A stretch of DNA of 64,000 bases from an uncultured Methanoregulaceae archaeon (GTDB taxonomy: Archaea > Halobacteriota > Methanomicrobia > Methanomicrobiales > Methanospirillaceae), in the NCBI GenBank assembly GCA_963701095.1, contig OY969564.1, positions 2,272,001-2,336,000 on the forward strand, given 5' to 3'. The notes beneath the pieces are model-generated. The model ran no database searches. It was given only the letters and a program-made list of their open reading frames with translations, and was not told the DNA's origin. Positions 1-64,000 of the stretch are shown piece by piece; position 1 is the stretch's first letter, and each line of letters begins with the position of its first letter. Position numbers and translations under genes: made by a program.

Positions 1-1071
1 GGCACTATTGCGTTTCTTCTTGCGGGGATGCTCATCCTCATCGTTGCAATATGTCTTATCAAAGGATTCCCCTCCCTTAACCCGAAATTTTTTCTCGTTA
101 CCGAAAACGTGGCCGGGGGTTACAAGGGAATAGGGACGGGCATTGCCAATGCTATTGAGGGTACGTTCCTTCTCGCTCTCACATCTACCTTACTCGCTCT
201 TCCATTCGGTGTGGGCACAGCAATTTATCTCCAGAGATATGCGCCAGATAACCGGTATACCAGGTCACTCCGGTTCATTATAGAAGTCCTTGCTGGTACG
301 CCATCAATAGTCCTTGGTATTTTTGGCGTGATTGTCCTTGTTATTTACCTAAAACCTATAACCGGGGGAGAATCGTTATTTGCAGGTGCTATTGCTCTTT
401 CTATACTTGTACTTCCGGTTATAATCCGGGCCACAGAAGATGCAATTATCCGGGTGCCATCAGAGCTTGAGGAAGCCAGCTATGCCCTTGGTGCTACGAA
501 ATGGCTGACTCTGAAAAATATCACTATTCCCGTTGCCCTTTCCGGTATTGTTGTCGGTGCTATTCTCTCGTTTGGCAGGGCTGCTGAGGAATCGGCTATA
601 GTAATTCTGACCGCAGGATATTCACAGTATGCCCCGGAATTTAAGGTTGTTGCTAACCCGACGTTTTTACTCGGTATAAAAATATATCCCCTTAACAATC
701 TTGTTGGAACTATCCCGACACTGATCTATACAGGGTATGAAAATTCTGGTGTTTACCCTGAATCTTTCGTCTTTGCCGCGGCCTGCGCTCTCATTATGCT
801 CGTTTTGATCATCAACCTCTCGGCAAAGATCATTCTCGCATTTGCAACGGCAAATATGAAGGGAAATCAGGATACCCTTTTATCTTCCCTTTTTGAACCT
901 TTATCAGACCCCTTCCACAGGAAAAAACCAAAAAAAATACCTTCATGTAGCGACGTGGAGACTGTATCCGTGGCATCAAAAGAATTATTTTCCAAACCGG
1001 AGGAGATCCTCACTTCCGAACCGCCGAATGAGTCAGCCCGGGAAATGCAAAGCTTACCCAGGTACTGCTGA
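1..1071 (+). CDS. pstA: Phosphate ABC transporter permease PstA (5' end probably upstream of window; probably continues into 893-2611 via a 1-nt frameshift near 1058)
   Basis: Hydrophobic permease with GTAIYL, LAGTPSIVLG, EAA loop (EEASYALGATKW) and GRAAEESA motifs typical of PstA/PstC. Confidence 0.85.
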   Translation, partial: GTIAFLLAGMLILIVAICLIKGFPSLNPKFFLVTENVAGGYKGIGTGIANAIEGTFLLALTSTLLALPFGVGTAIYLQRYAPDNRYTRSLRFIIEVLAGTPSIVLGIFGVIVLVIYLKPITGGESLFAGAIALSILVLPVIIRATEDAIIRVPSELEEASYALGATKWLTLKNITIPVALSGIVVGAILSFGRAAEESAIVILTAGYSQYAPEFKVVANPTFLLGIKIYPLNNLVGTIPTLIYTGYENSGVYPESFVFAAACALIMLVLIINLSAKIILAFATANMKGNQDTLLSSLFEPLSDPFHRKKPKKIPSCSDVETVSVASKELFSKPEEILTSEPPNESAREMQSLPRYC

Positions 1072-2611
1072 ACTATCTGTCGATTCCACGCTCAGTAATG
1101 CTGAAAATCTCTCCGTTGCCCCTAGCAAGAAAAAATTTTCTGTTGGTGCCGGGATTAAACGGGGTTTTAATACTATTAGCCAAAAAACCCGTATTTTTGT
1201 CCATGACACCGGGAAAAAGGAAACTACTGCAAAAATGGCCACGGTTCCTGGCAGCTCAGATTACCTCGGTCCCATTCGTAAAGTGAAGATCTCCCATATT
1301 AGGAATATTATAGTCTCATTCAGATCGTTCCTCGTTACTCTCGCCCCGTTTGCATTGGTTACTGTAATTCTCGTAGCTCTAACCGCTATGCTACCTGTTC
1401 TGTCACCAGTAGGATCTAATGGGCCGGCTGGTTCCCTGACTGTTCCCCTCATGACTCTAATCATATGCGTGATCGGAACGGTATGTGCTCTCTTCCTTGT
1501 GCGTAATAGTACTCTCTTTTTATTGCGGCGCCAAAAGGGACGAATGGGGAACCGGCGTGCTGAGTTCGCCGCGATCGCAATCGGATTTTGTTTTGTCCTT
1601 TTCGGTGCATTCATGTTTTCCGTTCATATTTTCTCACCCGTCCCGTCAATTCAGTCTCCGGGTTCAGGAGCATCAACGGGTACAGGCATATTCAGTTACT
1701 TCACTCCTTCAGGAAATGGCGGACTTTCTGAAATCAGTGGATTAGTTTTTAATAACAGCCTGTTTAGCTTCGTTTATAAGCCTGGAAATGGGACAACCCC
1801 CCAGGCCACGGACACATCCAACAGGGCCGCACAGATGGCAGCACTACTGGCTTCTGAAGAGACACCCGTAGCGACAACTACAACTCCCCAAAGCACACCG
1901 GCAGCACTCCAACCCTCACCAGTGCTGTCCTCCTCTACAGCGGTGTCATCACCAGGATCGGTCGTTCCGGTAAAAAACGCGCTTGATATAGGAGAATCCT
2001 ATTGGTATGGCGATAACAGCCGGCCGTGCTTGGCGACGATTTACAATGCAACAACTATGCCACTCTATTTCTATTGGGATATAGACTGGAACCGGTTTGT
2101 CCAAGTAACTCCGGCATCGAGCGGGGACACATTCCTGGTTATCTTCATCCGCATCGAAGACACAGGAAATATGAGTGCCATTGTCCCGCCTGGAGCTCAG
2201 TATGTTGTTTATTATAAAGGTCAGGCATATTACAACGAACCGTATTTCGATACTTCTGTCCTCGATGCGAACGAAATTAGTATTTATACGGCTAATTTCA
2301 ATCTCCTTCCCTACCAGTGGATCCGCGAGATCGGGCAGCAAAGGCGAGATTATGCCTTCCTGACCGGGTATAACATCTTTGGTCAGAACCAGACTCTTGA
2401 ATCAAATTATTCGGCCAATACCCAGTTCGCCCCCCCAAGTGCCACCACTCCCAACGGGGAAGGTTGGTTTATCAAGCCCGGACGGAGCAATGCCATAGAT
2501 GGGTACCTGATCTATGAAGTCCCGGGAGCTGTTGCAACGGATCTCAAAGATACCTACGTTCAGGTGCCTTTCAATAGTTTCAGCTCAACTCAATGGCGCC
2601 TCGGAAAATAA
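1058..2611 (+). CDS. Membrane protein with about 3 TM helices, a Ser/Thr/Pro linker and a C-terminal DUF4352-like Ig-fold domain; likely C-terminal part of an extended PstA
   Basis: ORF 893-2611 has no convincing own start; TM segments; C-terminal FLVIFIRIEDTG...IKPG...GYLIYEVP pattern. Confidence 0.6.
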   Translation, partial: PGTAELSVDSTLSNAENLSVAPSKKKFSVGAGIKRGFNTISQKTRIFVHDTGKKETTAKMATVPGSSDYLGPIRKVKISHIRNIIVSFRSFLVTLAPFALVTVILVALTAMLPVLSPVGSNGPAGSLTVPLMTLIICVIGTVCALFLVRNSTLFLLRRQKGRMGNRRAEFAAIAIGFCFVLFGAFMFSVHIFSPVPSIQSPGSGASTGTGIFSYFTPSGNGGLSEISGLVFNNSLFSFVYKPGNGTTPQATDTSNRAAQMAALLASEETPVATTTTPQSTPAALQPSPVLSSSTAVSSPGSVVPVKNALDIGESYWYGDNSRPCLATIYNATTMPLYFYWDIDWNRFVQVTPASSGDTFLVIFIRIEDTGNMSAIVPPGAQYVVYYKGQAYYNEPYFDTSVLDANEISIYTANFNLLPYQWIREIGQQRRDYAFLTGYNIFGQNQTLESNYSANTQFAPPSATTPNGEGWFIKPGRSNAIDGYLIYEVPGAVATDLKDTYVQVPFNSFSSTQWRLGK

Positions 2612-2878
2612 GCCTGAAAGATCTTCCCGAAAAAAAATATCTGGAGTCCTTAAAAGCAGGGGATAGAAAATGAGTTTGGGCGAATATAAGTATATATAAC
2701 TATATACTCTCAATGCCAAAAATATATTTTAATTGGACACGTAATAATTTTGATATTACGGTTTTTTCGGAAGAGCCGCACAGGAAACACGGGGATATCG
2801 CATGGCAAATCAGGGATGGCATTTTGTGCAAGGGGAGATTAGAGTGTCATGTGCGAAGGTCAATTTTGAGGATCTTTT

Positions 2879-4951
2879 ATGAAAATAAACATTTTAGGCA
2901 ATAGGAAAAAGATCTTAGGTGACAGGAAACAGCTCCGTATTCCCCGCATCAGGAAACAGCTCCATATTCCTCTTGTCATAGGTGTAATCATTATCCTGCT
3001 GGGGCTTGGGATGTATTTCCACTTCCTGCCGAGTATTGGCAGTTTTACACATATGTTTGAACCTGAAGTTACTGCGGCTCCAGTCCAGTCACTGGCAGAC
3101 GCAGGTGCGCCGCTCAGTATCCCTCTTACAAAGCCACTCATCGCTGATTTCCTGGCTTCACCTGGAAATCAATCAGACCCCCTCTCCGTACAGTTTTTTG
3201 ATATGAGCCGGGGTGATCCGGATACTTGGAAATGGGACTTTGGTGACAACACGACTTCAACCGTTCAGAACCCGGTTCACGATTATGCCCAACAGGGTAT
3301 CTATAATGTTACCCTGACGGATACACGTGGAGATGGAGCCAGCAGCACTATCACCGCTTACGACGTTATGGACACCCGGGAAAACACCGAAAATTCCGTG
3401 CTTTTCGATACTATCCGTGATGGCGTCATCAAAAAAGGCTCGTTTTTATCCTTCGTAACTGCCGACAGCAGCTCATCTGTCTCCGTGAATGGCAAACAGA
3501 TCCAGCTGCCGGTGGGATCCCTTGTAAAAATCCGGGCTGACTTTGACACCACCGGCACCATAACCCTTCGCGGCAGCAATATTCTTGGTTGCAGTATTGC
3601 TGATGGCACTCTTTTTGTGAACGGTGCACAGGCTGCTATCGGTAGTTTTTCGAATTGTGTCATACCATCAGTCCGAAACTATCATGCAAACATTACTTTT
3701 GCGATCAAACCGACACTGGGGGAGGTCAGACAGATCCTGATCAACGGTAACAAAATCCTTGCCGGGCAGGAAAACTCCTATATGGTCGTTTCTGAGGACT
3801 CCCAAAATCCCGGAAATGATCTAAGTCTTATAACCCTCCCCGGGTACTACGAGGGAAGCGCTTCCCGGTATTCGATCTCACCGGCGCTGATCGCTGGTTT
3901 TGTAGCAACATCAGCAAGTGAAGGAAGCACTCCACTTAATGTCTCATTTATGGATCAATCGGCCGGTTCACCAAACTCATGGTTATGGACATTCGGTGAC
4001 GGGACCAGTTCCGATGAACAGAATCCCACACATCTCTATTCCTACCCGGGGACGTATGATGTGACCCTCACGGTGAAAAATGGGGAACAGACCGATACTG
4101 TTGGACTTGATAACGCGGTGATCGTCACTCCGCCTCGGGTTGTGGCCAACTTTTCGGCACAGCCGCTCACGGGCACAGTGCCTCTTACCGTAAAATTTGC
4201 CGACCAGTCCACCGGGTCCCCGACATCATGGGACTGGACCTTCCAGGAGATCTCGTGGAATCAGACATTCTATACTTCCAGCACCACCGTTTACGCCACA
4301 TCAACTGCCCAGAATCCCCAGATAACCTTCACCGATCCCGGCACGTATGACGTCTGGCTTACGGTTGGCAATGTCTATGGCAGCAGTGATATGCTTAAAC
4401 CCCAGTATATCGTAGCCACCCCGTGGCCATACAGTATTCCCAATAATGATATAATATTCAAAACGGGGAAACCCGGCTATCTTGAAGAGGCTTCAAGCGC
4501 ACAATTTGTCGTGAGTAACACACCTGCTTCAATTACGATCAACGGGACATATCACGATCTTCCAAAAGGTGCAACCGTGCGGTTCGTGGCAGACAGCGAC
4601 CAGCAGGGTGACATAAGCGTTGTCCGCAACAGCATCATAAAATTTGCATTCCCGGACATGGCGGTTTATGTGAACGGCGATCTTCTCGATCAGGGCACTA
4701 TTGGCGACATCTATATTCCCTCCATGAATCAGTTCCAGACGAACCTCACGTATTATTTCTCGCCAAATTCGTCCCAGACTTATGAGACAATTAACGGGCA
4801 AAAGTACCTTTCCGATCTCGACAATGCATGGATCCGTATCTATAACCTTGGTCCGGATGAACAGGGGTCGCTTTCGCTCATATCAGCGGCAAATACAACT
4901 TCTATAGAGGGTGCCGAGAACCAGACGGTTCAGGACTGGATTCTCCAGTGA
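2879..4951 (+). CDS. Membrane-anchored PKD-domain surface protein
   Basis: N-terminal TM; three PKD repeats (WKWDFGD, WLWTFGDG, WDWTF...NP...Y..PGTYDV); an additional duplicated unknown domain. Confidence 0.85.
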   Translation: MKINILGNRKKILGDRKQLRIPRIRKQLHIPLVIGVIIILLGLGMYFHFLPSIGSFTHMFEPEVTAAPVQSLADAGAPLSIPLTKPLIADFLASPGNQSDPLSVQFFDMSRGDPDTWKWDFGDNTTSTVQNPVHDYAQQGIYNVTLTDTRGDGASSTITAYDVMDTRENTENSVLFDTIRDGVIKKGSFLSFVTADSSSSVSVNGKQIQLPVGSLVKIRADFDTTGTITLRGSNILGCSIADGTLFVNGAQAAIGSFSNCVIPSVRNYHANITFAIKPTLGEVRQILINGNKILAGQENSYMVVSEDSQNPGNDLSLITLPGYYEGSASRYSISPALIAGFVATSASEGSTPLNVSFMDQSAGSPNSWLWTFGDGTSSDEQNPTHLYSYPGTYDVTLTVKNGEQTDTVGLDNAVIVTPPRVVANFSAQPLTGTVPLTVKFADQSTGSPTSWDWTFQEISWNQTFYTSSTTVYATSTAQNPQITFTDPGTYDVWLTVGNVYGSSDMLKPQYIVATPWPYSIPNNDIIFKTGKPGYLEEASSAQFVVSNTPASITINGTYHDLPKGATVRFVADSDQQGDISVVRNSIIKFAFPDMAVYVNGDLLDQGTIGDIYIPSMNQFQTNLTYYFSPNSSQTYETINGQKYLSDLDNAWIRIYNLGPDEQGSLSLISAANTTSIEGAENQTVQDWILQ

Positions 4952-5133
4952 GGGGCAGTCCATGAGAAAGCTGCCGGATAATCGGCCAAAACATCCCTTT
5001 TCTTCAAACAAAGTGACGCCTTCTTTTTATGTGGAGGTTTTGAGCGTCTGTTCACTCACATGAGTGGATAAAGATAGGTTACGGAGAACACACTTTTACT
5101 GTGAGTTTTGGATGTGCCAAGGCAATAAAAAAA

Positions 5134-5990
5134 GGGTATAGTCCCATTCTAGCGACTAAACCTCGTGTTCCAATAGCTTGATAATACGCTTCACTTTATG
5201 ATTATCATTTTCATTTCTGTGATTGTACCTCCACACATACTCACCTAAGTAGAGAGGTAGTTTCTCTCGTCTGATACCGCCTTTCGACACCAGTTTTCTT
5301 TTCAAGTATCCCCAGAATCCCTCCAGACCATTGATGTGATTTCCTTTTCCGTCGCTATACTGTTTTTCACCATGATTGACAAGGCGATGAACATATCCAC
5401 GTGAAGCGATACCGGTGTATGCCTTCCAGGTATCGGAACAGATGACAGACCCTGTTGAAACTTTTCTTGAGATAAGAGGTTGAGGGGTTTCAGCTCCCAC
5501 GTCATCAACAACCTCGGCCCAGACCCTACCATTACGACAAAGAATTCCAAACACCGGTTGTTTCTTCGTACCCCTTCCTCGTTTAGTACCGTAATCCCGG
5601 AGCGTTTTTCGTTTGTTTTTCCATTGACCTCCGAGATATGTTTCATCAACTTCAACGGTGCCGGAAAAGATCTCCGGTACATCTTTTACGAGTGCAGTTC
5701 GGATCAACGTCAGTGCCCTCATGACTTGTTTTCGTTCAAGACCGGTCCGGATTGATATGTTATGGCTGCTCTGCTCCAAGAGGAACCAAGTGATAATTTC
5801 TTTCCACTGATCCTTTGTAAGATAGAGGGGAAGCCGGTGCAGTGTGAATTCATATTTGCACCGGGAACATTTCCTCTTCCCATTAGAAAGTAGGTAAACT
5901 TTTTTGGCCTCGCATTTTGGGCATGATATTTTTACCATTTCCTTCTCGTAATTCTTTTTACGAGTTGGTAGTTAAAATGGTACTTTACCC
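5134..5990 (-). mobile_element. IS1595-family insertion sequence (857 bp)
   Basis: Imperfect 25-bp terminal inverted repeats (GGGTATAGTCCCATTCTAGCGACTA vs GGGTAAAGTACCATTTTAACTACCA) flanked by an 8-bp direct repeat TAAAAAAA (5126-5133, 5991-5998). Confidence 0.9.
5156..5938 (-). CDS. IS1595-family DDE transposase
   Basis: N-terminal Zn ribbon (CPKC...CSRC), VEVDETYLGG, SD.WKAY, HINGLEGFWGYLKR, YLGEYVWRYNHR. Confidence 0.95.
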   Translation of the reverse strand: MVKISCPKCEAKKVYLLSNGKRKCSRCKYEFTLHRLPLYLTKDQWKEIITWFLLEQSSHNISIRTGLERKQVMRALTLIRTALVKDVPEIFSGTVEVDETYLGGQWKNKRKTLRDYGTKRGRGTKKQPVFGILCRNGRVWAEVVDDVGAETPQPLISRKVSTGSVICSDTWKAYTGIASRGYVHRLVNHGEKQYSDGKGNHINGLEGFWGYLKRKLVSKGGIRREKLPLYLGEYVWRYNHRNENDNHKVKRIIKLLEHEV

Positions 5991-5998
5991 TAAAAAAA

Positions 5999-6637
5999 TT
6001 ACTGGAGCTGTTGGATGAGCTTTGCCGTTGCAGTGATATTTGAAAGTGCATTATCGCCGTCTGCAATAGACGATAATGCCTGAGCCTTGGCATCCATTGC
6101 CTTCATCCGCAGGGAGTCGTCCCGGTAATCAGGATCGTTTACGGACAGATACCCGCTGAGATCCCGGTTATAATCAACGAAATGCTGCTGTGCATTATTC
6201 ATATCGATAGAATAGATTTTCATTTCCTGAAGCAAAAATCCCGTAAGCCAAGGAGTTTCTGTGTCATTTCCAAACGAAAGGGATGCAGTGTCAGAAGAAA
6301 ATGAATCTGTAGCAGATCCCAGTGTCGTACCTGCAGATCCCCACTGGTTAATGGCCTGCCCATCTGCAGCCACATCGCCTTGGAGTGTTGTAGTATCAGA
6401 AGAACCTTGAGCAGTCTCGTGATTATATTCGTTAAGCGTATTTCCTATCTGGGTTAGTGTGGAACTGACCTGCTTGGAGTAGGTAACCTGCTGACCTGCC
6501 CAGGCATTATAGGACTGCATGACCATTGTTGTATTGTGGGAATCACCCATCCGTGGGGTGGTGCAACCGGTGACAAGAATCGTGCATCCTGTCAGGAGAA
6601 GGAGAAAGAAAATTACATGGGCTCGTTCCATCATCAC
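5999..6637 (-). CDS. Putative lipoprotein, helical, unknown function
   Basis: Lipobox-like LVTGC after a hydrophobic stretch; 212-aa ORF. Confidence 0.65.
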   Translation of the reverse strand: MMMERAHVIFFLLLLTGCTILVTGCTTPRMGDSHNTTMVMQSYNAWAGQQVTYSKQVSSTLTQIGNTLNEYNHETAQGSSDTTTLQGDVAADGQAINQWGSAGTTLGSATDSFSSDTASLSFGNDTETPWLTGFLLQEMKIYSIDMNNAQQHFVDYNRDLSGYLSVNDPDYRDDSLRMKAMDAKAQALSSIADGDNALSNITATAKLIQQLQ

Positions 6638-6771
6638 TAACTATAGGGATAGTGTTTTCTTCAATCTTTCGTCTGTTTTTAAGAAAATATCAGGTACCAT
6701 TTAAAATGATCTCATAAATAATGAGAACCAATAATAGAATGATTTAAGACTATAGTAAATAAATTAAAAAT

Positions 6772-8076
6772 ATGTATAAATTGGGATTTGTTGCATGCCT
6801 CTTCGTCGTCGTTCTTGTCGGGGCATGCGGATGCTCTGTTGCATCTCCCGGAACTGGTCCAGTACCGGGGACAATGCCAACGTTACCTGCTACCTATATT
6901 GCCGGTGAAAATACACCTGCCGCGGAAACTTTCGTGATTACACCAACCCCGACGCCGCCAACTGCAGCGGTAAATATTTCTGGAGCTCAAACTAATGTGA
7001 CGCCTACCCAAGTCACCATTAACTGCAACGGTCAGTCATGTTCAGGTTTCGTTAATGTCACGCCGGGTAATCCTGATGCCCCGGTAAGCTCTTTTTCGGC
7101 GAATCCACAGTTTACGTATGTGCCGCCAAATTCCCCCAATCCGAATGTTTCAGTCCAGTTTACTGATACTTCGACAAATTCTCCGACATCGTGGGCCTGG
7201 TCATTCGGTGACACAAATCATAGCACCAGCTCGGTGGAGAACCCGACTTTTACCTATTATGGATACAATTATTATCAGGTCAGCCTCGGTGTGAGTAACC
7301 TTCTTGGACAGTCTTCGAGCACCGCTACTATCGCTGTTTGTCCTCTTGAAGCATCCTTTACGATGAACCAGACTACTGGTCCCGTGCCACTTACCGTCCA
7401 GTTCACCGATACTTCAAACAACCAACCCACGTCATGGTTATGGAACTTCGGGGACGGATCAACCAGCACCCAACAAAACCCCCTTCACCGGTACATCACA
7501 TCAGGAGTTTACACGGTCAGGCTGGATGCAACGGATGCTCTTGGCTCCTGCTGGAACACCAACCAGATCACCGTCTCGCCTTTGGTTGCATCGTTTATCG
7601 CTAACCAGACCAGTGGACTTGAACCTCTCACTGTCCAGTTTACCGATAAATCGACAGACCAGCCAATTTCGTGGCGATGGAACTTTGGTGACGGTGGAAC
7701 ATCCACTCTCCAGAATCCGGTCCACGTATACGCGACAGCAGGTTCGTATCTCGTAAATCTCAATGCCACGAACGGCTATGATGGATGGATGAGCGCTCCG
7801 CAATCGACGATCACCGTTTATTCCCTCCCTGCTGTATCCTTCACGGCAATCCCGACAACCGGGGCCGCCGGAACTTCCGTAGTATTTAATGACCAGAGCA
7901 CTGGCTCCCCCGCTCCCACATCTTGGTACTGGGACTTTGGCGATGGGTACAACAGCACATACCAAAACCCATCACACCAGTATGCCAGTGCCGGATTGTA
8001 TACTATCAGCCATTCGGCAACAAATGTGCAGGGAACGGAGTGGCTGAATAAAACGGCGTATATCTCTATATCATGA
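6772..8076 (+). CDS. Secreted/lipo- PKD-repeat protein (about 4 PKD domains)
   Basis: Signal with ACGC, Thr/Pro linker, repeated VQFTDTS..PTSW.W.FGDG..ST.QNP.H.Y. Confidence 0.9.
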   Translation: MYKLGFVACLFVVVLVGACGCSVASPGTGPVPGTMPTLPATYIAGENTPAAETFVITPTPTPPTAAVNISGAQTNVTPTQVTINCNGQSCSGFVNVTPGNPDAPVSSFSANPQFTYVPPNSPNPNVSVQFTDTSTNSPTSWAWSFGDTNHSTSSVENPTFTYYGYNYYQVSLGVSNLLGQSSSTATIAVCPLEASFTMNQTTGPVPLTVQFTDTSNNQPTSWLWNFGDGSTSTQQNPLHRYITSGVYTVRLDATDALGSCWNTNQITVSPLVASFIANQTSGLEPLTVQFTDKSTDQPISWRWNFGDGGTSTLQNPVHVYATAGSYLVNLNATNGYDGWMSAPQSTITVYSLPAVSFTAIPTTGAAGTSVVFNDQSTGSPAPTSWYWDFGDGYNSTYQNPSHQYASAGLYTISHSATNVQGTEWLNKTAYISIS

Positions 8077-8684
8077 CACCCATACCACTTGCCAGCAGGA
8101 TCTCATCATTTTTTATTCACAAAGAGCCTGACGGAACTGAAACCGAGGTCTCTCTGGAAACACAGGACTCACCGTCAGAACAACCCGAAGAAAATTTTGT
8201 TCATAATGAGGCTAAGCCGGAACAGGACGTAATTCCTCAGATTCCTGAGAACCCGCGTCCGGTTTCACGTATCCAGAAGTTCATTTTGTACTTTGTTGAG
8301 CCGGAACTGGAACCGGACACAAAAACAACCGCTGTTGTCCCGGCACCAGCCAAAGAACCCCCCCAAAAACGTCCTGCCCTCCCTATAAAAGACCGGATTC
8401 ATGTACAACTGGCATCGTTAAGATCGTTTGGCCTGAAAATAGTATTGATTTTCGTCGAGCCCGGGTCCATTGAAACGGAGGCGGCTCCCCATCAGGATCT
8501 TCCTGCACTTTCTGAACCCGAATCTCCACAAGCGATCATTGAAGCTCCACCAGTCCAACCGGAACCCGTTCCAACCCTAACCGAAGAAAGCCAGGTCAGC
8601 TCCAGTCAAGGCCAAACCCTCTTTTATGGAGACGATCCGGTCATTACTCGTGTCGCCGGAAGCAAAGGAGATACAGACCCTTGA
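8073..8684 (+). CDS. Pro/Glu-rich protein; probably the frameshifted N-terminal extension of the downstream ATPase
   Basis: ATGA overlap with upstream gene; repeated amphipathic motif ending F(V/I)(x)EP that recurs at the start of the ATPase frame. Confidence 0.55.
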   Translation: MTPIPLASRISSFFIHKEPDGTETEVSLETQDSPSEQPEENFVHNEAKPEQDVIPQIPENPRPVSRIQKFILYFVEPELEPDTKTTAVVPAPAKEPPQKRPALPIKDRIHVQLASLRSFGLKIVLIFVEPGSIETEAAPHQDLPALSEPESPQAIIEAPPVQPEPVPTLTEESQVSSSQGQTLFYGDDPVITRVAGSKGDTDP

Positions 8685-10257
8685 TTTCGATCCGGGTGTT
8701 CTTGACGACCCATCCCTTGAGGGTTCGCTCCGGGATGTCAATATCACCTACAGGATCGATCCTCCGTACCAGTATGTGCATATCGAGTACAACAAACAAG
8801 AGGGGACCCTCATTTATTCCGTCGTAGAGCCGCAGCTCTCTGAAGATGAAAAAGTCGCCCTTGATATTATCGAGCAGGCATTCGAGAAACTGGTGAGTAC
8901 AAATCTCGAGATTATTGAGGGTGACCGGCGGACTGAATATCTCCGGGAACGGTTTTATTCCCTAGTCAATATATTCGGCCTCAAACTGACGGAACACCAG
9001 AAAGAGCGGATGTTCTTTGTGCTCAAACGACAGTATCTCGGGTACAGCCGGATCGACACCCTGATGAAAGACAAATATATCGAAGATATCAGCTGCAACG
9101 GGTCGGATATCTTCCTCTATGTCCAGCACCGTATCTATGGTTCCATCCGGACCAACGTGAAATTCGGAGAAGTTGAGCTCAACAATTTTGTCCTGAAACT
9201 TGCTCAGGTCGGCGGCAGGCATATCTCCCTCCTCCAGCCCATCCGTGACGTCTCGCTCCCAGACGGGAGCAGAGGAAACCTTACGCTCGGTGGTGAAGTA
9301 ACACGGAAAGGATCGACGTTTACCATCCGTAAATTCCGTGCAAACCCTATCTCACCCATCGAAATGATGGACTACCACTCGGTCGATGCGATGGAACTTG
9401 CGTATTTGTGGATCCTGATGGAATACAAGCGATCGATTCTTGTTTCCGGGGGAACTGCAACCGGTAAAACCACATTTTTAAACGTCCTGTGCAGTTTCAT
9501 TCCGCCTGAGTACAAGATTGTCTCTATCGAAGACACCGCTGAGCTTAACCTGATGCACCCCAACTGGATCCAGTCCATTACCCGGGCCGGGTTTGGCAGT
9601 TCCAGTGGCGGAGAGTCTGTGTCCGGGGTAAGCGGCGTCTCTTCTAAAACCCCGGGTGACATCTCGCTTTATGACCTGCTTGTTGCAGCTCTTCGTCAGC
9701 GTCCTGAGTTCATCATCGTTGGTGAAGTCCGGGGCAGCGAAGCGTTCACCCTGTTTCAGGCAATTGCTGTCGGGCACGCGGCCCTAGGGACCATCCACGC
9801 CGGGTCCATGGATGAACTCCTCGCCCGTGTGGAGTCAAACCCCATGAACGTTCCCCGGAGCCTTTTCTCCAACCTCGATGTCGTGCTCTTTCCCATGCAT
9901 ATCAAGAAAGGGGAACGGAGTATGCGGCGCCTGGCCAATATCGTCGAGATGCTGGAGTCTGACCGGGATTCAGGGGACCTTATCACGAACACCGTCTTCA
10001 AATGGCAACCTGATATCGATGAGTTTCAGTACCAGGGCCGCAGTTTCCTCTTTGACAAGATCAAAGATACCCATGGTGTAAGTAAAGAGTTACTCAACCA
10101 GGAACTCAAGGACCGGACAGCATTCCTGCTTAACCTGCAGAAGTCAGGTATACGGGAATACAACGCGGTAACCGAGCAGATCCGGGCATATTACCGGGAT
10201 AAACCCGCGGTGATGAAAGAGATTATTGCGGTCCAGACAGATGCAATTGAAGCGTAA
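8626..10257 (+). CDS. Type II/IV secretion system (VirB11/PilB/ArlI-like) pilus assembly ATPase
   Basis: IEDISC, FTIRKF, Walker A GGTATGKTT, IEDTAEL, LRQRPEFIIVGEVRG, His box GHAALGTIHA. Confidence 0.93.
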   Translation: METIRSLLVSPEAKEIQTLDFDPGVLDDPSLEGSLRDVNITYRIDPPYQYVHIEYNKQEGTLIYSVVEPQLSEDEKVALDIIEQAFEKLVSTNLEIIEGDRRTEYLRERFYSLVNIFGLKLTEHQKERMFFVLKRQYLGYSRIDTLMKDKYIEDISCNGSDIFLYVQHRIYGSIRTNVKFGEVELNNFVLKLAQVGGRHISLLQPIRDVSLPDGSRGNLTLGGEVTRKGSTFTIRKFRANPISPIEMMDYHSVDAMELAYLWILMEYKRSILVSGGTATGKTTFLNVLCSFIPPEYKIVSIEDTAELNLMHPNWIQSITRAGFGSSSGGESVSGVSGVSSKTPGDISLYDLLVAALRQRPEFIIVGEVRGSEAFTLFQAIAVGHAALGTIHAGSMDELLARVESNPMNVPRSLFSNLDVVLFPMHIKKGERSMRRLANIVEMLESDRDSGDLITNTVFKWQPDIDEFQYQGRSFLFDKIKDTHGVSKELLNQELKDRTAFLLNLQKSGIREYNAVTEQIRAYYRDKPAVMKEIIAVQTDAIEA

Positions 10258-10424
10258 AGTACGTTTATAAGTCTTTTATCGATTCCCCGGGACTATTTTG
10301 TTAGTTAGATAAAATATGGATTAGTTTTTACTTTACCTTTAGATTAGAGGAGGATCGATTGATCTATTCTGCGCTATTTTGGGGAAAAGAGATTATTTCC
10401 GTTAGATAAATTGACAAATTACGA

Positions 10425-11651
10425 TCAACAGGGAAACGCTGGATCTTTGACCTGTACGGGTATTGCTGGGAATGTTCCATAGATGACGTTTATCGTTCCA
10501 TTTCCCGATGTCACATTAGTCCATACATTTCCATATTGATCGGTTACATTGGAGTAAGGATTAAACACGAAATTACTGTTGTAGGGATTTGAACCAAGAA
10601 CAAAATTTACGGTCTGAGCGGGGGGATATAACGGAGGATTCCCGTCAATATCCTTTAACTTCACAAAGACTCCCGTCACAGACCCGGAACCGTTAAGATA
10701 ACAGAATGTTTGCACAACCGGGTTAACTATGGGGACATAATTCTGATCAGCGGGAATAACCTCTGATTCTGAAACCCCGGTCATCCCGACATTATCGGTT
10801 ACCTCAAGGTTGACGAGGAATGGACCTGCATCCATCGGCGTAAAATGTGTGGTTTTTCCATGGGTGACATTCGCAATCATATCAGATGTGTCCGTCCAGT
10901 TACCCGGTGCCGGTTTTGTGTTTGCACCGCTGTAAATAGTCCAATTCCAATTGGAAATTGTGTTATCTGATGTAGATCCCGAACCGTCAAGTACCAAAAC
11001 ATCCCGCTGAAAAGGACCTAAGTTTTCATTATCTATGGAAGTTCGGAAATCGGCGATAGGGGGCTTATATGTTTGTTGAAAGAAGTTATTGAGTGAAGTC
11101 ATAACAATGATCTTGACCTGAGCATTTGTGGGGATGAACGTGTTACTGTTGAGGAACGAGGGATCGGTAAAATTGACCTGAATTTCCTTGCTCTGGCCTC
11201 CGGGAATGCCTATGGTACCCAAAGCGGACTGGTTAAGATTTTGTTCGTATTCGTATGGCAGGCCATTTGTCGTCCCGTTGAATACAGTAATATTATTGAC
11301 ATATTGTATGTTGTCTGATCCCGTACCTGATATGGCAATAGCGACAATGCCTACACCGTCTGTATTCAGGTTCACCAGGTGAAGGGTCATTGAACTCCAG
11401 TTTTCCGAATTAGTAATATTATATGGAGCAGGGGTCTGGTTCCAGGCATTAGGATCATTTTGGAAGTTTACCGTTGAGAACTGAACATTCTCAGCTTTTA
11501 CTTCTGCAATATGCTCCTGCTGGTTCGCCGCAGTTTTCTGCATCTGGGAGATCATGAGACCGAGAGCAGCCGCAGCAGTGACCGTTATCAGGATGAGCAG
11601 AAGCGTTCCTATAATAACAGAAACGCCCTTATCGTTTAACGGCCGGGTCAT
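10425..11651 (-). CDS. Archaeal type IV pilin-like protein with class III signal peptide and PKD-like domain
   Basis: N-terminus DKG/VSVIIGTLLLILITVTAAAAL; LDGSGSTSDNTISNWNWTI...VNLEVTDNVG PKD-like segment. Confidence 0.85.
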   Translation of the reverse strand: MTRPLNDKGVSVIIGTLLLILITVTAAAALGLMISQMQKTAANQQEHIAEVKAENVQFSTVNFQNDPNAWNQTPAPYNITNSENWSSMTLHLVNLNTDGVGIVAIAISGTGSDNIQYVNNITVFNGTTNGLPYEYEQNLNQSALGTIGIPGGQSKEIQVNFTDPSFLNSNTFIPTNAQVKIIVMTSLNNFFQQTYKPPIADFRTSIDNENLGPFQRDVLVLDGSGSTSDNTISNWNWTIYSGANTKPAPGNWTDTSDMIANVTHGKTTHFTPMDAGPFLVNLEVTDNVGMTGVSESEVIPADQNYVPIVNPVVQTFCYLNGSGSVTGVFVKLKDIDGNPPLYPPAQTVNFVLGSNPYNSNFVFNPYSNVTDQYGNVWTNVTSGNGTINVIYGTFPAIPVQVKDPAFPC

Positions 11652-11988
11652 GGAATATCATCACGTTAATTGTCGTCAATGGATAAATTACTTGCCTATT
11701 TTTATATATCTGACTATACTATAGTTCCATATCTCTATATTTATCTCAAAAGGGTCCACGCCTCTCTCATAATACTGTCATAATCCCAAAACCCACTAAA
11801 AAATTGAGCCTTTATAATCGGGGCGTTCGTGGACCTTTTGCCACGTATCATTATTGGTAAGATAAGATCCCGGATCGAAGCGTTTGTTATCATTCTTCTC
11901 AATGAAGGTGTTTACAGAAATACTATGCCAGTTGGAGACCTTTTCTCTACAAAAAAAGACTATATATTTGACAAAACAAATATAGTGT

Positions 11989-12600
11989 ATGTACCATGAA
12001 CTAAAGGAATTGCTTTTTTCTCCGGATGCATTTTTCACGAAGAAAACAAAAGAGAAAATTGATCTTTTATTACCGGCGATAATTGTCTTAATCGGCAGTA
12101 TGGTTGGACTTTTAACATCGTTTGTTATCAGTGAGTTTTTGAACACTGTAGAATTGAGACATGTAGTGGTAGTTCTGACCCCTGAAAATTTTCTTGTTAT
12201 TTTGTTAAAACCGTTCATCGCCTGGCTCCTGCTTACCGGCATTTTTTATGGATTATGTCGTTTATGGTCTGGGAAGGGGACATTTATTGCAACCCTCCAG
12301 AATACCGGCTATGGGGCCCTTCCCCTCACGATACTTACTCTAGTGCCTATTCTCGATGGGATTTTCACTAATTTGAATATGAATATACCCCCAATGCTTG
12401 GCTATGGCGTTGGAATCATTCTCGATCTTCTCACGGTTTTCTTTATCCTCTGGAGTGGCTACCTCTGGGTGTACGCGATGGAAAGAACCCATAAGATCGC
12501 TCACGAAAAGGCTATCGCTTCTGCCGTAATTGTAGTCCTGCTGTATTTAGGGTATCACCTTATCCACACGCTGGGAATTGTAAACCTATTGCCCTCATAA
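11989..12600 (+). CDS. YIP1-family membrane protein
   Basis: LLFSPDAFF start, about 5 TM, GKGTF..TLQNTGYGALP pattern. Confidence 0.75.
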   Translation: MYHELKELLFSPDAFFTKKTKEKIDLLLPAIIVLIGSMVGLLTSFVISEFLNTVELRHVVVVLTPENFLVILLKPFIAWLLLTGIFYGLCRLWSGKGTFIATLQNTGYGALPLTILTLVPILDGIFTNLNMNIPPMLGYGVGIILDLLTVFFILWSGYLWVYAMERTHKIAHEKAIASAVIVVLLYLGYHLIHTLGIVNLLPS

Positions 12601-12648
12601 TTTTTTATCCGGGCTCAAAACCAAAGATACACTGAACATCAGATTCTT

Positions 12649-13257
12649 CTAAGAGGGTCTTTTTACCGGACCGTGATTTTTTCCTGAAAAATTAACGTTA
12701 TTTAGTTTTCCTGGCAGAGGTGCCCTTTTAACGTACTCTAAGAATTTCCTGAAACCTTTCGGCTCCTTGCCGTTTCTTAATGCTGCTATGAAAGTATCCG
12801 AGATCCTAAACGGTGCTTCACGGACGACCTCCGCTTCTCGCGGCATACCCCGGCCACCTCGTTTCCACAGATCCGGCTGCCGGTTTGTTAACCAGAATAT
12901 AATGGCAGATAAACTGGGAGGGACAAATTTCACCGCAATTTCCTTTCTCATCCTCCCGTCAGGGTATTCGACAATCTTTTTCTGTGTCGTTTCCATGCCC
13001 AGTGCACGTTTGAAGAGCGAGTTTTCGACCGTACAATCTACCAGGTATTTACTTTTCTTTATTGACTGGGAAAAATCGGGATACCGGATTTTCCAGCGGT
13101 TCAGGGTACTCTCATTGATGTCAAAGACCATGGCCATCTGCACATCGGTCAATCCCATTAACGCAAGCTGGGCAAGCTTTTCTGGGTGATAGGCAGAATC
13201 ATAGAGAGTCGGTCTGCCTCTCTTTATCTTTTCACTGTCTGCTTTTTTCCGGGTCAT
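12649..13257 (-). CDS. Phage terminase small subunit-like HTH protein
   Basis: GRPTLY, GLTD.QMA..FDI.ESTLNRWK..YPDF, VENSLFKRALG, VPPS.SAIIFWLTNRQPDLW: pattern of phage TerS. Confidence 0.75.
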   Translation of the reverse strand: MTRKKADSEKIKRGRPTLYDSAYHPEKLAQLALMGLTDVQMAMVFDINESTLNRWKIRYPDFSQSIKKSKYLVDCTVENSLFKRALGMETTQKKIVEYPDGRMRKEIAVKFVPPSLSAIIFWLTNRQPDLWKRGGRGMPREAEVVREAPFRISDTFIAALRNGKEPKGFRKFLEYVKRAPLPGKLNNVNFSGKNHGPVKRPS

Positions 13258-13546
13258 GTATCCTCATATTAATATAAAATATACTCAAATTTAAAACACT
13301 GGCAAAAATCAACGGAGTTAAAGTGAACAAGTTCCTGATGTCCATCAATAGCATCTACGTCAAAGGATAAAGCCATAGCGGCTCAGGTAAATCCCCCATA
13401 GGGACAGGCAAAATGCGGGATATTAAGAAAAACGATATAAAGAATCAACAGGAAAATGATAGAACTTTCGGCGATGTAATGCTCCTAAGATAACATGCTG
13501 GCTTACGCTCTTTGAAAAATGAAGTGAGAGAATTGAATGTCAGGAG

Positions 13547-13621
13547 TGCTGCTAAGGGGATTCGAACCCCTGTCGCGAGCGTGAGAGGCTCGCATGATTG
13601 GCCGGTCTACACTATAGCAGC
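13547..13621 (-). tRNA. tRNA-Glu(CTC)
   Basis: Cloverleaf GCTGCTA...CGAGC-CTCTCAC-GCTCG...GGTTCGAATCC...TAGCAGCA. Confidence 0.95.
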
Positions 13622-13796
13622 AACTGCTCACTAACATGGGCGATGGAGTTACTTAAAGTTTATCAGCCGCCTGTCCCGGCAGGTCACAAAGACTAAGACT
13701 TCTCCTACAACAGCCACAGAAATCCGTCCCCACCCAGAAGTACCCGGACAATTCATAAACAAGTATATCCAGAACCTGCGTCGATTGATATAGGAA

Positions 13797-14908
13797 ATGA
13801 GTGGCCTTGAAGAACAGATAGCCGAGCTGGAGGCGGAGCTCACCAAAACGCCGTACAACAAGGCTACTTCGAAGCACATCGGCCGGATCAAGGCAAAAAT
13901 TGCCAAACTCCGCGATGAAGCTGTCAACCGTGCGATGAAATCCGGTGGAGGCGGTGAAGGTTACTCGGTCAAGAAATCGGGTGATGCAACCGCTGTCCTT
14001 GTGGGGTTTCCTTCGACCGGTAAAAGTACACTCCTCAACAAGCTCACCGGCACGGCAAGTGCAGTCGCCGCGTATGCTTTTACGACCCTTACGGTCGTTC
14101 CCGGGGCATTGGAACACAAAGGCGCAAAGATCCAGCTTCTGGATATCCCGGGTCTTATTGCCGGTGCTGCCATGGGAAAAGGAAGAGGTAAGGAAGTCAT
14201 CGGTGTTGTCCGGGGCGCTGATATCATTATCATCCTCGTGGACGTCTTCAACGAGGCCCATGTTAACGTCCTCCTCAAAGAACTCTACGACGCCGGAATC
14301 CGTATCAATGTGCCAAAACCGGATATCACCATCAAGAAGTCATCAGTAGGGGGTGTCCGGCTGTCAGCGGTCGGGACGCTGGACCTCGATATCGAAGAAG
14401 TACGGTCTATCTTAGCGGAAAGCAAGATGATGAACGCAGATATCCTTATCCGCGGCAATGCCACGCAGGAAGACCTCATTGACGCCGTGCAGGGAAACCG
14501 GGTCTACGTCCCTGCATTTATCGCGGTCAACAAGGTTGACCTTATCGATAAAGAGGCCTACCTGCGGATCGAACATGACATCAAGGACAGGTTCGGCGCT
14601 GCTCCTCTCATGATATCAGCTCATGCCGGGTATCATATGGAAGAGCTTAAGGACGCGATCTATGATTGTCTTGGGTTCATGCGCCTGTATCTTAAACCCC
14701 AGAGCGGCGATGCCGATCTCGAAGAACCGCTGATCATCAGGACCGGCAGTACCGTCGAGACCGTCTGTACCAGCTCCACCGGGACTTCGTACGCCGGTTC
14801 CGGTATGCCCGGGTCTGGGGATCATCGGTAAAACACGGCGGCCAGCGGGTCGGCCTCACCCATAGACTCATTGACGGTGACATTCTCACCATCATCATCG
14901 AACACTAG
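13797..14908 (+). CDS. DRG/OBG-family GTP-binding protein with TGS domain (1-nt frameshift near 14772)
   Basis: [24 protein letters not shown] tail [30 protein letters not shown] lies in the alternate frame, stop at 14906-14908. Confidence 0.9.
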
Positions 14909-14909
14909 G

Positions 14910-16022
14910 TCAGTCCCTTATCGCGGCTAAAATCACGGGCAGGGGGGCATCGGTTTTTACGCCGGTCCCGGAGAAGTGGGTCCGGCCTGCCGCGTAACCG
15001 GCAGCCTGCAGTCGTGCAAGAACCATATCGATAGGAGGCGGCGAAACCGCCAGTGACCGGGCGAGGAGATGATAATCGTAATGGCTGGAAAGTGGCAGTT
15101 CCTCGCGGCAGGTGCACAGTAGTTTTAAAAGGTCTTTGTGGGTGCCGAGTGCCAGGCCGGGAAGCTGGTCCTGCATCCCGGCAATAATAGCATCATCAAA
15201 CAGTTTTCCCAGGTACAGCGGTCCTATCGGCTGCAGGGATTTGCCACAGTAGGGGCAGGTATCCGCGTCAGGAAACATACCGGCCTGCTCCTTCCTGAAG
15301 GCACAGAAAGGGCACTGCAGGATAAAACCGATCCGGGCAATGGTCTGGTCAGCGTTCTGTGCACCCCGGGTTATCCTCAGGTTCAGGCGCACGAAATGTT
15401 CCCGGGCAAAACAGAAAAGCGGCTCGATGCCCCGGTCGTATTTTACGGTTTCCCTGACCACAAACCCCAGCAGGATCCGGAGCCCCACTTCAGCGTGGTA
15501 ACCGGTATTGGCCGGTCGGGCAAAATACCGGCGGATGCCGGCTTTTAAATGTGCCCCGCAAAGAGGAGCTGTATCTGTTGCCGTCACGAGGAGGAAACGC
15601 CGGCATCCCCGGATACCGGCATCGATAAACGGTGCCGGTGTCCCGAACGGGTCGATGTCGACAGCATCGAATGCCTGCTCAAAAAGGAGCGAACAGGCGT
15701 CCCGGCAGGTAACTGTCACCGGAAGCCCGGACCGGGTCACATTCTCCTGGATCAGGGGCATGGTTGCCGGGTCCCGGTCATTGATGGTAACCGGGATCCC
15801 GATTTCGTTTGCCACCCGGAGCCCCCGGACGCCGGTTGCACCCATGGTATCGACATAATCAGAGGGTCTGAGTACCGAAAGAAGGAGAATGGTGGCATCC
15901 CGGTTGAGCTCCATGCGGCGGTTGAAAAAGACCGGGGCGGTACCGGGGGGGAACTGTTCACGGCAGTCCTGGACCGGCACCAAAAACGTTGTTTTTCCTT
16001 CTGTTGCCTCGATAATGTCCAT
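14910..16022 (-). CDS. trm1: tRNA (guanine26-N2)-dimethyltransferase Trm1
   Basis: VFFNRRMELNRD, GVRGLR, DIDPFGTPAPF, TATDTAPLCG, Zn finger. Confidence 0.95.
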   Translation of the reverse strand: MDIIEATEGKTTFLVPVQDCREQFPPGTAPVFFNRRMELNRDATILLLSVLRPSDYVDTMGATGVRGLRVANEIGIPVTINDRDPATMPLIQENVTRSGLPVTVTCRDACSLLFEQAFDAVDIDPFGTPAPFIDAGIRGCRRFLLVTATDTAPLCGAHLKAGIRRYFARPANTGYHAEVGLRILLGFVVRETVKYDRGIEPLFCFAREHFVRLNLRITRGAQNADQTIARIGFILQCPFCAFRKEQAGMFPDADTCPYCGKSLQPIGPLYLGKLFDDAIIAGMQDQLPGLALGTHKDLLKLLCTCREELPLSSHYDYHLLARSLAVSPPPIDMVLARLQAAGYAAGRTHFSGTGVKTDAPLPVILAAIRD

Positions 16023-16085
16023 TGCGGTGAGAGTGTTAAAGCGCGCAAAACTTATACATATGCCCCTGCAATTGGTATGAGCAGT

Positions 16086-16160
16086 GGGCGAGTGGCTTAG
16101 TCCGGATAGAGCGTTAGCCTCCTAAGCTAATGGTCGGGGGTTCAAATCCCCCCTCGCCCG
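16086..16160 (+). tRNA. tRNA-Arg(CCT)
   Basis: GGGCGAG...TTAGC-CTCCTAA-GCTAA...GGTTCAAATCC...CTCGCCCG. Confidence 0.95.
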
Positions 16161-16263
16161 TAGGGTATCTTCTTTTTTTTACGGATGTCGCGTACCTTGA
16201 CTACATGAATTTTTTTAAGGAAAAAAACAAAAAATATCCGGTAGCACATCAAGAGGTGAACAA

Positions 16264-16793
16264 TTGAGAAAGGTCATTCTTTGTACGTTAGCAATGCTCT
16301 GTATCGGTGTGTTCCTCGTTGCCGGCTGTACTACCCCGGTTCCGGTACCACGAGTGCCCCCCCTGCGCCTGGCCAGGACACGGTCGCTACGCTCGCAAAC
16401 GGGACGTATGTTTTTAACGCCTCGATCGATCATATTACGGTCAGCCGTCCGCAATCGGGCGGCCATGAAATTGACATTTTTATTACGACAGTAAATACAG
16501 GAACTGCGCCGTTCATGCTGCAGCTGTTTAGTAAGGTTACCGGTCCAAATGGTGTTTCCTATGGTGGTGTGGGGGTCTCCCATGGCGGCTCGGGCACCGA
16601 AACAGATGAACTTGAACCGGGAAGTCAGGGAACCGGCCGGGATTACGTCGTTGTAGGTTCAGATAGTGACTATCAGGAGATGGTAAAAGAAGGAGCAACC
16701 CTTACCGTCTATTTTGTCACAGAACCGCTCGCAAATGAGACCCCCGTGAGTTTCCAGACCGCATGGACTCTGGATCCATCGGTATTTACATAA
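16264..16793 (+). CDS. Putative lipoprotein (split by a frameshift near 16338)
   Basis: Signal/lipobox LVAGCTTP in one frame; mature GSGTTSAPPAPG... domain in the next frame. Confidence 0.6.
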
Positions 16794-16870
16794 CTTTTTT
16801 TAAAAAGGATCGCCCCCGGCAATCGCACCACGCAGGTTAATATCAGAACAACCCGATACCAGATCCTGAT

Positions 16871-17710
16871 ATGGGCCTTGCAGGATTTTTTACCATTACC
16901 CGGCCGGCAAACGCGATTGTTGCCGGGCTTGCGGCGGCTGTCGCTTACCTTATTGCTACCGGGACCCTGGTGTATGGTGTTGTCCTGCTTATGGCTGTGG
17001 TTATTCTTGTCACTGCAGCAGGGAATGTCATCAACGATTATTTCGATGCTGATATTGACGCAGTTAACCGCCCGAAACGCCCTATCCCGGCAGGTGCTGT
17101 CAGGAGACAACAGGCACTTGCATATGCCGGGACCCTCTTTTTTCTTGGTCTGGTTGTCAGCTGGTTCACGACACCACTCTGCCTGGGGATTGCCCTTTTC
17201 AACGCCCTTTTGCTTGTCGCGTACGCATACCGGCTTAAAAGTACACCTTTTTTCGGGAATGTTGCCGTCTCCTATCTTGCGGCAAGCATCTTCCTTTTTG
17301 GCGGGGCGTTTGCCGGGTGGGAACGGCTTGTGGTTATGCTTCCCATTGCTGCTATCACGTTCCTTGCGATGCTTGCCCGTGAACTTTTAAAGGATGCTGA
17401 AGATATTGAAGGAGATAAAGCCGGGGGTGCAGACACCCTTCCCATCCGGATCGGCGTACCAAAAACCGCAATCCTCGCTTTTGCCTGTGCCATCGCGGCA
17501 GTTGTGGCAAGTTTTCTTCCTTACCGGTGGTGGGGCTGCTGGTATCTTTTTGGGATACTGCTTGTTGATATTATTATTCTTGCAGCGGCTGGAAAGGCAC
17601 TTGGCTGTAAAGATCCCGAAAGCCTGACAGCGTCTGGTTCAACTACCCTGCTGAAGCTTGGTATGTTTGCCTCCCTTGTGGTCTTCACGGTCTCTGCGGT
17701 ACTGCTGTAA
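16871..17710 (+). CDS. Digeranylgeranylglyceryl phosphate synthase (UbiA family)
   Basis: NDYFDADIDAVNRPKRPIPAG and RELLKDAEDIEGD motifs. Confidence 0.93.
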   Translation: MGLAGFFTITRPANAIVAGLAAAVAYLIATGTLVYGVVLLMAVVILVTAAGNVINDYFDADIDAVNRPKRPIPAGAVRRQQALAYAGTLFFLGLVVSWFTTPLCLGIALFNALLLVAYAYRLKSTPFFGNVAVSYLAASIFLFGGAFAGWERLVVMLPIAAITFLAMLARELLKDAEDIEGDKAGGADTLPIRIGVPKTAILAFACAIAAVVASFLPYRWWGCWYLFGILLVDIIILAAAGKALGCKDPESLTASGSTTLLKLGMFASLVVFTVSAVLL

Positions 17711-17777
17711 AAGAGGTCCATCCTGTTGACAACAACATTTATGCACTAGGTCGTGCCTCATTTACCTTGATACGAAT

Positions 17778-18191
17778 ATGGCAGACGTCATCCGGAAAGG
17801 CAGCACGTTTTATGCACCGAAAGGAGCGTATTACGAAGGCAATGTCAGGATTGACGGCGATTTTATCGTGCCTGCCCGGACTCATTTCTGGGGCCGGCTT
17901 GTAGTCACCGGGAAGCTTGAACTGGGCATGAAATCGAGTGTTGCACTTGACGTTGCCTGCGGGAGTGCCATTATCGGGACCCATGCGAGGATTAAGGGGC
18001 CGCTTGTGGCGACCGGGGATGTTACCCTTCTTGATCATTGTGTGGTCTACAGGGTAACTGCAGGAGGTAAGGTGATTATCCGGCCCGATGTTCATGTCGG
18101 CGACGTGACTAGTGCTGATGCCATTGTCGTCCACGGTAAGATAAAAAGCGGGAAGTTAACCGGAAAAAGTATGAAGGTCCTCGGGAACTGA
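17778..18191 (+). CDS. Bactofilin-like (polymer-forming cytoskeletal) beta-helix protein
   Basis: Repeated (V/I)xG-rich beta-helix pattern. Confidence 0.6.
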   Translation: MADVIRKGSTFYAPKGAYYEGNVRIDGDFIVPARTHFWGRLVVTGKLELGMKSSVALDVACGSAIIGTHARIKGPLVATGDVTLLDHCVVYRVTAGGKVIIRPDVHVGDVTSADAIVVHGKIKSGKLTGKSMKVLGN

Positions 18192-18866
18192 CGCCGGATC
18201 AAGTCCCAGCACCGCCACATCGTAGATATCCTGCCAGTTAACGAGCGTCTCGACGCATCCCTCCTTTATGGTTACGACGCCCATAGAGATAAGGCCGATT
18301 TTATCAGCCATGTCAATCCCTTCTTTTACTTCGGTCAGGCAGCCAACGCCGACTATCGCTTTTGGATGGTATTTTTTGACCATCCGTTTGATGAACGAGG
18401 AACCGGGGATAACAAAGATACGGTAGCCCAGTTTTTCTAAGAGAATCTTGGCTTCTCCCACGGTGCACTGCCCGCAGTTTACGCATTTAAGCCCCTCCGG
18501 AGTCAGGTGTGCCGGGCATTTTGCAGACCGCAGGCATTGGGGAACAAAAATCGCGCGTTGTGCAAGTGGCACCAGAGAGAACGCATTCGCATTCATCGCA
18601 TTATGGATCTTGATAAAAAAGGTCAGCATCTCCCGGTCTTCAAGACCGACCAGCCGGAAGAATGCTTTCATGAATCCTTCGAGAAAAACTTTGCCTGCCT
18701 TGATGAGCCGGGGGAAATAGAGGTGCCCTTTCCTGATAGAGTACAGGGATATAACCACAAGGACAAACGATACGAGGACCGCGCCAATGATAAATAGGAT
18801 CGTCACTTCACCGATGAGGTACATCAGGCTATGAAACGGGCTGAGATCGATATCCGGGAACGTCAT
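18156..18866 (-). CDS. DUF116 domain protein
   Basis: PQCLRSAKCPA, CVNCGQCTVG, PGSSF, GVGC..E. Confidence 0.85.
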   Translation of the reverse strand: MTFPDIDLSPFHSLMYLIGEVTILFIIGAVLVSFVLVVISLYSIRKGHLYFPRLIKAGKVFLEGFMKAFFRLVGLEDREMLTFFIKIHNAMNANAFSLVPLAQRAIFVPQCLRSAKCPAHLTPEGLKCVNCGQCTVGEAKILLEKLGYRIFVIPGSSFIKRMVKKYHPKAIVGVGCLTEVKEGIDMADKIGLISMGVVTIKEGCVETLVNWQDIYDVAVLGLDPASVPEDLHTFSG

Positions 18867-19924
18867 TTCAGGTAACCTTTATCCTTGGATCCTGTGCGGG
18901 ATAAGATTGCGCTGATATCAAATGGCGGCCGGACAATACCGTGTTCGGTAATAATCGCACTCACCAGGTCCATAGGTGTTGCATCGAACGCAAAGTTCCT
19001 CACTGGTACACCATCCGGGATAATGGTATGGTCTCCAAATACTGCGAGCTCATCACGTCCCCGTTCCTCGATCGTTACTTCCCACTCACTGCGAAGAGCA
19101 TCAAACGTGGAGAGCGGGGCTGCCACGTAAAACGGGATGCAATGGTGGCGGGCACAGACTGCATGCATGTACGTCCCGATCTTGTTAAAAATGGCATCGC
19201 CAGTGATACGGTCGGCGCCGACAATGACGGCATCGATAGTAGTGGTCCGCATCATATGGGCTGCCATGGAATCGGAAATAACCGTAACATCTATATCGTC
19301 CCGGGCAAGTTCCCATGCAGTAAGCCGAGCGCCCTGCAGGAGAGGCCTGGTTTCACAGGCAATCACCTGTACCTTTTTTCCTGCCTCAACAGCAGACCGT
19401 ATTACCCCCAATGCTGTCCCCCAGGAAGAACAGGCAAGTGCACCTGCATTGCAGTGCGTAAGGATCGTGCACCGGTCAGGAAGGAGGGCTGCGCCGTATG
19501 TGCCTATAGCATGGCAGCACCGGGTATCCTCGTTAGCAATTACTTGGGCCTCGGCAAGAGCAGCAGCCCGGGCCGATATGATATTGGTCTCTTTAAGTAC
19601 CCGGTTAAGCACCCGGTCAATGCCCCAGCTCAGGTTGACCGCTGTTGGCCTGCTCGTCCGGATACGTCCCGCCTCATCTTTTACAGTCTGTACAAACACC
19701 TCAAACGTTGGTCCGGTGCAGGTTGCGGCAGCAAGGGCAACGCCGTATCCCCCGGCAACGCCAAGTGCCGGGGCTCCCCGGATTTCCAGTCTCTGGATAG
19801 AGGCGATCAGCCGGTCGACAGTAGTACATAACTCAACAGAAAATGTTCCAGGAAGCCGGGTCTGGTCGATATACCTGATGCCGCTTAGAGTCTCATCCCA
19901 CCAGAGCGTTAACGTCTCCTTCAC
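18863..19924 (-). CDS. mtnA: Methylthioribose-1-phosphate isomerase
   Basis: DQTRLP, IRGAPALG, RPTAVNL, THCNAGALA, ETRPLLQGARLT, NKIGTY, FDATP. Confidence 0.93.
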   Translation of the reverse strand: MKETLTLWWDETLSGIRYIDQTRLPGTFSVELCTTVDRLIASIQRLEIRGAPALGVAGGYGVALAAATCTGPTFEVFVQTVKDEAGRIRTSRPTAVNLSWGIDRVLNRVLKETNIISARAAALAEAQVIANEDTRCCHAIGTYGAALLPDRCTILTHCNAGALACSSWGTALGVIRSAVEAGKKVQVIACETRPLLQGARLTAWELARDDIDVTVISDSMAAHMMRTTTIDAVIVGADRITGDAIFNKIGTYMHAVCARHHCIPFYVAAPLSTFDALRSEWEVTIEERGRDELAVFGDHTIIPDGVPVRNFAFDATPMDLVSAIITEHGIVRPPFDISAILSRTGSKDKGYLK

Positions 19925-21213
19925 CGGGATCGACCCCGCGCTTTTGCTTTTTTTGAACTGACAAAAGCCCGCATCGCTGCCGACTCCCCTGACGCTACAC
20001 TATCTGGAATATCTTTTGGCGAGACTGCGGTCCCGGCCACATAGATACCCGGCAGGATCGTCCCTATGGGATCCATGGCATCATGAGCCGACCGGAAGAA
20101 GCCGGTATCTTCACGCGTGATACCCAGCATATCCGCGAGTGCAGCGGTGGTGTCCACGGGCTGGATACCGACCGAGAGCACGACAAGGTCCGGACGGAGT
20201 ATCTCGATTGCGCCAGTTTCTGTATTCTCTATCTGGATACCGAGGCCGTTTGCATCTGCCCGTACATCAGATGGCATCCCCCGCAGGAACCGGACACCGG
20301 CAGATTTTGCCCGCTCGTAGTATTCCTCGTACCCTTTGCCGTATGCCCTGACGTCCATGTACAAAATGGTGACCGCGATTGATGGATGCTTTTCTTTTAT
20401 GAGCATCGCGTTCTTAATTGCCTGCATGCAGCAGACACAGGAACACCATGGCCGGCCAAGGGTCATATCCCGGGATCCCACGCACTGGATAAAGACAATG
20501 TGTTCAGGTTCCCGCCCGTCACTTAAACGCCGGATTTGTCCTCCTGTCGGCCCGCTTGCGTTTATCATCCGTTCCAGTTCGAGGCTCGTAACCACATCGG
20601 GGAATTTCAGGTACCCAAGAGGGCTTTTCTTCCGGGCATCAAACACATCGAACCCGGTAGCCACAACAACCGCTGAGGCATCAATAACGATCACTTTTTC
20701 TTTGTCCTCGCGAAGGATTGCCTGGGGCCCGCACACGTCATAGCAAAGTCCGCACTCGATACAATGTTCTGTATCCTTGACGACACGGTCCGGGACAGCC
20801 TGGGCGTGGGGCTTGTAAATTGCTTTACGGACACCAATCCCGGCATCAAACCGGTTGTAGACCTCAACTGGGCAGATCTGGATGCAATCACCACAGCCGT
20901 TGCAAGCCACCATATCGATATAGCGTGGGTGTTCGCGCACCGCGACCCGGAAATGTCCTTCCTTACCTTCGACACTCACAACCTCGGAAAGGGTATGGAT
21001 CCGGATGTTTTCATGGCGCTGGACATCCACCATTTTTGGCGAGAGAATACACATGGAACAATCGTTGGTAGGAAACGTCTTGTCAAGCTGCGCCATATGG
21101 CCGCCGATGGTCGGTTCGCGCTCAATGAGGTGGACGATACTGCCATGGTTTGCGAGATCCAACGCAGCCTGAATACCGGCTACACCGGCCCCGATGACAA
21201 CAACATCACCCAT
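19921..21213 (-). CDS. Heterodisulfide reductase subunit A-like FAD/Fe-S protein (short form)
   Basis: VIGAGVAG, QLDKTFPTNDCSMCILSP, two ferredoxin motifs, QCVGSRD, WCSCVCCM, PKDIPDSV. Confidence 0.9.
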   Translation of the reverse strand: MGDVVVIGAGVAGIQAALDLANHGSIVHLIEREPTIGGHMAQLDKTFPTNDCSMCILSPKMVDVQRHENIRIHTLSEVVSVEGKEGHFRVAVREHPRYIDMVACNGCGDCIQICPVEVYNRFDAGIGVRKAIYKPHAQAVPDRVVKDTEHCIECGLCYDVCGPQAILREDKEKVIVIDASAVVVATGFDVFDARKKSPLGYLKFPDVVTSLELERMINASGPTGGQIRRLSDGREPEHIVFIQCVGSRDMTLGRPWCSCVCCMQAIKNAMLIKEKHPSIAVTILYMDVRAYGKGYEEYYERAKSAGVRFLRGMPSDVRADANGLGIQIENTETGAIEILRPDLVVLSVGIQPVDTTAALADMLGITREDTGFFRSAHDAMDPIGTILPGIYVAGTAVSPKDIPDSVASGESAAMRAFVSSKKAKARGRSR

Positions 21214-21694
21214 GGATATAGTCCCTGGCAAGTCTGACGTATGACTGCGCATTTTCGACGATATGGTCCCGTTGGATCTCGGTCGTCTCTTTGATTACTT
21301 TTCCCGGAACACCGAGCACGAGTGAACCCGCCGGTACCTGCATGCCCTCGGTAACAACCGCTCCAGCGCCGATAATGGAATATTCGCCGACTGTTGCACC
21401 GTTTAACACAATCGCCCCCATGCCAATAAGTACCCGGTCCCCGATGGTGCACCCATGAAGGATTGCCCCGTGGCCTATAGATACATCGCACCCGACTGTT
21501 GTCGGAAATCCGGCACTGGTATGGACGACGCAGTTATCCTGGATATTCGACCGGTCACCAATGACGATCCGGTCTTTGTCGGCCCGGATGACCGCGCCAA
21601 ACCATATCCCGACATCCTTGCCAACGGTTATTTTGCCAATCACCGTCGCGTTGGGTGCACACCAGAGAGGTGTACCCGCGATCTTCGCATCCAT
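21206..21694 (-). CDS. Gamma-class carbonic anhydrase family protein
   Basis: IWFGAVIRAD, SNIQDNCVVH, GHGAILHGC hexapeptide repeats. Confidence 0.9.
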   Translation of the reverse strand: MDAKIAGTPLWCAPNATVIGKITVGKDVGIWFGAVIRADKDRIVIGDRSNIQDNCVVHTSAGFPTTVGCDVSIGHGAILHGCTIGDRVLIGMGAIVLNGATVGEYSIIGAGAVVTEGMQVPAGSLVLGVPGKVIKETTEIQRDHIVENAQSYVRLARDYIHG

Positions 21695-21730
21695 ACCCAT
21701 AATACCATAGGAACTTAACGTACAGACAGT

Positions 21731-22228
21731 ATGAAGGTTATGGTAGGGGGCACTTTCGATCCCCTGCACGACGGACATAAACGCCTTTTGACCCGGTCGT
21801 TCGAACTTGCCGGACCCGAAGGTCAGGTCGTCATCGGGCTTACGACCGACTCGTTTGCAAGCCGAAAAACCCATCCGATCCACCCGTTTGCCGAGCGTGA
21901 AGCCGATCTTGAAAAGTTCATAACGGGGGCTATCTCAACCCATGCCCTCCAGAAAAAGTATGCCACTCGCTGGGAAATTGAGCCTCTTGGTGACCGTTAC
22001 GGTTCGGCACTGGATACCGATTTTGATGCTATTGTTGTATCTGAGGAAACCCTGCCGGTCGCAGTAGAGATAAACAAGTTGCGGCGTGAACGAAAGCTAC
22101 GTAAAGTTGATATTCACCAGATTACGTGCGTGCTGGCCGAAGATGGTCGTTGGATTTCCTCAACCAGGATCTGGCGTGGCGAGATCGATATCCACGGTCA
22201 CTTGATCCAAACACATTCGCATGTATAA
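21731..22228 (+). CDS. coaD: Phosphopantetheine adenylyltransferase
   Basis: GGTFDPLHDGH, IVVSEET, ISSTRI. Confidence 0.92.
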   Translation: MKVMVGGTFDPLHDGHKRLLTRSFELAGPEGQVVIGLTTDSFASRKTHPIHPFAEREADLEKFITGAISTHALQKKYATRWEIEPLGDRYGSALDTDFDAIVVSEETLPVAVEINKLRRERKLRKVDIHQITCVLAEDGRWISSTRIWRGEIDIHGHLIQTHSHV

Positions 22229-22238
22229 AGAGGCCTGG

Positions 22239-22729
22239 TTATATGATGAAACTGGTGAGGTCTTTGGTAATGACGGAATCACAGTAAATACAACGGAGAC
22301 CTTTCCCGTCAGGGAGCACTGCAAACCTGCTACGAATCGGTTCGTTGGTCCGGGTGATACAGCCGGGATTTGGACATCGTACGCTTCCGACGATCAGCGT
22401 AGGAATTTCGACACCCTTCTTTTCGCAGACTTTATAGTTCCTGACAATGTTGATAGTTGCCCGGGGCGAGATAAGTGCAATACGGTCGACCTCTTCTTTG
22501 GAAAGCTCACGGTCGGAAATCTTGACAATATCCTTCATACCCATGTTCTTACTGGGGACATTGGTCGCTATTGTAAGCGCTTCTGTGGTTGTCCCGACAA
22601 TGCCAAGAATCTTTACAACGTTAAGTGCTTCGCCACCGTCGATGTGATCTATCACGGTCCCGTTCTTGATACGCCGGACAAGAAGACCTTCTCCATCCTC
22701 ATTGTTGGTGTCGGGAGACGCTAAGTGTT

Positions 22730-22733
<4 letters not shown>
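22239..22733 (-). CDS. pyrI: Aspartate carbamoyltransferase regulatory chain
   Basis: IKNGTVIDHI, CPNPGCIT, CIYC. Confidence 0.95.
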
Positions 22734-23629
<896 letters not shown>

Positions 23630-23794
23630 CTCCTCCCGCGCGGTGTTTCCTTCAGGATCATATGAACGTTCCGCCCTAATGTACCTATCTTCATTTTTTC
23701 CCTACACAAAAGATAGCACGACAGCAATGATATTATCGGATTGTATCTATTAACTTTGAAAGGCGTTTTGTTTTTAAAGGGGAATGAAAAAAGC

Positions 23795-24886
23795 ATGCAG
23801 ATACCAATAGCGCGGCCGGTAATTGGCCCGGATGAGGTGGCGGCAGTATCGGATGTTTTGAAGTCCGGAATGCTCGCACAAGGCGATAAAGTTGCAGAAT
23901 TCGAGCAGAAATTTGCCACGTACTGTGGCACCGCACAAGCTGTCGCTGTCAGCAACGGTACCACTGCACTCCATGCCGCCCTTCTGGCATGCGATATCGG
24001 TCCCGGCGATGAAGTAATTGTTCCTGCATTTTCATTTATTGCTACTGCCACCGCCGTTTCGATGTGCGGTGCAAAACCTGTTTTTGCCGATGTAGACGAG
24101 CAGACTTTCAATATCCGACCGGATCAGGTAAATGAACGTAGAACGTCAAAGACAAAGGCAGTCATAGGTGTCCATCTTTTCGGCCAGCCGTTCGATGTCG
24201 ATTCCATCCAGGAAATCTGCGAGGAGCATAACCTTGTCCTTTTAGAGGACGCAGCACAAGCTCATGGGGCCCAGTACCATGGTGTCAAAGTAGGTAATTT
24301 CGGCAAAGCCGGGTGTTTCTCGTTCTATGCCACTAAAAATATGATCACCGGGGAGGGTGGGATGATTACCACCAGCGACAAACCGACTGCTGACCGGCTC
24401 AGACTCCTCATCAACCACGGCCAAAGCGAGAAATACCTTCACACCGTGCTTGGTTATAATTACCGGATGACTGATATTGCCGCGGCTATCGGTATTGTGC
24501 AGCTTAAAAAACTGGACAAATTCAATCAGCGCCGGAGAAAAAACGCAGATTACTATGCGGCGAACCTTACGGCAAAAGGCCTTAAAAAACCCGTGGTTTC
24601 TGACAATGTTACGCATGTATACCATCAGTACGTCGTCCGGCTCACTGATGAGTTCCCTCTTTCGCGGACCGCGTTTATGGACTATCTTAAAGGAAAAGGT
24701 ATCGGATCGGCAGTGCACTACCCCATTCCGATCCACCGGCAACCCCTATATGCACCGGTAGCAGAACCAGATCCCTGCCCGGTGGCTACTCAGCTTTCTT
24801 CATCGGTGCTCTCATTGCCGGTACACCCGTCACTTGATACAAAAGATCTTGCATATGTCTGCGAAACCGTAAATAAGGTGAAATAA
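23795..24886 (+). CDS. DegT/DnrJ/EryC1/StrS aminotransferase (WbpE-like)
   Basis: NGTTALH, EDAAQAHGA, SFYATKNMITGEGG, GYNYRM. Confidence 0.92.
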   Translation: MQIPIARPVIGPDEVAAVSDVLKSGMLAQGDKVAEFEQKFATYCGTAQAVAVSNGTTALHAALLACDIGPGDEVIVPAFSFIATATAVSMCGAKPVFADVDEQTFNIRPDQVNERRTSKTKAVIGVHLFGQPFDVDSIQEICEEHNLVLLEDAAQAHGAQYHGVKVGNFGKAGCFSFYATKNMITGEGGMITTSDKPTADRLRLLINHGQSEKYLHTVLGYNYRMTDIAAAIGIVQLKKLDKFNQRRRKNADYYAANLTAKGLKKPVVSDNVTHVYHQYVVRLTDEFPLSRTAFMDYLKGKGIGSAVHYPIPIHRQPLYAPVAEPDPCPVATQLSSSVLSLPVHPSLDTKDLAYVCETVNKVK

Positions 24887-24887
24887 T

Positions 24888-25808
24888 ATGGATGTCGGGG
24901 TTATCGGCGTCGGTTCTATGGGAAGAAACCATGTCCGTGTCTACTCAGAACTCAAAAGTGTAGCTCATCTCGGGGTTTGCGATGTGAATATGCAGGCAGC
25001 TACCGATATAGGCACTCAACACGGTGCTACTGCATATAAGACGGTTGACGACCTGCTTAACCATGTGGATGCGGTAAGTGTTTGTGTGCCGACTCAATTC
25101 CATGCGGCAGTCGCCCGGCAGGTCTTCCTCGCTGGAAAACATGCTTTTATCGAAAAACCGATTTGTGCAACTGCTAAAGAGGCACAAACGCTCATGGCCT
25201 GTGCCCCGGCAGGTACCACTATAGGTGTTGGCCATATCGAGCGGTTTAATCCTATCGTTTCTGAGATAAAAAAGATCGTCACCAATCCTTTGTTCATCGA
25301 GATGAAACGGCACAACCCGGCGTCAGCCCGGGTCACGGGGAGTTCTGTCGTGGAAGACCTGATGATCCATGATATCGACATTATTCTTAACGCGTTTATG
25401 AAAACCCCAAGCAATGTCCATTCCGTTGGAAATGGTGACCTGTGCAGTGTGCTTATGGAGTGCGACGGTGTGCCGGTAGCGCTCTCGGCAAGCCGCAAAG
25501 CATCCAAGAAGATCCGTATGATCTATATTGAAGAAGAGGATTTCACCGTTGAAGGAGACTTCATGAGCCAGGAAGTGACGATTTATCGCAAACCCGGCCA
25601 GTACCAATTCGAAAATGAACGATATGTCCAGGAAAACATCATCGAAAAAGTAACTGTCAATAAAGTTGAACCTCTTAAAGTGGAGCTGGCGACGTTTATT
25701 TCCTGCGCTCAGAACCACCTGCAGTTCCCGGTCACCCCGGAACAGGCAATCCGTAACCTCGTCTTGAGCGAAGAAATTCAGGCGGGTTTCCTTCCCGGGG
25801 TAGTGTGA
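24888..25808 (+). CDS. Gfo/Idh/MocA oxidoreductase (WbpB-like)
   Basis: GVGSMG..H, EKP, GHIERFNP, DLMIHDID. Confidence 0.88.
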   Translation: MDVGVIGVGSMGRNHVRVYSELKSVAHLGVCDVNMQAATDIGTQHGATAYKTVDDLLNHVDAVSVCVPTQFHAAVARQVFLAGKHAFIEKPICATAKEAQTLMACAPAGTTIGVGHIERFNPIVSEIKKIVTNPLFIEMKRHNPASARVTGSSVVEDLMIHDIDIILNAFMKTPSNVHSVGNGDLCSVLMECDGVPVALSASRKASKKIRMIYIEEEDFTVEGDFMSQEVTIYRKPGQYQFENERYVQENIIEKVTVNKVEPLKVELATFISCAQNHLQFPVTPEQAIRNLVLSEEIQAGFLPGVV

Positions 25809-27238
25809 TGACGCTTCAGGCGCAGATCGACAACCGCGGTCCCATAAAAAAGATTGGCGTTATCGGCATGGGATATGTCGGTATACCGGCAGCGGTACTT
25901 TTCGCCAACTCCCCGTATTTTTCTCACGTGTACGGGTTTCAGAGGGATTCACCCTCGTCGGGACATAAGATCGCGATGCTCAACCGGGGGGAAAGCCCGC
26001 TTAAAGGCGAGGAACCGGATCTTGAAGACCTCCTTGGAAAAGTGGTAAATGAAAAAAAGTTCGAATGTACAAGCGATTTTACTAAAATTGCCGGACTTGA
26101 CGCTGTTACCCTTTCCATCCAGACACCCTTTAAGAACAAGGAGGACCTTATCCCGGATTTCTCAGCTTTATATGAAGGTATCCGGAATGTGGGTCGCAAC
26201 CTCAGGCCGGGAATGCTTGTGGTTCTTGAATCCACCATCACCCCGGGAACAACAGCCGGCCCGGCTAGCGTTATGCTTGAAGAAGAATCCGGACTTGTTG
26301 CCGGTATCGATTTTGCTCTTGCTCATGCTCCTGAACGGGTGATGGTAGGCCGGCTGATCCGAAATATCAGAGAACATGACCGTGTTGTCGGAGGCATTGA
26401 TCCGGTGAGCACGGCCCGGGCGGTAGAATTGTATTCTCCTGTTCTTACTATCGGAAAAGTGATCCCGATGACAGCAACAGCGGCTGAGGTCACAAAAACA
26501 GCCGAGAACACGTTCCGGGATCTCCAGATCGCGGCGGCAAACCAGCTGGCCCTTTACTGCGAGGCAATGGGTATCAACTTTTACGATGTGAGGGCAGGTA
26601 TCGACAGCCTCAAAGGTGAAGGGATCACACGGGCAATGCTCTGGCCTGGCGCAGGAGTTGGCGGCCATTGTCTTACCAAAGACACCTACCATCTCGAACG
26701 CGGCGTACAACAGCTGGGTAACAGCGACCTCGATTACCCGGAACGACAGCCTTCGCTGTTTGTACTTGCACGTACCATCAACGATTTCATGCCCCGGCAT
26801 ATGGTCAGGCTCACAAAAGACGGTCTGGACCTTGCGAGTATTTCGGTAAAAGGAGCAAAAATTGCGCTCCTTGGATGGGCATTCCTTTCCAACTCTGATG
26901 ATACGAGAAACACCCCTTCAGAACCGTACCGTGACGCCATGATCGCAGCAGGAGCCACGGTTGCCGTCCATGATCCGTATGTGGATCATGCTCCGGGTAT
27001 ATCTTTGATGCCCTCGCTTGAAGAGACGATACGGGGTGCAGATGCTGTTGTCATCTTTGCCGGTCACCACCAATACCGTTCACTTGACCCTTGTGAAATT
27101 AAGACCCTTACCGGAAAAAAGCACCCGGTCATTGTGGATGGGAGAAATATGGTTGACCCCGAAGCCTTCATAGCAAATGGGTTTATCTACAGGGGGATAG
27201 GTCGCGGTGACAAAAACAACCACCCTGTAAGGAATTGA
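25805..27238 (+). CDS. Nucleotide-sugar (UDP-GlcNAc/ManNAc) dehydrogenase
   Basis: GMGYVG, ESTITPGTT, PERV, GVGGHCL, DDTRNTP. Confidence 0.92.
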   Translation: MMTLQAQIDNRGPIKKIGVIGMGYVGIPAAVLFANSPYFSHVYGFQRDSPSSGHKIAMLNRGESPLKGEEPDLEDLLGKVVNEKKFECTSDFTKIAGLDAVTLSIQTPFKNKEDLIPDFSALYEGIRNVGRNLRPGMLVVLESTITPGTTAGPASVMLEEESGLVAGIDFALAHAPERVMVGRLIRNIREHDRVVGGIDPVSTARAVELYSPVLTIGKVIPMTATAAEVTKTAENTFRDLQIAAANQLALYCEAMGINFYDVRAGIDSLKGEGITRAMLWPGAGVGGHCLTKDTYHLERGVQQLGNSDLDYPERQPSLFVLARTINDFMPRHMVRLTKDGLDLASISVKGAKIALLGWAFLSNSDDTRNTPSEPYRDAMIAAGATVAVHDPYVDHAPGISLMPSLEETIRGADAVVIFAGHHQYRSLDPCEIKTLTGKKHPVIVDGRNMVDPEAFIANGFIYRGIGRGDKNNHPVRN

Positions 27239-27254
27239 CGCAATTGAAAAGATA

Positions 27255-27352
27255 GATGATGCCTAAAAGGAACGGGGGCTGTCTGCCTTGTATGGGGCTT
27301 TGGAGGAGGCTTGCCGGGAGAGGGTTTCCGGTGCGTCCCCGTTCCTTTCCGA
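27255..27352 (-). ncRNA. Candidate small RNA with 12-bp closing stem and C-rich loop
   Basis: Perfect inverted repeat 27266-27277/27337-27348; minus-strand TATAAA at 27380-27375; T-rich 3' end. Confidence 0.5.
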
Positions 27353-27553
27353 TAACATCTTATACAGACGTTTCTTTATAGCGTGCCTGTGCTTTCCCAG
27401 GCCTATTTTTTAGGTTAGTTCCATCAGTATATAAGGAAAAGGAACCGGGCAAAAACGAGGGCGTTTTTTTCCAACGTTATATCGGATTTGTTTACTAACC
27501 AAAATAAATCCGGAATCTATATGTTAGGGTTTGCTCCAACGTCTAACAAGACG

Positions 27554-29169
27554 ATGTATCCTGACCGGGCGACATTTGAGCGGATGGTGAATGACGAGCC
27601 GGATCTTTCTTTTGCCGCAAAGGAGACTCTCCTAGTATTATATGACGGTCCATTGAAGATCCGGCAGATCCTTTCCCGTATTCATTCCCTTTCAGAACCA
27701 AGGCCGGAAAACAGGGAAAAAGATCATCACCTATCAGAATCTGCACTCAGGAAACGCCTCGATCAGCTGATTGACCGGGGGATCCTTGCCCGGGCAGCGA
27801 GCGAACGGACAAACCCGTACTATTTCATCCGCCGTCCCTGGCTCTTTAACCGTTATATTAGTATCAGGTGCCGGGACGACCCGACCGGAGAACTCCTCGA
27901 TCTCAAGATACTTCTTGGTGAAATTACTCGCGGAACTGCCGAACCAATCCAGCCTAGAGTGATCGCAACCATAGGTCAACGAACGGAACGAAGCCACGAA
28001 ATTGCAGCAGCCTTTGAAACGTTTCAGAAAAACGTCGGCAACCCGGCCGCCCTTAATGACTATCTTGAAGGGATCTACGCGGACATCTTTTTTGGGAACG
28101 TCCCTGCAAGCGACATCGATGGATCGCTTGCCCGGGATTTTATCCGATTTGTTGCAACAGCTTCTCCGCTTGAACAGGAAACAAGATTCTTTTTCTGGTA
28201 CGCAGAGTTCTTTTTGAGTTTAGACCTGTACGAGGAAGCATTCGGGGTCTTTAATCTAGGAACAGGCCTTGCTGAAGCCAGGGATCTCGACCCTTCCGCG
28301 ATCCTTGCAGGATCACGGATCTCGCGGGGTACTATCCTCATGCACTTAAACGATTTCACTGGTGCAAAGGAAGCATTCCTTGTCGGCACTAGGAGTGAGA
28401 CATACGGCCCGTTTGCAGCAGCAAAAAACTTGTTCGGCGCCGGGGAAATCGAGCTGATTTGCGGGGATATCGGCCCCACTCGCGCCCGGCCCGGTTTTCC
28501 CAAGCGCTTGAACTCATCAAAATTGCCGATGCCGAAAATAGCAACCCTGATGTCGAAGAACTCCGGGGAGACATCCTGTGCAGGACAGGAGCTTTCCGCC
28601 GCCTCACCGGAGAAATGGATGGGGCATGCACCTGTTACAATGCCGCAGAGTCAGTCTACCGTCACGATCTCTTCCGGGGCCGGTCTGCCTTGTTATTAGA
28701 ACAGGCGGAACTGGCCCGGGCCCGTGCCTGCACCGGTACCGGTGAGGAGAACTTGCTTGTACGGTCTGCATGCCTGTACGAGGAAGCTAAGGCTGCAGCC
28801 CAACGCATCCGTAGCCTCAAAAGGTTTGCTGAGGCCCTTATTGGGGAGTGCGAATTAGCACGAACCGCGTACCGGCACTTTGAGAGACCGCTGCCCCGAG
28901 ACATAGATACTAAATATTTAAACGCGTTTGATATTTTCTGTCAGATTGGTTTAACGTGGGGTATTGCACAGTGCTTTCTTTCGGAAGCACTCCTCTATCA
29001 TACTTCTGCAGATGAGTTCCCGGACAAATACGCGGATACCGCTGATAAATTGATCCAGGCCGAAATATATTCCCGGGGACTAGGTCTTGCACCAGAACTC
29101 GCTCTCATCCGTCGCATCAAATCGCATGCACCCGTGGCGTCCGAGATCCATCCCCTCGTTTTTTTATAA
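27554..29169 (+). CDS. wHTH plus TPR-like putative regulator (frameshift near 28490)
   Basis: LSESALRKRLDQLIDRGIL HTH-like segment; helical TPR-like repeats continue across ORFs 27488-28699 and 28459-29169. Confidence 0.65.
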
Positions 29170-29501
29170 TATCCTTTGTGCCTCTACTTATAATGCAAAA
29201 TATGCTTCTACCGGGCCATACCACAGAGTAATTGTGATGAACAAAAGGATAGCTGCCATGTGAATGCCAAGAGGGATCTTCAGCGGCCTTTTGAAAGGTT
29301 TCGAATTTACGCGTATTTTATAATGCGTCATCGTTTGTTCCTCGGTTTGGATAATTGACCTATGCTAGTTTATTGAAATCGTGTTATAAAGTGAAGGATT
29401 CTGGAAATAAAGAGGCATCAATTTTCCCGGAGTTTTTTTTGTAAAAGACAAAGTATAAGTATTCAAAGATATTAAGCAATTTATTTACTGGCGGTAATGG
29501 G

Positions 29502-29861
29502 ATGGCACAAACATTATTAAAACCGATTTTGAATGAGTTTTTGAAAATAGACGGAGTATCAGCAGCAGTAATTGCGGGGACGGACGGTTTTGTTATTGAG
29601 AGTGCAGTTTCAGGAAAATTCGATATAGAAGCTCTTGCGGCCATGGCATCCACAGGTCTTGGCACATCTGGAGCAATGGGCTCATCACTGGAAAAAGGAC
29701 AACTGGCCCAGATGCTGGTCGAACTTGAAAAAGGTCCTATCCTCCTTTCACCCCTATCCGAAGATGAACTTATTGCAATTGTAGCAGACGAATCCGCTAA
29801 TATTGGAAGAATACGCTACGATCTCAAGAAAAACAGGGATCGGATCATTGCAGCACTGTGA
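29502..29861 (+). CDS. Roadblock/LC7 (MglB-like) protein
   Basis: IDGVSAAVIAGTDGFVIES...EALAAM...NIGRIRY. Confidence 0.9.
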   Translation: MAQTLLKPILNEFLKIDGVSAAVIAGTDGFVIESAVSGKFDIEALAAMASTGLGTSGAMGSSLEKGQLAQMLVELEKGPILLSPLSEDELIAIVADESANIGRIRYDLKKNRDRIIAAL

Positions 29862-29985
29862 TTTTGGATATTCTCAGGCGACAACTCCACAGCCTTTGCT
29901 CAGTTCACCTGCCGGTATTTTCCTTATTTTTTTGACAACTTTCAAGTCGAAATATTTTAATTGCATTATACCAGAATAATCGTTC

Positions 29986-31104
29986 ATGAAGATTGGACGA
30001 GAAGATTTTGAAGCTTTCCTTAAAGGAGAAAAAGATATCCGGCCTTACATTGAACTGGATCCTGTTGCCGGTTCATATTCAGTTTTTGGCGTCAAGACTG
30101 CAAGCAATCCAAATTATCTGGTAAAAGCAATTTACGAGATGTATGAAAGCAACCTTGACAAAAAGCTTGCTGTGCAGGCAGTAAGAAAACTTTTCCGCTC
30201 AGTAGGTATGGGATCGGTGGGCCTTAATAACCTGTTAAAAAAACTGGACCTGAATCTTTCCCCGGCCGAATTTCTTATGCTTGTATTCAAGCTCCAGCAC
30301 CAGCAGGGCTGGGGAGCTCCATTTGAGCTTATAGAGCAGAGCGATAAACGGATACGGCTACGTACCAAACAGACCTTTGAATCACAGATCATGAAAGACT
30401 GGAACATGGCAGTCTGTGGTATCCACCAGGGATGGATTGAAGGTATTCTTTTTGCGGCAACCGGTAAGAACTGGTTCTGCCTCGAGACAAAGTGTCATGC
30501 GAAAGGCGATGATGTCTGTGAATTTGTTGCCGACCAGGTTGAATCCAGCTGGAGGTTCAAAGCACAGGCAATTGTAAAAGGGGATTCGGCTATAACGGAA
30601 TATATCGAACACAAACCCCTCAACGGTACTATAAAACTGATTGATGATCCCGTTGTCATGATGCCACGGTTCATTTTCACCTCAATGATGAACTCTTTAA
30701 AAAAGACCATGGGCGAGATGCCCGCAGGAGGGGTCAACTATCGGGCATATATGGAGATGGGCAAAGAAAATGTCGAGCATTACAAGAAGATGGGGATCGA
30801 CAAACCCAACATTCTCTCAGATATGGCTTTTGCCTTCTATTCCCAGATGGGATGGTTCAGTGTCCTTAAAACTGAATGGAATGAGGCTACAAAGACAAAG
30901 ACCATGACGCTTACCCATACAGTCGAATCCGAAGCTTTTGGTAATACCGGGAAAAACGTATGTTTCTGTACCGCCGGGCTTCTTGCGGGTATCATTGAAG
31001 GATCCTTTGGCATTAAAGTGCAGGCAAAAGAAATTAAATGCCGGTCAAAAGGCGATGAATATTGCGTATTTGCGATTACCAACAAAACTGAAAATTCACA
31101 ATAA
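29986..31104 (+). CDS. Tandem V4R-domain protein
   Basis: Two repeats with GWG/GWF, VC...G...G and E.KC...GD..C.F signatures. Confidence 0.85.
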   Translation: MKIGREDFEAFLKGEKDIRPYIELDPVAGSYSVFGVKTASNPNYLVKAIYEMYESNLDKKLAVQAVRKLFRSVGMGSVGLNNLLKKLDLNLSPAEFLMLVFKLQHQQGWGAPFELIEQSDKRIRLRTKQTFESQIMKDWNMAVCGIHQGWIEGILFAATGKNWFCLETKCHAKGDDVCEFVADQVESSWRFKAQAIVKGDSAITEYIEHKPLNGTIKLIDDPVVMMPRFIFTSMMNSLKKTMGEMPAGGVNYRAYMEMGKENVEHYKKMGIDKPNILSDMAFAFYSQMGWFSVLKTEWNEATKTKTMTLTHTVESEAFGNTGKNVCFCTAGLLAGIIEGSFGIKVQAKEIKCRSKGDEYCVFAITNKTENSQ

Positions 31105-31178
31105 TACGTCACTTTTTTCGTTTTCCGGATCTCTCTGGAATTATGGTGCAGTTTCGGTCTGAATATCAGGAAAGGTTA

Positions 31179-31730
31179 TCAGAGAAGGATCCCGGTAAGG
31201 ATCCTTATGCCCATCAGGATAAGGATAATACCGCCGACAATATCAGATTTATTGCCAAGGATCCGCTCAAATCGCTTCCCCGCCATGACGCCAATAAAAG
31301 AGCAGGTGAACGCAACAATGCCTATGATTAAAGCGGGCAGGAAAACAGGCGATTTAAGGATACCAAACGACATCCCGGCGGGGAAAGCGTCAATGCTTGT
31401 CGCTATTGAAAGACATATTACGGATACAGGTTGGATTAGTTCGATGCATTCTTCTTTCCGTTTCACACCCTCAATAATCATCTTTACTCCGATCAAGGAC
31501 AGAATTACAAAGGCTATAACCGTACCATACACGGTAACAATATTTGCAAGACTGATCCCGGCAACCCAGCCAAGTAAGGTTATACCTCCCTGAAAAATCC
31601 CAAAACAAAGACCGATTGCTACCGCAGCAGTTAGGAGACGGACTTTTGTGGTTGCACCGATCATAAGGGCAATCGCAAAACAGTCCATCGAAAGACCGAT
31701 ACCGATGAAAACGAAGGTGATAAGATCCAT
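31179..31730 (-). CDS. mntP: Manganese efflux pump MntP
   Basis: GLSMDCFA, ATSIDAF, GGIILILMG. Confidence 0.88.
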   Translation of the reverse strand: MDLITFVFIGIGLSMDCFAIALMIGATTKVRLLTAAVAIGLCFGIFQGGITLLGWVAGISLANIVTVYGTVIAFVILSLIGVKMIIEGVKRKEECIELIQPVSVICLSIATSIDAFPAGMSFGILKSPVFLPALIIGIVAFTCSFIGVMAGKRFERILGNKSDIVGGIILILMGIRILTGILL

Positions 31731-31771
31731 GTTTGTTTCAATCTAGATTGTGGAAATGAATTCGATGACGT

Positions 31772-32495
31772 CTATTTCCGAGCTATAGTAATGTATCCTG
31801 AATGGCTTACGCTTGTAGAAGGACGCGTTCCCCGTTTTGACCGGGTCATTTCCCGTTCGATCAGCTCATGAGTATGGACCTCAGGGAATCGAGATTGTGC
31901 CGCATCGACAACAATGCCCATCTGTTCTAAGAACGGTGTATAGCAGGCAAGATATCCTCCCGCCCGGAGATGGTCATAGGCAAAGTATACATGGTCTGTT
32001 GCAATCTGCATATCGAGGTGAATGACGTCGTACATCCCTTCAGCAGTGAGGACATCACCAGCGATAGCTTCGATGTTCTCTAATTTTGCTTCTTTGATGT
32101 TTTTTAACGCAAGCGCCGAGAACTCAGGCCTAATCTCATAGGTTTTCACACGTGCTGCAATCCCGCCAAAATAGATCGCCGCGACTCCGCTTCCCGTCCC
32201 TGCGTCAAGGACGTCGTCTTTGTGGTTCATACCTGTGTAGGCAATTACAAGGCCGATGTCTTTAGGGAGCATAGGTGCACCGGACCGTTTACCGTGTACG
32301 AAAAAATCAGTGGGCCGGGGATCCGGACCACGAACTGAGCTCCGGTGTGGGTGGTAATTACAGCGCCTGGTTCTGCCCCGATAAGACCGGCAGCTCAATC
32401 TGGCCCTTATCGGTAGATAGCTTTCCCGGGCCAGCCCGGGTGAAAAATTCCCGTCCCTCACCGACTAAAAGGACACGGTCCCCCTCGTCAATCAT
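31772..32495 (-). CDS. trmI: tRNA (adenine-N1)-methyltransferase TrmI/Trm61 family (frameshifted near the 5' end)
   Basis: KRSGAPMLPKDIG, LDAGTGSG, GTRPST..HSGY; N-terminus MIDEGDRVLL in another frame. Confidence 0.85.
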
Positions 32496-32833
32496 GGCGA
32501 AGAGAGTTTCAGGATCGCTTCGGCAATGTCGCCTTTGGTCGTGATCAGTGCTTCCTTGGCTTTTTCCGCAGGTACTTGGGCCTGCTCGGCTACCATAGCG
32601 ATATCTTCTGCGGGGATTTCGACCGCAGCTTCTTCAAACCGGGGGGTTCCCACAATTTGGTAGGTGGTTGCACCCTGCATGGTCATCGCTGTTACTTCGA
32701 CAGGCCCGAACACCCAGTTACCCTTAGGTGTCTTTATTACAATACTTTCGACGTCTTCAATTGGCTCGACCTGCATGCCGAGCTTCTTCATCATCGCTTT
32801 CATCTGGCGTGGATTGATGTTTCCCGGAAGCAT
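32492..32833 (-). CDS. nac: Nascent polypeptide-associated complex protein
   Basis: NPRQMKAMMKKLGM; C-terminal UBA-like GDIAEAILKL. Confidence 0.93.
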   Translation of the reverse strand: MLPGNINPRQMKAMMKKLGMQVEPIEDVESIVIKTPKGNWVFGPVEVTAMTMQGATTYQIVGTPRFEEAAVEIPAEDIAMVAEQAQVPAEKAKEALITTKGDIAEAILKLSSP

Positions 32834-33311
32834 TTTTTTCACTACCCTGCCGTACTCTTACCGCTGCACCATAATTAAATGCAAGCATCTCTGCGCCCGA
32901 AAGGAGGGCTGCGCCGCAGGCAAGGAGCCGATCGCCGCCAGCTACAACGAGTACGTCGTCGCCCGCGCGGATCTGCGAATCAGCCGCGACAACATGTTTT
33001 GCAAACGCGTTTTTTCCCTGTGCCACAAACGCCGCGACATCTTCAAGGATTACAACCCGATAACCGGGTGGCGCGAGGATGGTTTGAAGCCGTCGGGCCC
33101 CTTCGATCCCTAGCGTTAACCTGCCGTCAGAAGCCCGGATAGTTGCAAGCCGTACTCCCCCGTAAAGGATTTGGCGAATCCTTCCGGTCGTCGAGAGCAG
33201 AAACTCACAGTCCTCAGGAAATAGCCTGGTCCCGCAAAGACTCCCGAACTGATAGTCAGCGATTGTCTGCACCCTGCGAAGCGAACTGTTCTCCGAGTAT
33301 CCTGTTGACAC
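32757..33311 (-). CDS. PUA domain protein (archaeosine TGT C-terminal-like); boundaries approximate
   Basis: IADYQFG, TGRIRQI, GKNAFAKHV, AVRVRQG. Confidence 0.8.
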   Translation of the reverse strand: MSTGYSENSSLRRVQTIADYQFGSLCGTRLFPEDCEFLLSTTGRIRQILYGGVRLATIRASDGRLTLGIEGARRLQTILAPPGYRVVILEDVAAFVAQGKNAFAKHVVAADSQIRAGDDVLVVAGGDRLLACGAALLSGAEMLAFNYGAAVRVRQGSEKNASGKHQSTPDESDDEEARHAGRAN

Positions 33312-34656
33312 GGTTAACAAACTCCTGTTCTGCGGGTTTGGGGATAAAAGCTCCAGCGGCGATCTTATGTCCCCCGCCCCCGCCGCCATATTCTGCCGAG
33401 GCATCGCTTATTGCTTTCTGGAGATCAACGCCTCGTTCAATGACCCGCTCGGTCGTGCGCATCGATACCTTGGTCAGGTTCTTGTCCTCAGGCACTTCGC
33501 ACATGATAAGAATAGGCTTCTGGCTATTAACCTTTGAAAGTGCCATCCCTGCTCCAATACCAACAATGGTGTCCGGAAACCTTCCTCCCACGTGGATATA
33601 CTGTACATAATCGAGTTCCCGTACCCCAGTCTCGATGATATACTGCAGAAGGTTCCGGATAATTGCCCGGTGATTACCGAGCATATGTTCTGCCTCGCGA
33701 TATGCAATTCCCCGGTCACCCTTGAGGATAGCGCTCCCGACTGCTGGTTTTGTCCACCTGCCACAAGCATTGAGGAGAGTCGAGTATTCCTGGGCGTTCC
33801 TTAGCGGTGTTCTAGGGATTTCGCCCGGGAATCGGTAAGTCTCGGCAAGGAGTCGGTCCACCCGTTCACCGTTTGCGATAAGCTGCTCGGCAAGTGCTGA
33901 GATGATCCGGCGCCGATCTTCGTCGGAAAGTTCTTCCCAAACATACCAGCGACCGTCAGGGCTCTGCTGGACAATACCTAGTTTTTTAAGGAACTGTTTT
34001 GCGCCTTCAGGATTGTTACTTATCCCTTTGATGAAAGGATCATCATTATAGGTAAGCGAGAGGTGGACAGGCCGGGTGGCGGTCCCGTAGCAATTGAGAT
34101 CTTTTTTACAGACCTGAACCGACCCGTGCTTGATCCCATCTTCCACGATTTGCTCGCGGGCAGGCCCTACAAGCCCACAGGTCTCACGGGCCATCATGTC
34201 TCCCACGTTACCTATAATTGCAAGCTTTGCTAGATCAGCATTAGCCTCGTCCATAGATTTTGCGACAAAGTAGGCGACCCCGGCGGCACTCATCTTGGTA
34301 TATCCGTAAGGGAGACAATTTGCCTGCGGATATATGACATCTCCGGGCTGGCTCACGTGATGGTCGACAATAAGTACATCTTTTTCTTTCAGACCCCGGC
34401 CGGCAATAAGGGCCTGATGGCCTGCTCCCATATCGGCAAATACCTTAAGTGTGGCATCGTCCGGGACTTGGGGCATGGTTAATGGCTCAAGCTGCCGGAC
34501 AAAAACAGAACGGCAGGGTATTCCCTTCCTTGTGATTGCCTGAGAAAGAATAGCTTCACAGGAGATACCGTCTGCGTCGATGTGGGAGATGATGGTAATC
34601 CCATGTGCAGCCGTGATTTGTTCGGCAGCTGCCTTCACATCATCGCTGAAACCCAT
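33256..34656 (-). CDS. RecJ-like DHH/DHHA1 phosphoesterase
   Basis: HIDADG, DMG, DHH, GGGGHKIAAGA. Confidence 0.9.
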   Translation of the reverse strand: MGFSDDVKAAAEQITAAHGITIISHIDADGISCEAILSQAITRKGIPCRSVFVRQLEPLTMPQVPDDATLKVFADMGAGHQALIAGRGLKEKDVLIVDHHVSQPGDVIYPQANCLPYGYTKMSAAGVAYFVAKSMDEANADLAKLAIIGNVGDMMARETCGLVGPAREQIVEDGIKHGSVQVCKKDLNCYGTATRPVHLSLTYNDDPFIKGISNNPEGAKQFLKKLGIVQQSPDGRWYVWEELSDEDRRRIISALAEQLIANGERVDRLLAETYRFPGEIPRTPLRNAQEYSTLLNACGRWTKPAVGSAILKGDRGIAYREAEHMLGNHRAIIRNLLQYIIETGVRELDYVQYIHVGGRFPDTIVGIGAGMALSKVNSQKPILIMCEVPEDKNLTKVSMRTTERVIERGVDLQKAISDASAEYGGGGGGHKIAAGAFIPKPAEQEFVNRVNRILGEQFASQGADNR

Positions 34657-34697
34657 TGTCTATTATTTATGGAGTACTTACAGATGAAGTGTAGTAT

Positions 34698-36122
34698 ATG
34701 CGGCCCGATCTCAACTTATGTGCAGCGGATTTCCTCGAAACAGGTATAATAACCCCGGCACGGATGCGCGCAGTTGACGAAAACGCGCAGGCGCTCGGCG
34801 TCACCAGCCTCCAGTTGATGGAAAGTGCTGGAAAAGCACTTGCGGCGTCAGTACCTGATCTCCAACCGGCCTCGGTACTTATTCTCTGTGGACGCGGAAA
34901 CAACGGGGGAGACGGAATGGTGGCTGCCCGGTACCTCCAGCACGGTGTGAATACGAATGTCTTCTATTTGGATTATGGCAAACGTTCCCCGGCTAGCGCC
35001 CACCAACTGGCTGCATTGCCCGGCTGCCAGGTCAATATCCATCCTTTTGTATCCACAGATGACCTGCGTGCCCTTGCCCTCCTTTTCGAAAAGGCAGATG
35101 TCATCGTCGATGCCCTTCTCGGGACCGGTGCAGCAGGGGCTCTCAAAGAACCCTTGGCAACATGCACGGCGATGGCAAATGCATCCGGAGCAAAGATCGT
35201 TGCTGCTGATGTTCCCTCCCCTGGTATGCGGGCAGACCGGATCTGTGCATTCCACCGGCCCAAGGTGACTGGTTCTGACGTCGTTGATATTGGGGTCCCC
35301 ATTGAAGCAGAGATCTGCACCGGCCCCGGGGACCTCACACTTATCCCGGCGCGGAAAAACACAAGCCACAAAGGTGTAGGGGGCACCGTACTCATAATAG
35401 GAGGTGGGCCCTACCAGGGAGCCCCTTATCTTGCAGGCCTTGCGGCCCTTCGGTCTGGCGCCGATATTGTTAGGGTGGCGTCCCCGGTCTATGAACCGGT
35501 GCCTGATCTTATCTTCGAACGCCTCACCGGCGACCGGATCGGGACAGAACACATTGAAAAGCTCATCGCACTTGCAAGTCGAGCCGATGTCGTCGTATGC
35601 GGAAATGGTATGGGAACGGAAAGTCATGACATTGTCCTTGCCGTTGCCCCGCATTGTAAAAAAGCAGTGTTCGACGCTGATGGACTACGGCTTCCGCTTC
35701 CAAAAGCTGCCGGGGAGACAATCTATACACCCCATGCCGGGGAATTTGCCCGCATCTCTGGTGTCAAGCTCTCCGCTGATGCCGGTCATGCGTGTGGCAG
35801 GGCCAGGGCTGTGCAGGAAGCAGCAACACGACTTGGCGGCACCATTCTCCTCAAGGGGCCGGTTGACGTCATCTCCGATGGGCACAGAACCCGGTTCAAC
35901 CGGACCGGCGACCCTGCCATGAGCGTTGGCGGGACAGGAGATGTACTCGCCGGTGTATGCGGCGCGCTGCTCTGCCACCTACCGGCCTTCGAGGCGGCTG
36001 GGATAGCCGCGTACGTGAACGGCCGGGCAGGAGAACGTGTAGCTAAGTTATCGGGACAGGGCATGCTTGCTTCCGACCTGATGGACCGCATCCCGGAAGA
36101 GCTATTCAGGAGACAACGGTAA
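34698..36122 (+). CDS. nnr: Bifunctional NAD(P)HX epimerase/dehydratase
   Basis: LMESAG, GNNGGDG, TPHAGEF, GGTGDVLAG. Confidence 0.92.
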   Translation: MRPDLNLCAADFLETGIITPARMRAVDENAQALGVTSLQLMESAGKALAASVPDLQPASVLILCGRGNNGGDGMVAARYLQHGVNTNVFYLDYGKRSPASAHQLAALPGCQVNIHPFVSTDDLRALALLFEKADVIVDALLGTGAAGALKEPLATCTAMANASGAKIVAADVPSPGMRADRICAFHRPKVTGSDVVDIGVPIEAEICTGPGDLTLIPARKNTSHKGVGGTVLIIGGGPYQGAPYLAGLAALRSGADIVRVASPVYEPVPDLIFERLTGDRIGTEHIEKLIALASRADVVVCGNGMGTESHDIVLAVAPHCKKAVFDADGLRLPLPKAAGETIYTPHAGEFARISGVKLSADAGHACGRARAVQEAATRLGGTILLKGPVDVISDGHRTRFNRTGDPAMSVGGTGDVLAGVCGALLCHLPAFEAAGIAAYVNGRAGERVAKLSGQGMLASDLMDRIPEELFRRQR

Positions 36123-36592
36123 TGGTCGAATTTACTCATATTGCAGACGGAATGGCACAGATGGTGGATATCAGCGCAAAATCTGATGTTGTGCGCGAAG
36201 CGGTGGCCACCGGCCGGATTTACCTGCGGCCGGCAACACTTACTGCTATCAAGGAAGGATCCGTTGTCAAAGGGAACGTGCTTGCCACCGCCCGGGTTGC
36301 TGCCACGCTCGCCGTTAAAGAAACACCCCGGATTATCCCTCTGTGTCATACTATTCTGCTTGGTGCCATTACTGTGGACTTTGTCCAATCCGATATGTAC
36401 ATCGAAGCAACGGTGACCACGAAATCCACCGGAAAAACCGGTGTTGAAATGGAAGCCCTAACCGGTGTCTCGGTCGCTCTTCTGACCATCTGGGACATGG
36501 TTAAGTCAGCAGAAAAAGATGAGAACGGCCAGTATCCCGCAACCCGAATCGATGGCATTCATGTCGTCGAGAAACGCAAGGAGTCGCCATAA
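36122..36592 (+). CDS. moaC: Cyclic pyranopterin monophosphate synthase
   Basis: MVDISAK, IPLCH, GKTGVEMEALTG, WDMVKS. Confidence 0.95.
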   Translation: MVEFTHIADGMAQMVDISAKSDVVREAVATGRIYLRPATLTAIKEGSVVKGNVLATARVAATLAVKETPRIIPLCHTILLGAITVDFVQSDMYIEATVTTKSTGKTGVEMEALTGVSVALLTIWDMVKSAEKDENGQYPATRIDGIHVVEKRKESP

Positions 36593-36708
36593 AAGGTCGA
36601 CCTTCGATTAATTTAATATCCCTACTAACATATTCTATAGGACTACGGGATATTGTCCCGTTGAAAGGAATGTAGCCCTTCTGGGCCGAACCTTGAGGTG
36701 TTAATACA

Positions 36709-37299
36709 ATGGTTAAATCGATGTATGCGTATGTCAGGGACGCATGGGCACGCCCTGAAAAATCCTATGTGAAAGAACTGCTCTGGAACAGGATGCAGGA
36801 ATGGCGCCGTGAAGGCAGTGTCACGAGGATAGAGCGTCCGACCCGTATCGACCGCGCACGATCACTTGGGTATAAGGCAAAACAAGGCATAGTTGTTGCA
36901 CGTGTCCAGGTCCGCCGTGGTGGCCGCCGGGTCTCCCGGTATGTCAGGGCACGCCGCTCAGCCCGGATGGGCAAGAACCGGAGCACCCCTGGAAAAAGCA
37001 TCCAGCGCATTGCTGAGGAACGAGCATCCAGCCGGTACCCGAATATGGAAGTACTTAATTCGTACTGGGTTGGTCAGGACGGCAAGCTGAAATATTACGA
37101 GGTCATTCTTGTCGATGGTCATCACCCGGTCATCCAGAGTGATGCAAACCTTGCTTGGGTAGGTAACCCCACTCATCGCGGCCGTGCAGAACGTGGGAAG
37201 ACCGCAGCAGGCCGCCGTGGCCGTGGTATGAGGACCCGGGGAAGGGGTACCGAAAAGACCCGCCCGAGCATCCGCTCCCATGCGAATCAGGGCAAATAA
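36709..37299 (+). CDS. rpl15e: 50S ribosomal protein L15e
   Basis: [29 protein letters not shown]. Confidence 0.97.
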
Positions 37300-37331
37300 T
37301 CTTATTCTTTTTTCCCACTAAGGTTACCTTT

Positions 37332-37976
37332 ATGAAGATTACCGATGCCTGCGTGTATCCCTATCCTGCAGGTGATTCATCGGTCCGCCGGCTAGCGCTT
37401 GAGGCAAATATGTGCGGGTTCGACAGTATCGTAGCCGCAGACACTCCTGCAGCCAACGTGTATGGCATCGATGTGATTCCGGGTATTTTCCTTACCGGGA
37501 TAACGGCAAGGGAAATCCAGGCCATGGTAAAAAAAAGCAAGGGGACCGGTACTATCGTGTCCGTCAGTGCCGGAGACAACGGTTTTAACCGGGCCGTTGC
37601 CGGGACGACCGGCGTCCATATACTCCGGGATGTCAGTTGTGCGGATAAAAAAGCGTTCGACCATGTGGCCGCCAAAATAGCGGCAGATAATACGACCGCT
37701 GTCGATATCGATCTTTTCCCGCTTATATTCGGCCGCGGTCATTTCCGGCAAAAAGCGATTCACCGCTATTTGGATCTGATGGTCCTGTACCGCAGGTTCG
37801 AGTTTCCCCTTACTATCTCATCATCGACACGGTCAGTTCTTGGCCTTCGAACGGTGCGAGAAGTCACTGGTTTATGCTCGCTCTTTGGTATGGACGAGAC
37901 TGATGTTGAAAAAGCACTTGCCGGCGTCAGCCGGGTTACCGCATTTGGGGATGCTGCCGTGAAGGTGATACGGTGA
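37332..37976 (+). CDS. rnp3: RNase P protein component 3 (Rpp30)
   Basis: FDHVAAKIAA motif; position in the conserved superoperon. Confidence 0.85.
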   Translation: MKITDACVYPYPAGDSSVRRLALEANMCGFDSIVAADTPAANVYGIDVIPGIFLTGITAREIQAMVKKSKGTGTIVSVSAGDNGFNRAVAGTTGVHILRDVSCADKKAFDHVAAKIAADNTTAVDIDLFPLIFGRGHFRQKAIHRYLDLMVLYRRFEFPLTISSSTRSVLGLRTVREVTGLCSLFGMDETDVEKALAGVSRVTAFGDAAVKVIR

Positions 37977-38497
37977 GTGTCCGTCCGCCAACACTCAGGG
38001 AAAAACGCCGGTACCTGCTCGCCCGCATCGACCCGGCTGGCACAAATCCTGAGGCAAAAGACCTGTATTACGCAGTGTACGAAGCGGTTGTTTCGCTGTT
38101 CGGGGACATGTCAGCCGCTGCAATGCAGCCGTCGGTAATTGCAGTGGAAGGGAAGTACGCTCTCCTGCGCTGTCGCCGTGGAGCCGAACGCGAGTTTGCA
38201 ATTGCACTCTCCACCGTTTCGATCTGCCGGGATATCACATTGGCGCTCAGGGTCCTTGCAGTCTCCGGCACGATCGAGAGCCTGCGGGAACGGATAGTGG
38301 CGCAGGGATCCGCCCCGAAAAATGAGGTTGCTCTCCTGTCCCACTACCAGTTTGATGCGTCCCCGGTAGAGATCGCGCAGTGGTACGGTCACAAGGTTGA
38401 TGCCTTAGAAAAGGGATTTAAAAATACACGTCGATTGTTCTTAACAACAGAAGATCTGGAGATTATCCATGCAACCACAATATCAGATGGGCTATGA
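37973..38497 (+). CDS. rnp2: RNase P protein component 2 (Pop5/Rpp14)
   Basis: [15 protein letters not shown]. Confidence 0.88.
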
Positions 38498-39191
38498 CCG
38501 GGCGATCACTGTTTTTTCGCCCGATGGCAGGCTTTACCAGGTAGAATATGCCCGGGAGGCAGTAAAGCGAGGAACAACAGCTGTTGGGATAAAGGCCCAG
38601 GGGGGCGTTGCACTTATCGTCGACAAGCGTGTCAGTTCTAAGCTGCTTGAATCCTCATCAATCGAGAAGATCTTCAAGATCGATGACCATATCGGGGTCG
38701 CATCATCGGGCCTTGTTGGTGACGCACGGGCTCTTGTAGATCGGGCCCGGATCGAATGCCAGATAAACCGGGTTTCCTATGATGAACGTATCGAGGTCGA
38801 GGCACTTGCAAAGAAACTCTGCGATCATATGCAAACCCTCACCCAGTACGGCGGTATCCGGCCCTATGGCACAGCCCTTTTAATTGCCGGGGTAAGCGAC
38901 AACGAATGCCGGCTTTTCGAGACTGATCCATCTGGTACTGTTCTTGAGTACAAGGCTACTGGTATAGGGATTGGAAGGCCAGCCGCCATGAAGGTCTTTG
39001 AAGAAGAATACAATGAAGGTCTTTCGATCAAAGACGCTATTCTCCTTGGCCTCAAGGCCCTTCACTCGGCGACGGAAGGCAAGTTCGACGTCGATACCGT
39101 AGAGATGGGAATTGTCGAATGTGAGGCAAAGGCGTTCCGGAAGATGGCAAAAGAAGAAGTCGCCTCGTATGTCGGTCAGTTTAAACAGTGA
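38469..39191 (+). CDS. psmA: Proteasome subunit alpha
   Basis: [20 protein letters not shown]. Confidence 0.97.
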
Positions 39192-39197
39192 TCCTGT

Positions 39198-39902
39198 ATG
39201 ATCAATCTTGAGCAGGCGGTCGTCGCCCGGCTAGAAAGTCACGGGGAAAAGTTCGAAATACTGGTTGAACCCCATCTGGCAGCCCGGATTCGTCAAGGCG
39301 AGAATATCAATATCGAAGATGCCGTCGCTGCTCTCAATGTATTCGGGAATTCGTCAAAAGCAACCCGGGCATCCGAAGAGTCTTTGGAAAAAGTATTCCA
39401 CACTACGGATTTTGCAACGGTTGCAAAAAAGATCATCGAAAAAGGCGAGATCCATCTGACTGCCGACCAGAGAAAGGAGATGACCGAGGAAAAGCGCCGT
39501 AAAGTGATTACATTCATTGCACGGAACGCGGTCAACCCCCAGACCGGCCACCCGCATCCGCCACACCGGATAGAAATGGCTATGGAAGAAGCCCGGGTCA
39601 ACATCGATCCATTCAAACATGTCGATGAACAGGTTAAAGAGGTTGTAAAAGCGCTGCGTCCGATCCTTCCCATACGATTCGAGGAACTCCGGCTTGCCAT
39701 CAGGATCCCGCCCGACAACGCAGCCCGCGCATACGGTGATATTGCGGCGGCAAGCACTATGGAAAAAGATGAATGGCAGAAGGATGGTTCCTGGGTCTGC
39801 GTCGTGAGAATTCCGGCAGGTATCCAGAGTGAGTTCTATGACCTCATAAACAAGCTCAGCAAAGGCGAAGGTCAGGTCAAGATCCTCAATCAAGTATATT
39901 AA
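39198..39902 (+). CDS. Ribosome maturation factor SBDS/Sdo1
   Basis: GEKFEILV, NPQTGHPHPP.RIE.AM. Confidence 0.95.
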   Translation: MINLEQAVVARLESHGEKFEILVEPHLAARIRQGENINIEDAVAALNVFGNSSKATRASEESLEKVFHTTDFATVAKKIIEKGEIHLTADQRKEMTEEKRRKVITFIARNAVNPQTGHPHPPHRIEMAMEEARVNIDPFKHVDEQVKEVVKALRPILPIRFEELRLAIRIPPDNAARAYGDIAAASTMEKDEWQKDGSWVCVVRIPAGIQSEFYDLINKLSKGEGQVKILNQVY

Positions 39903-39945
39903 TCGATAAGACAAATATAGAAAGTCAATTCGGTGGATATTAATC

Positions 39946-40250
39946 ATGGCAAAAAGCTCCGATAAATCAGCAAAAGGAAAAGTAACCGGTAGTGCAGGGC
40001 GTTTCGGCTGCAGGTATGGAAGATTCGTCCGCAAGCGTGTCGCCGAAATGGAGAAAATCTCAAGGGCAGTACACCGGTGCCCCCGGTGCGACACCGAGTC
40101 TCTCCAGCGTAAGGGAACAGGTATCTGGGGATGCCGGAAATGCGGATACAAGTTTGCCGGTGGTGCATACCAGCCCGATACCCGGGTCTCCGGGTAGCTC
40201 TGCGTGCAATCGAACGCTCCGGTGTTGTTGTCGAAGAAAAGAAGCAGTAA
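39946..40250 (+). CDS. rpl37ae: 50S ribosomal protein L37ae (frameshift near 40185)
   Basis: GRFG.RYG, CPRC, GIW.C.KC, FAGGAY; tail VALRAIERS in another frame. Confidence 0.93.
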
Positions 40251-40264
40251 TTCAGGACTCCATA

Positions 40265-40399
40265 ATGGCAAGCAGTTACAAGTGCGCTCGGTGCAAACAG
40301 AAAGTGGAGATCGACGTTAACGTCCGATGCCCCTATTGTGGTCACCGTATTCTTTTCAAGGAACGTGGCGCAGCAATAAAAGAGCTCAAAGCCAAGTAA
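40265..40399 (+). CDS. rpoP: DNA-directed RNA polymerase subunit P (Rpo12)
   Basis: YKCARC...[14 protein letters not shown]. Confidence 0.93.
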
Positions 40400-40464
40400 T
40401 AACGGTATTTCCCGGCATCTCCTTTTTATTCTCGGTTTTCCCAGTACCTCAACGAGGTATAACT

Positions 40465-40699
40465 GTGCAGCACGAAGCTTTTCCGGTTCACTACCGATCA
40501 TGCGGAGAAGATCCTCCGTTCGCTTCTTCCCGAGCTCAGCGATGAGGTGAATCCACGATCATCTACCCGGTGCTGGCTAGAAAGGACTGATACGCTCGTT
40601 CTTCAAGTCGAGGCCCAGGACATCGCTGCTCTGCGAGCTGCCCTTAATATGTTCCTGCGGCTTGTGAGCATTGCCGAGGAAATGCAGGAGATCGCATGA
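40465..40699 (+). CDS. pcc1: KEOPS complex subunit Pcc1 (frameshift near 40480; missing from the ORF track)
   Basis: Manual translation gives LVLQVEAQDIAALRAALNMFLRLV; canonical position between rpoP and pfdB. Confidence 0.85.
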
Positions 40700-40768
40700 A
40701 AACTATCGACAGCCGCCGGTGTGCGGAATCATTTTTAATGCTGGCAGATGAAACCTGATAGGAATACT

Positions 40769-41131
40769 ATGCAGAACATATCCCCCAAAGTTCAGAACCA
40801 GCTCGCCATGCTCCAGCAGGTCCAGCAACAGCTTCAGACCGTTGTCCAGCAAAAGGCCCAGTACGAAATGGCGGTCCGCGAGGCAAAAAGGGCTGAGGAA
40901 GAGGTCAAGGACTCTGCCGATGAAACGCCGATGTTTATGAGCATCGGAACGGTCATGGTACAGAAGTCAAAAGAACACGTAACCAAGAATCTAACCGAGA
41001 AAGTGGAGACTCTGGAACTCCGGATCAAGTCCCTGGAAAAACAGGAGACTATGCTCCAAGGAAAATTTGAGCAGCTCCAGACCCAGATTAAGGCCGCAAT
41101 CGAGGGCAAGAGTGCCCCGAACGCAGCATAA
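40769..41131 (+). CDS. pfdB: Prefoldin beta subunit
   Basis: Coiled coils flanking FMSIGTVMV; ETLELRIKSLEKQE. Confidence 0.93.
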   Translation: MQNISPKVQNQLAMLQQVQQQLQTVVQQKAQYEMAVREAKRAEEEVKDSADETPMFMSIGTVMVQKSKEHVTKNLTEKVETLELRIKSLEKQETMLQGKFEQLQTQIKAAIEGKSAPNAA

Positions 41132-41197
41132 CTTTTTTGTGCATTTAATCCATTAACCCAAATAGGTTTACAAGAACGCACTACTACCCTGTGTGTA

Positions 41198-41938
41198 TCA
41201 GAGTACGAGCGATGGCCCGCGGTTTTTGCTGATCTCTATTACTTTTCTCGTACACAATTCCGCTTCCTCATCCCGGCCAAGCCGGCGAAGGGCTGCTGCC
41301 TTGTCGTTCCACGCGGTGATGTCAAAAGGATTGATATCAAGGGCATTGGTGAACGCGTCTACGGCATCCTCGTACCGGCCAGTCATCGCCAGACAGTACC
41401 CTTTATTTGTCCAGACTGTTGCGACACCCGGATTGATGCGGAGCACTTCCTCATAGCAGACGAGCGCTTCTTCATATCTTCGGGTATCGGAAAGAACTAC
41501 GCCTTTATTATACCATGGCTTGGGGTATTCCGGATCGATCTGGATCGCGGCTTCATAACTCTCCATCGCTTCATCCTGCTCGCCAAGGTGGTAATGGCAG
41601 TTCCCTTTCGCACTCCATGCTTCAAGGTGACGGGGATCGAGCTTGAGTGTTTCTTTAAGGCAGGGAAGGGCCTGCCTCAGGTCGCCCCGGTGATAGAGGA
41701 TAAACCCCTCCAGGTACCAGGCATCGGTATTAAGTGGGTCAATAGCGTGGATCTTTTCGATAACGGCAAGAGCATCCGCAAACCGGCCTATACGATCAAG
41801 GGTAGCAGCTTTTCCCAGAAAAGCCCCGAGATTCCCCGGTTCTGCAAGAATCTTCCGATCAAAGAGTACAAGTGATTCGTCGTATCTTCCGATGCAGGAA
41901 GAGAAAAACCCGTCCAGATCTTCCATGGCACACCACAT
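41198..41938 (-). CDS. TPR repeat protein
   Basis: Repeated W.NKG..L...GRYEEA. Confidence 0.9.
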   Translation of the reverse strand: MWCAMEDLDGFFSSCIGRYDESLVLFDRKILAEPGNLGAFLGKAATLDRIGRFADALAVIEKIHAIDPLNTDAWYLEGFILYHRGDLRQALPCLKETLKLDPRHLEAWSAKGNCHYHLGEQDEAMESYEAAIQIDPEYPKPWYNKGVVLSDTRRYEEALVCYEEVLRINPGVATVWTNKGYCLAMTGRYEDAVDAFTNALDINPFDITAWNDKAAALRRLGRDEEAELCTRKVIEISKNRGPSLVL

Positions 41939-42111
41939 GACAACAGAAGGTCGAAAAGATTATAGTATTTTTCTGTCGGGCATTTGTGTTATGTAGGTTT
42001 AGAAGATTTCTGTGATCTCCACAACAACAGGGAAACGTGTAGAGTATTGTTTCCTTATCCCGAGCACTCTCCTAAGTATCAAACGCATCTTTAATACCAG
42101 ATGTGGCAATC

Positions 42112-42621
42112 ATGCCTTTGATTGGTATGCCTGAAGTAAAAGATGACCCTTTGGTCGGGAAACCGGCACCGGATTTCTGTCTTCCGGATGCGCAAGGAAC
42201 ACCGTTCTGTCTTCGTTCATTCAAGGGAAAATGGGTGGTCTTGTATTTTTATCCCCGGGACAACACACCGGGGTGCACGATTGAAGCAATGCAGTTCAAT
42301 GCGGCACTCGAAAAGTTTGTGGATCTTGGTGCACAGGTCATTGGTGTAAGCACCGATTCGCAGGAAAGCCACCAGAAGTTTGCCGAAAAATATAGTCTTG
42401 CGATCCTTCTTCTGAGCGACGCAGATCATAAGGTAATCACTGATTATGACTCTTGGAAACCATTGATTCTGTTGGGTAAAGAGATATTGGGTACATCAAG
42501 AGATACATTCCTGATCAACCCGGAAGGAACGATCACCGATGTCTGGCGCAAAGTTTCTCCTAAGGGACATCCCGAAGAAGTCAAAACAGTGCTGCTAAAA
42601 AGGAAGGAGGGTATGAAGTAA
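42112..42621 (+). CDS. bcp: Bcp-type peroxiredoxin
   Basis: LYFYPRDNTPGCTIEA. Confidence 0.9.
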   Translation: MPLIGMPEVKDDPLVGKPAPDFCLPDAQGTPFCLRSFKGKWVVLYFYPRDNTPGCTIEAMQFNAALEKFVDLGAQVIGVSTDSQESHQKFAEKYSLAILLLSDADHKVITDYDSWKPLILLGKEILGTSRDTFLINPEGTITDVWRKVSPKGHPEEVKTVLLKRKEGMK

Positions 42622-42817
42622 GATAACCCGGCACAGCGCCTGCCTATATTCCATTTAACGGGCTAATGAATATCTCAAACCAATTTCTCAAAATCTGTTA
42701 GTGTAGCACATGAGATGCTTTTTGTTTAGTGATCCCGTACTATGTCAACAATCTTCTTAGGCACTACCAGGTATATTGCACCGTAGATGTAGGGGCACGC
42801 TAAAAAAGGAGGTTTTT

Positions 42818-44335
42818 TCATTCCCTGCTGGTCAGGTTGATCGCGTTTACCAGTGCGTCGACCGAGGCGAGTACGATATCGTCGCCGCTGCCGCTTGCAT
42901 CATAGATCTTTCCATGTTCATCTGCGACAGCTATAGTGACATGGCATATCGCATCCGAACCCCCGCTTATCGCTTCGATATGGAACTCGGTCAGCTGGAT
43001 CTGCGCCGGGATGATCCCGAGAATGGCTTTTAGGGCAGCATCTACAGGGCCGTTTCCTACACTGGAGAAGACATGTTCGCACCCGTCGACCTGGGCCCGG
43101 ACGCTTGCGGTGGGAATGACGTGGTTACCTGTCATGATGGCGATATCTTCGAGCGTGAGTACCTTTTTCCCTGCACCCGTGCCCATGACACTTCCGGCGA
43201 TTTCGTAGAGGTCAGCGTCGGTAATACGTTTACCTTTGCTTGCGATTGCCTTGACCCTCTCGACAATGATATCGAGCTGTGCATCATCAGGACCGATATG
43301 GGCATCAGCGAGTGTCTGCCTGACAGCGTGCCGGCCGACATGTTTCCCTAGGGTTAGTCTCCGCCGGTGCCCGACCATCTCTGGAGTCATGATGCCGGGT
43401 TCAAAGGTATCAGATCGCTTGAGGACGCCCTGTGTGTGGATCCCGCTTTCGTGCGAGAAAACGTTTTCTCCGACCACGGGTTGGGTGGGGGGGATGCCAA
43501 TTCCCGAGAACCGGGAGATGAGACGCGAGGTCTCAACGAGGCGTTCTTTTTTAATCCCGGTGTTGACACCGTAGATCGATTCGAGGATCATGACGGTCTG
43601 GGCGAGGTCGGCGTTACCGGCACGTTCGCCTAATCCGTTGATGGTGACCTGGACCTGGGATGCCCCGGCTTCGACCGCCGCGACGGTGTTTGCAACCGCG
43701 AGGCCAAAGTCGTTGTGGCAGTGGACGTCAAGAGGGCAGTCTACGTCGTGTGCAAGCCTTGTCATGAGTGCCTTCATCCCTGAAGGGGCGATGACACCGA
43801 CAGTATCCGGGATGTTAATGATGGTTGCTCCGGCCCTGCTTGCAGCCCGGCAGACTTCGACCAGGTAGTCGGGTTCTGTCCGGGTTGCGTCCATGGGCGA
43901 GAACATGCACTTTTTGACATGTTTTCTCGCGTACCTGATGATTTCGTCCGTTATCTCAAGAACCTGTTCCCGGGTCTTGTTGATAGTGTTTTCACGCTGG
44001 ATGTCTGATGTAGGAATAAACACGTGGATCATGTCGACGTCGCAGTCGATGCAGGCATCAACATCGGCTTTAACAGATCTGGCAAGTCCGCAGACGTTGG
44101 CCTCTAACCCGAGCTTTTTGATAGCAGTGACGGTCTCTTTTTCCGCAGCCGACGACGCAGGGAACCCTGCTTCGATGGAATGGACACCGATGGCTGAGAG
44201 CTGTCGGGCAATTTCGATCTTCTGTTCAAAGGTGAATGCTATCCCCGGGGTCTGTTCTCCATCCCGGAGCGTTGTGTCAAAAACGGTCACGTCTTCATGC
44301 GCACGGCTGTCGGTGAAGAAGACGATCCCCCGCAA
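42818..44335 (-). CDS. 2-isopropylmalate/citramalate synthase (LeuA/CimA family); start uncertain
   Basis: DTTLRDGEQ, HCHNDFG, GERAGN, HESGIH, C-terminal regulatory domain GNGPVDAA. Confidence 0.93.
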   Translation of the reverse strand: MRGIVFFTDSRAHEDVTVFDTTLRDGEQTPGIAFTFEQKIEIARQLSAIGVHSIEAGFPASSAAEKETVTAIKKLGLEANVCGLARSVKADVDACIDCDVDMIHVFIPTSDIQRENTINKTREQVLEITDEIIRYARKHVKKCMFSPMDATRTEPDYLVEVCRAASRAGATIINIPDTVGVIAPSGMKALMTRLAHDVDCPLDVHCHNDFGLAVANTVAAVEAGASQVQVTINGLGERAGNADLAQTVMILESIYGVNTGIKKERLVETSRLISRFSGIGIPPTQPVVGENVFSHESGIHTQGVLKRSDTFEPGIMTPEMVGHRRRLTLGKHVGRHAVRQTLADAHIGPDDAQLDIIVERVKAIASKGKRITDADLYEIAGSVMGTGAGKKVLTLEDIAIMTGNHVIPTASVRAQVDGCEHVFSSVGNGPVDAALKAILGIIPAQIQLTEFHIEAISGGSDAICHVTIAVADEHGKIYDASGSGDDIVLASVDALVNAINLTSRE

Positions 44336-44351
44336 AATCCTTGCGAGCCAT
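44295..44351 (-). other. 18-codon upstream ORF (MARKDFAGDRLLHRQPCA) overlapping the LeuA/CimA start, with tandem CTT-CTT Leu codons
   Basis: ATG 44351-44349 about 24 nt downstream of a TTTAAATA box; TGA at 44297-44295; main ORF is in the +1 frame. Confidence 0.55.
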
Positions 44352-44487
44352 GGTTATCCCTATACGTTCCCGGATTATTTAAAACGGTTACTGCACCAGG
44401 TTTCTTCTTTGGTTTTTCGCCAGAAAAACGAACTTGGGCACTGCGATATGTTTAATACGAAACTACCCCTACATTATTAGGCAGTGC

Positions 44488-44593
44488 CCCGCCTTAACTC
44501 AGCCTGGTAGAGTGCGCGGCTGTAGTATGGTTTGCCGGTATCGGCAACTGCGCGGCTACCGCGATGTCCCCGGTCCGAATCCGGGAGGCGGGA
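44488..44593 (+). tRNA. tRNA-Tyr(GTA) with an intron at 37/38 (about 44526-44557)
   Basis: CCCGCCT acceptor/AGGCGGG; CGCGG-CTGTAG[intron]A-CCGCG; intron hairpin TTGCCG-GTAT-CGGCAA. Confidence 0.9.
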
Positions 44594-44608
44594 TATACTG
44601 TATCAAAT

Positions 44609-44681
44609 GCCCAGGTAGTGTAGCGGCCTATCATGATTGCCTGTCACGCAATCGACTCGGATTCGAATTCCGACCTGGGCG
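44609..44681 (+). tRNA. tRNA-Asp(GTC)
   Basis: GCCCAGG...ATTGC-CTGTCAC-GCAAT...TTCGAAT...CCTGGGCG. Confidence 0.95.
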
Positions 44682-44724
44682 TAATCCATTTCTCGCAATT
44701 TTTCGATTTTTCGGGTGTATTTTT

Positions 44725-45007
44725 CAGGATCGGAGGAGAATACGCTGATACACAAACGGAGCAGTCTGTCTATACTTCGGACGGGCAGGTGATTCAGGCA
44801 ACCGGGGTCCTGAATGCATCTGTACAGCAGCTTAATGTACTTGCAGATACGGCTAACTCTTGGAAAACCAAGGTGGAGAACGATATTGCGACGAACTATA
44901 TGTCCACCTATGCTTCCGATCTGCAAATGTACAACCAGACGTATAGTGTCTACCAGAATTATTACACGACGGTTTATTCTCCTGATTATACACGTGGAAC
45001 ACCCTGA
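44725..45007 (+). pseudogene. 5'-truncated fragment of an unknown Tyr/Thr/Gln-rich protein
   Basis: Protein-like open frame with no start codon, directly downstream of tRNA-Asp. Confidence 0.35.
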
Positions 45008-45165
45008 ATACCAATCTGCAGGATGTATCTATGCCAAAAGAAATGGTATTGGAGAATAATTATGGATGAACCGGGGGATAAATGTCGGTGTGGCAATATG
45101 GCCTCACGGTGGAGTGGGTTATTACGCCAAAGAATACCATGCATCCTGAAAAGCAACAGTCTCCC

Positions 45166-45671
45166 ATGAAAAACATCATTCTCATTGGCATGCCCGGTGC
45201 AGGGAAGAGCACCGTCGGGGTTATTCTTGCAAAGATGCTCGGGATGACCTTTGTTGATACCGATATTGCGATCCAGGAACGTGCCGGCCGGCTCCTGCAG
45301 GAGATTATCAATATGGATGGACCAGATGCGTTTCTCGCGATCGAAGAGAAGACAATTCTCTCCCTTCATTACCATCATTGCGTTATCGCCACCGGGGGAA
45401 GTGTTGTTTTTTCAAAAACGGCGATGGACTGGCTGAAGCAGGATAGCGTGATCGTGTACCTGAAGATCTCCTGCGAGGACATGATCAAAAGGCTCAGGAA
45501 CATCACGACCCGGGTGTTGTCCTGATCCCAGGACAGAGCCTTCCGGCTATGTATCATCAGAGGGTTCCTCTGTACGAGCAGTATGCCGATATCACAATCG
45601 ACTGCGCAGACGAGGATTTTGAAGAGGTGGTGGGGAAGGTGATTCGGGAGCTCGCTGTGAAAAAGTTTTGA
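45166..45671 (+). CDS. aroK: Bacterial-type shikimate kinase (frameshift near 45512)
   Basis: IILIGMPGAGKSTVG, DTD, IATGGSVV; tail R.PLYEQYADITIDC in the next frame. Confidence 0.88.
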
Positions 45672-46052
45672 ACTTTGATTTCGTTCAGCCGGCTCTCCAA
45701 GGGCTTATAAGAGCGGATGGATTTCCAACGACGATAGCTATTCACGCAGTATTGATGATCATTCACCTGTTGTATCCAGGTAATCCTGCCAAGATCTCAG
45801 GGAATTGTCTCGGTGGCCAAAAAAACCGGATCTATAGATAGAAATATGAGGTCACGAAGCAAGTCTTGCCAGTCACAGGAGGAAAAAGGAAACCGGAGTC
45901 ACCGGCGGGCCGGCGACATCCTTACACAAACAGTGACGGGAAGAGATCATTCCCTATCACCAGTCTACCGCACCCGGTGCAGCATACCGGGAGTACACAC
46001 GGCTTTTGCCGGAAAATACAACAAATGAAAATAAAAAAAATTGAGGTTTGAA

Positions 46053-47687
46053 ATGTCACAACAGCTTGGCGGACAGCCAATTATCATTCTCAGGCAGGGA
46101 ACGACACGAAATCGCGGGCAGGAAGCCCAGGAGAATAACATTGCCGCAGCTAAGGCAGTAGCTACCGCGGTTCGGTCGACTCTTGGCCCAAAAGGCATGG
46201 ACAAGATGCTCATAGACAGCATGGGAGATATCGTTATCACCAACGATGGTGCAACCATCCTCAAACAGATGGACATCGAACATCCTGCAGCAAAGATGAT
46301 GGTCGAGATTGCAAAGACCCAGGACGACGAAGTGGGCGATGGCACAACATCGGCAGTCGTTATCGCCGGTGAACTCTTAAAGCAGGCCGAAGAACTGCTC
46401 CAGTCCCGTGTCCACCCGACTGTCATTGGGGAAGGATACCAGCAGGCGGCTGTAAAGTCACTGGCGATCCTTGAGAGCCTATCTGTTGCGGTAAAACCCT
46501 CCGATACTGCAATGCTTGAAAAAGTCGCGGAAACAGCGATCAGCGGTAAAGGTGCAGAGGCCTACAAGAAACTTCTCTGTGCGATGGTCGTAAAAGCAGT
46601 CACGTCGATCACCGAGCCCGATGGAACGGTCGATATCAAGCATATAAACGTGCAAAAGAAAGTCGGTGGTGCCGTGGAAAATACCGTTCTGATCGAAGGT
46701 ATGGTACTTGACAAGGAGAGGGCGAACCCGGGTATGCCAAAAGTGGTAAAGGACGCCAGGATCCTTCTTCTTAATGCGGCAGTCGAGTTCAGGAAGACCG
46801 AAGTCAGCGCCGAGATCAATATCACCCGCCCCGAACAGTTACAGGCTTTCCTCGATGAAGAAGCGCAAATGGTGCACGGCCTTGCAGAGAAGATTATTGC
46901 AAGCGGAGCGAACGTCATGTTCTGCCAGAAAGGTATTGATGATGTCGCCCAGCATTACCTGGCAAAAGCCGGCATTCTTGCCGTGCGACGGGTAAAAAAG
47001 AGCGACATGGAGAACCTTGCCCGCGCTACTGGTGCAGCGCTTGTCAACAGCATAGACGCAATTTCTGCCTCCGATCTCGGGACAGCCGGCCTAGTGGAGG
47101 AAAAGAAGTTCTCCGGTGAAGAGATGATTACGGTCTCGCACTGCAAAAACCCAAAAGCAGTCTCCATCATAATCCGGGGCGGCTCAGACCACATTATCGA
47201 TGAGATCGAGCGTGCTCTCCATGATGCACTCATGGTGGTCAGTGTTGTTGTAAAGGACAAGAAAATCGTCGCCGGAGGAGGAGCACCCGAGACCGAGCTT
47301 TCGCTTCAGTTGCGACAATATGCCTCGACTCTGGGGGGCCGCAACCAGCTTGCCGTTGAAGCATTTGCAGCAGCCATGGATGTTATTCCCCGTGCTCTAG
47401 CCGAGAATGCAGGTCTTGATTCCATCGATATGCTGGTTGCAATCCGGGCTGCGCATGAAGCAGGGAACCGGACCTTCGGCCTTGATGTATACGCGGGAAA
47501 ACCCGTTGACATGCTGAAAGCCGGGGTTGTCGAACCGTTAAGGGTCAAGACCCAGGCGATCACCAGTGCAGCCGAGGCAGCAGTCATGATCCTGCGTATC
47601 GACGATGTCATTTCCTCGTCAAAAGCAGCTCCTTCGGAAGGCGGGATGCCGCCCGGTGGGATGCCTCCGGGCATGGGCGATTATTAA
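46053..47687 (+). CDS. Thermosome (group II chaperonin) subunit
   Basis: [27 protein letters not shown]-rich tail. Confidence 0.97.
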
Positions 47688-47951
47688 CCCCCTTTTTTCG
47701 GTAGTTTTTCCGGTTGGGCTCATTGTTTTTCCGGAAACGAAATCGGTTTCATGCATCATGCTATACGCTGGGACAACCTATTCATATGTACACAAACGGT
47801 TTTGGGCATACATTCGATCGCGCTCGATCCTGAGGACAAGAGCGATCTATCGCCTCCCCTATGAAACCCTTTTTGCAGTAAAAATCGATTAAAACCAAGG
47901 GTCTGGTATCATTTTCCCTTGGGCGCACCAGAGCATATCAACGAGGAAACA

Positions 47952-48149
47952 ATGCCTAAACAACTATTCAAATCGGAAGTTGCGGGGACATCCGCCGGAA
48001 ATATCATCCGGTGGATCTGTCCCACATGTTATGCAGAAAATGCAATTATTAACAGAACAGCAGGGGATTTTTTCAAGGCATCCCGGGATTCCACATGCCG
48101 GCAATGCAGGAACCGTTCTACCATTACAACACCCCGCTTTCACGCGTAA
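47952..48149 (+). CDS. Small Zn-finger protein
   Basis: CPTC...CRQC; GAGG RBS upstream. Confidence 0.6.
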   Translation: MPKQLFKSEVAGTSAGNIIRWICPTCYAENAIINRTAGDFFKASRDSTCRQCRNRSTITTPRFHA

Positions 48150-48165
48150 CCGGCATTTTCTTTTT

Positions 48166-48342
48166 TTAACGCGTTCTGGTTCTCAAAATCACTGCTATAA
48201 TCAGCACAATTATTGAAAGGGTTAATATGTACCAATCATATTCGTATAGATTCTTTTGAAGAGCAGTTCTTGCAATGCTAATGAGAGTTACTACCGCAAT
48301 ACCTGACCAAAACCCGATTATCAAATCCCAGTTGATTTTCAT
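48166..48342 (-). CDS. Small 2-TM membrane protein
   Basis: Two hydrophobic helices. Confidence 0.45.
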   Translation of the reverse strand: MKINWDLIIGFWSGIAVVTLISIARTALQKNLYEYDWYILTLSIIVLIIAVILRTRTR

Positions 48343-48571
48343 AAATCTCGACCTTCCAGTCAAAAGTGGTAATCTTACTAAATCTACTTTTGGGCTTTGC
48401 CCAGGGTATCATCACCCTGCCTTCGCCAATCAAATCTTATGTCAAATCCGGTCTTAAAAAAACGATCTGTTAACCTGTGATAATTGCTGCTTACCCGATG
48501 TCCGTAAAATGCTTCCTCATTAAGTGGATTTATCTTATATACTGCGGATAATCCCCGTGTGAGGAAACACC

Positions 48572-49009
48572 ATGTCTCCAAGGGTAGATCCATTCAATAA
48601 TGCCCGGTTTCTCGTGGAAATTGAGGGAATAACACGGGCCGGGTTCCAGGAAGTCGAGTTCGGGAGTGCCGAAACCGAGGTCATCGAGTACCGGGAAGGA
48701 AACGATCCCCCTGTAATGAGAAAATTATCAGGCCTAACCTTGTATTGCCCGATCCGGCTGGTATGGGGTATTACCAGCGATATGGAACTGTATACCTGGT
48801 ACAATACCTGCATCACGTCCGGAGCGGCTGGCCAGAAAAGAAGTATTGACATTATCCTGCTCGACGATGGCGGAAACGAGAAGGTGCGGTGGACTCTTTC
48901 GAATGCATGGCCCAGCAGATATATCCCGCCGGACTTCTCTGCCCTGGATTGTGATGTTGCGATTGAAATGCTCGAGATTGTTCACGAGGGATTTACCCGG
49001 GTTACCTGA
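48572..49009 (+). CDS. Phage tail tube protein, T4 gp19/Afp1-like
   Basis: DPF....F.VEIEG....GFQEV, E.IEYREG, RKLSG, W.L.NAWPSRY, VAIE.LEIVHEG. Confidence 0.9.
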   Translation: MSPRVDPFNNARFLVEIEGITRAGFQEVEFGSAETEVIEYREGNDPPVMRKLSGLTLYCPIRLVWGITSDMELYTWYNTCITSGAAGQKRSIDIILLDDGGNEKVRWTLSNAWPSRYIPPDFSALDCDVAIEMLEIVHEGFTRVT

Positions 49010-49039
49010 TTGTCCGTTGGAAGGAGGCCTGAACAACGT

Positions 49040-49470
49040 ATGCCAAGTTCACAGCGACAGGACCCTCTGCCGGCATTCCGGTTCGTGGTCGAGAAAGAGG
49101 GAAAAGCAATCCCGCAGGTGACCAGGGTCACCGGTCTCATGCTGGAAAGCGGGTTGTTCTTTCCCGATACTCCCGGTGCATCTCTTCTTCCGGTCCCCCA
49201 TGTTGTTGTGCAGCGGGGAGTAACGGACGATACCCAGCTCTGGGACTGGGTGAAAATGACCCGTAAGGATCCTACCCTCAGGTACGATATCCGGATCCTT
49301 CTCATGGACGCCTCCGGCAAAGCATTTAATGTCTGGCGGCTTGTGAAGGCCTACCCGTTCGGTGGTACGGGCCGGATCTCATCGCTGACACGAGTGCGGT
49401 GGCGTTCGAGATGCTCGAACTCGGGTATGAACGGATCGATTGGGAACTTCCTGACGGGACGTCGGTCTGA
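49040..49470 (+). CDS. Second T4 gp19-like tail tube protein (frameshift near 49358)
   Basis: DPLPAFRFVVE, L.RG-like VQRGVTDD.QLWDW, W.LVKAYP; then RWYGPDLIAD.SAVAFEMLELGYE in the shifted frame; GGAGG RBS. Confidence 0.82.
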
Positions 49471-49822
49471 GACGGAACCCGTGATGTATCGGATCCCAGA
49501 GGCGGGCTTGAAATAGGGAAGAGCGAGACGCTCACCGGGGATTTCGCCCCTTGCAGCCTGGGCTGGACCCGGTCCGGATGTGTCGGCAGGATATACTCCA
49601 CCATATACTCAGGTTGTATGGCGGTTGTTCTGTCAAGGTATCGGCAGTTCTGAATATCCTCCCATCGAAGGAAAAAGGACAACCTGCAGACGAATGAACA
49701 GAACACCTTTTTCATTGTACTAACTTGGCGGTTCAATCAGACAACTTTGAGGATCTTGGGAATATATCCAACCATCCATGTAACAACCAAACGATACAAA
49801 ATGTAACGTATGGAGAACATCG

Positions 49823-50428
49823 ATGTCACAACTCGTTATAGAAACAGACACGGTAAAAAGAGGAGTGCTCTACTTCTTTGCTATCGTGGGCATCGCGATC
49901 ATTGGATGCTGGATCGGGATGGGTATCGTGGATCATTACATCAGTTTAGAGGCACAGCAGGCACCTGCTCCTGTGAGTGCACCTGTTACGGCTCCGGCAA
50001 CTGCTCCTGCTGCAGCTTCTGCTCTTCCTGTGGCACCAGTGGCACAACAGTACCCGTTTGTCATTGAATTTACGGTTCTGTCAACCACCGTAGCAGACGG
50101 GCATTATGTAGTGTTCACGACCGCCGGCCAGACCTTGTACATGCCTGACTTCTCTTCGTGGAACTCTTTGTACCCGCAGAACACGTATACCACGACCATT
50201 CTCGGGACTGAGGTAAATGGTGCATTGGATGCCAGTGCCGCAAACCTGATGTACCATTTCAATTATCCCCCGGTATCTTATCCCTTCTCTTACCCGGTGT
50301 ACTATCACTACTCGGGCTTGTACTACCGGTTCGATGGGTTGAAATCAAGCCAGATTCCGGCAACCACAGTTTCCGGTCAAAGAGTGATAGAGGGTATCCC
50401 CCCAAACTGGAACAGGGCCTATCCATAA
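49823..50428 (+). CDS. Membrane-anchored secreted protein, paralog of 50537-51487
   Basis: N-terminal TM, Ala/Pro linker, one copy of a ~65-aa beta-rich repeat. Confidence 0.75.
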   Translation: MSQLVIETDTVKRGVLYFFAIVGIAIIGCWIGMGIVDHYISLEAQQAPAPVSAPVTAPATAPAAASALPVAPVAQQYPFVIEFTVLSTTVADGHYVVFTTAGQTLYMPDFSSWNSLYPQNTYTTTILGTEVNGALDASAANLMYHFNYPPVSYPFSYPVYYHYSGLYYRFDGLKSSQIPATTVSGQRVIEGIPPNWNRAYP

Positions 50429-50536
50429 TCCTCTTTACAATCTGCCTTTAGTCCAGGTATACCCCTACAGGAGTTACCCGGTTTTTGCGGATCTGGATCG
50501 CCTCAAAGAACACCTTAAATTTCTCTCGGATACACT

Positions 50537-51487
50537 ATGTCCCAGCTTGTCATAGAAACGGATACCATCAAAAAAGGAGTGCTTTACTTCTTTGCTGTCG
50601 CGGGCATCGCAATTGTCGGATGCTGGATCGGGATGGGTATCATGAATTATTGCATCAGCGAGGCGGCACAATTAACCAGTGCTCCTGTCACTGCATCTGC
50701 CACGGCTTCCGCGCCAGCTGTGGCATCACCGGTACAACAGTTCCCTTTTGTCATTGAATTCACGGTTCTGTCAACCACCTTTGCCAACGGGCATTACCAG
50801 GTCGGGACAACCGCCGGAAACATTCTCTACGTGCCTGACTATGCGACGTGGAACTCTTTGTGGCTGCACGATTCCTATTCTGCAACGATAACAGGTGTCG
50901 AGCCAAACGGTGTTCTGGATGCCGGGACAGTCAGCCGTGTATCCTTATCTGGCACGTTTCCTTCATTACCTGAAACAATTCAGGCATCGCCCTATCCCAA
51001 AGCCCTTGCATTTACGGTCTCGTCGACAACCATAACAAACGGCAATTATGACGTAATGACTACCACCGGCCAGACCTTGCACCTGCCCGATTACGCGACA
51101 TGGAACGCGCTGCTCCCGCAGGACACTTATTCTGCAACAATTACCGGTTCTGAGGCTGACGGTTCGCTGGATGCCAGTACCATAACTCCTGCCCAGGTAA
51201 ATTATCCGGCGGGTACGTCCCGGGTAAGTACTGCGATGGCATCACCAACGACCTGGACACTCCAGGACTCACAGCACACCGGCACCATAACACTGTACCC
51301 GGGCGGTACCGGCCAGGCAACCATCGATAGTTACCCGACGGTATCGTTCACGTACACGCTCGCGGCCGATGGAACAGAGGGAACAGCATCGTACAACCTC
51401 TGGTCGGTCCCGTTCACGTACAATCCCGCCACTCATGTAATTACATCACCTCATTATCCGGGAGCAGAACTGGTTCCTGCCGGATAA
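50537..51487 (+). CDS. Membrane-anchored secreted protein with two internal repeats
   Basis: N-terminus nearly identical to the upstream gene; FTV.STT..NG.Y...TT.G..L..PDYATWN.L repeated. Confidence 0.75.
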   Translation: MSQLVIETDTIKKGVLYFFAVAGIAIVGCWIGMGIMNYCISEAAQLTSAPVTASATASAPAVASPVQQFPFVIEFTVLSTTFANGHYQVGTTAGNILYVPDYATWNSLWLHDSYSATITGVEPNGVLDAGTVSRVSLSGTFPSLPETIQASPYPKALAFTVSSTTITNGNYDVMTTTGQTLHLPDYATWNALLPQDTYSATITGSEADGSLDASTITPAQVNYPAGTSRVSTAMASPTTWTLQDSQHTGTITLYPGGTGQATIDSYPTVSFTYTLAADGTEGTASYNLWSVPFTYNPATHVITSPHYPGAELVPAG

Positions 51488-51577
51488 AATCGTATTTTTA
51501 AGGTACCCTGGAGCAGGCTGTTGATCCGCATGGTACTGGGTTTTTTCGGGACACACTAACAGGACTATGAGGTATGG

Positions 51578-51670
51578 AGGAAAGAAACCGGGCGTGTGAC
51601 CTCACGCCCGGCGAAATCCCGGAGTGTTCGAGTATCTCCCATATTGACCGCAGTCAGCGTGCGGTCGGTC
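51578..51670 (-). ncRNA. Candidate structured small RNA
   Basis: Hairpins 51646-51666 and 51588-51611 followed by a U-rich tail on the minus strand; TTTAAGTATA box about 15-25 nt upstream. Confidence 0.4.
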
Positions 51671-51783
51671 TGATATATACGAGTATACTTAAAAAGTCGT
51701 GGTCACTTTCTATTTTTTAGAATTCCGATTTGTTCTCTTCTTTGTTCCGGACTCTCTTAAAAAAATGAATTTCGCCGTATTAT

Positions 51784-52038
51784 CTAATGGTATATCTTGC
51801 ATCCAAGGAACCCGAGATAAAGACCGCCCCCTATGATGGTCAATGCGCTGAATCCTGTAAGGAGGAGGAAAAACCATGCGAGTCCTCCGCCGATTATTTG
51901 TATTCCGGTTTTTATCTGATCATCCATGGGAGAAAAACTCCTGAAAAACGAAACTTCATGCAATTTTACTGCCCGTGGCATATATAATTCCCTGATCGCG
52001 TTTGGAATATGATTGAACCGCCGGGTTAGTACAATCAA
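51784..52038 (-). CDS. Small membrane protein (start uncertain)
   Basis: C-terminal hydrophobic Gly-rich helices. Confidence 0.4.
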   Translation of the reverse strand: MIVLTRRFNHIPNAIRELYMPRAVKLHEVSFFRSFSPMDDQIKTGIQIIGGGLAWFFLLLTGFSALTIIGGGLYLGFLGCKIYH

Positions 52039-52074
52039 ACTTCGAAAATCGTTCTCGCACGGTTCCGCTCTTCA

Positions 52075-52479
52075 TTAGCACTTCGCCTCGCATGCGAAGG
52101 CTGCGGGTCCATTGCTCCCGGCGTTCGAGGCACACTGTTCCACACAGGCTTTACAGGCATCGAATGTTGCGTTCTCCACTAACCTGCAACTTCCTCCACT
52201 GGTATCGCACCGGGCATACACCCGGCACTTGTCGCCAAGCTCGTACACCATTGAACATTCCTGCGGGGGATTGGGACTGCATGCGAGATCAAGACCATGA
52301 CATGGCGTAAGTCCACAGGAGGATCCGCTCAGGGTGACTGCCGGGATCGTAGTGGGCATTGTGGGCGAACTTCCTCCCCCGGGAGATGTGGATGTGCAGC
52401 CTGATGCAAGGAAGCCTGCGATGAGTAAGGCTGTAAAAATACCGGTGATGATAACATCAGCCCTCATAAAAAATCCCAT
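52075..52479 (-). CDS. Cys-rich putative lipoprotein
   Basis: LASGC lipobox; about 12 Cys in the mature domain. Confidence 0.7.
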   Translation of the reverse strand: MGFFMRADVIITGIFTALLIAGFLASGCTSTSPGGGSSPTMPTTIPAVTLSGSSCGLTPCHGLDLACSPNPPQECSMVYELGDKCRVYARCDTSGGSCRLVENATFDACKACVEQCASNAGSNGPAAFACEAKC

Positions 52480-52659
52480 GGTAGAGATAAATCCACTATC
52501 CTATTATAAATTTTTTTAACCACTGTGCCGGTGCATGAACGGGACTCAAAAGAAACGGATACCGTCTAATCGATGGTGTCTGTTTAACAGGTCCCGACAA
52601 AGCACCAGAACCTGCGAAGCATACAATTATTAATTTCCAATCTCTATGCGGGAAATATT

Positions 52660-52992
52660 ATGGCACAAACCATTAAACTAATCGTTTATCCGGTTCACGA
52701 TATAGAAAAAGCCAAAGCATTTTATGGCAGGTTTCTCGATGCCAAACCGTATGTTGAAAGCACTTACTATGTAGGGTATAAGGTTGGCAGCCAGGAAATC
52801 GGATTAGACCCTAACTCCACGATTGGGCCTGTTGCTTATACCGATGTGAAGGATATCAAAAGCAGTCTCCAGGCAATGATTGAAGCCGGTGCTGAGGTTG
52901 TGCAGGACGCGAAGGAGGTAGGTGGTGGTCTGTTCATAGCCCAGGTAAGGGACGCTGACGGGAACGTTGTCGGACTCAGACAACAACCTTAA
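52660..52992 (+). CDS. VOC/glyoxalase family protein
   Basis: PVHDIEKAKAFY, DADGNVVGL. Confidence 0.88.
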   Translation: MAQTIKLIVYPVHDIEKAKAFYGRFLDAKPYVESTYYVGYKVGSQEIGLDPNSTIGPVAYTDVKDIKSSLQAMIEAGAEVVQDAKEVGGGLFIAQVRDADGNVVGLRQQP

Positions 52993-53093
52993 GGTCCTGA
53001 CGGACTATCGCAAAAACAACGACATCTGGCGGGTCAACAGATATCAATTTTAATTTATTCCGGATGCCATTGCATGAACGGATTCGCACACAC

Positions 53094-53417
53094 TCATTCC
53101 TGGTTGCCGCTCATTGCCTCGCTCATCTTTAGTTTGATCATCTCCATTGCTTCCTGGATGGTATCCCGGGCATCCTCCCGTTCCATCCGGTAGAGTTTCT
53201 GCAAAGGAGAAAGAGCCCTTGGATCTCCGAGCATGCCCAATGCCCAGGCAGCTTTTAACCGCACCCGAACGTCGTCATCCCACAGGGTGTCAATCAACGG
53301 CTCCACGGCCCGGGTATCTCCCATCCGCCCCAGCGATTCCGCCGCCTTCCACCGCGTCCCCTCGTTATCATCGGAAAGCATTTCGACTAATCCTTCAAGA
53401 GTACCTGGACATCGCAT
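53094..53417 (-). CDS. HEAT/PBS-lyase repeat protein
   Basis: RWKAAESLG.MGD.RAVEPLI, AAWALG.LGD. Confidence 0.88.
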   Translation of the reverse strand: MRCPGTLEGLVEMLSDDNEGTRWKAAESLGRMGDTRAVEPLIDTLWDDDVRVRLKAAWALGMLGDPRALSPLQKLYRMEREDARDTIQEAMEMIKLKMSEAMSGNQE

Positions 53418-53547
53418 ACCACCTCTAACCGGCGGTTAATGATTCCTGTTTTTTTCGCACCTTCTTAAAAAGTCTCGCAATGCACCGTCTCGATCCGTGA
53501 ACCGGTGCACGAGGTGGATTATGCCTGAGAAACGTTGCGGAGCCGGT

Positions 53548-54006
53548 TCACCGGGCATGTTCGTCATACCATGCCTGGAGCTGGTTCTGGAGCGCTGCGT
53601 TGCTCTTCTCAAGTTCAGCATAAACCTTCTTTATTGCATCCGTAACCGGGCCCGGTAATTGTGCAAAGAGTGCGTCTTTTGCCAGGTCAGTCTGGACCCG
53701 GAGTTTTCCCGTGTCGTCCCTGGTAACGCAGACTTCAAATGAACAGACCCGGTCCAGGGCATCCGCAGGTTTTTCTGCTGCAGTTTCGGTTATTTTGAGC
53801 GCTACCTCGATAGACTTTTTGTTTTTGTCATTGTCGATTTTTAACCGGACGAGGGGAAAATGGGGTACGGCATGAACAAAAAAAGCATCCTTTTCCTTGT
53901 TCACGAAGATCGTATAGTTGAAAACCTCAATCTTTTGTGATGTAATGAGGTAATCCACAAAACTTTTGATAAGATCTGACTGTTTATTGTCGCTCATACA
54001 TTCCAC
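53548..54006 (-). CDS. Hypothetical protein with C-terminal coiled coil
   Basis: 152-aa ORF with natural composition. Confidence 0.6.
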   Translation of the reverse strand: MECMSDNKQSDLIKSFVDYLITSQKIEVFNYTIFVNKEKDAFFVHAVPHFPLVRLKIDNDKNKKSIEVALKITETAAEKPADALDRVCSFEVCVTRDDTGKLRVQTDLAKDALFAQLPGPVTDAIKKVYAELEKSNAALQNQLQAWYDEHAR

Positions 54007-54187
54007 CCGGATGACTATTTCTCTGTACAGGTTCTGGTTGATCTCTCATACATAAATTTCCGTGTTCTGCCAAAGTGTCGGAAAGTGATATATCTCTTCC
54101 AGAACGGGATTAAAAAATCACTCCCAAAGACCTCGCAGAACAGTATTTTGGAAGATTTATTATAACAAACGGATTAACAATCAATAG

Positions 54188-54349
54188 ATGCCGGGAAAAG
54201 TGATCGCTGCTCTTTCTGTATACAGCGTTGTGCTGGTCACCTTCTTTCTTACCGGAACTCCATCATTGTGGGCATTTGTTTTCGCTCTAGTAGCCTGCGG
54301 TTTGTGCTATGCCAGCGGTCTGGAAGTCTTTTTGCCGAACGGTTCGTAA
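54188..54349 (+). CDS. Small 53-aa membrane protein (below ORF-track cutoff)
   Basis: MPGKVIAALSVYSVVLVTFFLTGTPSLWAFVFALVACGLCY...; TTTATTATA box upstream. Confidence 0.45.
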   Translation: MPGKVIAALSVYSVVLVTFFLTGTPSLWAFVFALVACGLCYASGLEVFLPNGS

Positions 54350-54370
54350 CGTCCCTGCCGCTGCTGTTTT

Positions 54371-54886
54371 TCACGTTCCAAAGAATGGCAGCGACGGGTT
54401 AAACACAATGATAAGGTAATTTACGTACCCGATCAGGAATGTGAGGATAACGACGACGCTGAGGAGCAGCGTGGCACCGAAAGATACCCTAACGGACTGT
54501 ATCATGGTGGCAAGGAGCATGGCGATTACAAATACACTGGCCAGGATACCCATGAAAGGTGACCTGAGACCGAAGAAAAAATAGCCCCATAACCCTATCA
54601 GGATGATAGCAAAGGCCAGGAAGGAAAGGCAGAGCAACCGGTCATGCTCCTTCATATGCTCCGCATGCCAGATGAAGAGGATTGAACCCCCAAGGAGCAG
54701 GTATGCAATACATACGCCTGTCATAAGCATAAACGTGTCCACGGGAAGAGAGACGGGTTTTATCAGTCCAGCAAACCAGGTGGGGAGAATGGGGAACGCG
54801 AAATACGTGGTGAGCCCTGCAGCAGCAAGAAAAAGCACACCGAGACCAATCAAAGGTCCTATGGGATGGTTCCCTCGTGATGACAT
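54371..54886 (-). CDS. TspO/MBR family membrane protein
   Basis: WFAGLIKP, W.YFFFGLRSP, 5 TM. Confidence 0.75.
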   Translation of the reverse strand: MSSRGNHPIGPLIGLGVLFLAAAGLTTYFAFPILPTWFAGLIKPVSLPVDTFMLMTGVCIAYLLLGGSILFIWHAEHMKEHDRLLCLSFLAFAIILIGLWGYFFFGLRSPFMGILASVFVIAMLLATMIQSVRVSFGATLLLSVVVILTFLIGYVNYLIIVFNPSLPFFGT

Positions 54887-55042
54887 ATAATTTACTATTG
54901 CAAACGCGCCGGCATAAATGGGTTTTGGAAGAGAATTGCGTCTCTGTAGTCTTCCCTCTATTGACTCTTTTTTTTGAAGAAAGTAAATGTACACTTTGTC
55001 TTTTTGCGATAGTTATATCATCCTCCGACGTGACTTAAGATT

Positions 55043-56317
55043 ATGGCGAAACAATCGCAGAGTCAATCCGGGGGAAGAATCGCCGCATTTGTTAGCTCCT
55101 ACTCTAACAAGAGCACTGGGGGTGGGTATAAGAGTGCCATCGAGTCGTTTCTACGGTGCATTAATGGGCTTCCAAAGGCGAATACGGATGGCACAAGGGC
55201 AAAGTATGACTATGAACTACTTTTCGACGATTACCTTGCTGACAAGAAGCGGAACCATGATGAGGACTTCACGAAGTTTGCTGACTGCCTAAAATCGGAG
55301 TGTGCGAGTCACCAATCAGCCCGGCAGATTATGACAAATGCGAGGCGTATCCTCGAAGACAATGGTGCAAAATTCAAGGGCAAAACCGTCCGGGATTTAA
55401 AGCGGGAGATGAAAGGTGGGGCGGGTACTGTTGACAAGGTTATGACGGCGAAAGTAATCGATACTGTCCTGAAAGAACTCGATATAAAAGGACGAGCAAT
55501 TGTTCTTACCCTTGCCAGTTCCGGAGCCCGGTTAAACGAAATCCTTTCCCTGAAACTCTCCGATATAGACTTTGAAAGCAACCCGATTAAACTCACCCTG
55601 CGAAACACTAAAAACAAACAAACCCGGTTTACCTTCATTAGTTCAGAAGCAACACGAAGTATCCAGGCATGGCTTGAAAAACGTGAACACTATCTCGCAG
55701 GTGCATCCCGCCGAAACGCTGGACTTGTGCGGGCTGGTATCTGCGGGGAAAAAGACGCAAAATCGGATCTCCTCTTCCCTCTAACCGATACAGCCGTTAA
55801 TGCTCTTTGGGAAAATGCACTTAAGACAGCAGGTTTGTATTCGCAGGATGAACAGACCGGACGTAACCAATACCGGATACATTCTTTCAGAAAATTCTTC
55901 ATCAGCCAATTAAGCATGGCAGGTCAGAAAACACTTGCAGAACACCTGGCAGGACATATCGTTTATCTCGATGGTTCATACCGCCGGATTGATGAAGAGG
56001 CGGCTGGGAAGGCATACCTCGCCGTTCAGCACGTCATTACAATCGGTATTCCTCCAGAGTTCCGGGAGAGTGCAACCGAATTAACCGGCAAATTGAAGAT
56101 ACAGGGCGAAAGCATAGAGGGACTGCGGGCGATGAACGAGAAACTTGTCGCCCAAATGGTGAAGTTAGAAGACCAAAACACCACCCTCCAAGAGGATATT
56201 TCGATTATCAAGGAGGAGCAGGAACGGATGCGGCAGCATTACGCTATTATTGACCAATTGATGGCAAAGGACAGTGATGCGCAAGCTATATTCGGCAAAC
56301 TTCTGAAAAACCGTTAA
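55043..56317 (+). CDS. Tyrosine recombinase/integrase with C-terminal coiled coil
   Basis: SGARLNE (R), TKNK (K), HSFRK (HxxR), LAGH, GSYRR (Y). Confidence 0.92.
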   Translation: MAKQSQSQSGGRIAAFVSSYSNKSTGGGYKSAIESFLRCINGLPKANTDGTRAKYDYELLFDDYLADKKRNHDEDFTKFADCLKSECASHQSARQIMTNARRILEDNGAKFKGKTVRDLKREMKGGAGTVDKVMTAKVIDTVLKELDIKGRAIVLTLASSGARLNEILSLKLSDIDFESNPIKLTLRNTKNKQTRFTFISSEATRSIQAWLEKREHYLAGASRRNAGLVRAGICGEKDAKSDLLFPLTDTAVNALWENALKTAGLYSQDEQTGRNQYRIHSFRKFFISQLSMAGQKTLAEHLAGHIVYLDGSYRRIDEEAAGKAYLAVQHVITIGIPPEFRESATELTGKLKIQGESIEGLRAMNEKLVAQMVKLEDQNTTLQEDISIIKEEQERMRQHYAIIDQLMAKDSDAQAIFGKLLKNR

Positions 56318-56441
56318 TGTTGAGATAATCCGCGCGACCAATCTCTTTTATTTTTCACTATTTTCGTTAATGGACATTAATACGTCCCATTATTACTGCC
56401 ACGCATAACCTTTATAGAGTCGATTTTGACAACCTCAATTT

Positions 56442-56840
56442 ATGCAGGTGAGTAATAACGCAATCCCTTACCTGATTGCCCGGTCTGATTTTCAGAAGTT
56501 CAGCCGTTTCTATCAGCTCGCGGCTTTGGCTCTGGAACAGACCGGGAAAGTCCGGATTGTCGATGGCGTCCAACCTTCAACCGTCTCGTCTGCATGTGTC
56601 GCATCAACCGAACCCGCGCCATCCTCAGATGGCTATCGCTACTGTGCCCCGTCCCCAGCTCACGGGGGACTGGTGGCACAAGAGGGGGCGGAAGGGCTGC
56701 CCTTTAGGGCATCCCTTGAAGGTGACGGGGGGTTCATCAGAACCCCCCCAAGAGACGGGCATCAGCCCGTCTCCCTAGGCTACTATAAACTAATTGCCAC
56801 TGACACGTCTGAATATACCATTATGGGGGTTCAAAGATGA
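56442..56840 (+). CDS. Small element-encoded protein; only the N-terminal ~40 aa look protein-like
   Basis: CTTTATA box upstream; ATGA overlap with rep; 3' part overlaps the hairpin array. Confidence 0.45.
   Translation: MQVSNNAIPYLIARSDFQKFSRFYQLAALALEQTGKVRIVDGVQPSTVSSACVASTEPAPSSDGYRYCAPSPAHGGLVAQEGAEGLPFRASLEGDGGFIRTPPRDGHQPVSLGYYKLIATDTSEYTIMGVQR
56643..56773. repeat. Array of four adjacent inverted repeats (candidate replication origin)
   Basis: GTCCCC/GGGGAC; AAGGGCTGCCC-TTTA-GGGCATCCCTT; GGGGGGTTC-ATCA-GAACCCCCC; GAGACGGGC-ATCA-GCCCGTCTC. Confidence 0.75.
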
Positions 56841-57862
56841 TACCCCCTGAACTGATAAGCCAGATACGGAATGACCCCTTTCTGAATTACCTCATTAATC
56901 CTGTTCTGCGGTTCGATAACTACCTCAACAGCACATCACGTATGCACATAAGGATAAAAGGCATTAAACTGCGATATGCCAATGATGACAGTAACCTTGA
57001 GATTGAGGACATCCAATCGCTTGAACTCGACCTCGGATATCCCCACCGTTGGACAGAACGATACGACCATCACACCCTCTGGAAACTTTACCACCTGCAA
57101 TACTACTACATCGCCCACCCTGATAGGATGCCAAAATACACGATGATGATTACCTTAACGGGCTCTCATGCATCACCGAAGAACCCCACTAAACAGGGAC
57201 TTTCCCATATGGCATACCTGGACAAATTCCATGAATCACACCGGCGAGAGAAAAAGATGGTCGGAAAATACCTCAATACGGTCGATTACCTCTCCATCCT
57301 TGAAGGACACCCTGAAAGCGGCTATATTCACGCTCACGACCTCTATTTCCTCGATAACAGACCTTCTAAAGAGACCCTCGCTCTCATTCAAAACCACTGG
57401 AATAACACTCTCGGCATGGGCTCTGCTGAACATGGCATCAAAATTGAGATTAAGGAGCCAAAGGACTTTCACGACATCAAATCTCTCGTCGCTTACCCTA
57501 TGGCATATATCGGAAAAACCACTATCGGCGACCTCCCCGAATGGACAAAATACGATTTGATATTCAATACCTGCCTGTGGCTATCAGGTCAGCCTAAAAT
57601 TCATGGTGGACTAGGAAAGAGGATTCGAGCCTTCCAGCCATCGCGGTCCCTGTCTGCAATCATGAATCCAACCATAGATAACTCAAATTTTAAGTATGTC
57701 GAAACTACCCTCAAAACGGAGAATGATAACAGGGTCTTACACCAATGTCCCGATTATGATAATAATATTGAACTCTGGATGGATGGTGGCGGAGATAATG
57801 GGCAATGCGACACACTGGATAACTTGATGTGGCAGAAGAAAATTGAAAATATCTCATATTGA
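56837..57862 (+). CDS. HUH-superfamily rolling-circle replication initiator (Rep)
   Basis: Motif I MITLTG, motif II GYIHAHDLYF, motif III YPMAYIGK (two Tyr). Confidence 0.75.
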   Translation: MIPPELISQIRNDPFLNYLINPVLRFDNYLNSTSRMHIRIKGIKLRYANDDSNLEIEDIQSLELDLGYPHRWTERYDHHTLWKLYHLQYYYIAHPDRMPKYTMMITLTGSHASPKNPTKQGLSHMAYLDKFHESHRREKKMVGKYLNTVDYLSILEGHPESGYIHAHDLYFLDNRPSKETLALIQNHWNNTLGMGSAEHGIKIEIKEPKDFHDIKSLVAYPMAYIGKTTIGDLPEWTKYDLIFNTCLWLSGQPKIHGGLGKRIRAFQPSRSLSAIMNPTIDNSNFKYVETTLKTENDNRVLHQCPDYDNNIELWMDGGGDNGQCDTLDNLMWQKKIENISY

Positions 57863-57880
57863 TGAGAAAATTTTATGAAA

Positions 57881-58382
57881 TTAGGATTCGTTGCAGTCGA
57901 TATACGTACGACGGCAAAAAAAGATAAAACAAATCGTTGGGAGTATTAAAATTTCAACGAATCCTATAATGGACATATGTGCCCAAAATCCAATTAATTC
58001 CCATATCCCAATCATACCAATTGGAGGGAGGTTTAACAACCATTTTTTCGTACTATCGCCCTTCCTAACGGTTTTACATTCCTCCGGAATTTGTTTTTCT
58101 AATAAAAAAACGACTTTCTCATAACGACAATAGTGCTTTATTATCGTATTTTGACCAAATAACCATCCAATTGATATAGAAATTCCAAATAGGGGAACAA
58201 TTAGAAGCTTTTCTTGAATTAAACTGCAATCAGTACCTCTGAAAATATGCCCCCAATAAGAGTGCACTTGCACCAATAAAAATGCTGAAAAAAACCCAAG
58301 TTAGATTGTCTTGGTGCATTTTCAAATCATTTGCAGAACGCAACTGTTGTTCATGTTGTTTTTCACATAGACCAATTACCAT
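57881..58382 (-). CDS. AT-rich ~3-TM membrane cargo protein (frameshift near 58238)
   Basis: ATG 58382 frame gives QDNLTWVFFSIFIGASALLLGAY, which joins the 57881-58276 frame LLIVPLFGISISIGW...LLEKQI. Confidence 0.5.
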
Positions 58383-58549
58383 AATAGTATATTAAAACAG
58401 TAAAATTATTGTTTGTTTGCATGTTATTCCGTAACTTCTGACGTTAACGCATAAATACAAAGTTTATTGAATTATACTTTGTGTTTCTTTGAAAAAAATG
58501 CATAGACCGGTATTCTTGGAGAACCCGATTTTTGTCTGTCCATAAAGAA

Positions 58550-58719
58550 GGGGAAAAATCTGGTGGAGTGTACGATCGAAAACTCGCTCTTTCGCTGTGC
58601 AAAGGGACATAATCCAGGATTATGATGATCAGAATAATCTTGTTGGTGTAAAAATTCTCAGGGTATTTGACCGGGTAGAATCCGCTAGTCTGAGAACTGT
58701 TAAGGCCGAATCTGCGTAA
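58550..58719 (+). pseudogene. Remnant of a DUF2283-like gene
   Basis: Startless frame encoding RDIIQDYDDQNNLVGVKILR, resembling the DUF2283 DYD..G..VG.EIL motif. Confidence 0.35.
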
Positions 58720-58942
58720 TACAGGATCAGGCCCACTGCAGGAGGTTATTAGATAAACCTGCAGTTGATCAATACCCCGGACTGGAAAGGTTTTCCGAGA
58801 TATTCGTGCGACTCCTTCCGTTTTAAGCACAATCTTCTTGAGATCATCGTAGAGAAAAAAACCCTGTTCACGCTATAATACTGCTGATTTCCTTTTTTCA
58901 TGGCGGATAAGGGTTATGCCCCCGGGGGTATCTGAAAAAAGG

Positions 58943-60088
58943 TTACCCGAGTTTTTCCAGACGCCGGCAGGCCTCGCGGAGGGTCTCTTCCTTTTTGGAG
59001 AAGGTGAACCGGAGTTTTGTCTCTCCCCCCTTTTGACAGAACGAGCTTCCCGGCACTGCCGCAACGCCGACAGACTCGATAAGATAGCGGGCAAAAGCAG
59101 TATCCGTCATCCCGAAGCCGGAGATGTCCGTGAAGATATAGTACGCCCCTTCCGGAAGCTGACAGGAGAATCCCGCTTTCTTCAGGCCGTCGTAGAGAAC
59201 CTGCCGACGGATGGTGTAGTCCCGGGCCAGCCCCTCGTAGTACGTAGAAGGCAGGTCGAATGCGGCAACCGCGGCGTGCTGGAGGGGAGCCGGTGCCCCT
59301 ACCGTGAGGAAATCGTGGATCTTCCTGATGCGTGCAGTCAGCCGGGTATCGGCAACCGTGTACCCCACCCGCCATCCGGTCACGCTGTAGGTCTTCGAGA
59401 GGCTGTTGATGGTGACTGTTCGGTCTTCCATACCGGCAAGCGACCCGATCGAGACGTGCCGGTGCCCATCGTAGAGGATATGCTCGTAGATCTCGTCGGT
59501 AATAGCGATAACGTCGTGCTCGAGGCAGAGGTCGGTAATAAACTGCAGCTCGTTTTTGGAAAAGACCTTCCCGGTCGGGTTGTTGGGGGTATTGATGATG
59601 ACCGCCCGGGTCTTTCCGGAGAACGCCGTTTTCCATGCCTCTTCGTCCAGCGGCCTGCTGCCGTCACCAAGCGGGATATGGCGGGGGACGGCCCCGGAGA
59701 TGACCGCATCCGGCCCGTAATTCTCGTAGAAAGGTTCGGGCACGATCACCTCGTCCCCCGGGTTTACGAGCGCGATCATGGATGCCATCATCGCTTCGGT
59801 AGATCCGCAGGTGACCGTGATCTCCGTTTCCGGGTCCGCCTCTATCCCATTGTACCCCTTAACCTTCCGGGCGATCGCCTGCCGGAGATCCTGTGCCCCC
59901 CAAGTGATCGCGTACTGGTTGTAGTCCCCGGTAATTGCATCGCAGGCAGCCTTTTTGAGTTCGTCCGGGCAGGGGAAATCAGGAAACCCCTGGGCGAGGT
60001 TGATCGCCTCATGTGCGAGGCTCAGCCGGGTCATCTCCCGGATCACGGATTCCGTAAAGACGTCCGCACGGGAGGGTGGAAGTATCAT
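58943..60088 (-). CDS. PLP-dependent class I/II aminotransferase
   Basis: INLAQGFPDF, NTPNNPTGKVF, DEIYEH, SLSKTYSVTGWRVG. Confidence 0.93.
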   Translation of the reverse strand: MILPPSRADVFTESVIREMTRLSLAHEAINLAQGFPDFPCPDELKKAACDAITGDYNQYAITWGAQDLRQAIARKVKGYNGIEADPETEITVTCGSTEAMMASMIALVNPGDEVIVPEPFYENYGPDAVISGAVPRHIPLGDGSRPLDEEAWKTAFSGKTRAVIINTPNNPTGKVFSKNELQFITDLCLEHDVIAITDEIYEHILYDGHRHVSIGSLAGMEDRTVTINSLSKTYSVTGWRVGYTVADTRLTARIRKIHDFLTVGAPAPLQHAAVAAFDLPSTYYEGLARDYTIRRQVLYDGLKKAGFSCQLPEGAYYIFTDISGFGMTDTAFARYLIESVGVAAVPGSSFCQKGGETKLRFTFSKKEETLREACRRLEKLG

Positions 60089-60224
60089 ACTACCTTCTGG
60101 GGCGGCAGAGAGGATAATCTCATCTTTTTTTTTACTGGACCCGTACATGTGGGAACGGGGAAAAACGACCGGTAAATGTTTCAGGAGGATCAAAAAAAAG
60201 GACAGGCTGGAAACATGCCTGCGG

Positions 60225-60695
60225 TTATTCGTTCAAAGGCTGGAATCCCTGTTTGAATACCTTCCCGAACTGAACGCGGATCTTCGGGTCCTGTGCACAC
60301 ACCGGACAGACATAGTCCTCCGGGAGATCCTCGAATTTCGTCCCGGGTTTTATTCCCCGGTGAGGCTCACCGCGTTTCTCGTCATAGATGTAACTACACA
60401 TGGAGCACAGGTACCGGGTTGGCCTCCACTCTTCAAAACCCCATTTTCCTATCTTGCCTTTGCCCTGGTATCCGCACACAGGGCATACATAGTCCTCCGG
60501 GAGATCCTCAAAAGCGGTACCGGCAGGAATGCCATTATGCGGTTCCCCGCGAAGCGGCGAATAGATATATCCGCACATTCTGCACTTGTATCGTAAAGGA
60601 ACACTCTCTTTTTTAGCTGGTGCCTTCTTCTTTGCCGCGGTTGCCGGTTTCTTTTTCACATCGCTTTTTTTCGTTGTTGCTCCTGCTTTTGCCAT
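60225..60695 (-). CDS. Double rubredoxin with Lys/Ala-rich N-terminal tail
   Basis: Two CxxCxYIY...[20 protein letters not shown] domains. Confidence 0.92.
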
Positions 60696-61081
60696 ATCAG
60701 TTCACCCCGCCCAAAGCCCTTCATCACCATTGTTTTTTTACAGAAAAGCCAGGGATAACTTGAAATTGATATTACAAATTATTATAATTACGTATACGGC
60801 TACAATAGGCAATATTGCAGGGCAGACCTCGGTTCTTGTGAAGGATTGAGTATTGGCGGCGCTCATCTACTGCAAAAGATGCAACGGGCTGCTGGTGACG
60901 CAGATCGAAAAACACAATGTCAATGTCTACGCCGGTTTCGCGGCCATTATGATCCCGGACGTCTGGGACCGGACTTTTCTTTCTGATCCCGGTATCCAAA
61001 ACAGCGTTGTTATTATGTAACGTCTCACCAAGAAGACAATGAACACTCCAGTTCTGCTTTTTGGCGGGAAGGGGGATCACG

Positions 61082-62572
61082 ATGCTGAAAAAATGCGACC
61101 TGACAGAACAGATCGATCAGAAGACCTTCGATAAGGAAATGGATCCTATGAGGGTACGTCTCGGGCAGCTTCAGCGGGAGCTTCATGCCGGCAAAATCCC
61201 GGTAATTATTGTCATTGAAGGCTGGAATGCCGCAGGAATTTCGTTAACGGTCAAGGAACTCGTCCGTGCTTTTGACCCCCGGGGCATCGAGCTCTCGACT
61301 ATCGGACCTCCTGCTGACGAAGAGCTGCACCGTCCGCTGTTGTGGAGATTCTGGAACCGCGTTCCCCCCAAAGGCGGGATCGCCATCTTTGACCGGAGCT
61401 GGTACAGTCGGGCCCTTGCGGAGACCACCAAACACCCGGCCTGGGAAAAACGCGTTGACAAAGCTATCCAGTCATTCAACCGGTTTGAGCGCCAGCTCAC
61501 CGATGACAAAACGATTATCGTCAAGATCTTTCTCCACATCAGTAAACAAGAGCAGCAAAAACGCTTTATTGACCGTGAGACAAACCCCCTTACCTCGTGG
61601 ATGGTAACTTCAGATGACTGGGATTTCCACAGCGAATATGATACGTATTTCCCGGTCATTGATACCTTCCTTAAGGAAACCAGTACTCCCAATGCTCCCT
61701 GGACGGTCATCGGGGCCAATGATACCCCGTTCGCCATCATGAGGGCATACCAGACCGTCATAAATGCCCTTGAAAAGAAAGACGGCGGCAGGGAAAGTTC
61801 CTCCCGGAAGCAGCATGACACATTCACTCCCGATCTTGTCCCGGTCAAACGAGACGAGGAAAAGCCGGTCAGGCTCGACAAGGAGACGTACAGGAAAAAA
61901 CTTGTGGCCGCACAGTTGATGCTTGGCGATATGCAGACCATCTTTTTCAAACGCAATATCCCGCTTATCGTTATCTTTGAGGGAAGGGATGCTGCGGGGA
62001 AAGGGGGTACAATAATGCGCCTCACGCACGATTTAAACCCACGAGGTTACGGGGTCACTCCCGTTGGGGGTCCAAACGAATTTGAAAAGGATCATCATTA
62101 TCTCTGGAGGTTTATCAGGAAATATCCCCGCCAGGGTCATATGACGATCTATGACCGGAGCTGGTATGGCAGGGTCCTTGTGGAACGGGTGGAAGGTTTC
62201 TGCACTCACGCCGAATGGAAACGGGCATATTCCGAGATAAACGAAATCGAAGAAGAATTCCGCTCATGGGGCGGGGGCATCCTGAAATTCTGGCTTGAGG
62301 TCAGCCCCGAAGAGCAGCTCAAACGGTTCCGGGAGAGGGAAAATGACCCCCTCAAGCAGTGGAAGATCACCGAAGAAGACTGGCGGAACCGGCAGAAATG
62401 GGACCAGTACAGCGAGGCCATAGACGAGATGTTCAAAAAAACGAGCACGAAGGGCGCTCCCTGGATTTTTATAAATTCTGATGATAAATGGAATGCACGG
62501 ATAAAAACAGTTGAGACGGTCTGCGAGTACGCCGAGCGCCTGCTCCAGCTGAGATATCAGCACTATAGTTAG
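61082..62572 (+). CDS. Polyphosphate:AMP phosphotransferase (two-domain PPK2)
   Basis: Two PPK2 domains; EGRDAAGKGG, DRSWY twice, WKITEEDWRNR. Confidence 0.92.
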   Translation: MLKKCDLTEQIDQKTFDKEMDPMRVRLGQLQRELHAGKIPVIIVIEGWNAAGISLTVKELVRAFDPRGIELSTIGPPADEELHRPLLWRFWNRVPPKGGIAIFDRSWYSRALAETTKHPAWEKRVDKAIQSFNRFERQLTDDKTIIVKIFLHISKQEQQKRFIDRETNPLTSWMVTSDDWDFHSEYDTYFPVIDTFLKETSTPNAPWTVIGANDTPFAIMRAYQTVINALEKKDGGRESSSRKQHDTFTPDLVPVKRDEEKPVRLDKETYRKKLVAAQLMLGDMQTIFFKRNIPLIVIFEGRDAAGKGGTIMRLTHDLNPRGYGVTPVGGPNEFEKDHHYLWRFIRKYPRQGHMTIYDRSWYGRVLVERVEGFCTHAEWKRAYSEINEIEEEFRSWGGGILKFWLEVSPEEQLKRFRERENDPLKQWKITEEDWRNRQKWDQYSEAIDEMFKKTSTKGAPWIFINSDDKWNARIKTVETVCEYAERLLQLRYQHYS

Positions 62573-62853
62573 TACTGTGTGCCATTCCGTGAATGGATTC
62601 CCCGGTTGGATTGTGTTCCGGGGATCTGTTTTCGGATTAATTACGGAATATGGATTTCTGAAGCTGCCGATAACCCGTCAGGGTCCGGAAAAAAATTACC
62701 GGTTTTTGACTTCTTTAATGTCAGACTTATCGGAAAGACAGGTAAAAAATCCGTCTGTGACATCTTCTAATGCCTCTTCTTTTGTTTTCCGAGGATGCAT
62801 GTTACGGTAATAATCGGCACAACCTTTGCCTTTCACCATCATGTTTGCCCCCT

Positions 62854-63270
62854 TCATGTGAAGATAACCAGGTTTCCGATATCGTCTTTCAGGTCTCCTG
62901 TACAGTTCTCCATCCCGCCAACCAGCGAGGTAACCAGTTGCGGGTCAAAATTTCCCTTCGTATACATGCAGGTCATGCTTTTCCCCTCAAGCAGGCTCTT
63001 CATCTCCTGCGTTTCGGTGGCGTTCAGGCTGACAAGTGTCTTTGTAAAAACGCAGCCTGGGGAAGACGCGTAGCGCATGGTCCCGACATCATCGATGACG
63101 GTTATATTTGTATCCGTGCAGGCATTTGCAGCGGTGATGAACCCGGCCTCGGCCGGGGTGGGTGCGTTTTGTGAAGCCACGGGTGTATTATTGGAAGTGC
63201 AGCCGGCGAAGGTTGCCGCCAGGAGGAGTACAGCCAGCGGTATCACGGTATACCTTATTCTGCTTTGCAT
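62854..63270 (-). CDS. Putative lipoprotein
   Basis: FAGC lipobox; Cys-containing mature domain. Confidence 0.65.
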   Translation of the reverse strand: MQSRIRYTVIPLAVLLLAATFAGCTSNNTPVASQNAPTPAEAGFITAANACTDTNITVIDDVGTMRYASSPGCVFTKTLVSLNATETQEMKSLLEGKSMTCMYTKGNFDPQLVTSLVGGMENCTGDLKDDIGNLVIFT

Positions 63271-63277
63271 GGAAACA

Positions 63278-64000
63278 TCAGCCCCCCGCCGTACCCGGCC
63301 CGCCAACAGGGATCGATTTCACGATGTCTTCCAAGTGCCCGTAGATGCTAAAAAGTCGTAGTGGCTCGACAGCAGGATCGGTTGATCCCTGCCCGGCATT
63401 TATCCCGTACACGCTCTGCACGGCGCCAGCATCAACAGTAAGCCGCTGAATGAAATAGCTGTTTGCCGTCGTTGGCGGGTACTCGGACAGACCGAGACTC
63501 GTTGCTATATTCTTCCTGATCTCGTCCTGCGTAGCCTTGGCGATATCCTTGTTGCTGAGAGCCGTGGATACATCATTGAAATATTCTTCATAGTTACCCT
63601 GGCCCTTTTTCAGCTGTGCCAGATCCCAGTTCGCCTGGAAATTCGTGGGGTCTTTATCGAGTATCGCTTTATATTCCCCTTCAATTTTCGCTTCCGTTGC
63701 ATCGACCTGGGCTTTTTCTTTTGCAACCATCAACCTCTCCTGGGCAATCTCCGGCGTGTCCCCGGTTCCGGTTCCCGCAGTTGCTATTTCATACCTGGTG
63801 ATGTCATTTTCCTGGTTTGTCATCTGTTCACGTAGGGTAAGATCATTGATCAGATCGTAGTGCGCGCTTCCGATAGCTGAAGAAATATATCCTGTGGAGG
63901 CAGGTGCAACTGAAGGAATGAGTGTCACTGCGGTTGCCACCGGGCATCCCTGGTTGTTTGTCCCGCTGAATGAAGTTGTTCCCGTGCAGGCGCCAGCAGT
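63278..64000 (-). CDS. Partial secreted protein with a TPR-like helix pair (5' end beyond window)
   Basis: YKAILDKDPTNFQANWDLAQLKKGQGNYEEY. Confidence 0.5.
   Translation of the reverse strand, partial: TAGACTGTTSFSGTNNQGCPVATAVTLIPSVAPASTGYISSAIGSAHYDLINDLTLREQMTNQENDITRYEIATAGTGTGDTPEIAQERLMVAKEKAQVDATEAKIEGEYKAILDKDPTNFQANWDLAQLKKGQGNYEEYFNDVSTALSNKDIAKATQDEIRKNIATSLGLSEYPPTTANSYFIQRLTVDAGAVQSVYGINAGQGSTDPAVEPLRLFSIYGHLEDIVKSIPVGGPGTAGG

Follow-up and report, generated by a model that had tools for sequence, protein, structure and literature searches.

Bacterial prfB, the gene for release factor 2, is expressed through an autoregulatory +1 frameshift at CUU UGA C, preceded by a Shine-Dalgarno (SD)-like element. 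In yeast, Ty1, ABP140, and EST3 use a +1 frameshift at CUU AGG C. A different kind of control is found in the bacterial leader-peptide attenuators leuL, ilvL, thrL, trpL, and hisL. To our knowledge, leader-peptide control has never been shown in archaea.

Gallant and Lindsley described frameshifting at hungry codons in starved Escherichia coli (cited in PMC8211752 and PMC5009743), and PMC5009743 leaves its natural use open. In Saccharolobus solfataricus, fucA1 carries a -1 frameshift on A-AAA-AAT in the middle of the gene, found in few strains and with no known sensing role (PMC8211752); the same review gives fucA1 as the only case of -1 programmed ribosomal frameshifting (PRF) in Archaea and lists +1 PRF for a halovirus only. 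Our literature search found no description of a leucine-sensing frameshift leader of the kind proposed below.

Overlapping leader and synthase frames at leuA

The window, by which we mean the entire stretch of 64,000 nucleotides that was analyzed, carries on its minus strand a gene that is LeuA type by profile (NF002085, 676.7 bits versus a cutoff of 517, with residues 10-502 covered). A C-terminal regulatory domain is indicated by the public annotation of the identical protein P0002, which lists PF00682 and PF08502. In the following, U denotes the leader frame opened by the ATG at 44349..44351, and S denotes the LeuA (synthase) frame, which is U+1.

A TATA box (TTTAAATA, 44383-44376) is separated from this ATG by 24 nt; at this distance, transcription is predicted to begin on ATG 44351 or no more than about 2 nt from it, giving a leaderless mRNA. 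The ATG, which we propose as the true initiation codon of leuA, opens the leader ORF MARKDFAGDRLLHRQPCA (44295..44351), the expected product if no shift occurs. Its 18 codons and stop, the last base of which is 44295, read ATG GCT CGC AAG GAT TTT GCG GGG GAT CGT CTT CTT CAC CGA CAG CCG TGC GCA TGA. The S frame is free of stops from 44353 onward and contains the catalytic motif DTTLRDGEQ; upstream of this motif, its only candidate starts are a TTG (44333..44335), which public pipelines have chosen (MRGIVFF...), and a GTG 12 nt 5' of the D codon.

A G-rich element, GGGGGATC (44324..44331), is complementary to the 3' end of 16S rRNA (GGAUCACCUCCU), with a duplex of -10.9 kcal/mol. Its G-run (44331-44327) is followed, 5 nt further on, by CTT CTT C (44321-44315). 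The first CTT (U codon 11, 44319..44321) is the putative slippery P-site codon, from which tRNA-Leu(GAG) can shift ahead by one base and pair with TTC, and the second (U codon 12, 44316..44318) is the putative sensor codon, occupying the A site at the time of the proposed slip. Both tRNA-Leu(GAG) and tRNA-Phe(GAA) were found. The synthase body, from the post-slip P-site codon TTC through the stop of the S frame, extends over 42818..44320. These elements had been described in the initial annotation (the promoter and 18-codon ORF, the synthase in the +1 frame with only TTG or GTG ahead of the catalytic motif, and CUU CUU C beyond the G-run), and each was confirmed.

We consider it probable, judging from the sequence comparisons below, that Methanoregula leuA is expressed by leucine-sensing, programmed +1 ribosomal frameshifting. 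In this scenario, the ribosome would initiate at ATG 44351, the first codon of a leaderless mRNA, and read 11 codons in the leader frame, placing peptidyl-tRNA-Leu(GAG) on CUU (44321-44319) while the A site offers the second Leu codon (44318-44316). When charged Leu-tRNA is plentiful, this codon would be read and translation would proceed to the leader stop, yielding an 18-residue peptide and no enzyme. When Leu-tRNA is scarce, the A site would remain empty, the P-site tRNA would re-pair on UUC in the +1 position, and Phe-tRNA would decode the next UUC, so that the ribosome would enter the synthase frame and complete LeuA. The predicted trans-frame product has 510 residues, 11 from the leader and 499 from the S frame (MARKDFAGDRL-FTDS...). 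The G-rich GGGGGAUC just 5' of the slip codon may base-pair with the 3' end of the 16S rRNA and so assist as an SD-like stimulator.

Comparison with described systems

Like prfB, the leuA leader has a short 5' frame, a peptidyl-tRNA-Leu on CUU that would slip +1 when the A site fills slowly, and a G-rich, 16S-complementary element just 5' of it, and the level of whatever reads the A site would set the yield of full-length protein. The slip codon itself is of the prfB type, since a +1 move on CTT CTT C gives UUY, and CTT or TTT is found at this position in 118/134 regions. The A site, however, holds a stop codon in prfB and a Leu codon in all 118 leuA regions, and whereas prfB senses its own product, the leuA leader would sense charged tRNA, in an archaeal host and on a leaderless mRNA. 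The G-run spacing also differs (5 nt versus 3 in prfB), and the SD-like element is not universal in leuA. The similarity to Ty1 would lie in a tRNA-Leu that slips off CUU with a slow sense codon waiting in the A site, with no need for downstream structure. In Ty1 that codon depends on a permanently rare tRNA, whereas the leuA codon is common and would be slow only in leucine shortage, which would make it a sensor.

In common with the attenuators, a biosynthetic gene is preceded here by a very short ORF whose codons include some for the amino acid that the pathway makes. Attenuators act through transcription termination by alternative hairpins, but no such structure was found for the leuA leader across 44 genera: RNAalifold gave no consensus at or after the site, and the minimum free energy z-scores had a mean of 0.13, falling below -2 in 2/44 genera. 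An Rfam search of 44000-44700 returned a tRNA only, with no leader match. Attenuators also have a run of sensor codons, whereas the leuA leader has one or two (two in the window), and the enzyme frame overlaps it out of frame. The event in starved E. coli likewise involves a P-site tRNA that slips when the A-site aminoacyl-tRNA is limiting; there it is an error of laboratory starvation, whereas the leuA case would be a conserved regulatory device. With fucA1, leuA would share the need of a cellular archaeal gene for recoding in order to be expressed.

Conservation of the layout

The detector that we used required an ORF opened by an ATG in U and containing TTT or CTT followed by a Leu codon, with the +1 frame open into DTTLRDGEQ. 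It was run on 135 regions, 134 of them distinct LeuA-type 5' regions of one phylum. With a detector fixed after inspection of the data and with sequences that are mutually related, the layout was present in 118 of the 134 LeuA-type regions. These are spread over 44 genera and several classes; Methanomicrobiales and Methanosarcinaceae are represented, along with further families of the phylum. Among long ORFs of the host genome, the detector matched 8/1025 and 18/1025 (0.8-1.8%), so the 118 matches among all 135 regions exceed what chance would produce. A pattern scan of genome contigs gave at least 120 matching loci; among those listed, 7 were leuA leaders, from Methanohalophilus, Methanococcoides, Methanolobus, Methanosarcina, and three others, and the rest were chance bacterial matches.

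Every orthologue examined has the same offset between U and S. All 118 regions with the slippery codon-Leu pair have a U-frame ATG, as the detector requires, and in 78 of them a TATA-like box begins 30-32 nt 5' of it. The orthologous leaders are 6 to about 35 codons long and, as noted, contain one or two Leu codons; their stop lies 0-9 codons past the Leu codon, which it follows immediately in two lineages (L074 and L118). An alignment of orthologous 5' regions had been suggested in the initial annotation, and it shows the out-of-frame ATG, an NTT codon, and a Leu codon kept in 44 genera. Upstream of the slip site, S lacks ATG, GTG, and TTG in 48/118 regions; in 36/118, such codons are missing all the way to the catalytic motif, and this holds for every sequence of 17 genera.

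The initial annotation had also put forward the slip itself, in which hunger at the second CUU moves the tRNA from CUU onto UUC with help from the G-run. The orthologue comparison supports the slip, but the G-run proved common rather than universal. The element lies 2-5 nt 5' of the slippery codon; SD-like pairing is at or below the 5th percentile of the background in 13/44 genera, two genera have no such element, and it is absent in one family (f5). As to the slip codon, eight more LeuA regions, five of them haloarchaeal-type genes, have ATT or GTT before the Leu codon. Some lineages have poorer slip codons, namely, ATT, GTT, or CAT with the site displaced by one codon.

A caveat raised at the outset was that 1-nt indels in the assembly might have separated the ATG from the synthase frame. 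This is contradicted by the constant frame offset in every orthologue examined and by independent contigs. Raw reads, examined as Logan contigs, upheld the sequence of the site: 44277-44352 and 44323-44496 are covered by contigs of a different sample (run X2), which show 0 indels and one substitution (44312), and contigs of relatives (X10 and X15) across 44150-44500 have 0 indels within 44150-44357. No relative has the ATG in frame with the synthase, and none of the regions examined is an in-frame, "fused" natural variant that would reveal the trans-frame product. Contigs from RNA libraries also span the promoter and may derive from DNA; the Logan contigs reveal no transcript start.

Selection on the leader-frame codon

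In the 118 regions, the A-site codon is always Leu, in five synonymous forms (by genera, CTT 27, TTA 17, CTC 3, CTA 2, and TTG 1). The corresponding S-frame residues are F, Y, S, Y, and W, respectively. Changes that are synonymous in U are therefore nonsynonymous in S, which argues for selection on the codon as read in U. The Leu codon takes its first base from the first Phe codon of S, which is TTC in 86/86 sequences (29 genera) in which TTT would turn Leu into Phe. For comparison, the next Phe codon is TTT in 14/74 sequences and the Phe codon at -3 is TTT in 54/86, and genome-wide 53% of Phe codons are TTT. TTT-TTY was likewise found in 0/17 of the sequences that the detector rejected. Among 45 Methanoregula sequences, 7/13 third positions of S are invariant in the overlap, versus 0/20 and 3/20 downstream. 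A synonymous change in S that destroys the site, named beforehand as an observation that would speak against the proposal, was seen in none of the orthologues.

CTT is the commonest Leu codon of the genome (32%), so it is not constitutively slow, and any slowness at this site would have to depend on leucine supply. The identity of the A-site codon, which is Leu in LeuA and Ile in CimA, points the same way, favoring conditional slowness.

An isoleucine counterpart ahead of CimA

The leader recurs in the 5' regions of the citramalate synthase paralog CimA, which belongs to the isoleucine pathway: in 36/41 of them, an Ile codon (ATT or ATC) takes the place of the Leu codon, for example, MSDCFIW*. 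Replacement of ATT by ATC at this codon leaves the U residue unchanged and converts F to S in the S frame. Across the two paralogs, the putative sensor codon thus matches the amino acid of the pathway, Leu before LeuA and Ile before CimA. In one genus (g8), a CimA-type leader carries Leu instead of Ile.

We infer a +1 slip, its site, and its dependence on leucine from the layout in 44 genera, the synonymous variation of the Leu codon, the missing S-frame starts, and the Ile codon in CimA. Extended to the phylum that holds Methanomicrobiales, Methanosarcinales, and haloarchaea, the hypothesis is that LeuA and CimA are made only upon a +1 slip at NUU before a sensor codon for their own amino acid, inside a 5-12-codon leader opened by the first AUG. 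This would be an ancient, ribosome-only counterpart of attenuation, the first conserved +1 PRF among cellular genes of archaea, and the first natural hungry-codon amino acid sensor. We lean slightly toward this broader hypothesis.

Alternative explanations

The leader might instead be a regulatory upstream ORF (uORF) that encodes a separate peptide, with LeuA initiated in its own frame, at TTG 44335 in the window and at ATG, GTG, or near-cognate codons elsewhere, and with pausing at the Leu codon altering access to that start. A TTG or ATG is indeed kept in S upstream of the site in 45/45 Methanoregula sequences, where public pipelines have adopted it, and the S codon before R/W-G-I in Methanomicrobiales is often ATG, TTG, GTG, CTG, ACG, or AAG. 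The three S codons before the LeuA site (G-I-V/A) furthermore show conservative changes and resemble conserved protein, while the U residues there change radically (D/N/Y and R/C); from this pattern, it looks as if S were translated ahead of the site in LeuA. In CimA, the codons before the site show the reverse.

Set against an S-frame start are the 36 regions in which no canonical start exists. The position of TTG 44335 is occupied in other genera by CTG, AAG, ACG, ACA, CGA, or even the stop codon TGA, which in Methanosarcinaceae and one further family (f12) closes the S frame directly before GGG ATC. An S-frame ATG does serve as the annotated start of M. mazei MM_1284, but the M. mazei sequence at this point, ATG TAC, reads ATG TAA in other Methanosarcina. 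In the window, the predicted leaderless transcript has 16 nt ahead of the TTG and no SD upstream of it, and stalling at the Leu codon would presumably place the ribosome over the TTG, giving regulation the wrong sign. We regard a uORF without frameshifting as unlikely, though worth keeping in mind, above all for Methanoregula itself, in which TTG 44335 could serve as a start.

Two further candidate events in S were considered and set aside. A slip further 5', at GGG-G or AGG-G, was weighed because the S-frame G-I appears to be conserved, but as a general site it fails for Methanoculleus, family f4, and haloarchaeal genes, which have no such run. The GTG 12 nt before the D codon, considered as a start, occupies the position of a V/I residue encoded by GTG, GTA, GTT, GTC, ATA, ATC, or ATT.

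A +1 frameshift might also be constitutive, with a fixed slip rate setting low expression, or persist as a frozen accident, in either case independently of leucine. The anatomy would be identical, and a codon as common as CTT gives the site no inherent hunger. Yet the A-site codon stays Leu through five synonymous forms read by different tRNAs and is Ile in CimA, and a site with a fixed rate has no reason to follow the end product of the pathway. A leucine-independent shift accordingly appears improbable to us, more so than a uORF.

Least credible, to the point of being nearly negligible, is an artifact or a nontranslational repair (a 1-nt assembly error, a pseudogene, or RNA polymerase slippage): indels were reported for this assembly in the initial annotation, the single-contig host assembly (G000) is only 86% complete by marker genes, and Methanosarcinaceae sites have runs of 5-6 T, but against this stand the shared offset, the indel-free contigs, and a gene that is otherwise intact and scores over its family cutoff, while in the Methanomicrobiales sites (CTTCTTC and TTTCTTC) the homopolymers are too short for polymerase slippage.

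Implications

If leucine-sensing frameshifting is confirmed, it would represent a direct, protein-free feedback in archaea from amino acid supply to enzyme synthesis, and hungry-codon frameshifting would be a conserved regulatory device rather than a laboratory error. The natural exchange of Leu and Ile between the two leaders suggests that they could serve as portable, codon-programmable amino acid sensors.

A direct test is feasible, as genetic systems and ribosome-profiling data exist for M. acetivorans, M. mazei, and H. volcanii. The peptide string RDRFL is absent from the 12 searchable files among the 14 supplements to the M. mazei Ribo-seq paper, and RVLPGH is absent from part of one supplementary file of the H. 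volcanii paper; neither absence proves anything.

Frameshifting would also account for the lack of start codons in many methanogen and haloarchaeal leuA and cimA genes and for the ad hoc starts assigned by annotation pipelines, such as MRGIVFF from TTG. In Methanoculleus, where the sampled genes mostly have no canonical S-frame start, several N termini have been annotated (MKRTVFF and MHPGTLKRTVFF), and M. mazei MM_0671 is annotated from an ATC start.

Results

On the minus strand of the window, a TATA box (TTTAAATA, 44383-44376) lies 24 nt before an ATG at 44351, which opens a leader ORF (44351-44295, minus strand, frame U; ATG GCT CGC AAG GAT TTT GCG GGG GAT CGT CTT CTT CAC CGA CAG CCG TGC GCA TGA) with the peptide MARKDFAGDRLLHRQPCA. 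The long synthase ORF (42818-44335, minus strand) occupies the +1 frame relative to this leader (frame S), in which the earliest canonical start is TTG 44335 and a GTG is also present 12 nt 5' of the DTTLRDGEQ motif. The leader anatomy described in the initial annotation, namely, TATA box, ATG, and out-of-frame ORF, is therefore confirmed. The synthase is a LeuA-type 2-isopropylmalate synthase (NF002085, 676.7 bits versus a cut-off of 517), and public annotations of the identical or near-identical Methanoregula protein give 505 or 506 amino acids with the N terminus MRGIVFF or MLRGIVFF. Some 225 nt upstream of the TATA box, a tRNA-Asp(GTC) gene (44608-44682, plus strand) runs divergently from the leuA promoter.

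Contigs from run X2 (another sample) covered 44277-44352 and 44323-44496 with no indels and one substitution, and contigs of 90-95% relatives from two RNA libraries spanned 44150-44500, indel-free over 44150-44357. Furthermore, the offset between the frames was identical in every leuA orthologue examined. The independent contigs and, more decisively, the constant offset rule out an assembly artefact at the leader; the observation is real. The genome is a single contig, yet only 86% complete by marker genes. Elsewhere in the window, a P-loop kinase-like ORF (GMPGAGKSTVG; 45082-45671, plus strand) ends at 45525, and its apparent C-terminal part resumes at 45549 in another frame, which may be a real split or one of the 1-nt indels that the initial annotation suspected in this assembly.

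LeuA 5' regions were drawn from 40 relatives, 200 genomes of the order, and 100 genomes of the phylum; a class-level draw yielded genomes of the same order only. We took the best loci and 80 short regions, merged identical 167-nt keys, and left out L018 (contig end too near) and L086-L090 (weak paralog matches), obtaining 135 distinct regions, of which 134 were LeuA-type and one was a neighbouring paralog. Genus g1 is Methanoregula, the family with MKRTVFF proteins is Methanoculleus, and family f7 takes in Methanosarcina, Methanolobus, Methanococcoides, and Methanohalophilus. The full layout (a U-frame ATG ORF containing a TTT-Leu or CTT-Leu codon pair, with the +1 frame open to DTTLRDGEQ) was present in 118 of the 134 LeuA-type regions; the detector was defined after the pattern had been seen, and the counts here and below are raw, ignoring kinship among sequences. 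Among 1025 long ORFs of this genome, the detector gave 8 matches at random internal positions and 18 at 75 nt past the in-frame stop. Regions without the layout had an ordinary ATG a few codons 5' of the motif (f8, seven), an ordinary ATG and no N-terminal extension (f13, three; f15, two; f17, one), or a leader whose codon pair was GTT CTA (f14, two) or ATT CTA (g25, one). Five haloarchaeal-type LeuA homologues (L277-L281; families f11, f18, f19, and f21), short at about 400 amino acids and 46-51% identical, carried a U-frame ATG leader with ...CGA GTT CTT CCA GGG CAC; this 18-nt stretch (CGAGTTCTTCCAGGGCAC) was identical in all five (five genera), and four of them lacked an S-frame start.

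The proposed slip site consists of a slippery codon (CTT, 44321-44319, in the window) and a sensor codon (CTT, 44318-44316). The sensor codon specified Leu in all 118 regions, in five synonymous forms: CTT (27 genera; S residue F), TTA (17 genera; Y), CTC (3 genera; S), CTA (2 genera; Y), and TTG (1 genus; W). Since these forms change the S residue, the variation is synonymous in U and nonsynonymous in S. In the 86 sequences (29 genera) with F-F, F-S, or F-L in S, the U codon is set by the first of the Phe codons, C giving Leu and T giving Phe, and this Phe codon was TTC in 86/86. TTT was used for the next S-frame Phe in 14/74 sequences (11/26 genera), for the Phe three bases before the D codon in 54/86 (15/29 genera), and for 53% of Phe codons genome-wide. 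Where S reads F-Y or F-W, TTT and TTC both give Leu in U, and TTT occurred 28 times and TTC 4 times. TTT-TTY was found in none of the 17 detector-rejected sequences. The S codon before Phe ended in a pyrimidine in all 118 regions, giving CTT or TTT in U; regions with the extension departed from this in three cases only, those of f14 and g25, and the third base at a control Val/Ile position was A in 23, G in 15, T in 11, and C in 8. Across 45 distinct Methanoregula sequences, CTCGCAAGGATnTTGnGGGGGATnGnnnTCTT was almost invariant, with 7/13 S third positions invariant there versus 0/20 and 3/20 downstream. In the three LeuA codons before the site (G-I-V/A), changes were conservative in S, with D/N/Y and R/C in U, which may reflect a nucleotide constraint on GGGGAUC or some S-frame initiation in Methanomicrobiales.

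Upstream of the site, S contained no ATG, GTG, or TTG in 48/118 regions, and none anywhere before DTTLRDGEQ in 36/118; in 17 of 44 genera, every sequence lacked a canonical S start. In Methanosarcinaceae and f12, a TGA closes S directly before GGG ATC (cTGAGGGATC, aTGAGGGATC). The shortest leaders were ATG AGG GAT CGT TTT TTA TAA (MRDRFL*) and MGNRFLHC*. For Methanosarcina mazei leuA (MM_1284), RefSeq places the start at an S-frame ATG 4 nt past the U ATG, where other Methanosarcina have ATG TAA, a stop. RefSeq gives the M. mazei CimA-type gene (MM_0671) the start codon ATC; both look like pipeline work-arounds for an absent start. Records of both genes are quoted in the Source Data portion of PMC11456600.

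In 78/118 regions, a TATA-like box begins 30-32 nt 5' of the U ATG; in Methanosarcinaceae, f9, f10, and f12, it begins at -36 to -40. From this spacing, the mRNAs are predicted to be leaderless, or almost so, with the AUG of the leader ORF as their first. Duplexes between the 16S 3' end (GGAUCACCUCCU) and the 16 nt 5' of the slippery codon averaged -7.8 kcal/mol (background windows, -5.0) and passed the background 5th percentile in 13/44 genera, the window among them (-10.9); the two f5 genera had no 16S-complementary element there. No conserved RNA structure was found at or after the site.

The CimA-type paralog, 40-46% identical to LeuA, encodes citramalate synthase (CimA), the enzyme that begins isoleucine synthesis in methanogens. 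Of the 41 regions examined, 36, from other genomes (among L291-L330), paired an NTT codon with a following Ile codon: 31 had a U ATG, in most cases exactly four codons 5' of TTT-ATT or TTT-ATC, and five, from Methanosarcinaceae, had ATT-ATT, with a U ATG in two and GTG or TTG alone in three. One region (genus g8) had TTT CTT, and four lacked the leader: L288 of this genome (G000:C1:63414-64880, outside the window), L317 of a close relative, one from f15, and one from f10. L288 and L317 have an in-frame ATG and a different N terminus. Leader peptides in the group of 31 included MSDCFIW*, MSDCFICR*, MRDCFIC*, MSECFIC*, and MERRNRFILRC*. Exchange of ATT for ATC leaves the U residue unchanged and turns F into S in frame S, and exchange of GAT for GAG or GAA replaces D by E in U but I by S or N in S; in CimA, conservation therefore clearly lies in the leader frame. 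In Methanomicrobiales CimA regions, an SD-like GGTGAT or GGTGGA was seen by eye 6-8 nt before the U ATG. A third, AksA-type paralog (L289) has an ordinary SD and ATG.

Discussion

The initial annotation had proposed a leucine-sensing +1 frameshift at the start of leuA. This interpretation survives the orthologue comparison and is strengthened by the Ile-coded paralog: with Leu in LeuA leaders and Ile in CimA-type leaders, the sensor codon follows the pathway's end product. It is almost certain that leuA is overlapped by a conserved, translated sensor leader.

In the simplest reading of all the data, translation would initiate at the 5' AUG and elongate in U as far as the NUU codon, where the peptidyl-tRNA would slip +1 while the Leu codon waits unread in the A site. 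All tRNAs reading NUU (anticodon GAN) would stay paired at positions 2 and 3 on UUY, and tRNA-Phe would also keep position 1, as would tRNA-Leu through a G-U pair; the ribosome would then continue in S. The genome encodes tRNA-Leu GAG (two copies), UAG, CAG (two copies), UAA, and CAA as well as tRNA-Phe GAA. The predicted window product is MARKDFAGDRL followed by FTDS..., 510 amino acids in all. LeuA is probably made by such a shift from the leader, and the shift may well report leucine supply, the leucine dependence of its rate being deduced from the identity of the sensor codon.

In our literature searches, neither a frameshift nor a leader was described for archaeal leuA or cimA. A 2021 review of archaeal recoding (PMC8211752) gives a single -1 case (fucA1) and a suspected case in Mg-chelatase, with +1 shifting in a halovirus only, and PMC5009743 leaves open the natural use of hungry-codon frameshifting. 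Term searches of the main texts and part of the supplements of three Ribo-seq papers (PMC11456600, PMC13663744, and PMC7261190) gave no mention of leuA or frameshifting.

In four genomes of family f4 and genus g25 (G032, G027, G037, and G064), leuA adjoins the CimA-type paralog; the two genes are divergent, separated by 230-300 bp, and both have a leader of their own. In this genome, the in-frame N terminus of L288 (region G000:C1:61914-66380) contains TTCGCAAGGAAATTGCGC, which resembles CTCGCAAGGATTTTGCGG of the leuA leader (window 44330-44347), and the S-frame GIVFFTDS resembles VTVFDTT just 5' of the catalytic motif. These two likenesses hint that the leuA leader may have arisen from a duplication of the gene's 5' end.
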